Source: the human T2T-CHM13v2.0 reference genome, Homo sapiens. From it: 64,000 nucleotides of DNA. The stretch is taken from assembly GCF_009914755.1 (NCBI RefSeq), contig NC_060926.1; one strand, given 5' to 3'. The position numbers and the translations under genes are program-made. This document shows, in pieces, positions 1 through 64,000 of this stretch. The notes beneath the pieces were generated by a model. It ran no database searches. It was not told the origin of the DNA and saw only the letters and a list, made by a program, of their open reading frames with translations. Each line of letters starts with the position of its first letter. Positions within the stretch are counted from its first letter, which is position 1.

Positions 1-507
1 CACCCGACCAGCAAGTAGAGCTGAGACCAGACCTTGGGTCTGATGTCTCCTCTTCAAGTGCTGTCTTCTTCTGGAAGATGATGGAACTCTGGGGGCCCTG
101 GTGTCCAGTCTGATGACTGGGTCACAAATGAAAGTGAGGTTCTCTTGGGCATTTTATGTTCTTAGAGCTTGGAGAACTCATGCCTCCCAGTGGGAATTGA
201 TGTCTTCACAAATTGGTAGATTTGTGAATGGGTTACTGGTCTCATATCTAGAACCCATGTCTTTTGAAAATTGAGACATTTTCTTAACCTCTAGTCTTCT
301 GACACCTTTTCTGTTTTCTGTGATTTCTGACATACAATAGCTCAGATGTCATATCTGCACATTTCTTGAGTAGTTTGAGCTGTAGTTTTTCTGGGCTTGA
401 AGATCTAAGCTTAATTTGGCTTAAAAAAGCAAAAAAACTTTTTTGTTTCTTTATAACCCCACGAATTTCAAGAGTTTTGTGTTCATCTTTTAATAAAACA
501 CAGTTAA

Positions 508-760
508 ACTTTGGGAGGCCAAGGCAGGCGGATTGCTTGAGCCCAGGAGTTAGAGACCAGCCTGGGTAACATAGCAAAACCCCATCTCTACAAAAAAATA
601 CAGAAATTAGCCAGGTGGGGTGGCACATGCCTGTATTCCCAGCTACCTGGGAGGCTGAGCTGAGAGGATCACCTCAGCTCAGGAAGTCGAGGCTGCAGTG
701 AGCCAAGAGTGTGCCACTACACTCCAGCCAGGACAACAGAGTGAGGCCCTGTCTCAAAAC
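508..760 (+). mobile_element. AluJ-like, 5' truncated
   Basis: Alu arms and A-rich tail. Confidence 0.9.
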
Positions 761-3471
761 AAACAATAAAAAACACTTCTAAATTAGGATACTATTATAA
801 TGAAGTCAGGGAGAGCAGAAGTCACATGATTGAGCCAGGTAAGCCATGCTATATTTTAGCATCAGTTAAATTAAATCCATCTTGTTAATAAACACCCATG
901 AAAGACACATGTATGCCTTCCCTGTGCTAAATGTTAGAGATGCAAAGTTGGGTAAGATACAGTGTCAACTGTTAAGAATGTCATGCTGTAGGAGACAGAA
1001 CCAGGAAAACACTGTCAAATTAGCCAGGGAAATTGAGGGGGATTGTTTATTGGTTGTATTTATATTGTCCCCATTTATCCCTAAGGAAGCAAGTAGAGAG
1101 TATCCAAGCTTCCTGGCTGTCAAAATTTTTTTTAAAATGACCAAAAAAATGCATAATTCTTCAGGGGAATAAGATTTTCCCTTTTGGCTCTAAATTCAGA
1201 GAACAACTTAAAATTCAGAGAACAACTTAAGATACGGATCCTTTTATAAGATGGCCTGTTATATGATAAACACCAAGAGTGGATGATGTCCTTAATAGAT
1301 AATTTTGTAAAAGATACGAAAATCCCTTCATTGGGTGACTTCCTGTACTGAATGAAGTTCAATGAGAACAGTGGGTGGTACATTACAGGGTAATTTAGAG
1401 AAGGTATTTTGGCAGTTGACAAGCTAATGTAGTCTCAGCACTGCTCACTGGTAATCGAATTTAATGCATCAACAGAGCTTATATCCCTCTTCCCCTTATG
1501 GGCACATGGTGGATGAGTTTCACAGGTGTGCGTCATCCCCATGGAAATAACTACATTGTAATGAAACCAAAGGTAAGAAATTATTTTTGGAGTTGTAAAG
1601 CTCTACAGTAGTTTCTACTCACCTGTTCATCAGTAACAGTTGGTGTGACAAGACAGAACAAGGCTTGGAGCTCTGGGAATCACAGCCCACCCTTTGTCTT
1701 CCATCTTTGGTCACCTGGCTCTATGGCCAGCTTCCCCTTGTTCTCAATCCCAGCTGGAGAATGACTGTCATACCAGAAACAAAAACAAAAAAAACAAAAA
1801 CACCTTCAGTTGACAGTTTAAGCAAACAACCAATAAAGTCTTCCTGACTGGCCTCTCGCCCTCCAGAACCACGGAGCACATCTGCCCTTTAAATGTGTAG
1901 CCAACCCAGTCCCTGACTTTGGTTCTCAGTCTTTGATGCCCAGTGAGTTAACAATATGTGGAAGTTCTGGTTTGAATGGTGCCAGGCCTGGGGCTTAGAG
2001 CTTCAGCTGGATTCCCATCCACCCTGCCACTCCAGGCTGCAAAATCAAAAATTACTTTGCTCAGTTGTTAACAATATTGGATCCCAACCATTTATGGGGG
2101 TGGCTTTCCCCTACTGTCAGCTGTTTTAAAGACACTTGTGCACAGTGTCATTATAATAAAGCTGATTCTCCTTGCCGAAGACCAGTTTCCACTCTCCACT
2201 TCCAGATTTACTGGAACTTTTTCTTACAAATGAGGATGGCCCTTCCACATGACCATCTTGCCCTGAGGATACACTGTACACCTTCCTTGTGTTAGATAAT
2301 AGGGCAACAAAGTTAAACAAGATACAGTTTAGGCTAATTGAAATCATCTATTTGGTTTGTTTCATTGTAGTCAGCTTACCAACCACGTAACTATTCTATT
2401 GCTTCACTGGTCTGTCCCTGTTTCTTCTTCCCTTCTTTGTAGATGTCCCTGTGCTGAACGCAGTAATCTCTTCCCTGTCAGGGGAGGGAAGGAGAGGGGA
2501 AGTGAGCCACGAGGCCACCTTGGGGCTCAGAGCTTGTAGAAAACCTCATTTAGAGCATAACAGGAAACATGGTGGCTGATAAAGGTGTTTTATGCCTGCC
2601 TGTTACCATCAGTATAATTGGCTAAATCTCAAGATGTGATTGCTGTCTATTGAATGTTTAAAGAAAAGCAGTTTTGCTGCTTTTAAGTATTTTTTGTAAG
2701 TCAGGTGAGGTTGAGAAACTGTTTCCTAGAAGTGGAAAGGGAAGTACTTTGATGAGAGATTTTTTTAAAGAAAAACACCACCGCATAGAAGTATTGAAGC
2801 ACAGTGTAGACATAGCAGCATCCAGGGTTCAATATGGACATAGAATATTTGACTGAAAACACTTCTCAGAAGTTAAATGCTCCCCCTGAGTTTTGTTTCC
2901 CTTTACTTTACATTCTCTTAACTCAGAAATATCAGAAACTTCAAACCAGTGGATCTCTAATCAGTGTAGTTTACAAAATCATGTTCACAATAATCACCAG
3001 GTCTTTAGCATGCTTTGAAAAATAGTTCCTGGTATCACAAAAGTTCATTTGCATTCTAAACCCATGTAACTGAGTTGTTGGAATTGCCAGAAGCAGCTTT
3101 TTAGGTTTCTGAGTAAACACCATTTCTATTTAATTGATATTTGCAAACTATCCTATGTTTAGAGTTTAAGCTTCTCAGCAGCAGGAGCAACTTAAGCGCT
3201 AAGCTGCCTCTGAGTGGGTCCAGGGTCTAGTTTGTTCATATACCTTTTTGTAGAAGATGGCACCAAGCCATTTCAGGAAATGTTATTGTTTATGAGGGTC
3301 TTTAGTGTGATATCCTAAGAAAAAGGTAAAATGGTGTCCATCAGTCATGCAGCCCTATCCCTATTTTTGTATTTCACAACATCTTTAAAGTCTGAATGAG
3401 GAATGTTGGCTACTTTTGCCTAAACTGGCCCTTTTCTTTCCATTGCTGAATATTAATTAAAAGAAAGTATA

Positions 3472-3768
3472 GGCCAGGTGAGGTGGCTCATACTTATGAT
3501 ACCCACACTTTGGGAGGTCAAAGCAGGAGGATCACCTGAAGCCAGCACTTTGTGAACAACATAGACCCTGTCTCAACAAAAAAATTTTTAAAAAAATTAG
3601 CTGTGAGTGGTGGCATGCGCCTGTAGTCCCAGCTACTTGGGAGGCAGCTGAGGTGGGAGGATCACTTGAGCCTGGGAGGTTGAGGCTGCAGTGACCCATG
3701 GTCACACCACTTGCACTCCAACCTGGGCAACAGAGTGAGACCCTGTCTCCAAAAAAAAAAAAAAAAAA
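3472..3768 (+). mobile_element. AluJ-like
   Basis: Alu sequence, polyA, TSD ~aaagtat. Confidence 0.9.
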
Positions 3769-4222
3769 GTATGATTGTTCTCAAAAAGATACCAGGTTAG
3801 ATAGATAGAACAGACTGGCTGTTAGATCTATTTAACTGGGTATCTTTTTGAGAGCAATTTGTTTAGATACACAGACTGGCTGTATATTGATAATTGCTGG
3901 AACAGGATGATGAATACTTAAGGGTTCATTATACAGTTTACTTGTGTTGATAACAAATTTTTTTTAAGATACATTAACAAAGAAGTAACCACTTTGTCAG
4001 AATACAACCCAGCATTTTCAAGATTCTGGGGAAAGATCTTCAAGGAATGTCTCTTGAAGCAATATTCTGTTAAGAGAAAGGATCTTGCATCAGAAAGTCA
4101 TCTCATCCATTCACAGGCTGCATTGTCCAAAATATATTCAAAAGCAGAATTAGAACCATAAACTCCTGGTGTGAACTCTTGCCGCTGTATGTAGTAATGC
4201 TGCTTTCTTTTCTGCCCTGTAG

Positions 4223-4348
4223 GTTCGAGTGACTGTGTTTCCCTCAAAGACTGTAGCTCAGTATTCGGGAGTACCTTGGTGGATCATCCTAGTGGCTATT
4301 CTCGCTGGGATCTTGATGCTTGCTTTATTAGTGTTTATACTATGGAAG
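4223..4348 (+). CDS. ITGA6: Integrin alpha-6 transmembrane-encoding exon (VRVTVFPSKTVAQYSGVPWWIILVAILAGILMLALLVFILWK)
   Basis: Polypyrimidine tract + AG at 4221-4222, AAG|gtaagt donor at 4349, 126 nt in phase 0; translation matches the integrin alpha-6 TM region. Confidence 0.97.
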
Positions 4349-5620
4349 GTAAGTCATATCTGGCATTTGAATTTCATAACAAACTTTATTTCATGTTTTA
4401 AAAAATGGGAATCAGCACTGATAGTACGTTTTCTTTTTCATTGCTTCCTTTTTTCTAACATTATGAAACTCTTTTGACATAGCAAATTTGAGGAAAATTT
4501 TACCATGAACACCTGTATATTTACCGAATATTTTGTATTTAAAGTATATTATTTGTACACAATAAGTTTCTTCATTTGTCTCTCACACATAATTTAGCAT
4601 GTTTAGCAAATAACAAATTTAGATTTTATTACTTTAGCATTTTCTTCACCTAAGATATAAGTCTGGATCTAAGCCAAATTGTTAGGGTGTAGTAATAATC
4701 TGAATGTGTATCCCTGCTAATTTCAGTTTCTGTGAAGAATGTTCATAGCAGCCATTGGTGTTGGTTATGCTTACAGCTAGATTTGGAATAGAAGAGTATG
4801 ACATGAATGAATAACTCTATCTCAAGGGGGTCACTATAGCGTGTATCAAACATAAGGAAGGTCTAGGTTCAATATGATGTTCCTCATTAGAATTTGGCCC
4901 TTTGACTGTAAATAAAATGTAATATCTTCCCCTGATTCTACCAGTAAAGAGTCTACATTATGAAAAACTGCGTATGAGATGGATACAAACTCTTATTGCC
5001 CAAAGATTACAACCTAAAAATTTTAGATTATTCCCAGTGAGTGATAGAGGCTTACAGTCCCTTATCTGCCATTCCAAAAAGCTCTGAAACCTTGAAGTAT
5101 ATATAATGACTTATTTGGCAATAAAACCTGACGTGATGTGAAGAGAGGCTACTTCGAAGTCTTTATCCTTTATGATTAATTTCACTGCAGAAATACTAAC
5201 ATTTTGATTATAGTAGCATTAGGTATGCAGTGCATTACTCATTTTAAAGGACAAAAATTTTGGATTCTCAAACATGTCCGGTCTGGAGGGTTCTGTATGA
5301 ACCATCAACCCCCTAGGATCAGACTATCCTTTTCTTTTCATTGGATCCAAAAATATAATACATAAGGGTTCAAGATAGTCTTACTTGCAAATATTGAGCG
5401 TCTGTTTTTGCTTTATTTTTTTTGACTGACTTTTGCAAATTTGAGATAATTTTCTGATGTCTTCTAGACATGGGATTGAAGCTCATGACAAAACTCCTCC
5501 TGGTATGGAGTTTTAGCCAGTTTTACCTCTAATGTTTACCTCGGGCAGTAGGTTCCTCTGGCACACACAGCCAGTCAATATAAAACATTTTTTCAAGGAG
5601 ATGCCTTGAAGAAAAAAAAA

Positions 5621-5909
5621 TTTTTTTTGAGACTGGGTCTCTCGCTCTGTCACCCAGGCTGGATTGCAGTGGTGTGATCATGGCTCACTGCAGCCTTGAC
5701 CTCCTGGGCTCAAGCAATCCTCCCACCTCGGCCTCCTGAGTAGCTGGGACTACGTGCCACCACATCTAGCTAGTTTTTAAATTTTTTTTCATAAAGGTGA
5801 GGCCTTGCTGTGTTGCCCAGACTGGTCTTCAACTCCTGGGCTCAAGCAATCCTCCTGCCTTGGCCTTCCAAATTGTTGTAATTACAGATGTGAGCCATTG
5901 CACCCGGCC
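5621..5909 (-). mobile_element. AluJ-like
   Basis: polyT followed by reverse-complement Alu. Confidence 0.9.
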
Positions 5910-6578
5910 TTGAAAATTATTTTGATATCAAAAACTAAAGTTGGGGTTTGATATTTGAGGATGATGTTGTGTTTTCTGGAAGAGGTCATAAGGATGGTCT
6001 TTTTCAGAGCATTGGCAGCCTTTAATGAGGGTGAGACAGCAGTGGATTTAAAGTTAGAAACCTAAGCTGTATATAATCTTGGTCAAATCATTCCATCTCC
6101 CTGGGGCCTCTGTTTGCCTCGTCTGTTAAATAAGTTGATTGGATTATTAGATGATTTCATTATTTTGGGAGTTTTTGTTTTGTTTTTGTTTTTTTGAAGC
6201 TCTGAAGTGTCCAGGCTGTCAAGGGGACTCTAAAATACGACTTATACAACCCCACATGAGAAGCATTTTTATTACTTTATACTTTTATTCAACTGAATTA
6301 TTTAATATGTTAAAGTCATAGGATTTTAGGGTCAGAACTACAGTTCAATGGCCCTTAAATTGGATTTTGTATATCCATGTAGAGGGCAAAGCTAAACTAG
6401 GCAGGATGAAGATCCCTACTTCAACCACAGTAGTTCAGATTGTATCCATTTTAAATATCAGGATTCTGTACAGGATTTTGTTTGCAGGTGAAAAAAAAAA
6501 AAGTCCCTTGGGCTGGTCTAAATCACCTTCATTTTGCTAACAAAGATGCTCATGACCAGGGATATTAAGAATGTTGCT

Positions 6579-6969
<391 letters not shown>

Positions 6970-6977
6970 TTATTGAA

Positions 6978-7175
6978 AGCTGCCCAACAAAACTCTATAC
7001 TGATGGAAATGTTCTGGAGCTGCGGCATCCAGTATGGTAGCCATTAGTCATGTGTGGCGGTTAGGCACGTGGAATATGGCTGGTTCACTTGAGGCACAGA
7101 GTTTTAAATGTAATTTAAATTAATTTCAATCTGAATAGCCTCACGGAGCCAGCAGCTCCCATATATTGTACAAAG
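6978..7175. mobile_element. MER3-like hAT DNA transposon remnant
   Basis: gatggaaatgttct...tccagtatggtagccattagtcatgtgtggc resembles MER3. Confidence 0.6.
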
Positions 7176-8019
7176 TGAATCTAGGCTTTTACCTTCATGA
7201 GTTGCTGGACTAGGAATCAGAGTTTTTCAGGAGATTTTATTTGACCAGGTTAAATTTTATAAAAGACAGTTCCATGGCCTTATGAACTAGATAAAAGTAA
7301 ATAGGAAAAGTTCTCTATCACTGAACGAAGGAAATTATAGTAGAAAGTGGAATTATACTTTTATACTCATTTAGAGTGACCTAACCTGAGGAGCATTGGG
7401 TCCCTACCATTTAAGGGTTTTATGGTGCTCAGAGTTTGGGAAAATGACAGCAATCATTCTTTCATGATGGTGTATTCGAATTTGTATTGTGATTCACCCC
7501 ACAGATCCAAAGGCCTCAAGTAAATGGCATTTGTTCCATAAAATTTACTGTAAAAGGCAGAAAAATACCCATAGTATATCTATATTTTATTTGGATTTGT
7601 GCTTTTATTTAGAGAATTTATTTTCTAACCTTTGTCTCAATAAACTGCCGAAGTCAATCTTTTGCCTCTTTTGGAGTTCATATTCTCCTGCAGGAAGAAA
7701 CTACCCAAAGCTACAATCAGCAATGTATATACGTTTTCCCTATTAGAATGATTTTTGTCCACAAGATTTCTGTTACAAAGAGAAAAATCAATGAGCTGAC
7801 TAGTGTCATCCATATAAATATTTGACCAGAGATGTATGGTGAAGGGTGTATTGAATATGACAATGAAACAATGCAGTGGCTGTTCATTGTTGGTTGACTG
7901 AAAGTGGTCTGTTTGTAAACAAGCCACTAGTAGAAGGCAGATTAAAATTTGAGATGTTCTGTTGTTTGGCTCTTATACACAAAACTGTAAAATTGACTAA
8001 ATACCTTGCTTCCTTGTAG

Positions 8020-8127
8020 TGTGGTTTCTTCAAGAGAAATAAGAAAGATCATTATGATGCCACATATCACAAGGCTGAGATCCATGCTCAGCCATCTGAT
8101 AAAGAGAGGCTTACTTCTGATGCATAG
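8020..8127 (+). CDS. ITGA6: alpha6A cytoplasmic tail (CGFFKRNKKDHYDATYHKAEIHAQPSDKERLTSDA*), within 130-nt cassette exon 8020-8149
   Basis: ttgtag acceptor, GFFKR motif, TAG 8125-8127, donor G|gtaatt at 8150; branch-point-like tgactaa ~7994. Confidence 0.97.
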   Translation, partial: CGFFKRNKKDHYDATYHKAEIHAQPSDKERLTSDA

Positions 8128-8179
8128 TATTGATCTACTTCTGTAATTGGTAATTGATCAATGTTTTTTAATTGCTAGC

Positions 8180-8601
8180 TGTGGGACCCGCTATGGTTGT
8201 GGTGGCTAACTTTAAGAACAACAGCTTGCTATGTGTGTCCCATTAACAGATGTTTCCAAATGTCCACACTGGCTTGCCTTGCTTGGATTTGTTTTATTTT
8301 ATTTCACTTGAAAGCTCAGTTTTTGTTTTTTTTAATGCACAGTCTTTCGTTGCAGGTGAGTTATTTTATGTTCTTGTTAAATATCTACCACAGCAATGAA
8401 GAAAATTTGCAATATTTGTACACACAAAAAGAGACTTTTAGCCCTCCATAGTAGCCCAGTTTGCAATGTGTTATTAATTCGGTATGTAGCATTCCACTAG
8501 GGAATTCAAAGATGCATAAGAAATCATTCTAGATTTCTTGTCCATTTTGGAATTTTCCACAGATAGAAGCTGTGTCGACCGCCTAATTAACCTGTTGCAT
8601 G
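8180..8601 (+). promoter_or_regulatory. Intronic splicing-regulator motifs downstream of the alpha6A exon (UGG-rich ESRP-type, YGCY MBNL-type, TGCATG RBFOX)
   Basis: tggttgtggtgg ~8194-8205; YGCY cluster ~8224-8285; TGCATG 8596-8601. Confidence 0.55.
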
Positions 8602-10338
8602 TTGGAAATGTTGTGTTTCTCTTGGTGAGGCTTCCTCACTGTCATCTTTTTGTTCTCTTTGCTATAAAGTGATGGGGAAGGCTTGGAATGCTTTTTACTG
8701 TTGCTCAGGAATCGTTTTATGCTAGCTAAGCATGCAACTTCCATTTCCTGCATATCTCCTACAGGTCAAAGACCATTACAACAAACTGATTATCAGCATG
8801 ATGGGCTTTTATGGCCAACTTCAGAAGATGATCCCTTACCAAAGTTACCTTCCATCTACAAAATTCTAGTACAAAAAATACCCTGAACAGTTTTTATTGC
8901 AATATGTTGTGATGGAGTTTGACCATATTTCATGTATCCAGAGATTTTATCCAACCTTGGATCTCAGTTGATTTTAAATTCAAGTTTCTCTTATTTGGAA
9001 ATACATGGAAATAGGAATTGCTAGTGATCCCTTTCACCATTTACGTGGGCATGAGAGGACAGAATTACTCCTGTAATCCTTTCCATGGCACTATCACAGT
9101 GAATCACAACATTGCCATTCAGCTTTACATATTACCCTTAATTTCCCTCTTTGTTTAAATGGGGTAGACAGCAGTCATATTTTGTAATAGATAGGTACTT
9201 TGGCTTTTTTTTCTTTTTTTTTGCACAGAATAATAAATGAATCCATGTAGAAATGACCTGGAACAAAACATCTTGGTCCATTTTGCCTATTGATTTAGTG
9301 ATAACTATACATATAATTTTATCTTGCTCCATGGCATTTTTATAACATAACATCATTCAACATAAATGTCCTGTTACTATTGACGTCACACAATAAACAC
9401 ATTAACAGTTCTATCAATATCCTCATTCTTCTAAACTGCATTTTAAAGTTGAAAACACCTTTTTTTAAAAAAAGTAAATATATTTCATTTAAAAATTTAA
9501 TCTCAATTCAAATTTTTTCAGATATATTCTCAGTAAAAATATACTTTGGATCAGATTGACTATTTAAATGAATTTTATATATATATATAAACACACACAT
9601 TAACAGTTTAAAGGTAAATGTATTTTTGCAAAAGAAGAGAAATTAGGGAGTGCTCTGAAATTCAGTGTAGTGATGCACTTCTGAAGTCCTATGCAGCACA
9701 TGATTTTTATTGCAGGAAACAGTTACTATGTGATTAATGAAATAGCTTAATTAGAAGCACAATAGCAAATCCAGGCAACATAAATGACCTCCTGGCTAAT
9801 GAGAGAAGTGATATGTGTACTAGAGCCTCAGAGGAGAGAAAAAGATTATAAAGTTGACCTGTTGGAACACTGGCATATTCAAATAGTAATTTGTAAAATA
9901 CTTGTGACATGATTTGCATTTTATTAGTGGGAAAGGGGCATGAAATAATCTTTGGTTTATGCCATTTAAAAATTATTCTTAATCTAATCTGATAATCAGA
10001 TATTTTACATATCATATTGTGATTATTTTTAAATATGGAAGCACTGTTTTCATAAACTCTTAAATTGTTAGTAAAGAGGTAGCCTACATTTGTTATAAAA
10101 TGTAAAGAGAAGATGAAAATGGACTTTTCTTCCAGTTTTACAGCTGTTCTCTTCCGTTGATCCCCACTGGCTCTTCTTTCATTTCAGCCTCTTGGTTCTT
10201 TCTTAAAAGAAAACCATGTCTTTTTCCCCTTAGTCCAGAGGTAGACATAGCTGAACAGAAAGCTTAGACATTCCCATTTAGTGTATTTGCTTCTTTGTGA
10301 GATTAATTTGTTTCTCTTTCTCTTTCCCTCTTCTCTAG

Positions 10339-10500
10339 TGTGGATTCTTTAAACGCTCTAGGTACGATGACAGTGTTCCCCGATACCATGCTGTAAGGAT
10401 CCGGAAAGAAGAGCGAGAGATCAAAGATGAAAAGTATATTGATAACCTTGAAAAAAAACAGTGGATCACAAAGTGGAACGAAAATGAAAGCTACTCATAG
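10339..10500 (+). CDS. ITGA6: alpha6B cytoplasmic tail (CGFFKRSRYDDSVPRYHAVRIRKEEREIKDEKYIDNLEKKQWITKWNENESYS*), last exon
   Basis: Long polypyrimidine tract + AG at 10337-10338, GFFKR motif, TAG ending at 10500. Confidence 0.97.
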   Translation, partial: CGFFKRSRYDDSVPRYHAVRIRKEEREIKDEKYIDNLEKKQWITKWNENESYS

Positions 10501-12420
10501 CGGGGGCCTAAAAAAAAAAAGCTTCACAGTACCCAAACTGCTTTTTCCAACTCAGAAATTCAATTTGGATTTAAAAGCCTGCTCAATCCCTGAGGACTGA
10601 TTTCAGAGTGACTACACACAGTACGAACCTACAGTTTTAACTGTGGATATTGTTACGTAGCCTAAGGCTCCTGTTTTGCACAGCCAAATTTAAAACTGTT
10701 GGAATGGATTTTTCTTTAACTGCCGTAATTTAACTTTCTGGGTTGCCTTTATTTTTGGCGTGGCTGACTTACATCATGTGTTGGGGAAGGGCCTGCCCAG
10801 TTGCACTCAGGTGACATCCTCCAGATAGTGTAGCTGAGGAGGCACCTACACTCACCTGCACTAACAGAGTGGCCGTCCTAACCTCGGGCCTGCTGCGCAG
10901 ACGTCCATCACGTTAGCTGTCCCACATCACAAGACTATGCCATTGGGGTAGTTGTGTTTCAACGGAAAGTGCTGTCTTAAACTAAATGTGCAATAGAAGG
11001 TGATGTTGCCATCCTACCGTCTTTTCCTGTTTCCTAGCTGTGTGAATACCTGCTCACGTCAAATGCATACAAGTTTCATTCTCCCTTTCACTAAAACACA
11101 CAGGTGCAACAGACTTGAATGCTAGTTATACTTATTTGTATATGGTATTTATTTTTTCTTTTCTTTACAAACCATTTTGTTATTGACTAACAGGCCAAAG
11201 AGTCTCCAGTTTACCCTTCAGGTTGGTTTAATCAATCAGAATTAGAGCATGGGAGGTCATCACTTTGACCTAAATTATTTACTGCAAAAAGAAAATCTTT
11301 ATAAATGTACCAGAGAGAGTTGTTTTAATAACTTATCTATAAACTATAACCTCTCCTTCATGACAGCCTCCACCCCACAACCCAAAAGGTTTAAGAAATA
11401 GAATTATAACTGTAAAGATGTTTATTTCAGGCATTGGATATTTTTTACTTTAGAAGCCTGCATAATGTTTCTGGATTTCATACTGTAACATTCAGGAATT
11501 CTTGGAGAAAATGGGTTTATTCACTGAACTCTAGTGCGGTTTACTCACTGCTGCAAATACTGTATATTCAGGACTTGAAAGAAATGGTGAATGCCTATGG
11601 TGGATCCAAACTGATCCAGTATAAGACTACTGAATCTGCTACCAAAACAGTTAATCAGTGAGTCGATGTTCTATTTTTTGTTTTGTTTCCTCCCCTATCT
11701 GTATTCCCAAAAATTACTTTGGGGCTAATTTAACAAGAACTTTAAATTGTGTTTTAATTGTAAAAATGGCAGGGGGTGGAATTATTACTCTATACATTCA
11801 ACAGAGACTGAATAGATATGAAAGCTGATTTTTTTTAATTACCATGCTTCACAATGTTAAGTTATATGGGGAGCAACAGCAAACAGGTGCTAATTTGTTT
11901 TGGATATAGTATAAGCAGTGTCTGTGTTTTGAAAGAATAGAACACAGTTTGTAGTGCCACTGTTGTTTTGGGGGGGCTTTTTTCTTTTCGGAAATCTTAA
12001 ACCTTAAGATACTAAGGACGTTGTTTTGGTTGTACTTTGGAATTCTTAGTCACAAAATATATTTTGTTTACAAAAATTTCTGTAAAACAGGTTATAACAG
12101 TGTTTAAAGTCTCAGTTTCTTGCTTGGGGAACTTGTGTCCCTAATGTGTTTAGATTGCTAGATTGCTAAGGAGCTGATACTTTGACAGTGTTTTTAGACC
12201 TGTGTTACTAAAAAAAAGATGAATGTCCTGAAAAGGGTGTTGGGAGGGTGGTTCAACAAAGAAACAAAGATGTTATGGTGTTTAGATTTATGGTTGTTAA
12301 AAATGTCATCTCAAGTCAAGTCACTGGTCTGTTTGCATTTGATACATTTTTGTACTAACTAGCATTGTAAAATTATTTCATGATTAGAAATTACCTGTGG
12401 ATATTTGTATAAAAGTGTGA

Positions 12421-12426
12421 AATAAA
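12421..12426 (+). terminator. PolyA signal AATAAA (proximal)
   Basis: AATAAA followed by a GT-rich stretch. Confidence 0.65.
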
Positions 12427-12670
12427 TTTTTTATAAAAGTGTTCATTGTTTCGTAACACAGCATTGTATATGTGAAGCAAACTCTAAAATTATAAATGAC
12501 AACCTGAATTATCTATTTCATCAAACCAAAGTTCAGTGTTTTTATTTTTGGTGTCTCATGTAATCTCAGATCAGCCAAAGATACTAGTGCCAAAGCAATG
12601 GGATTCGGGGTTTTTTTCTGTTTTCGCTCTATGTAGGTGATCCTCAAGTCTTTCATTTTCCTTCTTTATG

Positions 12671-12676
12671 ATTAAA
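12671..12676 (+). terminator. PolyA signal ATTAAA (distal)
   Basis: ATTAAA with GT/T-rich sequence ~40 nt downstream. Confidence 0.55.
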
Positions 12677-12984
12677 AGAAACCTACAGGTATTTAACAAC
12701 CTACAAATTGGGAGTTGTCTTTGGACTGAATCCTCCTCTTCACTGCCTGTCCTTGTAAGGATAGGGAATTGCTTAGCAATGATAACCTGGCATTAAAAAA
12801 AATTCTGACAGCTAAGCTGCTTCCTTCTTAGAATATGTTTTGGATGTGGGAGCAGGCTAGCTGTGACGTGTGTGGCAGAATCAACTAGTCAGAAAATATT
12901 TTCTTCAGCAAAAGAAAGATTTTAGATTTGAGTTTTATGAAACTTCTCTAGCTGGATTATCACAACCTAATACAAGAAAATAAA

Positions 12985-13055
12985 ATATATAAATATATAA
13001 ATATATATAAATATAAATATATAAATATATATAAATATATATATACATATATACG

Positions 13056-13101
<46 letters not shown>
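12985..13101. repeat. Compound (TA)n/(CA)n microsatellite
   Basis: Directly visible. Confidence 0.95.
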
Positions 13102-13725
13102 AAATGCCTAGACAATATAGTGTGCCCTGGCCTGAATAAATGTCTGTCTAATATATTAGGTAATAGCTCTCCACTATACTTGGCATTACATAAAATCTTG
13201 GCCTTCTTGGTTCTTTGAAGATCAAACAGGTGTTACCACCCAAAGAAATATGTGATTGATTGGCACTTAATGATTTGGGCCAGTGGCTGTGAACCTTTTT
13301 AGCCTCAGTTCACATATCAGATATACCCAGATTAAATCACTACAATAATATGTAATCGTCATAACCTCATAGAGCCTATCAGTAGCTGTGGTTTGACTAG
13401 GGCTATGGCATAAATAACACAGACTGTAAGTAAGTCATGGCCCATCCAGTCATAGTGCCTGTGATTCCAACACTTCCCCTCCCTCTCAAAAATTACAGGA
13501 ACGTCTACCAGCGATTGTGGAATTATTACAGGGTTATCCTTGGATCTATTTGGATTCACAGAGGAATCACTGCAAACATTGATACTTCATTATTGGTTGT
13601 AAATTAGTTGCTGCAAATTCAGTGTGTCGTGCATAGTCATGGTTTACGCTTTTCCCTTGTGGCTGAGAATATTCTAGCATGTGGTGTTGATATAGGTGGG
13701 GAATGCTTTAAAGATTGTCCAGACT

Positions 13726-14045
<320 letters not shown>

Positions 14046-15260
14046 CTAAATGAAAACATCTTAATGAGAAACTGGTCTCCAGTACACTATCCCACAAAAG
14101 GACAATGTGGGAAGACAAGCCGGGATTGAGAGACTTGTTTTCAAGGAGGGAAAGAGACGCTGTCAGTGGTTGGGTTCCACATAAGTACATCCACAGGGCT
14201 GAGAAAACAGAAATGTGGAAGAGTTGTTGGATCAATTTGGGGAGCATAAAGTAAGTGATTAAAAGCAGTTCCTTAAGACCAAAGGACAGGGTCCAACCAC
14301 TTGGAATGAGGAAAAGGTGAGGGTCAAAGAGGTGAAGAAAATGAACTTCAGAATGATTTCAAGAGTGGCTATTGCATGCTAGTGGGCATCTGTTCTTCCC
14401 GTAGTTTCTGATTACGGTTAATAGCAAGTTCTTTTTCTCTCCTGTACCTTAAACAGGTTTTGCCAGCTCCAAAAGGCATCTCATCCAGCTGTTGGAAGGT
14501 GGGAGAGCTGTACACTAGGAGCTGAGACCAGGTCTGTGGAGGTGCTACCAATAGACCTCATCTAGGAGGAAAATCATGAGGGGATTCATAGCCAAATCCT
14601 CTTGACTCAGGGTAAATGAACTGTAAAACACAAACCAGAGGAAGGAAACTGGTGTGGCCCAGTGCAAGGGTGGACCAGGCACCACAAAGGGCAAAACTAA
14701 CCAGGTAATAGTTGATGATTACACCAGAGTTGAGGGAGTCAAGTGGTCAAGTGCAATTTTTGTAGCAGTCAGCAAAGCATAAGTGCCTCAATCTTCTCTT
14801 GCCCTGGAGGCATCTCTCAGTTATGCTGCCTGTGCTGGGGTCATGGAAACAGTTCCCTGCTAGGAGAGGTCAGATAAATTTCTTACTCTTCAGCCTTCTA
14901 AAACGTGCCAAAAATCTCAAGAAATTACAGTGTCAGAATGTGCTACCGTTGTTATCTCAAAGCCTAGCAATTTAAGTTTTCAGTTCACCAACAATCAGTA
15001 AGTGGATTTAAGTGAGTGTTCTGTTAAGATCCTGTCATTGTGAGAGGGATGTGATTTAATAATTATTTTCCAGTTGGAAGTAAACAGATGTTTAGGGATG
15101 TTAGGCTCTGGGGATATACGTAAGACACTGGCTCTGACCTTTTATAGGAAGCTTATCTGAAACTACAGATGGTATTGACAAGCATAAGTGAATTCACTTT
15201 TTATAGGTAGCAGAATTTAAAACCCTAAGATATCAATGATTGACACATAAATTCAATACC

Positions 15261-15558
15261 TGGCCAGGCGTGGAGGTTCACGCCTGTAATCCCAGGACTT
15301 TGGGAGGCCGAGGCAGGCAGATCACATAAGGTCAGGAGTTCGAGACTAGCCTGACTGACATGGTGAAACCCCGTTTCTACTAAATACAAAAAATGAGCCG
15401 GGTGTGGTGGTGGCACATGGCTATAATCCCAGCTACTTGGGACGCTGAGGCAGGAGAATCGCTTGAACTGGGAGGCAGAGGTTGCAGTGAGCCAAGACTG
15501 CGCCACTGCAGTCCAGCCTGGGCAACAAAAGCAAAACTCTGTCTCAAAAAAAAAAATA
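15261..15558 (+). mobile_element. AluS-like
   Basis: Alu sequence; TSD tcaatacct. Confidence 0.92.
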
Positions 15559-16067
15559 AAGTCAATACCTGAACCTTTGTGGGCAGAACTTGCCCCCAGA
15601 ACAACCCCATTCCCAGAAAATTTAGAGTCATTCTTAAGCAGGTCTACACATTTAAATCACCAAAGAAATACATTTATTAAAATCCCGATGGCTGGACAAT
15701 CTGCCACACTGACTACATGAGAATCTGAGTGAGACCCAGAAATTAGCGCTGCTTAAAGCTCCCCAGCTGACTCGTAAAGTGCAGCCAGGATTGAGAACTA
15801 CTTTAGAGATTATTGGATGTTGTGAATATTTATCAAAATAATATGCTCACTGTGTGGAATGCCTCGTTCCTGTTTGTGGTACTTCCACTGCACCAGTAAC
15901 AGGAGCTGAGAAGCTAGAGGTGCATTTGCTATAGGCAGGGAGGCAGCTGAGCGGTGCATAAGGGCATGTCTCTGGAGCCACGCTGCAGGTGTGAATTAGC
16001 TTCTCCTCTTAGAACATAACCTTGGGTGAGTTACGGATATCTCTGTGCCCAGTTTCTTGGCCTGTAA

Positions 16068-16425
<358 letters not shown>

Positions 16426-17325
16426 AGAGGTTCTTGTAAAGAGAAAATTGGACCATCTGGAAGTGCTTACTAGTTACTTTTATACTTACCCTTGTTTATT
16501 ATATAGAACCATAAATCTTAAAAAGGGAAGGAAGCATGGAAATCTAGTTCTACTTCCTCGTTTCACAGATGGGGAGACACGGTTTATTTTTATTGTCACG
16601 GGAACCTTTTGTCTCCTCATTCTTCAGTGTCTACCAACTTAAGTCTTACTAGTGGGTGTTATAACTACAAAAAAAAAATACGATGAACCTCTTAAAGTCC
16701 TTATCAACATAGATCATTCTGAACAACGACAAGAGTGACCTTATTTCTATGTTAAATTCTGTCTCAACCCTTAATACAGTGACCATAATGCAGTCTTCGG
16801 TTGGGGTCAGAAAGATGACATGTTAAGATAATCAACAAAGCATCTTGAAATCGCTAGGTATTGAATCTTTGTGTTTTTCTCCCCGCTGACATGGAAGAGT
16901 GTGAAAAGAGCAGATTCTCTTTTTGAACCTTTTCTCAGAGTTCTTTACACACCATCGATTTCTTTGGTTTCCTTTAGTGGGAAGGCAAGCCACAGTTTTA
17001 CTGCTTATTACCTTTACTGCTGTGCAGAAGAGGAAATGCTCACAGAGCTCATCTTGCACCTGAGTTACACCATGTGTGTTAGAACGGAGTTTGTCACTGG
17101 AAGAACAAATTTGAAAACTCCTGCCTCCCACATGTCACAATAATGCATGGACTGAAAGACTATGTAAAGGCAAAAAACATACATATACATGCATTCTTCC
17201 ATAGGAAGATTGGGGGACTGCCTGATGCCAAGGTGTCCTCAAATTGCTGATGGAACTGAAGTTCTGGGGTTCTTACCTGAGGAAGCCACTGGTGGTCAGG
17301 AAGTCTCAATTAGAGAAGTTAAGAG

Positions 17326-17490
17326 CAGTCTTTCTCAAAATTTAACATGCCTAAGACTCACCTGAGGATCTTGTTGATTCAGGTTCTGATTTAAACAGTC
17401 TAGGAAACAGCCTGAGAGTCTACATTTCTAACAACCTCCAGGTGTTGCAATACTACTGATCTATGGATTACTCTTTGGGTGTCAAGGGTC
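17326..17490. mobile_element. MER5-like DNA transposon remnant
   Basis: cagtctttctcaaaattt...gtctacatttctaacaacctccaggtg. Confidence 0.55.
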
Positions 17491-18238
17491 TCTAGAGCCA
17501 GTCTTTATTCAAGTCCCTATTGTGTCACTTTTTACTGTATGACCTGGGCAAGTTTAAATGCCTGATGCCTTAATTCCTTCACCTGTAAAATGGCATAAGG
17601 TATAATGGTATAAGGAATAAGATTATAACCTAGGCTTACACTGTCTTATGTCTTTCTACACAACTTCCAAACCCCTAACATCCTCAAATGTGTGGATAAG
17701 GACTGACTGGGGTGCAGTTAAGTCTGTTTATCTAAATATATAGCTTTCACCGTCTTGACAGGATAGCTGACATTTGTTGTAGGCTACTCTTACAGGCCAT
17801 GCTTTTAAGATTCCTGCCCCGTGAGAAGGAAAATCCCATGACAGTGAATAGCATTACAACGGAATGGGAAACAATGTGCCAGTTCTAGTAGCTGACCCAC
17901 AGAAGCAGTGACATGTTGATCTGGTTATAAAGACTTATCTAAATCAGTAATGAAACAAACACATTGAACAGGTTCAGGATGACTTAAAGAGAAGCTTTTG
18001 CAACTTGACATTTCCTTTCTCAAGCAGCAACTCAGTGTTTCTTTGCCTGTGCCTACCACGAACAACCCAAGTACTCATGCCAGAAAACACACACACATAA
18101 ATTAATAAAACTCCTAAGCCACTGTGATACATATCTGTGGACTGGCTTGCTCTATTCCATACTTTTTCTAGTTGGAAGGGCTGAGGTGCTAAAAATACCT
18201 TCCCAGACTCCCTTGCAGCTAGGGTTGTACATATGAAT

Positions 18239-18550
18239 TTTTTATTTTTATTTATTTATTTAGAGACAGGGTCTCACTCCATAGCCCAGGCTGGAGTGTA
18301 GTGGTGCAATCTTGGCTCACTGCAACCTCCACCTCCTGAGTTCAAGTGATTCTCTCACCTCAGCCTCCCAAGTAGCAAGTAGCTGCAATTACAGGCACCC
18401 ACCACCATGCACAGCTACCTTTATATTTTTAGTAGAGATGGGGGTTTCAGCATGTTGGCCAAACTGGTCTGAAACTCCTGACCTCAAGTGATCTGCCTGC
18501 TTCAGCCTCCCAAAGTGCTGGGATTACAAGAGTGAGCCACCGCACACGGC
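18239..18550 (-). mobile_element. AluS-like
   Basis: Reverse-complement Alu. Confidence 0.9.
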
Positions 18551-19791
18551 TGAAATAAATTTAATTCTATGACTTGCATACCTGTTCACTTGAGATCTGA
18601 AAGATGGACTCATGGTGGCTGTTTCTCCTAGCAAGCATGGCACAGAGCCCCAGGATTCAATGTTGAGTGTCTTCCAGCTTTCTAAGCCATCATCAGAGAA
18701 GGATTGTGACCTCTTGATTCCATTTTCTTGACCTTCGATTGCAACTTCAAGTATTTGCCTTCAACCCTATTTTGAAAAATAAAAATGAAATCCTAAGCCC
18801 CCCAACCAAATAAATGGACCCCCTCTTTGCCACAGGGACCCCAGAGTAATTTTGAAAACCTGAATTTAAGGGATGCTGCATCTCCCTTTTGGGGTTTTGA
18901 CACAACAATTGACCAGCATTTCTTCCTAATAAGAGACCACTGACCACAGAGTGGCTCTGGCTAGTGTACATGTGACTCATGAAGGGGCATGAAGCCCCAT
19001 TGCATATATGCACATTTCTCCTTTTGTAAATATTCATGATTCCTATTGCTGGCCACTCTGTTCAGCATAGACTCCTGTTCCCTTTGCCCCTCCCTCAAAG
19101 TATCTGTTTCTAGCTCCTGGCCAGAGGCTATCCTTCCCAGTGTCAGAATGGTCACCCTGCCAGCTGCAAACTTTTATGAAAAATAAAGCTCTCCTTTCCA
19201 AATTTATAAACTTTGTAACCAACCAATAGGTTCTCCTTGCCTACTGCCCAGATAGAGCCAATTTATCAAGACAGGGGATTGCAATAGAGAAAGAGTTTAA
19301 TGCATGCCTCTGGGGATTCAGTCAGGATGGTGGGGAAAATTATAAGACGCAAACCTTCTTGGAAGGCCTGGGGGAGATGCATAAGCTCCAGTAATAAACT
19401 TGGCTGAAGGCAGCCTTGTCCCCTTAGTTAAGTAAATTAAAGTAGAAACAAAGGAATGTGCGGAGTTTATCTAACTAGCTTGTTTACTCATGTGGTCCTA
19501 AGACTAACCTTTGATTTACTGTGGGTGCTTAACTGATTTCTACTCAGGAGGTCCACAATGTCAACTACCCTCTAGTGGTGTTTACTCACGACCTTTGTCA
19601 ATTAACCTTTACTGAATAAATGCAAGTCTCACTGACTGATCAAGGCCGCAGTCACAACTGTTTACAGCACTCTGCTTGTAGTCTGTAAGCAGCCTGGACA
19701 CTCAGCTGGACTGGCAAAGCAGCATATCTGTGTGTCAGTGTACTTTATTCATCCGTTGTTGGGTCAGGGTCTGTGGGACAGACTCCGCAGC

Positions 19792-19809
19792 TGGTGCCCT
19801 GTGTGGGGA
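19792..19809 (+). promoter_or_regulatory. Primer-binding site, tRNA-Met type
   Basis: TGGTGCCCTGTGTGGGGA vs elongator tRNA-Met complement TGGTGCCCCGTGTGAGGA (16/18). Confidence 0.85.
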
Positions 19810-19953
19810 TCGCTGTGAAGGGAGCGCGACAGACCCCCAGAAATGAAGGTGGAGAGGACTGGCGGTCAAGTCAGTAAAACAGTGAGTCATTGGTGCCTGC
19901 TTGGGATTACCAAGTTTGGGGGGGTGGGGGATTGTTCAGGCTGAGATTTCATC

Positions 19954-20480
19954 ATGGGACAATAGTTATCAGTTCAACAAAGACAGTACATAAAAGTGTT
20001 GAAACAGTTACTTAAGGCTAGGGGAGCATCAGTTTTGCAGGCTCAATTAAGAGACCCAATGCAAACTGTTGTCTCACTTAATCCATGGTTCCCAGAAGAA
20101 GGACCGCTAGATGTAGAGGTCTGGGAACAAGTGGGGAGAAATATTAAACAACGTTATGCACAAGGGCAATGTGTCCCAGTAACAGCTTTTAATGCTATGG
20201 GCTTTAATTAGAGCAGCCCTAGTTCCGTTATACACAGAAGAGCCTAAAAAGGGGAAGGAGGAGGAACCGTCACCTATCTTATCGCCTCCTCTTCCCTCAG
20301 CCCTGATATTACTGGGCCAAAATAACAAAGAGGAAACAGAAGTTGTGCCTGAGCCACCTCCTCCAATAGATAAGAAAAAAAAAACAAAACAAGAGATACA
20401 CTACAGCTATGAAACCCTGTCTTAAGCAGGCAGCATTAAAAGGGGAGCTCTTAGCCTGCCCAATAATGCAAAATCAGCAA
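19954..20480 (+). pseudogene. HML-5 gag matrix remnant (CA/NC/pro apparently deleted)
   Basis: ATG GGA CAA TAG..., PWFPEEGPLDVEVWEQVG. Confidence 0.8.
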
Positions 20481-20959
20481 GGCAATCAGGTACCTAAAGA
20501 GTTGTTAAAAAAAAGCATTAGAGGCCAAAGCCAGGCGGCCAAGCGAGCAGTAAGCAGAAGGAGAGACTTGGCAGAGAGGAAGTTCGGGAAACCAAAGCCA
20601 GCAAGTGCTCCCAGGAACTCTGTCCACACGGAGGCAGCGGCAACAAACAGCCAGGCCCAGTGCTTGGAAGTTAGCCTGTTAGAGAGAGGCAGGAGGCGCA
20701 TGTGGGAAAGTCGGCCCAGTGGGCAACAGCCACTGGGCAGCGGGGGTAGGAAGTGGCACAGGCGAAAAGCGGCACAGAAAAAAGCAGCGCTTTTGCAAGC
20801 GCAACACAGCTGCCACCCCAGGACCAGTCTGCTTAGCTCTCCAGCTCTGCAGGTGGCCCACGGCAAAATTTCATGTGCTCCTTGTAGACAAGAGACATCC
20901 CAAATTATAATTCTATGCTAAGATTTAAGTAAAATTTAATAATTTGAAAAACCTCTTTC

Positions 20960-23600
20960 TGATAATGGGCACTGTTATCTCTCTCTTACCCCTAACTCTC
21001 TCCAAATCCAATTTAAGTAAAACTGTAACCTCTAAAGGGAGAGAAATTACAAACGGCCCATGAGTTAGTTAAGGAGCAGTTAAAGCAAACTTTACTCCCC
21101 AGTAGAAAACAAAAACAAAAACAAAACAAAAACAAAAAAACTTCCTGATTACAAGGTTATTCATTTTATGGATAATATTCTCCTAACAGCCCTTGGAGTT
21201 CGCCCATTTTCGTCATTCCCAAAAAGCCTGGGAAATGAAGACTTTTGCATGACTTAACATGCTATTAATGCTACTTTACAGCCTATGGGACCCCTTCAAC
21301 AGGGCCACTCCTCCCCCGTGGTGATTCCTCAAGATTGGCCTATAATCATTATTGACTTAAAAGTTTTTTATACAATTCCTCTAGCAGAACAGGACAGAGA
21401 AAAATTTGCGCTTACAATACCAGCTATCAATAATGAAAAGCCAGCTTGTTGATTCCATTGGAAAGTGCTTCCTCAAGGAATGCTAAACAGTCCTACCATG
21501 TGTCAATATCATGGAAATCAAGCTTTGGTCCCTAGTACAAAAGAATTTCCTGATTGCAAGATTATTCATTTTATGGATGATATTCTACTAGCAGCCCCAA
21601 CGGAGCCAATACTTTTAAATTTATATTCTTCTGTCGTAAAGAATACAGAGCTAAGAGGTCTAATGATTGCACGTAAGAAAGTACAAATGTCCTCTCCTTG
21701 GAAATATCTTGGGTACATACTAACTTCCTGGTCAGCAAGATCTCAAAAGGTTAAATTAAATACTAGCAATGTATACACCTTAAATGATTATCAGAAATTG
21801 GGCGATATTACCTAGCTCCACCCCACTTTGAGGATTCCTACTGATAAACTACAAAATCTGTTTTCTATCTTAAAGGGTAATCCAGCCCTGGATTCTCCCA
21901 GATATTTAACCCCTGAAGGAAAAAAGGAAACTGAGGAAATAGAGCATGCCATCTCTCAGAGGCAGCTAGATCGCATTGATCCATGGTATTCAATTCAGTT
22001 GTTTATTTTTCCCACCAAACACCCCCCTACAGGGTTAATAGGACAGATGACCCCAGGGCTACGCTTCCTAGAATGGGTTTTTTGCTCACATACTAGGACT
22101 AAAACACTATCTCCGTATATTTAGTTAATTACTAAAGTCATCTATTCAGGCCACAAAAGATGCAATCAGTTGCTAGGTTATGACCCTGATGTCATCAGGA
22201 TTCCTTTAAGCAAAAAGCAATGCGAATCAGTATTGCTCTTATCGATATATCTGCAAATAGTTTTCTCTGATTATACAGGACAAATAGAGCACATGCTTCC
22301 TGCTGATAAACTCCTTCATTTCTTACCTCATACGCAGGTAATCTTACCTACAAAAATAGTTCACTCCCCCATACCTAATGCTTTAACACTGTTTACTGAT
22401 AGGTCTGGTAAACATGGAAAAGCGGCAGTCTGGTGGAGACTACACAATTCAATCACTTGATCTGGGTTTACTAGCAATCAGAGAGCTGCAATTGGGGCTC
22501 TGATACTGGCCTTGGAAACTTTTTCCACTCAGCCCACAAGTATTGTAAGTGACTTGGCTTACTCAGTATATTTGCTACAAAATCTTGAAACAGCTTTAAT
22601 TAACTCCACTCTGGAGCCAGCCTTGTGTGCTTTTTTTTCTCCAACTTCAGCAATTGCTAGATCAACATACACAACCTATTTTTATTACACACATTCGAGC
22701 CCACAGCTCTCTGCCTGACTCATTGGCTTATGGCAATGAACAAGCAGATCTTCAGGTTATGACATCACTGCTTGACCAAGCCACCCAATTGCATCAATTT
22801 TTCCACCAAAATTAGGGAAACTTATCTAAACAATTTCAACATATACAAAGGCTGGCTAAACAAATTATCCTACAATGCCCAGACTGCCAGCTCACAGGCA
22901 CATCCCCTCCTTCCACAGGTATTAACCCTAGAGGACTAGAACCTAATCAGTTATGGCAAACAGATGTTACACACATCCCTGAATTTGGAAAACTGAGATA
23001 TGTACGTGTATCCATTGATACCAACACCCATTTAATTAGTGCACATGCCCTTCTGGGAGAGTCTACTCGATATGTCATTAAACATCGTCTTTTAACTTTT
23101 GCATTTATGGGATGGCCCACAAAAATTAAAATGGATAATGGTCCCGCTTATACCAGCTCACAATTTCAACAATTTTGTCACAATGTGGAATATCCAACAT
23201 TCCACAGGGATCCCATATGACCCCCAAGGACAAGCAATAGAACGTGCCCACTCTTAAAAAATACGCTCAAAAAAAACAGGAAAGAAGGAGTATGGGTAAA
23301 AGACCCTGCAACACTATAGGCACAAGCCTTATTTACCCTTAATTTTTTAAATTTAGATGACAAATTTCAATCAGCTGTAGAAAAGCACTTTGCTAAAACC
23401 TCTCAAGGCATAAAACCTGCAGTTTGATGGAAAGATGTAAACAGTAATGTATGGTGTGGTCCAAATAAATTATTAACATGGGGAAGAGGGTATGCTTGTG
23501 TTCACACCCCCTCAGGTCCTCTTTGGATTCCAGCGTGACGCATCAAACCATACCATGGCATGGCTAGGACCCAACCCAGTACCAGAAATGAAGGAGTTAA
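20960..23600 (+). pseudogene. HML-5 pol remnant (RT, RNase H, IN)
   Basis: LPQGMLNSPT, IHFMDDILL, FTDRSG, HIRAHS, HQFFH..CPDC, WQTDVTH, DNGPAY; many stops and frameshifts. Confidence 0.9.
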
Positions 23601-25516
23601 CCCTACAAGATCCACAGACCCAGAAGATGCGGCTTCCGTGGATGACACAAGCCCCAGATGTTACCTGGGGGATGCTGAAGAAGACAACTCAGGAGGCTGA
23701 ACAAATCCTGCTCCAGACACAGACAGCATTTACTCCAGATAATTTGTTTCTTGCTATGTTTTCTGTTGTACATTGCAACTCACGTAGGGTATTAATCCCT
23801 TTTATGCTCTCACTTTGTTTGCAGCTGGTACCTGCTACACTCTTTTGGGCTCATTATCTTAGACCCACCTTTCTTTTGCCCAGTTACCTTGGCAGACACT
23901 CCCTTCCCAGCCTTTAATAACGTGACTGCTTGGCTAGGAGGGATAGATTTACCCCCAGTGGAGTCCCTCAATAATCACACACATTGGACTAAAGTGCCAA
24001 ATAACACTACATAACACTCCACTATCCTCCCACTGTGTATAAGTTATAAAGGTTCTAACCCTTAATGTGTACCTGCCCAAAAACAAGTATGGCTACATCA
24101 TGGCAAAGGAAATGCCTTAACATTCTTAGCTGCAGGTAGCCTCAAACCAGGCATTGCAATCAATGCTGCTTTCCCAAACATTCCTTCCTGTGCTAAAGAA
24201 CAAAGCCAGAAAAGTAATGGATTCCACTTTAGCTGGGATGTCTGTCATGGGAAACAAGCCCATAGACTCCAGTTAGGCAACTATAACATCTTAGACTGAA
24301 GTCCCCATGGCCGATTGCAGGGCAGCCTTACTAATGTCTTCGTCCATCACAGCATCAATCACAGTTTCATAGCCATGTTTTGTTTCCCTATATTTTGGGC
24401 CAATGTGGGGATAGGATATCCCAGACCCCAAGTAAAGTCCATGCCAACCCAAGGCACCTTATGGTGCCTGGGACATCTCAGCACCTCCCTTAACACCTAA
24501 CATGGGACATATCATAATTCCCATTGCAACTATACTATAACCTTTATTCATAATCACACGAATCAGTGCCTGATTTGCACTACCCATCCATATATTTTCC
24601 TTATGGGAACTAACATTTCCATTATACCCCAAAACTCCACGTTTGTGACCCAGGTGCAGGGATAGGCTTGGTTTGCCTCATATATCACTCACCACAATAT
24701 ATCTAATTTAAAAATCACTAGTGTCATGGTATTAAGGAGACAATCTGAGACATTTCTACCAGTCAATTTGACAGGATTGGCAAGGTTCCTCTGCCCTTGC
24801 CACCTTAGAATGTGCTCTGTCCCAGGTCAGACACAAAAGATTCACAGTTACACTTATGGCCTTTATAATCTCAGCCTAGTCATCCTGGCAACTGCTAGCA
24901 TTGCTGTTGCATCTATTACTGAGTCAATATAAACAGCTAGCTTTGTAGATAATCTGGCCAAAATGTGTCTAATGATCTTCTCTTACAGCAACATATGGAT
25001 CAAAAGATTCTTGCATGACTGTGAGCCCTTGAGGCTGCCTTAGAGTATGTGGGGGAGTGACAAGATGCACTGGCATTCCAAAAGCAATTAAACTGTGACT
25101 GGGGCATAAACATATCTGTGTCACTTCTCTACCTTGGAATCAATCAATACATAGTTGGGATGAGGTAAAACAACACCTCTGGGGAACCTTTCATGACAAT
25201 TTAACAGCAGACATAAAGCAACTTAAAACTAAAATTTTAGAATCCCTTCACACCATAGATCTACACACCCAACAAACACCCATATAGAAGGGTGTGCAAG
25301 ATCATCTCTCCTGGTTAGAACCCCACTCCTGGGGGTCACTCTTTGACTGGAAAGAATGTTGCTAATTGTACTCATGATTGTATTATGCTATTTGCTAATT
25401 CTAGGATGCAAAGCCAGAATAAGAGCAATGACCACCACACCTGACAAACCTGTTGCTGCATACATGTACACTCTCCAATCAAAAAGACCTGATGCAGAAA
25501 ACAAAAAAAGAGGAGA
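23600..25516 (+). pseudogene. HML-5 env remnant
   Basis: Signal-peptide-like region, furin-like RHKR at ~24829-24840, TM anchor MLLIVLMIVLCYLL. Confidence 0.8.
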
Positions 25517-26399
25517 TGTGGGGGTTCAGTCAGGATGGTGGGGAAAATTATAAGACACAAACCTTGGAAGGCCTGAGGGGTTTGGGTAAGCTCCAGTAAT
25601 AAACTTGGCTGAAGGCAGCCTTGTCCCCTTAAATTAGAGTAGAAACAAAGCAATATGGAGAGTTATCTAACTAGCTTGTTTACTCATGTGGTCCTAAGAC
25701 TAATCTTTGATTTACCCTGGGTGCTTAATTGCTTTCTACTCAGGAGGTCCACAATGTCAATTACCCTCTAGTGGTGTTTACTCACGACCTTTGTCAATTA
25801 ATCTTTACTGAATAAATGCAAGTCTCTCTGACTGATAGAGGCCGCAGTTGCATCTGTTTACAGCACTCTGCTTGGAGTTTGTAAGTGGCCAGTATGCTCA
25901 GCTGGACTGGCAAAGCAGCATATCTGTGTGTCAGTGTACTTTATTCATCCGTTGGTGGATCAGTGTCTGAAGGACAGACCCCTGCACATGCCCTGTCAAC
26001 TAAAGGGGAGATCAGAGTCATTATTCAGATTAGTCTCTCCAAAAATTTGAAGACTTCTGGAGTTTTTAAAGGATAATTTGGTGGGAAGGGGATTAGAGAG
26101 TGGAGAGTGCTAATTGGTTGGGTCAGAGATGAAATCATAGTCGGTTGAAGCAGGTTCTTCTTGCTGTCTTCTGTTCCTGGATGGGATCACAGAACTGCTT
26201 GAACCAGATTACTGGTCTGCGTGACAACAGCTGGTGCACCAGAATGCGGGGTCTCAAAAATATCTCAAACACCAGTATTAGGTTTTACAACAGTGATGTT
26301 ATCTCTAGGAGCAACTGGGGAAGTCGGGAATCTTATGGACTCTATGGACTGCGACCTCCAGGTTACATGTAGGTTCTAAGTTATACTGAGGGCTTAAGA

Positions 26400-29250
26400 A
26401 ATACCCTGTGAGACGTGGGCCATGAAGTCTGCATCACTGTCACTCTAGATGAAAACCACTGTTCCAAACCAAGGAATTATTTCTTTTATTAAGGCCTTAA
26501 TGCTTCAGAAGCTCTTTTTGTCCAACAAAGAAAAGCCTCAACCCAAGGTATCCACAAACAAGAGTAGGTATTTCAAGTTACCTGCTATCCTTGACATCAT
26601 AATAAAATCAATTTGCCAGTTCTCTGTTGTTCCTTCACCCCCGGTCTGAATTCCTGTGTTAAGTGGGGAGGGCTAGTTTTTGGGTTGTTCTGGGTACAGA
26701 AGAGACATTTTTCTATAACCTTCTGAATGGTCCTGTTTATATGTGAACCAGAAACATATTTTTGTATCCATTGGAGAGTGGCATCCCTACCACACTGGGT
26801 GGAGTCATGAATACATTCAACAATGTCATTCCTAAAATATGCCGGTGCCAGAATTGTTTCTCTCTCATTGTATATCCATCCATCATGAGTCCTCTGATTG
26901 GGGTCAAAACCCCAATTGAGTGCTCTTTTTAGGTACTCATCTGAGTATATGGGAGGCTCAGGGCCACAATCTGTTTTAGGTAGCAAAGGTATCAATAGCA
27001 TTTTGGGGACTTTATCCTTACTATTTTCTTCGTGGCCTCATCTATGCAATATTGTCCTTTGCCACCAAACTATCTGTCTGCCGTTGCCCAAGGCAATGTA
27101 TTATAGTTACTTCCTGTGGGCTAAAATGGCATTTAATAGGACTAGAGTTTCTCTAGCATGTTTTGTTTGTTTTTAATTATCAGAGGTTAGTAGTCCCATT
27201 TTTTTCCAGATGGCCCCTTGAGCATGAAAAACAGAGAAAGCCTATCTAGAGTCTGCGTACATGGCCACTTGTGCTCTGTTACCTAGATGGAGGGTTCCAA
27301 TGAGGGCTCTGAGCACCGTTTTCAGTGCTAATGTTCTGGAGGGCAATGCTCTGGCTTCTATAGTCTGTCAGTGGGTTACCACCACACACCTGGCTTTCTA
27401 TTGTCCCTGGCCCATAAAGCTGTTCCTGTCAGTGAACATCTCTAGGTCTGGGCTGTCTATGGTTACGTCTGTCAGGTCTGGCCAGCAGGAATGAACTAAT
27501 TCAACTGTTTGTAGATAATTGTGCGCAAGTTCAGATGGCATTTGATGAAGGAGGGGGCAGGATTTAGAGTAGAGATGGCCTTCAGCATTACATTTGAGTT
27601 GTCTGAAAGGATGACCTGATACCTGCAGAGTCTCCCAGAGGTCAGCCAGTATCCTCCCTTCTGTTCCAGCAAGGGGAGCACACAGTGGGTTGGGTGTACT
27701 GTGGTTGGCTGGCCTGATGTAAACTTTTCTGCTTCCTGGAGAAAGTCACAAGTGGCAGCAACAGCCCAAATGCAAGGAGATCATCCTTTTGTAACAATGT
27801 CCAATTGCTTTGAGAAACAAGCAATGGGTCTTTTAATATTTCCTAGGTCCTGAGTTAACACTCCTAGGCTTATTCTTGTCTCTCAAGCACAAAGAGATCA
27901 AAGTGCTGGGGCAGTCAGCAGTTTTCCTTTGATATCAAGGAAGGTCCTCTATCAGTCTCCAGTCCATTCTAGGGGTTCATTATCTCCTCCCCACAAAGCA
28001 TTGTATAGAGGCTTTGCAATAAGTCCAAAATTAGAAATCCATATCCAGGAAAATTTGGCCATAACTAAGAAATCTCACAACTGTTGCCAGGTGGTTGGTC
28101 TGTCTGCCCTGGTGAAGGTGTCCTGCTGGTCAGGGACCAGGTTCTTCTGCCCTTGGGAGAGCTCGAACCCAAGATACTACTGCAGGCCGACAAATCAGAG
28201 CCTTTTTCTTGGATACCTTGTACCCTAGTTCAGCCAGAAAACTTAGATTCAATATAGTGTTTTGGTCAGACAACTCCTGTGTGGTACTGGCAATTAAGAT
28301 GTCATCAGCATGCTGCAATAGAGTCCCACTCTTTAATTGCAAGTCTGGGAGGTCTTTAGCAAGAATTTCCCCAAAGATGGCAGGGGAGTTTTTAAACCCC
28401 TGAGGGAGAACTGTCCAACAATACTTTTACTGTGCTTTAGTATCTAGGTCTTCCCATTTAAAAGCAAACAGTTCTTGTGACTCAGGGCTCAGGGGGATGT
28501 AAAATAAGGCATCTTTTAAATCTAAGACTGTGAACCAACTGAGTTCACCATTTGGGGATGTGAGTAAAGTATAGGGATTGGGGGCCACCGAGTAGATATC
28601 TTTTACCATTGATTGATAGCCCTCAAGTCCTGAACAAATCTATGTTTCTTAGTCCCAGGCTTCTGAACCAGCAGAATAGGCATGTTACATGAGGACTAGC
28701 AAGGCCTAATGAGTCCAAACTGAAGGAAAGCACACAGCAGAGGTTTGATGTCCCTTCTCGCTTGTTGGCTTAACAGGTATTGTTTCAAGCATGGCTACGT
28801 TGTTCTTACCTGTACCTTCACTTGTACTGGATGGCTGTTCTGGCCCTTCCTGGTCTCCTATCTGCCCATGCTTCCACAGCAACCTGCAGGGCATAGGCTT
28901 GTTCTGGAGGGTACTAAAATATTTACTCATACTGGGCTGAAAGTAACTTTGGCATTTACTTTAGTTATGAGGTCATGTCACAGCAGAGGAATGGGGCATT
29001 CAGGCATATATAAGAAGCTGTGCTTCAGGTGGGTTGGCCCAGCTGATATTCTAAGGGTTGAAGGATGGTCTCGTTAAGGTTTCTCCCAAGACCCTGGTCA
29101 CTTTAACAGTTTCTGAACAGTTTAGACAGCCAGGTATTTATCACCAAGTAACTAGCCTCAGTGTCCACCAAAAAGTCCAAAAGTTGACTTCCCACTGTCA
29201 TCATGACCTGGGACTCTATGTGGGAATATGGAGGGTGTTGCTTGGGTCAG
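26400..29250 (-). pseudogene. Degenerate gammaretrovirus-like pro/pol (RT, RNase H, integrase N-terminus)
   Basis: ORF fragments WFTVLDLKDALFYIPL..FAFKW, LLQHADDILIA, integrase zinc-finger-like IHDSTQ..CLFC. Confidence 0.85.
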
Positions 29251-29751
29251 GAGGAACCCCAGGGCCCCATAATTCCTGGTCCTTATCCTAGGTATCTTTA
29301 ACCTCAGACCTCTTGGCTATTTCAGGCATCTGGTGAACAGGGAGTGGGTTTTCCTTAACACTGTTCTTTTTACAATGTGGATAGTCTTTCCTCCAGCAGC
29401 CTATTAGCTTGCAATAAGTGCACTGCTTGGGACCTACAGTGGGGTGTCACCCTTTGTTGGTCTGGGGCTTAGTAGGGGTCCTACCTGGGATGGAGCATCT
29501 GAAGGAGATTCACACTGTGGTCCTGGGGCCTCTCGAGTCAGAGCCACAGCCAGAAGGTTAGCCTGATGTTTCACCTTTCATTGTTCCTTTTAAAAAATTA
29601 TCTGCACTGGCAAACGCTCTAAAGGCAATCTCCATTAACTGGGACAGGGACATACGCAGAGTCCCACCCATCTTCTCCAACTTTCTCCAAATGCCGGGGG
29701 CACTTTGGCTGATAAAGGTCATATTTACCATCTGTCGGTACTTCTAGATCA

Positions 29752-30163
<412 letters not shown>

Positions 30164-31438
30164 ACCTTTCTGTTTCAGCACTACTTTGCAGAGGCCAGCC
30201 AGAATACAGCTGCAGTCTTGGTAAGACTAAACCTTGATAAAGCCTTCTCCATTTATGTTCCACTCCCGGTCTAAGGTGGGTACAGCCACCTGTGCAGCCA
30301 TTCTTACCAGGTTACCTGGGACCTCGTGCATGAGACCAACCTCTTCTCTGGCCTTCCCTAGGACCATTCTCTGCTCCTCTGAGGTCAATAAAATGCAAAG
30401 GAAATTTTGTACATCTGCCCAAGGCGTGACTGGGTTGCAAATATCAAGAAAAAATCTTCCATCCTCCTCAGATTCTCCAAGTACGTGGGTACGTTATTTT
30501 TCCAACTAAACTAATTGAAGGTGGAAATGGAGAGTAGACCCAGATAAGCCCCATTGGCTGACCTGTGACAGCATCAATGCTCCCCTATAGGAATCTGCTG
30601 AAGAGGGAATTGCCTTCCCTGAGCTAGAGGGGCACTCTGGCCAAATTTGGTTTCCTGTCAGAGGTGTGGGGGTAGACCATTCCTATTGCTCCTGGCTTCT
30701 ATTCCTGCAAAGGTGGGGAGATCACAGAAGATGGGGAGATCAGGGAAGATGGGGACCCCAGCTCAGGTGCTCATAGAGCAGCCCCAGCCGCCATAGGTAG
30801 GAGGAGGAACTGAGGGCTCATTTAACCTAGCAATCAAAATGTCATCATCTTTTTCATGTGACTCAAAAAAACAGGATTTTTTCTACTGCCAGTTAGTTGG
30901 GCCACAACCTTACACCTTTACTGCATTGGTTTATTTTGCCTAAGTGCCATGAAACACTGTACATAGGAGGTCCCATCCCATTTCTCTTTCCCTTTACAAT
31001 ACAAATCTAACTCCAAGATTCTGTGGTGACAAACAGAACCCTGACAAGGCCATCATGCATTCTTAATCCCACAGGAAACTATGGCCAAGTTGTGTTACAG
31101 AGAAAACAAACTGCTTATGGGTCAGTGGGTAATATCCCCAAAATTTCCACTTCTCGAGGATACATGCCAATGGGCTCTCCACCAGTATAGCAGACATTTG
31201 GGTCCCCACACTTCTGTGTTTTTATCACAACTTTGTCTCCAATCTTCAAATAAGAGCCTCCAGTGGTTTGCAGGGACACCCCATCCATCAGATCAAGCCC
31301 AAAACAAGTTTTCCATTTTCTTGGCCTGACAGGAAGCCCAATATGCCGGAGGGTGAACTTGATGGCTTTCCCATGGGTCAAAGAAAACAGCACATTAAGA
31401 GCAGGTGCAGGCATACAAGACGGATTGAGGTATTTCCC

Positions 31439-32519
31439 TGTTGCAGGAAGTCTGGGACCCCAAATGGAGGGACCGGCTGAAGCCACAGCAGAAGAACATA
31501 AATTGTCAAGATTTCAAGGACATTTATTAGTTCCCCAAATTAATACTTTTATAATTTCTTACGCCTGTCTTTACTGCAATCTCTGAACATAAATTGTGAA
31601 GATTTCATGGACATTTATCACTTCCTCAATCAATACTCTTGTAATTTCCTATGCCTGTTTTTACTTTAATCTCTTAATCCCATCATTTTTGTAAACTGAG
31701 GATGTATGTTGCCTCAGGACCCTGTGATGATTGCGTTATCTGTACAAATTGTTTGTAAAACATGTGTATTTGAACAATATGAAATCTGGGCACTCTGAAA
31801 AGGAACAGGATAACAGCGATTTTCAGGGAACAAGGGAGATAACCATAAGGTCTGACTGCCTGTGGGGCTGGGCAGAACAGAGTCATATTTTTCTTTTTAC
31901 AGAAAGCAAATAGGAGAAATATCACTGAATTCTTTTCCCAGCAAGGAATAACCCAGGGAAAGGACTGCATTCCCAGGGGAGGTCTACGGACTGCCACTCT
32001 GGGAGTGTCTGCCTTATGCAGTTGAAGACAAGGGATGAAATACGCCCTGGTCTCCCGCAGTGCCCTCAGGCTTGCTAGGATTAGGAAATTCCAGCCTGGT
32101 GAATTCTAGTCAGACAGGTTGTCAGCTCTCAAACCCTGTTTCCTGTTAAGATGTTTACCAATGACAATGCATGCCCAGTGGGACATGGAACCTTATCAGT
32201 AATTCTAATTTCGCCCTGGCCTTGTGATCTTGCTCTGCCTCTCTGCCCTTGTGATCTTTTATTGCCCTTTGAAGCATGTGATCTTTGTGACTTACTCCCT
32301 GCTCGTACCCCTCTCCCCTTTTGAAATTCCTAATAAAAACATGCTGGTTTTGCGGCTCACAGGGCATCACGGAACCTGCCAATATGTGATGTCACCCCCG
32401 GAGGCCTAGCTGTAAAATTTCTCTCTTTGTACTCTTTCTCTTTATTTCTCAGACCGGCCGATACTTAGGGAAAACAGAAAGGACCTACGTTGAAATATTG
32501 GGGGCTGGTTCCCCCACTA
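31439..32519 (+). mobile_element. MER11 (HERV-K HML-8) solo LTR
   Basis: tgttgcaggaagtc.gggacccc start, ggggctggttccccc end, ~1.08 kb. Confidence 0.88.
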
Positions 32520-33170
32520 TAAAACAGCATATTAACAGCAGCTGCAGGCATACAAGAGGGATTGAGGTATTCCCCCAACTGCCACATAGCACCTTATAAC
32601 CACCCTCCCAAAGTGGATTCTGGAACATGCGTTCCCACTCTTGATCTCACTATGGAAACCTCTTCACTGTCCAACAGTAGCCATAAGAGGGCGGGCGCAA
32701 CCAAGGTGGGGGCCACAGTCAAAGCAAAGCAGCTACCACCCCACCACCCACACCTATCTACGGACAGGACAGGTTGAAAGAAACTCTCCAAAAATAAATT
32801 TTAGATTCCCAGAAAGGCAGAGAATACACACAGAACAGTACACAGACGTTAGTTTCTTTGCCAGGGCCCAAATATTGACCTGGCAAGACTAAAATTTGAC
32901 CCCATTGGCCCCTATCATCTTTGATCCACTCAAGGTGGGGAGGGATGACCTCTGACCAAGAATTCAATTTGTTAGTATTACAAAGCCGGTCTGATTCCCA
33001 GGTAAGAAGGAGATTTAGGGAAAACACTATATCATCTTTGTTTCAAAGCTAAACTATAAATTCCTCCTATAGTTATCTCAGCCTATGCCCAGGAATGAAC
33101 AAGGGTGGCTTGGAGGTTAAAGGTAAAATGGAGTTGGTTATGTTAGATCCTTTTCACTCTCTTTTGCGTG

Positions 33171-33171
<1 letters not shown>

Positions 33172-33207
<36 letters not shown>
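33172..33207. repeat. (TG)n microsatellite
   Basis: Directly visible. Confidence 0.95.
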
Positions 33208-33209
<2 letters not shown>

Positions 33210-33239
33210 TCTAGCTACATAAATCCTAAACCTGGGTTT

Positions 33240-36557
<3,318 letters not shown>

Positions 36558-37626
36558 TAAACCTGGGTTTTTGAAGGATAAAAACCTCTGGGCGAGATGC
36601 AAGAGCAACGGTCACCCTGAGTTAGGCCTGCTGGACTTCTCTCAGCAATTCCTTCAGGGATCCCCTCCATATATGTAAATATACAACAAAGTAATGACAA
36701 AGAGAAGGCTTTCCAAACCACAATTCCAGACCAGATTTCAAACCAGAAGAGCATTTCTTTAAACATGTTCCTTATTCTTCATCCAGCTGGGGAGAGATTG
36801 CCACAGACTGAGACTCTTCTTACAATTCCAGGAAGAGCTGGCTAGTCCCTGTGATGGGGACACAGGTAAATCTAGAGAGGTCAGAAGATCAGGAGAACAA
36901 AGAAGGTTTTGGCAGCACCTGGAATACTCACCAAACCAGGTTATAAGATGTCTTTGAGGAACTATGTCTCCATTGCAATTAGATCCTTGCACTCTGGGTT
37001 GGCAGCAGCCTGCCGGCAGAGACAGCACCAGAGGCAGCCCTTAGTCCAAGAGAACTAAGCAGCCACTTGGATTGGCCTGTGGACCTGAAACTGGTGAGGA
37101 ACTGCCAAACCATAAACAGATGTCCACAAGAGGTATCCCAGACGATCTCCCAGATTTGTAACTGAACACTGGATTCTCCTTGCCCACTGCCCACATAAAG
37201 ACAATTTATCAAGACAAGGGAATCGAATAAGGAAAGAGTTTAATGCACACAGAGCTGGCTAAAGGGGAGAATTGTTTTATTACTCAAATCAGTCTCCCCC
37301 AAAATTCAGAGATGGAGTGTTTAAAGATAATTTGGTGGATAGGGAGTTAAGGAGTGGGAGGGCTGATTAGATGGGTTAGAGATAAAATCATAGGAGGTTC
37401 CAGGTGGGTTCTTGCCATCCTGTTCCTGGGTGGGATCATAGAACTGGGTGAACCAGATTACTGATCTGGTTGGTGCCAGCTGGTGCATCAGAATACAGGG
37501 TTTCAAAAATATCTTGAACACTTTTACAAACACTGATGTTATTTCTAGGAGCAACTGTGGAAGTCAGGAATCTTGTGGCCTCTAGCTACATAACTCCTAA
37601 ACCTAACCTTGTGGCTAATTTGTTAG

Positions 37627-38113
<487 letters not shown>

Positions 38114-38599
38114 ACTCTCATTTTTGCAAATGCAGTTTTAACTTAATCATTTTCAGCTGGCAATTTCCAGTGACTGCCTCAGAACTCCCTAGCTGGGTTA
38201 TTATTTTAGAAATGATTCTCAGTGGTACAGCCTAGAGACCATTTTAGTCTATTTTGTTTACATTTAATCAATCTCCTTAATTAAATCTCTTCATGCCAAT
38301 AATATCTACAGTGGTTTCTATTTTATGCATCAAACTCTGACCAATATGGCCATCCACCCAAAGAAAATGTTATAAGATCTGGGAAATCGAAAGAGAAAAT
38401 ATGTAGACAAAAGGTAATGTTGCCTTCTTCCAGCTAATTCTGAATTCAAAGTACTTTTACTGCTTTTAAGATCAACTTGATTATTCAAGATATGTCCAAT
38501 AAGTTCATATCGCAGTGAATTCTGTTTCTTCTTTTTTCTAAATCTCTAAGAAGGGTGAAAATATGCGTGTACATTACTTAACTAAAAAATAATAAATGG

Positions 38600-39440
<841 letters not shown>

Positions 39441-39703
39441 TCCCATCAAAAGAAGCAATCAGGAAATGAGAGGAATAAAAGTAAAGTGTAAAGAATCATT
39501 ATTCTTCAAGTTTTAAAGAATGTCACATTTCGTGAATTGAAATGTGGTTATTAAATCCCACCAACAAATTCCAGAAAAATTTAAAAATCTTCAGTTAGTA
39601 GAAATGTGTAAGTACAATAAAAGAAAGTATTTCCAGTGTGCAGAATATCAAAATTGGTGATGAATGGGTATGGTTTTTATTTGCCTAGCAGCCTGTGATG
39701 CAG

Positions 39704-39748
<45 letters not shown>
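39704..39748. repeat. (TG)n microsatellite
   Basis: Directly visible. Confidence 0.95.
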
Positions 39749-39751
<3 letters not shown>

Positions 39752-42700
39752 CTGCCTCTCTACTTATTCCCAGTTTCCAGGAGTGGAAACATGGTCCAAC
39801 CCCAGCCAAAGAGAGACTATCCTGGCGCTTTTCAAAACTGACTTGGAAAGAAGTGCTCACTACCAAGGTTTTGCTCAGCTAGGACTACTGAAGCCTGGTG
39901 CTACTCTGTCCATCCGTCATTATGAGGAAAGCAGACACCAAGGAAAGCAGAGCTGAAATAAGGAAAGGAAGCAAAGTGAGGGCAGTACACATTCTGGTGC
40001 TTTAGGTCCAACATAACTGAAGAATTTCCAGTGACACTGATAGCACAGGAGTCAGATAAATGCCTAGGGAGATGGGGTGGGTTGCGGGGAAACCCCACCA
40101 TCATGACAAAGACAGTTTAAAGCCTGAAAGCCAAGCCACAAGTCAAACCCACAGACTGGATTGAGAACCTGTCTTCCCACTTGGTGCACTGGCCTCTGAT
40201 CACCAACCTTCAACTATTTTACATATACTTACCCTTCCCCAATTGGTTTTTTACACAGCCATGCACACCTTTGAGTGATGCCTTTGTTTTGAACTTTTTG
40301 CATACTCACAAAACAATCAGCATGCACTCCCCTATTCTGAGCCCATAAAAGCCCCAGACTCAGCCACACTGGGAGAGAAACCACCCAATTTGGGGTGGGG
40401 TACCACCCCTGCATCCCCTCTGCACTGAGAGCCATTATGTTGCTCAGTACAATTCTTCTACACCCTCCTCACCCTTCAATTGTCAGAATATCCTCATTCT
40501 TCTTCAATGCAGAACAAGAACTCGGGAACCACCAAATGCAGGTATGAGCTATAACACAGCCATATGTGCAAGTCAGGCACAGACTGGGTGCGCTGAGGGG
40601 GCAGGTCACCTCCTGCAGCAGGTAGTATGCCCAAACGAGGCCTGGGCGGGGGGGGGGGGGGGGTCACCAACAGGAGGTCCCTGCTGGCAAAATGACTGAG
40701 AAAAATCCTGCATCATTTTCTGGAAGCTCATCCAGGATCATCAGAAGGGTGAGTAAATGTGGACCTATGATGCTTCTCTTTTTCCCAAGGTTTCTCATCC
40801 TCAGACTATCTTCTGAAGGCAGATGAAGCACCAATCCTCTGATTAGCCAATTAAGGGCAAATGGTGCAGCTACAGAGCAATGCTGGGGAGGAACCTGCCA
40901 CACTCACCCCTGCTCTGTTGCACTCGGGTGTAGGGAATCCTGGCTTTTTTTCCCTTCACAAAGGTCTTGCCATCATCAGGGATCAGAATAAGGTCCTGGG
41001 GCAACTGAAGGCATCCAGCCAAGGGCACACCTTGATGTTGCCTGAAGTTCCCAGACCAGCTCCAGTTCCCAACCACCTGTTAGGGTGTCAACCAAGACTT
41101 TGCTGTGGCATTTCCCTTCTTTCTTTCATGGATTGTAATGGCTCCTATCTCTTCTTTTATAACATTAAGGGTGCTGTTGCAAACTACAGAGATATTACTG
41201 GGTAGGATGGGTACATGGCCCAGTCATAAAAATGTAATTCAGAACAATGTGGTTTCCATCTATTCTTGGAGGCAGCGAGGAGGCAGTGATTAAGAGTTTT
41301 TTTTCCCCATTGAAGGAACTCATTTGCATAAGAGCAAGAGGCTTTTTCCTCCAGGTGCCTACCCTTTCCTTGACTTAATCTGTTTTTTTTTTTTGTCGTT
41401 GTTTCACCATGTCAGGAGTTAACACAGACCTGCAAATACAGAGAGCTTTCCTATGCGAGAGGTTTTTTTTTCTTTCTTCCTTTTGGGAGGCACCTTACTG
41501 GGCCACATCCCCAAATCTTGGGACTCCCTTTCTCTCCCTTGTTAGAGGAGGATGTGGTTCCACAGCTTCACCTTAGCAGTCTGCAGAGAAACAATGGCAG
41601 AGAAACAATGGAGGAATGGCCCAGGCTGCCACTGCCAGTCACTGACTGCAGTTTTGCAAGGCCCACATGGGAGTCAATTTAATGAGTCCATGCACCCTCC
41701 CGGGGCACTTTGTTATCCCAAACTCAATTCCAACCTTCAGGTTGAAGCCCCAGAAAAGAAAACTAGGTCTTAGATCAGACAACAGCAGAAGTCTAGGGGC
41801 ACAGCACAGGCAAGTACGACTAATTCCTGCCAATTAGGCACCTCCCCCCAGCTTCATGGAAGGAGGTTATGTGTGTATCCAAGGCATAAATGAGGTCTAG
41901 GGGACTCGAAGGTTACCAACAGCAAGAGGACAGGCCAGTGCAGATATTCCTACCCTCTAGGCTTCCCTGCTACATGGGTGAAGGCCATATTGGGACCCAT
42001 GGGCAGCACCTGTCAAGGTTGGTGAAACGTGGGGCTACAAGGATGGAAGAAAAAAGGGGATGCACTTTTTTTCCTCTCCCACATGTACCCTGGGTACTTG
42101 CTGGAAAGAGAAATTAAGGGATGCCTTTTTCCCCTCTTTCCAGATGGGTAAAAACCATTTTCAGTCTGTACTTCTCTCCAGTGCATCCTGAATCATTGGA
42201 ACTCCTTTGAAAAAAAAAAAAAAAAGCCTTTTTTCTGTTTCCTTGTCTGTCCTCCCTTTGTGGATGGTTAATCGTGTCTCCATACCACAGGAACCTCCCA
42301 TTCACATGTATCCCCAAACTGGGATAAGTATAATTTCCCGAAACCTTAAACTGTTTGGCCTAAAAATGAACCAGGAAGAAATTACAGTTCTAACCGAAAA
42401 ATCTCTTGAAGAAGGACAACATCTACAGTATGTAGATAACCTCTCTGTCTGCTTCCCCTTCACAGGACTCCAGATAGGACTCCATAGCTCAGGGGAAGGG
42501 AACTCAGAAATCTGACATGCTGGCAGAAGGGTAAAAGTTCTTACCAGTGACACTTCCAGCGTCCCTCTCTCTGTAAAAACAGGATGAATGAATGGTAAAA
42601 CAAAAAAAGAAAAAGAAAAAGAAAAAAAAATCAATGTTTATATAATCTGTAAAGATTTGATTAATGGAAAAAAAGATTTGTGAGGCTAGTCTTAACCTGT

Positions 42701-42886
42701 AGCTAATCTGGTATACATTGTGTCTTTCTGTATAGTTCTGTCATAAGGTGGAATACCTTAGAATAAAACCTGGGCTTAGGATCCCATAAGCCTGCTGTTC
42801 AAGCAGGCCAGAAAACTGGATAGTTACAAACTTTGCTACAGGTCTCAGAAGAAAAACAAAAACAAAAACAAAACAACACTGGATGA

Positions 42887-43331
<445 letters not shown>

Positions 43332-43414
43332 CTATCTGTGTAACTTTTACATTGACTTATTCTGTTCTCATCCATCCACAACTTCTAGCTTCCTTTTTTA
43401 AATCTTCCTTTCTG

Positions 43415-45375
43415 CCTCTGCCTCTGCCTCTCCCTCTCCGTCTCCCCACGGTCTCCCTCTCCCTCTCTTTCCGCAGTCTCCCTCTGATGCCGAGCCGAAG
43501 CTGGACTGTACTGCTGCCATCTCGGCTCACTGCAACCTCCCTGCCTGATTCTCCTGCCTCAGCCTGCCGAGTGCCTGCGATTGAATGGTTTTCATATTTT
43601 TTTTGGTGGAGACGGGGTTTTGCTGTGTTGGCCGGGCTGGTCTCCAGCTCCTAACCGTGAGTGATCCGCCAGCCTCGGCCTCCTGAGGTGCCGGGAGTGC
43701 AGACGGAGTCTCGTTCACTCAGTGCTCAATGGTGCCCAGGCTGGAGTGCAATGGCGTGATCTCGGCTTGCTACAACCTCCACCTCCCAGCCGCCTGCCTT
43801 GGCCTCCCAAAGTGCCGAGATTGCAGCCTCTGCCCGGCTGCCACCCCATCTGGGAAGTGAGGAGCATCTCGGCCTGGCCGCCCATCGTCTGGGATGTGAG
43901 GAGACCCTCTGCCTGGCTGCCCAGTCTGGAAAGTGAGGAGCGTCTCTGCCCGGCTGCCATCCCATCTGGGAAGTGAGGAGCGCCTCTTCCTGGCCGCCAT
44001 CCCATCTGGGAAGTGAGGAGCGTCTCTGCCCGGCGCCCATCGTCTGAGATGTGGGGAGTGCCTCTGCCCCGCCGCCCCGTCTGGGATGTGAGGAGCGCCT
44101 CTGCCCGGCCGCGACCCCGTCTGGGAGGTGAGGAGCGTCTCTGCCCGGCCGCCCCATCTGAGAAGTGAGGAGCCCCTCCGCCCGGCAGCCGCCCCGTCTG
44201 AGAAGTGAGGAGCCCCCCCGCCCGGCAGCCACCCCGTCTGGGAAGTGAGGAGCGTCTCCACCCGGCAGCCACCCTGTCCGGGAGGGAGGTGGGGGTCAGC
44301 CACCGCCAGGCCAGCCGCCCCGTCCGGGAGGGAGGCGTGGGGGTCAGCCCCCCGCCCGGCCAGCCGCCCCATCCGGGAGGGAGGTGGGGGGGTCAGCCAC
44401 CCGCCCGGCCACCCGCCCCGTCCGGGAGGTGAGGGGCGCCTCTGCCCGGCCGCCCCTACTGGGAAGTGAGGAGCCCCTCTGCCCGGCCAGCCGCCCCGTC
44501 CGGGAGGGAGGTGGGGGGGTCAGCCCCCCGCCCGGCCAGCCGCCCCGTCCAGGAGGGAGGTGGGGGGATAAGCCCCCCGCCCGGCCAGCCGCCCCGTCCG
44601 GGAGGTGAGGGGCGCCTCTGCCTGGCCGCCCCTACTGGGAAGTGAGGAGCCCCTCTGCCCGGCCAGCTGCCCCGTCTGGGAGGGAGATGGGGGGGTCAGC
44701 CCCCCGCCTGGCCAGCTGCCCTGTCCGGGAGGTGAGGGGCGCCTCTGCCCGGCCGCCCCTACTGGGAAGCGAGGAGCCCCTCTGCCCGGCCACCACCCCA
44801 TCTGGGAGGTGTACCCAACAGCTCATTGAGAACGGGCCAGGATGACAATGGCGGTTTTGTGGAATAGAAAGGGGGGAAAGGTGGGGAAAAGATTGAGAAA
44901 TCGGATGGTTGCCGTGTCTGTGTAGAAAGAAGTAGACAAGGGAGACTTTTCATTTTGTTCTGTATTAAGAAAAATTCTTCTGCCTTGGGATCCTGTTGAT
45001 CTGTGACCTTATCCCCAACCCTGTGCTCTCTGAAACAAGTGCTGTGTCCACTCAGGGTTAAATGGATTAAGGGCGGTGCAAGATGTGCTTTGTTAAACAG
45101 ATGCTTGAAGGCAGCATGCTCCTTAAGAGTCATCACCACTCCCTAATCTCAAGTACCCAGGGACACAAACACTGCGGAAGGCCACAGGGTCCTCTGTCTA
45201 GGAAAACCAGAGACCTTTGTTCACTTGTTTATCTGCTGACCTTCCCTCCACTATTGTCCTATGACCCTGCCAAATCCCCCTCTGCGAGAAACACCCAGGA
45301 ATGATCAATAAAAAAATAAATAAATAAAAAAATAAATAAATAAATCAATAAAAAATAAAAAATAAATAAATAAAT
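43415..45375 (+). mobile_element. SVA retrotransposon, near full length
   Basis: CCCTCT-type hexamers, Alu-like domain, GC-rich VNTR ~43830-44810, SINE-R, A-rich tail, 15-bp TSD aaatcttcctttctg (43400-43414 / 45376-45390). Confidence 0.97.
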
Positions 45376-45636
45376 AAATCTTCCTTTCTGTGAGCCACAT
45401 TTAGAGATTCTAGATTTTTAAAAAACTGCTTAACATCTCTTTGAAAATAATTCATAATACTTGTGGTTAAGTCATAACCTTAGTTGAGGTTTGTTAGTTT
45501 CACCTGTGAGGTTGCTTTTGGTAAAGTTCAAAAGCCAGAAATATTGGCGGCTTGACCAACTCAAGTAATAAGGGATTTGAAAATATTTTTTAAAAGAGCA
45601 CCATGGTTAAAAGTCAGCTTATATTAAAAGTGGAGA

Positions 45637-45920
45637 GGCTGCGTGTGGTGGCTCACGTCTGTAATCCTAGCACTTTGGGAGGCCGAGGCGGGTAGATTGC
45701 ATGAGCTCAGGAGTTTAAGACCAGCCTGGCCAACATGTCAAAATCCTGTCTCTACTACAAACACAAAAAATTAGCTGGGCATGGTGGCATGCACCTGTAA
45801 TGTAAGCTACTTGGGAGGCTACCTCTTGAACTCAAGAGGTAGAAGTTGCAGTGAGCTGAGATTGTGCCACTGCACTCCAGCCTGAGCAACAGAGTGAGAC
45901 TCTGTCTGAAACAAAAAAAA
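45637..45920 (+). mobile_element. AluS-like
   Basis: Alu sequence. Confidence 0.88.
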
Positions 45921-46321
45921 ATTGGATATCCTAGCTATAGGTATATTTAAAACACCTTTATGTCTTTTTTTTCTCTTCTTGGATCTTGTTTGGTTGGAAA
46001 AAGGTTTTTGTCTTCTCAGTTGACTTAATTTTTTTTTCACTCTTAATGCACACATGAGAAGCCTAAGATAATTTCTGATAGCCTGGGATTCCTTGGGAAA
46101 AACAGAGAAGGCACCACAGAACCCATTTTGGGAAAAATGTTTTCCTCAGGGAACTCTAACTAATAATTAAAGTCAGATAGATCCCTCTCAAAATCTGTTT
46201 TTGTCTTCAAGCTGTACCTACTTATTAGGCCCTAGAAACGGCATGTTTTCCTACCGGTTTTTTGAAGAGCTCAACCCGAGTCCAGTAACCCAATTAGGAG
46301 ATTGGCAAGTGAAAAATCTGT

Positions 46322-46616
46322 CAGGGCCAGGTGGCTGACACCTGTAATCCTGGAACTTTCAGAGGCTGAGGTGGGTGGATCACCTGAGGCCAGGAGTCTG
46401 AGACCACCGTGGCCAACACGGTGAAACCCCATCTCTACTAAAAATAGAAAAATTAGCTAGACATGGTGATGGGTGCCTGTAATCTCAGCTACTCAGAAGG
46501 CTGAGGCAGGAGAATCACTTGAACTCAGGAGGTGGAGTTTGCAGTGAGCTGAGATCACATCACTGCTCCCCAGCCTGAGCGACACAGCAAGACTGTGTCT
46601 CAAAAAAAAAAAAAAA
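46322..46616 (+). mobile_element. AluS-like
   Basis: Alu sequence; TSD ~aaaaatct. Confidence 0.88.
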
Positions 46617-47416
46617 TCTTATAACTAGTGGATCTTCTTCTGTCTGTGTAGTTATGCATGTGATATGTATGTGATGTTTATATAAAAAAGAGCTCCAATT
46701 AATTGGATTAAGTAAAAATAAGCACTTAGATCAAATATTTTTAAAGAAAAAATAGAAGCTGTAATCCCTTTTAGTTCATGTGACTTTAATCTTTGAGAAA
46801 TAAAAAAAGTCTTAAAGGTTATATGACAAATGTCTTCAAAATGTAAATATGTGGTCTAAATTATGCAGGTCAAATACTTGGATTACTAAATACTTTAAGG
46901 TCAAAAACTGCTTCTTTGGCTTTTGAAAGTTGTTAAGACTTGCCTGCTTTACAGTTTAAGGCCTGGGGACATATGGATTTAACTGTACCCCTAACTATGC
47001 TGGAAAGACACCTTACCTGTGCCTAGTACATAATTAAAATAACTAACCAGGTTTTACATTAACACTAAAAATATCTAAGAGTTACCATTATAACATGTAA
47101 CGGAGGCTACCGAAAATAGATTTACATGGAAGGTGTAAGAGAAAAGTAAAATATGTTTTTAGTAAAAGATTATAAGAAGGCATGGGAATGTAAATTTTTG
47201 CCTAGAGGGTTAAAGGATTGTTTTAAATTAAAGGTTTGAACAAGTTGTGGAAGGTCTGTAAAAATTAACTTTGTAAAAGAAATCTTGTGTGTAAATGTAT
47301 TGACTAAATTCAAGAGTATTATTTGGTTTTTCCACAAATAGAACATGGGAATAAAAGGAAAACAAGGTTTTCTAAAGGCACTGATCTGCTCTTTAACAAA
47401 AATGTGTAAAGAGTTA

Positions 47417-47743
<327 letters not shown>

Positions 47744-47802
47744 TTATAAGAATCTCACCTGACAGATGAACAGGTTAAGATTTGATAGAATTACCTATAA
47801 GG

Positions 47803-48099
47803 TTTTTTGTTGTTGTTTTTGAGGCAGAGTCTCACTCTGTCACTACCCAGGCTGGAGTGTTGTGGTACAATCTCACTGCAACCTCCGCCTACTGGGTTCA
47901 AGTGATTCTCCTGTCTCAGATTCCTGAGTAGCTCGGATTACAGGTGGGTACCACCAGGCCCAGTTAATTTTTGCATTTTTAATAGAGACAAGGTCTGTCC
48001 ATGTTGGCCAGGCTGTTCTCGAACTCCTGGTCTCAAATGATCCCCTGCCTTTGTCTCCCAAAGTGCTGAGATTACAGGTGTGAGGCACCACCCCCAGCC
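47803..48099 (-). mobile_element. AluS-like
   Basis: Alu sequence; TSD tataaggttt. Confidence 0.9.
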
Positions 48100-48348
48100 T
48101 ATAAGGTTTCGTTTTTTAAAAATTAAGGCTGACATTAATAGAAGACTAATGTAAGGGTGGAATTTGGCTTTCTCTCTCTTAAACAAGATTTTCACGTAAT
48201 ATAATTAAAGGATAATGAAAGACTTTTGTTTGTCTTGCAAATAAGCTACTGAAAAAAAAAGGAAGGGAGATACAAGAGACAGACTGTTTGGAAACCTAAG
48301 TCTTCCCTCTAAATGAGTAAAGGTTTTTGCTTTTTAAAAAAATTTTTG

Positions 48349-51167
48349 GGCTGACTCTCTTTTTGGACTCAGCTCGCCTGCACCCAGGTGATTAAAAAGC
48401 TTTATTGCTCACACAAAGCCTGTTTGGTGGTCTCTTCACATGGACGTGAGTGAAATTTGGTGCCATGACTCAGATCGGGGGACCTCCCTTGGGAGATCAA
48501 TCCCCTGTCCTCCTGCTCTTTGTTCTGTGAGAAAGATCCACCTACGACCTCTGGTCCCCAGACCAACTAGCCCAAGGAACATCTCACCAATTTTAAATCC
48601 AGTAAGTGGCCTCTTTTTACTCTCTTCTACAACCTCTCTCACTATCCCTCAACCTCTTTCTCCTTTAAATCTTGGCGTCACACTTCAGTCTCTCCCTTCT
48701 CTTAATTTCAGTTCCTTTCCTTTTCTGGTAGAGATGAAGGAGACACGTTTTATCCGTGGACCCAAAACTCCGGCGCCAGTCAAGGACTGGGGAAGACAGT
48801 CTTCTCTTGGTGTTTAATCACGCGGAGACGCCTGCCTGATTATTCACCTAAGTTTCAGAGGTGTCTGACCATGCAGGGACGCCTGCCTTGGTCCGTCACC
48901 CTTAGCAGCAAGTACCGCTTTTCTGGGGGGCAAGAACCCCCCAACCCCTTCTCTCCGTGTCTCTACCCCTTCTCCACTTTTCTGGCGGGCAAGAACCCCC
49001 CAACCCCTTCTCCTTCACCCTTAGCAGCAAGTACCACTTTTCTAGGGGGCAAGAACCCCTCAACCCCTTCTCCTTCACTCTTAGTGGCAAGTACTGCTTT
49101 TCTAGGGGGCAGGAACCCCCCGACCCCTTCTCTCTGTCTTTACCCCTTCTCTGCTTTTCTGGGGGTCAAGAACCCCCCACCCCTTCTCTCCGTGTCTCTA
49201 CTCTCTCTTTTCTCTGGGCTTGCCTCCTTCACTATGGGCAAGCTTCCACCCTCCATTCCCCCTTCTTCTCCCTTAGCCTGTGTTCTTAAAAACCTAAAAC
49301 CTCTTCAACAAACACCTGACCTAAAACCTAAATGCCTTATTTCCTTCTGCAATGCCACTTGACCCAATACAAACTCAACAGTGGTTCCAAATAGCGAGAA
49401 AATAGCACTTTCAATTTTTCCATCCTATGAGATCTAAATAATTCTTGCCGTAAAATAGGCAAACGGTCTGAGGTGCCTGACGTCCAGGCATTCTTTTACA
49501 CGTCGGTCCCTCCCTAGTTTCTGTTCCCAATGCAACTTGTCCCAAATCTTCCTTCTTTCTCTCCCGCCTGTCCCCTTAGTCCCAACCCCAAGCATCGCTG
49601 AGTCTTTCTAATATTCCTTTTCTACAGACCCATCTGACCTCTCCCCTCCTCGCCAGGCTGAGCTAGGTCCCAATTCTTCCTCAGCCTCTGCTCCTCCACC
49701 CTATTATCCTTTTTATCACCTCCCCTCCTCACACCAGGTCCGGCTCACAGTTTCGTTCTGAGACTAGCCCTCCCCCACCTGCCCAGCAATTTCCTCTTAA
49801 AAAGGTGGCTGGAGCTAAAGGCACAATCAAGGTTAATGCTCCTTTTTCTTTATCCCAAATTAGAGAGCATTTAGGCTCTTTTTCAACAGATATAAGAACC
49901 CAGCCCAGTTCATGGCTCATTTAGCAGCAACCCTGAGACGCTTTACAGCCCTAGACCCTAAAAGGTCAAAAGGACGTCTTATTCTCAATATACATTTTAT
50001 TATCCAATCTGCTCCCGACATTAAATAAAACTCCAAAAATTAAATTCCAGCCCTCAAACCCCACAACAGGACTTAATTAACCTCGCCTTCAAGGTGTACA
50101 ATAATAGAGTAGAGGCAGCCAAGTAGCAACATATTTCTGAGTTGCAATTCCTTGCCTCCACTGTGAGACAAACCCCAGCCACATCTCCACACACAAAAAC
50201 TTCCAAATGCCTAAACCACAGTGGCCAGGCATTCCTTCAGGCCCGCCTCCCCCAGAAGCTTGCTACAAGTGCCAGAAATCTGGCCACCAGGCCAAGGAAT
50301 GCCCACAGCCCAGAATTCCTCCTAAGCTGCGTCCAATCTGTGCAGGACCCCACTGAAAATCGGACAGTTCAACTCACCTGGCAGCCACTCGCAGAGCCCC
50401 TGGCTCTCTGACTGACTCCTTCCCAGATCTTCTCGGCTTAGTGGCTGAAGACTGACACTGCCCGATCACCTTGGAAGCCCCCTAGACCATCACAGACGCC
50501 GAGTTTCAGGTAACTCTCACAGTGAAAGGAGAAATTTGAACTAAGATGGAAAGGCTCATGGCAGGCCCTCAGAACCTAGATCAGGGATGGACCTTTTCTG
50601 CTGTCCAGAGTCTCCTGTTGTTGTTCTTCAGATCACCAGACTGGACCCTTTGGATACTGACAGCAGCTCAGCTTGGGCCCAGCACTATTCACAATGGCAA
50701 GGACTTGGAACCAACCCAAATGCCCATCAATTATAGACTAGGTAAAGAAAATGTGGCACATATACATCATGGAATACTATGCAGCCATAATAAAGGATGA
50801 GTTCATGTCCTTTGCAGGGACATGGATGAAACTGGAAACCATCATTCTCAGCAAAGTAACACAAGAAGAGAAAACCAAACACCGCATGTTCTCACTCATA
50901 AGTGGGATTTGAACAATGAGAATACATGGACACAGGGAGGGGAACATCACACACTGAGGCCTGTTGAGGGGTGGAGGGCTTGGGGAGGGATAGCATTAGG
51001 AGAAATACCTAATGCAAATGACGAATTGATGGGTGCAGCAAACCAACATGGGACATGTACACGTATGTAACAAACCTGCATGTTGTGCCTATGTACCCCA
51101 GAACTTAAAGTATAATAATAAAAAAAGAATGGATCGTATGATTAAAGAAATAAAGATATATAACATT
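48349..51167 (+). pseudogene. Processed retrocopy of a HERV-H-initiated spliced chimeric transcript (LTR7 R-U5/leader/gag + 154-nt unique segment + L1 3' end + flank)
   Basis: No U3; His PBS 48458-48475; CCHC CYKCQKSGHQAKEC at 50261-50302; junctions at 50528 and 50682; AATAAA 51149-51154; TSD aaaattttt?g on both sides. Confidence 0.8.
50683..51126 (+). mobile_element. L1PA 3' end (within the retrocopy)
   Basis: End of ORF2 and 3' UTR through gaacttaaagtataataataaaaaaa. Confidence 0.95.
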
Positions 51168-52890
51168 AAAATTTTGAGCCATCATTTTAGGTAAATAAAT
51201 GATTTATGATAACCTGGAATTCTATTTCATAATATCAAGTGTTCTAAATCTTTAACATATTTGATAGGCTTCCCAAAATCAAACTTCAACTTCAAAATTC
51301 TCTTTCCTGACTCCCAACTTTTAGCTGCTACAGAGGGCCCCTGAAGCACCCAAAAGAGAAATAAACAGGATTATCTGACATGTTTAGTTACACAGCATTG
51401 TCAAAATAAAAATTATGTTTAACTTCTTCAGGTTATATTTTAGTATATCATATTAAAATATGTTCCAAAATTGTATTGGATTTCTAAAATTCTAATGTTT
51501 GAGTATATGCTATCAATCATAATTAGAGTTACTATGTTAAGTTATTATAAACCACAATAATAACCAAATTTCTTTGTTAATCCTGTTTTTGACTGTAACT
51601 ACCCTGGACATTTTGTTATTCAGAGACAACTATTGTCTTGTTTTGATCCTTTTCAAAAGATGGTTTATAATCAGCTATAGGACTTTGACACGTGCTCTTA
51701 AATAAAGGTTTCTGATAACTTGGGAGATTGTGACATTGGAATAGAGGAAAACAATATAGGATTCATGAAGAGCTGAATTGCAGAATAAGAGTTAACAAAA
51801 TGGACTGAACTAATAGAAAACTGAAGTAATCCTTTTTAATTTTTTGCTTAAAATGTTGCTGAACCTTTTGTTTTTCAAAGCCAGGAAAACTTTTATTTTC
51901 AGCTATTTACAACTTTTAACAATTGAGTAAGGTATACTCCTGCAAACAAAATTTGGAGCATATTTGTTTCTCTCTGCCTGGTTTCTCCAAAATTTGGAAG
52001 CTAGATGCAAATATTCTTAACTTATAGCAATATAATGTTCTGCATAAGCGCAATAAGAATCCATTTTCTTTTGCAACAAGATGCAATTGGAGAAACTGGT
52101 TCTTTTACCAAGGCTTTTACTAAAAGGGTGTGGTTCCCTCTAGGGAATCAAGCTTGACTTGCAGAGGCAATAAAGCTTGCAAGTTTTCCCTCAGGAAAGC
52201 TTGCCTCATGCCTTGTCTACACAATCTCCATACAGGTTTGGTGAGTTAGAAATGTCACTTTCTAACAGGGCTAGGAGCCCCAAGTCATCTTGGGCCCTCA
52301 AGAAGAGAGAAATGTACCCAATTCATAGGTATTTAAGAGTACAAACCCATGGCTGGGCTGGGCTTTAAAAAGTGTCAACTGAGCTTCCTTAGAGAACAGG
52401 GTTTCATCAGAGCCAATTTTTAAAAGCCTATGTGAAAATAATTATTCTTGCTGCACTTTATGCAAATAATCAGGCCAAGTATGAAACTAAACTCAGTTTT
52501 GCAAACAATTCAGTCCTATCATGATTTGTTTTAACAAAAATGAGGACTGGAGAGAGAGCAATTATGTTTCAAAACTTATACACTTGTCATTCTATTCTAG
52601 TCTCATTATTAGTAGTTTTTAAGTTTTTGTCTGCATTTTAGACTAACCCTGCTTATTCCTGTGAACTAACCAGTGATCTCTGGCTGCAGTTCAGAAGAGA
52701 AAAAAGGGATGGGTAATGTAAAAATCTGAAACAATTTTTAAGTTCTGGGCAATCATTCTGCAAGTCCTGCCAGGTGACAGGAGTAAATAGGGTGTCTATA
52801 ACCCAGCAGTTTCGTTTTTGGGAAAATAAGACCAAAGGAGCTAACCAAAGCTAAGCCCATGCACTCAAATCTTAGCAGGCATAACCATAG

Positions 52891-53590
<700 letters not shown>

Positions 53591-54600
53591 TGACATATGT
53601 CTTCTAATATGTCTCTTCTTGACTTCAGGTTATCAAACTCCAAACTGTAATGCAACCGCAGCTTCAGACAATGGCTCCCTTTTACCGGGGACCCTTAAAT
53701 AGGCCTCTGAGGGAGATCTGACTGCCATCTTCCCAAAACAGCGGCCCCTGTCAGCAGGAAGCAGTTAAGTTCAGTCTTCATTTCTATTCTAATGGCAGTT
53801 AGATGTACCTCCTCAGAGAGGGGAATGGATAGCAGCAGGAGGCAGAAAAATGCCTAGGCAGACAGGGACAGGTAACTGGTGAAACCCCACCTCCAAGCCA
53901 AAGACAATTTAAAGCCTAAGAACCAAGTTATAAGTCAAATCCATGAACCAGATTAAGAACCTGTCTTCCAGTTTGGCATGCTTTCCTCTGATTTACCCCT
54001 ACCCTTCACCTACTTTACATACACCTACCCCTTCCCTAATGGGTTTTTTACAGTCATGCCCACCTTTGATTCATGCCTGTGTTTTAATCTTTTTTGCATA
54101 TTCACAAACCAGCACGTACTCCCCTATTCTGAGCCCATAAAAGCCCTGGACTCAGCCACACTGGGAAAGAAACCGCCCAACTTCAAGTGGGGGACCACCC
54201 CCATGTCCTGCCTCTATTGAGAGCTCTTCTCTTGCTCAATACAATTCTTTTCCGCCCTCCTCACCCTTCAATTGTCAGAGTACGCGCATTCTTCTTGGAC
54301 ACAGGACAAGAACTTAGGGACCGCTGTATGTGGGTACGAGCTATAACACAGGGGGGCTGGGGCCCAGCCTGGGTGGGTCGAAGGGCAGGCCACCTCCTAG
54401 GGGCAGGTAGTGTGCCCCACCAAAGCCTGGAGGGGGCATCACCAGCCAGAGGTCTCCAGCTGGCAAAGTGACCAAGAAAAATCCTGCATCAACATCAGAC
54501 AAAATAGTGTCCAGTTATTTAAAGACATTTGAACTGAGTTTTTTGTGCTTGAGTCTGAAAGAGGCCTGGCAAATACAAAGTAAAAATCTGTCAACACAAA

Positions 54601-55012
54601 TGTCAGGCCTCTGAGCCCAAGCTAAGCCATCATATCCCCTGTGACCTGCAAGTACACATCCAGATGGCCGGTTCCTGCCTTAACTGATGACATTCCACCA
54701 CAAAAGAAGTGAAAATGGCCTGTTCCTGCCTTAACTGATGACATTGTCTTGTGAAATTCCTTCTCCTGGCTCATCCTGGCTCAAAAGCTCCCCCAATGAG
54801 TACCCTGTGAACCCCACTCCTGCCAATCAGAGAACAACCCCCCTTTGACTATAATTTTACTTTACCTACCCAAATCTTATAAAATGGCCCCATCCTTATA
54901 TCCCTTTGCTGACTCTCCTTTCGGACTTAGCCCGCCTGCACCCAGGTGATTAAAAGCTTTATTGCTCACACAAAGCCTGTTTGGTGGTCTCTTCACACAG
55001 ATGTGAGTGAAA
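54601..55012 (+). mobile_element. LTR7 (HERV-H) solo LTR
   Basis: tgtcaggcctctgagcccaagc start, TATAAAA 54878-54884, ATTAAA, ...tgagtgaaa end. Confidence 0.93.
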
Positions 55013-55103
55013 ACCATTGCACCTCTGAAAGGATTAACAAAATAAAATAAGTATTTGGTTATTCTGCCCCTCCTTAGTTGGTTTACCCAATGAGCTTCTC
55101 CCT

Positions 55104-57326
55104 TGTAAACCAAAAATAAAATTCGGCTGGGGCAGTGGCTCAGGCCTGTAATCCCACCACTTTGGGAGGCGAGGTGGGCAAATCATCTGAGGTCAGTAGT
55201 TCAAGACCAGCCTGACCAACAGGGTGAAACCCCATCTCTACTAAAATTACAAAAATTAGCCAGGTGTGGTGGCACATACTTGTAATCACAGCTACTCGGG
55301 AGGCTGAGGTTGGAGAATCACTTCAACCCAAGAGGCGGAGGTTGCAGTGAGCTGAGATCATGCCACTACACGTCAGCCTGGGCAACAGAGTGAGACTCTG
55401 TCTCAAAAAATATATATATTCTAAACCCTCCAACCAACTGAATGGACCCCTCCTTTTGGCCAAGAGCATTCCAAAGTTAACCTGAGAAACTAGTTCAGGC
55501 CATGATGGGAAGGCGGGGTCAGACATGTCTCATTATTCTGTCCTCCCTTCTGGAATTTAGGTACAGCTGACCAGCATTAACATTAACATAGAGATTTTAC
55601 ATCTGACAAAACAGACTGTTTGTAGCCTAAGATACCAACATGACAAGGAGCAGGTTCTGCAAGAAACTAAAGATTTTATCCCAAAATATATTTCTTGACA
55701 TATTTTGAAATGGCCCTGCAAAGCTGTCTCTTGTGGGGAAAATCTACATTCTACAGAGAATCCTCTTCCCTTTCCAAGTACTTTCCCTGATTCAGAAGGG
55801 AATTAACTAACTCTGGCACCTTTTTAAAGTCTGATAAGAAACAGTTACAAGGTTGGGCACAGTGGCTCACGTCTGTAATCCCAGAACTTTGGGAGGCCGA
55901 GGACTCCCAAACTCTGTAAAATATTTGAAGAGATTTATTCCGAGCCAAATATGAGTGACCATGGCCCCGTGACACAGCTCTCAGGAGGTCCTCAGAACAT
56001 GTGCCCAAGGTGATTGGGGCACAGTTTGGTTTTATACATTTTAGGGAGGCATGAGACATCAATCAAATACATTTAAGAAATACATTGGTTTAGTCCTGAA
56101 AGGTAGGACAATTCAAAGTTGGGGCTTCCAGGCTATAGGTAAATTTAAACATTTTCTGATTTACAATTGGTTGAGTTTATCTAAAGACCTGAGATCACAG
56201 AAAGGAAATGTTCAGGTTAAGATAAAGGATTGTGGAGACCAAGGTTCTTTTGAAGTTTTATTGTGGCTGCCCTCAGAGACAACAGATGACAAACGTTTCC
56301 TATTCAGATCTTTAAAAGGTGCTAGACTTTAAGTTAATCTTTTTAGGATTGGGAGGGCCTGGAAGTAAAAGATCTAGCTATGTTAATAGAGATTCTTTAC
56401 TGATGCAAATTTTCCCCCACAAAAGACAGATTTGCAGGGCCATTTCAAGATATGGCAAAAAAACATGTTTTGGGATAAAATATTTTGCTTTTCTTCCTTG
56501 TCATGTAATGTTATTCCAGAGTCAGGGTGAAAAGTAAGTCTCGATATATAGGGTTAAATAAAACCCATCTGATGAGAATTTATGGTTTGTAGGGCATGAC
56601 TCCCCAGAACTCTTAGATAGGAATTTGGGCAAGATAAAAAAATCAGAATTTACTCCTCAGTAGCAACACATGACAGATAGCAGGTCCTGAAATAAACTGA
56701 AGTGTTTTACTACAAAACATATTTTTTTGACATATTTTGAACTAGCCCTGCAAAGCTATTTCTTCTGGGGAAAATCTATATTCTGTAGAGGATCCCCTTC
56801 CCTTTCCAGGTTTTTCCTTTTAAGGTCTGACACCTTTTTAGGTCTGATAAGAGACATTTACTATCTGTTCTCTCTGAAGCCTGCTATGTGGGACCTTTAT
56901 CTGTGTAATAAGAATCTTGGTCTCCACAACCCCTTGTCTTAATCCAGACACTCCTTTCAATTGATCCTAGGTCTTGAGATAGTAACTTAACTCTTTCAAC
57001 CAATTGCCAGTCAGAAAATCTTTGACTCTCCCTATAACCTGGAAGCCCCCTCCTGCCACAAGTTTCCCAATCCCCCTATATTACGTCTTAAAGTTGTCCT
57101 GCCTTTTCAGACCAAAGCAGTGTACGCTTTACATGTACTGAGTGATGTCTGCCTGCAACTTCTGTTCCCCTAAAACTGTACACAATCAAGCTATGACCCG
57201 ACCACCTTGGGCACATGTTTTCAGGACCTCTTGGGACTGTGCCTCAGGCCTTGGTCACTCACATTTGGCTCGGAATAAATCTCTTAAAATATTTTACAGA
57301 GTTTGAGTCTTTTTTTTAAATCAACA
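55104..57326 (+). mobile_element. MER4 LTR cluster (+ strand pieces with an inverted MER4A-like copy at ~55902-56660)
   Basis: tgtaaaccaaaaataaaattc start; duplicated internal segment; inverted 3' end. Confidence 0.75.
55125..55410 (+). mobile_element. AluS-like inside MER4
   Basis: Alu sequence. Confidence 0.9.
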
Positions 57327-58780
57327 GTTCAAATAAATTTTTAAAACTTTTAATGTGCCCAAATTTATCTTTTAACATTACCAGTCTCAGTTTGTGAAAG
57401 TCTAGAGTTCTCCCTGTCCGTGTCTGTAAATTCTTGAGGCTCATAGTCTCATTTATAGTACCCCCCACCCCACCACCACTCAGACTCTTTGTGTGCAAAG
57501 TCTATCTCCATTGCCACAAACTCTCATAAAAAAAATTCATCCTTTCCTCCAATTTTCACAAAAGCACAACACATAAAAGCTTCAGTATCCAATAATCTCT
57601 CTTTTTTTGCAAACTTTACTGAAGGTTTGGGTTATAAGGAGTGCTCACATTGTGAACAGTCTTTGCAATCTTCTGCCTCCTCCCCTTCCCCTTTGCTCTA
57701 CAAAGTGAATTCCTCTCCTTGCTTCCTGTAAAGCTGTTCTGAGCCTTCCCTACAGATCTCTCCTTCCACTCCATCAGCATTTCAAAGCACTTACTCCAGA
57801 TAAAAACTATGTTTGTGCTAAATAAATCCTGGTGAATAGGATGCCCTCATATCACTACACAAGTAATTACCTGAATCAAAGTACCCTTTAAAGAAAGAAG
57901 GCAAATGTATATGGAGAAAAATTATGCTTCAGTGGAATATTACGTATTGTTTAGAGCACAACTTTTCAGGGTATCTGATTCCAATTCACTGTCTTTGAGC
58001 TATTTTACAACTCTGTAAATTGCAGATAAATGGTAACAACGCACATAATTCTTACCTATACATGTGCAAATAAATTCTGTCAGGTAGAAGGGCAACCCTC
58101 CCTGATTCCCAAGGAAAGAGCCAGTTTTACAGCCTTTGCAAATTTTTCTGAATTCCTGTTTTTTCACTTCTCCTTTGAACTGGCTATAATATCTTTACTG
58201 GTTCCCTCATTTAATTAATGTATTAAATAAAATTTTTGACACATGTTCATTTTATAGCTGCGTGAGAGTCATTATTTTACCTTTTTTGAAAATTATCTTT
58301 CCAGCATATCAAAAAGGGTTCTAGGGCAGGAAATGATAGCACACTCAAAAGGGAAATTGATTAATTAATTAATGAAGGGACTATTTACAGGAGTGTGGGC
58401 AGAATTAAACCTCCAGGGCTGGTGAGCACCCAATCAGCAACAGAGAAAAATTAGTACTATCTCTATGGATACTGGACAAGGGTAGGAAGCTATGGCCACA
58501 CTTAGAGGAACACAAATTATAGCTTGGAAGAAAAGAAGCAGGGGGAAAAAATATGACTTTTCTTTCCTTTTGTCTTCTGAACCTCATGAAGCCAGAGGGT
58601 ACTGGGGACAAGGTGACACAGTCTAGCTTGTTTTGTATTGCTTTTTCCATTCCTTTCAGTCACATCAGTCCAACATGGATCACAAATTCTCAGTGAATTT
58701 ACAGGGGCTGGCTCATGTCTGCTATGTAAAAATTTTTTTATAGAAGCTTACAGTATGATTACACTTTATATCTACATGTG

Positions 58781-60096
<1,316 letters not shown>

Positions 60097-60600
60097 ACAG
60101 AGAAGTAATACAGCTGTTTACTAAAGTCCTCAAAGGTTCTCTCCAGTTTCTGGACTCTAAGTCTTTGACTAAGAAGCAAAAGTTGACACCATTTAATATG
60201 TACTTTTATATGCACATTCTCTGTATATTGGTTGAAGCATGGTGAATATACTTTGGAGAAAGGAAAAAGCACTTTATACAACAGTTGATTCCTTCCTGAG
60301 GGAAAAAAATCTTGCTAAAATAGTCTCAAGGTTTCTGCTGGGCCTTTGTACTTTCACGCAAATTAATGTTCAGCTGAGCATCTTGACATGCTCAGGCAGA
60401 AAGCAGCAAAATTGCAAACAGGGATTGAGGGAGCTGAATAATGCTGTGCATGATAAAGTGACAAGACTTTGGAGCTCAGGGAATAATCTAGAAGGAAGGA
60501 GATTAGAAAGGAGGAGGCAACCTGAGAGGCTGGGGTAGAGCTGTGGAAATGTTTGAGGGACTATTTTAAGAATGTGTAATATTCAACTTAAAATTGTTTT

Positions 60601-61430
60601 CTTCTTTCCAACTTAGGTCCCGCAGAAGAAGGGTGGGAAGAAGAAGGGGGCCATTCAGCCATCAATGAGGTGGTGACACCATCAACATTCCCAAGCACAT
60701 CCCATTGAAACGGACTTCAGGAAGTGTGCCCCTCGGGCACTCAGCAAAGATATCTGGAAATTTGCCAAGAAAGAGATGGGCACTCCAGATGCGCATACTG
60801 ATACCAGGTTTGACAAAGCTGTCTGGCCAAAAGAATAATGTCCCATACGGTATCCACATGTGGTTGTCCAGAAAAACATAATGCGAATGAAGATTCACTG
60901 ATATGTGAAAGGAAAATATCACGGGCCACAAAATCACTGAGCTAAAGGGAAAATTCAAGCTGGGAACTGCTCAAGGCAAACCTGCCTCCCATTCTATTCA
61001 AAGTCATCCCTCTGCTGAGACAGATGCATATCTGATTGCTTCCTTGGGAAAGGCTTATCAGAAACTCCAAAGACTGCAACCATTTGTCTCTCACCTACTT
61101 ATAACCTGGAAGCCTTCCTCCCTGCTTCAAGTTGTCCCACCTTTCCGGCAGGAACCAATGTACTTCTTGCATATAGATTGAGGTCTCCTGTCTCCCTGTA
61201 TAAAACCAAGCTGTTCACCCCTTGGGCACGTGTTCTCAGGACTTCCTGAGGCTGTGTCACGGGCACGCGTCCTCAACCTTGTCAAGATAAACTTTATACA
61301 TTAACTGAGACTTGTCTCAAACTTTCGGAGTTCACAAAACTATGTACCCGTTACACTTTCTAAAACCAACAGTCAGTGTGGGAGAACTGCTGATACTCGA
61401 ATACATCAAATAGTTATAAAACCGCCAAAA
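60601..61430 (+). pseudogene. RPL31 processed pseudogene split by a MER4A1-like LTR
   Basis: 5'TOP-like cttctttccaact; degenerate [29 protein letters not shown] / YVPVT; intronless; flanks aaaattgttttc / aaaaccgttttc. Confidence 0.88.
60904..61336 (+). mobile_element. MER4A1-like solo LTR
   Basis: tgtgaaaggaaaata...aagctgggaactgc...gttcaca. Confidence 0.8.
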
Positions 61431-61539
61431 ACCGTTTTCTCTCAAACTTTTGGTAAAATGTGCTTCAGGGAAAACGCAGATTGGTGGTTCTGATAAAATC
61501 TTAATAATGAAATAATTTTAAAAAGCAATAATGGTAAAA

Positions 61540-61710
61540 ATAAATCCCATTTATTATCTGGTATGTCCCCGGCATTGTGCTAACACAGATAGCTCTACTA
61601 CCCATGTCACAGCAACTGAAACAGATAATATGCTCCTTTTTCAGGTAAAGAGACGGAGGCTCAGAGAGGTTAAACAGCTCACTCAAAGGCACAGAGCCAG
61701 TACATGGCAG
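61540..61710 (-). mobile_element. MIR remnant
   Basis: Core gaggctcagagaggttaa...cacagagccagt. Confidence 0.7.
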
Positions 61711-61719
61711 TACATCTCT

Positions 61720-62970
61720 TCTCCCGGGGCCGCCGTCGCGGTGATACTATTTAGGGCCACACGTCCCAGTGTTCAGCTTTCGTATTTACGTACTACTGTT
61801 TGGCAAGCGGGGACTCCTGAAGCTCTCTGACCCTGGAAAATGCGTGGCTTGCGTCACAGAGGAGCGTTTCTGGAACGCGCTCGCAGCACGACACCGCGGT
61901 GTGTGCAAGCGGAACGCCGCCCTGTCCTTGAGCCTTTTGGCTGAGATTGGGAGGGCAGAGGAAGCAGGAAGGTGGGATTTGTTTCAAAAGGGTGCGGGAA
62001 GGGGACGCTCCATACCGCCTCGCCTCTTAGTGTCCCCAGTCCCATCACCCGACGTGTACGGGGACGGCCGACACGCTCACCCCACACCTCGCCGGCTGGG
62101 GCGGGATCTGGGCGGCGGCTGCGGCCTGGCGCGCGCTCCGCATCTCCTTCCTCGGGAGGCTGGGCGGGACTCCGGCGAGGGGGCGGGCCCCGCAAGCGCC
62201 CGCCCCTTTTCTCTCCCCGCCTCCTTCCCGCTCCGCGTCCCGCCCAGCGGCGCAGGGGGCCGGGCTCCGGCTAGGAGGGTGGGGGCCGCGCCGGTGACAG
62301 CCGATCCCCGCCCCTGCTGCCCGCCACGTCCCTCACGTACCACTCGGCAGAGGCGCGGGGAAACCTGGCGTACTGGCTGTGGCTTCTCTAGCGGGACTCG
62401 GCATGAGGCTGGCGCGGCTGCTTCGCGGAGCCGCCTTGGCCGGCCCGGGCCCGGGGCTGCGCGCCGCCGGCTTCAGCCGCAGCTTCAGCTCGGACTCGGG
62501 CTCCAGCCCGGCGTCCGAGCGCGGCGTTCCGGGCCAGGTGGACTTCTACGCGCGCTTCTCGCCGTCCCCGCTCTCCATGAAGCAGTTCCTGGACTTCGGT
62601 GAGTGCGGCCCGGGACCTTGGGCCTTTTTGCGCGGTCCCGGGCGGGGAGCTGCGGCCGCTGCCCCAGGCCGGGTCGGCGCCGGCCAGCTCTCGCCTGAGG
62701 CGCACCCCTCCTCCTCAGCGTTTCCGCCCCCAGCGCCTTAGGTGCTTCCTTCCTCCCTCCGAAGTGCCGGCGCTGGCTGGCGGCGTAAATAACGGTGGGC
62801 GTGTGGCTTTGACCGTATTGTTGAAAACAAACCAGCTGGGCCGCGGGACGACCTCCCGCCTCCCGGCGCACGTGTGCAGGTGCGCGCTAGGCCAGGCCCC
62901 TTCCAAGGAGTCGGACCCGGGTGGGAGGCCGAGCGTGGGCACCCCCGAGAATCGCGTTTGGATTCCGTGC
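61720..62970 (+). promoter_or_regulatory. PDK1: PDK1 CpG island promoter with GC boxes and RCGTG/E-box motifs
   Basis: High GC and CpG content; GGGCGG boxes; ACGTG at 62052, CACGT at 62325 and 62334, CACGTG at 62869. Confidence 0.9.
62403..62598 (+). CDS. PDK1: Pyruvate dehydrogenase kinase 1, exon 1 (mitochondrial transit peptide; MRLARLLRGAALAGPG...SPLSMKQFLDF)
   Basis: ATG at 62403, PDK-family FSPSPLSMKQFLDFG motif, donor G|gtgagt at 62599. Confidence 0.97.
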
Positions 62971-63860
62971 AGTGATGATGAATGCCCAGTTTTGCATATG
63001 ATGATTGCATAGAATTGGCGTGATAATAGGGAAGGCAGATTATAACTGGCCCAGGGTTTCTTAGAATGTTTTCCTTGCCAGTGGCTTAAAACTGTTGGCA
63101 CCAACAGCACATTTCATCATCAGCAAGTAAGTCTTGGGCACGTGTTGAGTGCATGAGGACAAGATGCTGTGAAGTTTATTTACCACATTATCTTGGTTTT
63201 CTCTAGAAGCTGTTCAACAAATTGCAGAAGGAATTGCATAGTTAGGCATTTTAACTTTTACATCCCACTTCCCATGTGAAGGCGATGAGGGGAAAAGGGA
63301 AAACCTTAATGAATTCATAAAATTTGAGTACAAAGGTTATCTTCTGCATTGTGACTTCTGCATTGAACGATACCTGCATGGTTGGCAACTTTGTCTTAAA
63401 ACTGTGGTTTGTAGTGGCATAATTTTTGGCTCAAAGCCTTAGGTTTTTGTTTTTACTTTAAAATGACCCTAGTTCGAGGAAGGGGCGAATTTGGTGGTAT
63501 TCATGAGTATGCCATAAAACTTTTACAAGCTGTTTTCCTTTAGTACCTTAATTTCTACTGTTGACAATCTAGTTTTTGCTAACGTTTTCTCTTCTAAAGC
63601 AGCAAGAATAGTAAGTTTAAAATGCATTACTGGAATAATAAGACCTTTTAGTTTAATTTTAAATGGAGCTGTTTGCCAAAGGACATTCTACAACGATTCT
63701 GCTTAGGGAGTGATATGGGATCCTGATATGGGAGTGTAGAGGGGTCAGGAGACTTTCAGTAACCAGACAATTGAATAGGACCTACTTGAAGATGGTGCAA
63801 ACAGGCAGTGGTGAATTTTGCTGTTGCTTGAAAGCTTTCCTCTGCACTTACTCTTTTTTC

Positions 63861-63862
<2 letters not shown>

Positions 63863-63898
<36 letters not shown>
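63863..63898. repeat. (TG)n microsatellite
   Basis: Directly visible. Confidence 0.95.
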
Positions 63899-63899
<1 letters not shown>

Positions 63900-63900
<1 letters not shown>

Positions 63901-64000
63901 TTTTTTTTAAAAATAGAAATGGGGTCTCACTATGTTGCCCAGGCTGGTCTCAAACTCCTGGGCTCAAGCCATCCTCCCACCTCGGCCTCCCAAAGTGATG
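63900..64000 (-). mobile_element. Alu monomer / AluJ fragment (runs off the window)
   Basis: Reverse-complement Alu arm. Confidence 0.85.

What the first reader, a model, noticed from the sequence alone, without database searches (positions are those of the whole stretch)
48349..51167. Fossil cDNA of a spliced HERV-H/unique-exon/L1 chimeric RNA
Seen: the HERV-H sequence begins at GCTGACTC with no U3. In the solo LTR7 in this window the same G (54908) lies 30 nt after TATAAAA, i.e. at the expected TSS. One extra G precedes it, possibly cap-derived. HERV-H then stops at CAGTGAAAG (50528), where the consensus as I recall it continues GTAAGT, a splice donor. A 154-nt non-viral segment follows, ending CCCAG and joined to L1 at CACTATTCAC, which in L1 follows a ttattgcag acceptor-like site. 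After the L1 tail come 41 nt of extra sequence with AATAAA. The unit is bounded by aaaatttttg / aaaattttg, and the host MER4-group sequence resumes. Inference: a full-length, multi-exon LTR7-driven lncRNA from another locus was retrotransposed by L1 in the germline or early embryo, preserving an ancestral HERV-H chimeric transcript.
Basis: partly seen in the sequence, partly recalled or inferred. Interest (0 to 1): 0.85.

Follow-up and report, generated by a model that had tools for sequence, protein, structure and literature searches.

The report
Retrocopy of a spliced HERV-H chimeric RNA
This 2.8-kb stretch is an intron-less DNA copy, pasted in by the L1 machinery, of an ancient four-exon RNA that started in a HERV-H retrovirus promoter and was spliced onto three exons of a chromosome 3 locus, so it preserves a snapshot of a transcript made in the primate germline or early embryo millions of years ago.

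Summary
Window 48349-51167 is one L1-type insertion into an older repeat. Intact copies of that repeat give an empty site ...CTTTTT|AAAATTTTTG|AG....

The insert has four exons:
- Exon 1 is HERV-H from the first base of LTR7 R to a family-wide AG|GTAAGT donor.
- Exons 2 and 3 are 51 and 103 nt.
- Exon 4 is 485 nt. It starts inside an L1 fragment and runs 41 nt past it to a poly(A) site.

Exons 2-4 map in order to one chromosome 3 locus. Introns of 3.7 and 1.4 kb are removed there at canonical GT...AG borders. Divergence from the source is 25 of 638 bases.

Three things do not fit neatly:
- No HERV-H or LTR7 lies within 121 kb upstream of the chromosome 3 exons, and no extant copy is close enough to be the source provirus.
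- The exon 2 acceptor reads GG, not AG, on chromosome 3 in this assembly.
- The poly(A) tail is almost absent.

The element shows no sign of present function. It is a rare, informative fossil of a known mechanism.

The parts
48339..48348 (+). 5' target-site duplication AAAATTTTTG. It is preceded by three more A and by CTTTTT, an L1 endonuclease-type site TTTTT/AAAA.
   Evidence: Four of 5 intact copies of the flanking repeat run from the left flank straight into the right flank, with one copy of this motif.
48349..48349 (+). One untemplated G between the TSD and the first base of LTR7 R. It is most simply a reverse-transcribed cap (inference).
   Evidence: It is not in the empty site, where A follows the TSD. 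It is not in LTR7: 37 of 39 other LTR7 matches start at query base 2-3, and T or C precedes GCTGACTC in loci L058-L061.
48350..50528 (+). Exon 1, 2179 nt. It is collinear HERV-H: R (about 48350-48412), U5, primer-binding region, leader with about 60-nt tandem repeats (48892-49208) and degenerate gag. It ends at the gag-region 5' splice site ...GTGAAAG|. There is no U3. A leader 5'ss-like site CCA|GT at 48601|48602 was not used.
   Evidence: Collinear full-length alignments to other copies at 82-88% and 90-92% by segment. Tandem repeats, donor, leader site.
50529..50579 (+). Exon 2, 51 nt, equal to chr3:116,926,220-116,926,270. At the source it is followed by GTGAGT and preceded by ...ccctgtgg (GG where AG is expected).
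   Evidence: (51 of 51 identical).
50580..50682 (+). Exon 3, 103 nt, equal to chr3:116,930,007-116,930,109. At the source it is flanked by ...ctcAG| and |GTAACC.
   Evidence: 101 of 103 identical.
50683..51167 (+). Exon 4 (terminal), 485 nt, equal to chr3:116,931,546-116,932,033. It starts at ttattgCAG| inside a 5'-truncated L1 3' fragment. The L1-derived part is 50683-51126. It then runs 41 nt past the L1 A-run (51127-51167), with AATAAA at 51149-51154 and the end 13-14 nt later.
   Evidence: 461 matches, 23 mismatches, 5 gap columns. In one search, other L1 copies align across the acceptor at the source, where the fragment spans about chr3:116,931,353-116,931,998.
51168..51176 (+). 3' target-site duplication AAAATTTTG, one T fewer than the 5' copy. 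Its A-run absorbs whatever remains of the poly(A) tail.

Best explanation
The unit is an L1-mediated processed retrocopy of a capped, spliced, polyadenylated four-exon RNA.

Steps and their status:
1. Transcription began at the first base of R of an LTR7 promoter of a HERV-H provirus (inferred).
2. It ran 2.18 kb through U5, leader and gag (shown by collinearity).
3. It was spliced from the strong gag-region donor AG|GTAAGT to three exons now at chr3:116.926-116.932 Mb. The last two junctions are shown at GT-AG resolution. The first is shown on the donor side only.
4. The terminal exon begins at a 3' splice site inside an old L1 fragment. It ends at an AATAAA-directed cleavage site 41 nt beyond that fragment (shown by colinearity with the source).
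5. L1 ORF2p nicked a TTTTT/AAAA site inside an older repeat between ITGA6 and PDK1 and reverse-transcribed the RNA to its very 5' end, adding one G opposite the cap. A roughly 10-nt target-site duplication was created. The TSD and target are shown. The enzyme and the cap origin are inferred from established L1 biology.

Dating: 25 differences in 638 bases against the source (K2P 0.040) put the event very roughly 8-29 million years ago. This uses recalled hominoid neutral rates of 1.0-1.5e-9 per site per year.

Function: the copy has no U3 promoter and no annotated function, so it is a fossil.

Source provirus: the driving provirus was most likely upstream of the chr3 exons in cis. It has since been lost or lies more than 121 kb away. 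I put this sub-claim at about 0.6.
For: - Source locus: the non-viral parts have exactly one other genomic home, in order and on one strand. Two introns are removed there at canonical GT...AG borders.
- L1 piece: at the source it is part of a longer L1 fragment that continues upstream of the acceptor, and the 41-nt tail is contiguous with it. So the L1 piece is exon sequence, not an insertion of its own.
- Donor: HERV-H stops at the base before GTAAGT in the family. That is 21 of 29 copies exact and 26 of 29 with GT in the alignment, with 900 motif matches against 0 control.
- Single insertion: 4 of 5 intact copies of the flanking repeat join the left and right flank with one copy of AAAATTTTTG, preceded by T-run/A-run.
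- 5' end: it lies 30 nt after TATAAAA in the window's own solo LTR7. An independent R-only copy elsewhere (L062) begins at the same GCTGACTC after non-LTR sequence and ends in A18.
- 3' end: it falls 13-14 nt after AATAAA, where the match to the source stops.
- Literature: HERVH's strong splice site and LTR7-initiated chimeric transcripts are established (PMC12228294, abstract and section 16 read). L1 fragments exonized as terminal exons are established (PMC10901741, passages read).
Against: - No HERV-H or LTR7 in chr3:116,805,001-116,955,000, that is 121 kb upstream of exon 2 plus 23 kb downstream of exon 4.
- No plus-strand chr3 copy between 90.2 and 116.9 Mb in four partial motif listings. 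These cover only part of the family and would miss solo LTRs.
- No extant HERV-H copy approaches the 95-100% identity seen for exons 2-4. The best is 88% over the full length, and 90-92% by segment with one 137-nt partial match at 92.7%. The five copies nearest by donor-region variants are 83-90%. Only 40 first-look candidates are scored per search, so a closer copy could have been missed.
- The intron end before exon 2 on chr3 reads GG, not AG. The first junction is therefore canonical only on the donor side, unless one A>G change or a polymorphism occurred at the source.
- After the cleavage site there are only four A, shared with the TSD, so a poly(A) tail is not visible. The two TSD copies differ by one T and by the length of the A-run.
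- Divergence is uneven: 2 of 154 in exons 2-3 against 23 of 484 in exon 4.
Confidence: 0.9

Rival explanations
1. The retrocopy is the same, but the HERV-H exon was never linked in cis to the chr3 exons. It was joined by trans-splicing between a HERV-H transcript from another chromosome and the chr3 pre-RNA.
For: No HERV-H or LTR7 within 121 kb upstream on chr3. None on the plus strand for 26 Mb in partial listings. The HERV-H end is still exactly at a donor, as trans-splicing would also require.
Against: Trans-splicing is rare in mammals. Loss of a provirus, or a first intron longer than 121 kb, is an ordinary alternative. The listings cover only part of the family and would miss solo LTRs. 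No candidate donor provirus elsewhere is close either (83-92%).
Confidence: 0.06
2. It is a chimeric retrogene made by L1 reverse-transcriptase template switching. The cDNA synthesis on the spliced chr3 RNA reached its 5' end and jumped to a HERV-H RNA.
For: The exon 2 boundary on chr3 lacks an AG, so exon 2's first base could in principle be an RNA 5' end rather than an acceptor. A G sits at the junction.
Against: The HERV-H part would have to end by chance at the base before the family's GTAAGT donor, within a 2.2-kb stretch. The template-switch chimeras that I recall, which I did not check in a paper here, carry the complete 3' end of the 5' partner RNA, and a HERV-H RNA ending at a 5' splice site is only a transient splicing intermediate. 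The other two junctions are plain splicing.
Confidence: 0.03
3. It is a patchwork at the DNA level. A truncated HERV-H provirus, an unrelated 154-nt host stretch and an independently inserted 5'-truncated L1 (perhaps with a 3' transduction) happen to lie side by side.
For: This is the default reading of a repeat annotation. The L1 tail followed by 41 nt with AATAAA resembles a 3' transduction.
Against: The 154 nt and the L1 piece plus tail come from one chr3 locus with introns removed at GT-AG. The L1 piece begins exactly at the source's acceptor, inside a fragment only about 640 nt long that lacks the L1 5' end and so its promoter. The whole 2.8 kb interrupts one older repeat at a single point with one TSD. 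No TSD flanks the L1 piece alone.
Confidence: 0.01

Closest known systems
L1-mediated processed pseudogenes / retrocopies of spliced Pol II transcripts
   Same: It is an intron-less copy of a multi-exon source on another chromosome. It ends at the cleavage site after AATAAA. It has a roughly 10-nt TSD at a TTTTT/AAAA target.
   Different: The parent is not a protein-coding mRNA. It is an ERV-initiated, apparently non-coding chimeric RNA: the longest frame is 84 aa and runs out of frame into L1. The poly(A) tail is virtually gone. The promoter-bearing first exon can no longer be found at the parent locus.
HERV-W processed pseudogenes (Pavlicek et al. 2002, reference seen in PMC6298018 and the paper itself not held; Grandi et al. 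2016, PMC5016936, and Grandi & Tramontano 2017, PMC5537654, abstracts and passages read)
   Same: It is an ERV RNA starting at R, without U3 at the 5' end, mobilised by L1 with L1-type TSDs.
   Different: Those are copies of the viral genomic RNA, R-U5...U3-R-poly(A). Here only the 5' 2.18 kb of HERV-H is present, and it is spliced to host exons. The 3' end is a host poly(A) site. PMC5537654's abstract calls HERV-W the sole HERV group specifically mobilised by L1.
LTR7/HERV-H-driven chimeric transcripts (the PLA2L and CALB1 fusions as listed in PMC9343867; HERVH chimeric lncRNAs as reviewed in PMC12228294)
   Same: It has an LTR7 start, HERV-H internal sequence as first exon, and a viral splice donor joined to downstream host exons.
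   Different: It is known here only as a DNA fossil, not as RNA. The driving provirus is not detectable near the host exons in this assembly.
L1 chimeric retrogenes by template switching, and L1 3' transductions (both recalled, not checked in a paper here)
   Same: A composite insert bounded by one TSD. L1 3' sequence followed by non-L1 flank and a downstream poly(A) signal.
   Different: All three internal junctions sit at splice sites of the parents. The L1 piece starts at an acceptor inside a promoter-less fragment.

Membership tests
L1-mediated processed retrocopy | Collinear with the exons of a source locus whose introns, with GT...AG borders, are missing from the copy | tested here: met
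   Two introns (3.7 and 1.4 kb) are removed at CTAG|GTGAGT...CTCAG| and CCCAG|GTAACC...TTGCAG|. The first junction is met on the donor side only. The chr3 acceptor reads GG.
L1-mediated processed retrocopy | Target-site duplication of about 7-20 bp at an L1 endonuclease-type site (TTTT/AA) | tested here: met
   AAAATTTTTG / AAAATTTTG, preceded by CTTTTT. Four of 5 intact copies of the flanking repeat have this motif once, where the two flanks meet. The two copies differ by one T.
L1-mediated processed retrocopy | 3' end at a polyadenylation site, followed by a poly(A) tail | tested here: inconclusive
   The end is 13-14 nt after AATAAA, exactly where the source match stops. Only four A follow, and they are shared with the TSD.
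L1-mediated processed retrocopy | Absence from the orthologous site in lineages that split before the insertion | not testable with these tools
   No primate genomes are held. Only a family-level empty site could be built.
HERV processed pseudogene of the HERV-W type | 5' end at R (no U3) and 3' end U3-R followed by poly(A) | tested here: not met
   The 5' end at R is met. The 3' end is a chr3 host exon, not U3-R. Five other loci with an LTR7-type R end plus A-tail exist elsewhere.
LTR7/HERV-H-driven chimeric transcript | RNA starts at the LTR7 transcription start site | tested here: met
   The start is 30 nt after the TATAAAA of the window's solo LTR7. An R-only copy, L062, starts at the same base. 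An untemplated G precedes it. There is no experimental TSS map, so the start is inferred from position.
LTR7/HERV-H-driven chimeric transcript | HERV-H internal splice donor joined to host exons | tested here: met
   HERV-H ends at AG|, where 21 of 29 copies read GTAAGT. The next base begins the chr3 exon.
LTR7/HERV-H-driven chimeric transcript | Driving provirus upstream of the host exons on the same strand | tested here: not met
   None in the 121 kb upstream. None on the plus strand of chr3 between 90.2 and 116.9 Mb in partial listings. Greater distance or later loss is not excluded.
Template-switch chimeric retrogene | Junction at an arbitrary point of the 3' partner and at the natural 3' end of the 5' partner RNA | tested here: not met
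   The 5' partner ends at a 5' splice site, not at an RNA 3' end. The other junctions are exon-exon joins.
L1 3' transduction | A transcribing L1 (full-length, or at least promoter-bearing) reads through into its 3' flank | tested here: not met
   The source L1 is a 5'-truncated fragment of about 640 nt. The copy begins at a splice acceptor about 190 nt inside it.

The most novel reading that the evidence does not exclude
The HERV-H exon and the chr3 exons were never on one chromosome, and the fossil records a trans-spliced RNA made in the ancestral germline or early embryo. Short of that, there is a likelier bold reading, at about 0.5. In it the retrocopy is the only surviving record of an LTR7-promoted gene structure. 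Its provirus has since been lost from chr3 and its first acceptor has decayed from AG to GG. The retrocopy would then give base-level proof that the LTR7 start site and the gag-region donor were in use in hominoid germline or embryonic cells roughly 8-29 million years ago.
Probability: 0.06. Interest if true: 0.75.

Novelty: new member of a known kind. Interest (0 to 1): 0.45.

Why it matters
Retrocopies can only be made from RNAs present in the germline or early embryo. This one is therefore a dated, base-resolved record of three things at once in ancestral primates: an LTR7 promoter, the HERV-H gag-region splice donor, and an L1-embedded terminal exon.

It also shows that L1 can mobilise HERV-H-containing RNA. 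A review abstract (PMC5537654) credits HERV-W alone with specific mobilisation by L1. The five LTR7-R-plus-A-tail loci found in passing suggest this is not a single accident.

Because the promoter provirus is no longer found at the parent locus, the copy may preserve a gene structure that has since been dismantled. Practically, it warns that HERV-H internal sequence without LTRs, lying beside an L1 piece, need not be a decayed provirus.

It has no visible present-day function.

Tried and rejected
- Locating the source provirus failed by every route tried:
  - a BLAST scan of chr3:116,805,001-116,955,000 with the HERV-H part, the window's solo LTR7 and a further HERV-H locus gave no hit;
  - genome searches with 632 nt, 2180 nt and 114 nt of the HERV-H part gave no stand-out copy, and only 40 candidates are scored each time;
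  - four copies share the rare GAAAG donor variant, and the three that matched were 83-90%;
  - position listings by motif showed no plus-strand chr3 copy upstream;
  - the nearest lineage-like copy, on chr4, was 84-90%.
- A screen for other junctions at the same donor gave 53 hits. Four candidates were fetched and none is a second spliced retrocopy. The filter would by design catch fewer than half of such junctions.
- Pavlicek et al. 2002 is not held, so I could not check whether it mentions HERV-H pseudogenes.
- Literature searches returned no paper in their listings that describes a retrocopy of a HERV-H chimeric transcript. Only listings and a few passages were read.
- I considered a protein search with the 84-aa frame and dropped it, because the frame runs out of frame into L1.
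- Naming the chr3 source gene was not possible, because no annotation for that region is available here.
Full report
**Observation**

- HERV-H begins at GCTGACTC (48350) with no U3.
- In the solo LTR7 of the same window, TATAAAA lies at 54878-54884 and the homologous G at 54908, 30 nt from the first T.
- One extra G (48349) precedes the HERV-H start.
- HERV-H ends at ...CAGTGAAAG (50528).
- Then come 154 non-viral nt, an L1 3' end from CACTATTCAC (50683) to an A-run ending at 51126, and 41 further nt with AATAAA (51149-51154).
- The flanks read AAAATTTTTG (48339-48348) and AAAATTTTG (51168-51176).

**Source of the non-viral parts**

A search of the window's own assembly with the 154 nt found, besides itself, only two places. 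Both are on chromosome 3, 3.7 kb apart. BLAST of the whole unit against fetched chr3 sequence showed three collinear blocks on the same strand:

| Window | chr3 | Identity |
|---|---|---|
| 50529-50579 | 116,926,220-116,926,270 | 51 of 51 |
| 50580-50682 | 116,930,007-116,930,109 | 101 of 103 |
| 50683-51167 | 116,931,546-116,932,033 | 461 matches, 23 mismatches, 5 gap columns |

So the '154-nt segment' is two exons. The L1 piece with its 41-nt tail is a third exon, contiguous at the source.

At base level the source reads CTAG|GTGAGT ... CTCAG|ATCAGG around the first intron. It reads CCCAG|GTAACC ... TTATTGCAG|CATTATT around the second. The window joins exactly at these bars.

The source match stops 13-14 nt after AATAAA. 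At that point chr3 continues with unrelated sequence and the window continues with the A-run of the duplication.

At the source the L1 homology spans about 116,931,353-116,931,998. Other L1 copies align straight across the acceptor at 116,931,545|6. The window's L1 piece is therefore exon sequence, not an L1 insertion or a 3' transduction.

**The HERV-H end**

In 29 other HERV-H copies the sequence aligned to window 50499-50528 continues with a 5' splice site. It is exactly GTAAGT in 21 of the 29, and 5 more keep GT. The 27-nt motif spanning this donor has 900 matches in the genome at up to 2 mismatches, against 0 for the reversed control.

The HERV-H part is collinear with other copies from base 2-3 to base 2176-2180 of the 2180-nt query. 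So exon 1 is an unspliced 2.18-kb 5' portion of the provirus.

A leader site CCA|GT at 48601|48602 corresponds to the family's CCG|GTAAGC. It is present but was not used.

HERVH's strong splice site and its use in chimeric transcripts are described in PMC12228294 (abstract and section 16 read). Earlier examples (PLA2L, CALB1) are listed in PMC9343867 (passages read).

**One insertion, L1-type**

The right flank belongs to an older interspersed repeat. One search gave 909 first-look candidates, and the 39 others scored were 82-86% identical.

I fetched five intact copies. In 4 of the 5 the window's left flank aligns up to the point where the right flank begins, with a short overlap. The fifth matched only the right flank.

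At base level these four copies read ...GGTTT.TGCCTTTTT AAAATTTTTG AGTCATCATTTTGG... or close variants. From this I conclude:
- 48349-51167 entered as one piece;
- the target was a T-run/A-run of the kind L1 endonuclease prefers (recalled from the L1 literature);
- about 10 nt were duplicated;
- the G at 48349 came neither from the target (A follows there) nor from LTR7.

On the last point, 37 of 39 other LTR7 matches start at query base 2 or 3. T or C precedes GCTGACTC in loci L058-L061. A cap-derived G is the simplest reading (inference).

**The 5' end as a start site**

Besides the TATA distance, a side search gave independent support. I searched for the LTR7 R end followed directly by ten or more A (16 overlapping matches at 5 distinct loci, control 0).
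- Three loci have LTR7-like U3-R plus an A-tail.
- One has R plus an A-tail behind a different upstream sequence.
- One (L062, chr11) is an R-only copy. It begins at the same GCTGACTC directly after non-LTR sequence and ends GCTCAC plus A18.

This fits an RNA running from that G to the LTR7 poly(A) site, and it puts R at about 62 nt (54908 to about 54969).

**Age**

Against its source the retrocopy differs at 25 of 638 aligned bases (15 transitions, 10 transversions; K2P 0.040).

With recalled hominoid neutral rates of 1.0-1.5e-9 per site per year and the Poisson range of the count, this gives very roughly 8-29 million years, centred near 16.

The differences are uneven: 2 of 154 in exons 2-3 and 23 of 484 in exon 4.

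**What does not fit**

*No driving provirus was found.*
- BLAST with the HERV-H part, the window's solo LTR7 and another HERV-H locus found nothing in chr3:116,855,001-116,955,000 or in chr3:116,805,001-116,855,000. That is 121 kb upstream of exon 2.
- Motif listings by position show no plus-strand copy on chr3 between 90.2 and 116.9 Mb. These are zero-mismatch rows; 320 hits; 148 hits; 51 hits, all listed. Together they cover only part of the family and would not see solo LTRs.
- No extant copy is close. The best is 88% over 2180 nt. By segment the best are 90-92%, plus one 137-nt partial match at 92.7%.
- The copies sharing donor-region variants are 83-90%.
- Each DNA search scores only 40 candidates, so this is not exhaustive.

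*The exon 2 acceptor.* If the donor is AAG|GT, the intron on chr3 ends ...ttatccctgtGG in this assembly. One A>G change at position -2, or a polymorphism, would account for it. I could not test that.

*The poly(A) tail.* Only four A follow the cleavage site, and they double as the start of the TSD. The two TSD copies also differ by one T and in the length of the A-run.

**Rivals**

- A DNA-level patchwork is contradicted by the chr3 mapping and by the single empty site.
- Template switching by L1 reverse transcriptase could explain the missing AG. It would require the HERV-H RNA to end by chance at the base before its strongest donor.
- Trans-splicing would explain the missing provirus. It is intrinsically rare, while loss of a provirus or a long first intron is ordinary.

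I put the retrocopy of a spliced chimeric RNA at 0.9. Within that, I put cis origin from a chr3 provirus, since lost or lying further away, at about 0.6.

**Is it unique?**

I screened for HERV-H sequence running to this donor and then departing from GTAAGT at positions +2, +5 and +6. It gave 53 hits, with 3 in the reversed control.
- Most hits are an unrelated repeat or ordinary copies with a mutated donor.
- Of four candidates fetched, none is a second case.
- One of them (L064, chr4) remains unexplained.
- The screen would catch fewer than half of such junctions.

**Function and novelty**

The copy lacks U3. Its longest frame over exons 2-4 is 84 aa and runs out of frame into L1. It lies in an intron of PDK1-AS1 on the opposite strand. 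It overlaps none of the RefSeq functional elements in the hub's table. I see no present function.

The mechanism is textbook L1 retrocopying. The template is unusual. The abstract of PMC5537654 calls HERV-W the sole HERV group specifically mobilised by L1. My five literature searches returned no paper in their listings that describes a retrocopy of a HERV-H chimeric transcript. I read only listings and a few passages. Pavlicek et al. 2002 is not held.

I file it as a new member of a known kind, of moderate interest as a dated molecular fossil.

Noticed in passing
L058 (chr1:37,078,753+), L059 (chr1:186,257,433+), L060 (chr11:16,986,725+), L061 (chr5:127,183,986-), L062 (chr11:5,691,070-): At five loci an LTR7-type R end (…AAGCTTTATTGCTCA) is followed directly by an A-tail. 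Three have LTR7-like U3-R, as expected for 3' ends of L1-type retrocopies of RNAs ending in LTR7. L062 is R-only: it starts at the same GCTGACTC as the window unit, after non-LTR sequence. This suggests HERV-H-related RNAs were mobilised by L1 more than once.
   Followed up: partly
L064 283|284 (chr4:95,354,682|3, plus strand): A HERV-H copy runs to the same gag-region donor (…GTGGAGG) and then continues with sequence absent from my partial HERV-H references. Only a 148-nt stretch matches another HERV-H locus. It could be an internal deletion or a provirus copied from a spliced HERV-H RNA.
   Followed up: partly
L065 306|307 (chr12:101,107,755|6, plus strand): What looks like the 5' end of a full-length L1 follows about 15 nt after the same HERV-H donor position. 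I identified it from recalled L1 5' UTR sequence, not from a tool.
   Followed up: no
window 54601-~55013: A solo LTR7, used here as comparator, with TATAAAA at 54878-54884 and R from 54908. It lies just before a RefSeq enhancer element (55083-55825) and an Alu. Its boundaries were read by eye and from BLAST ends, not from a repeat annotation.
   Followed up: partly
window 47796-48093: An antisense Alu flanked by CCTATAAGGTTT on both sides lies about 250 nt upstream of the unit, inside the same older repeat.
   Followed up: no
window 48892-49208: There are four to five tandem units of about 60 nt in the HERV-H leader. The full-length alignments to other copies are shorter or are broken in or just after this region, so the block probably varies in length between copies.
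   Followed up: no
L006 5544-5870 (chr3:116,930,544-116,930,870): A high-copy repeat lies in the second intron of the chr3 source locus, with up to 79 matches among the sequences held. It is probably an Alu. It is absent from the retrocopy, as expected for intron sequence.
   Followed up: no
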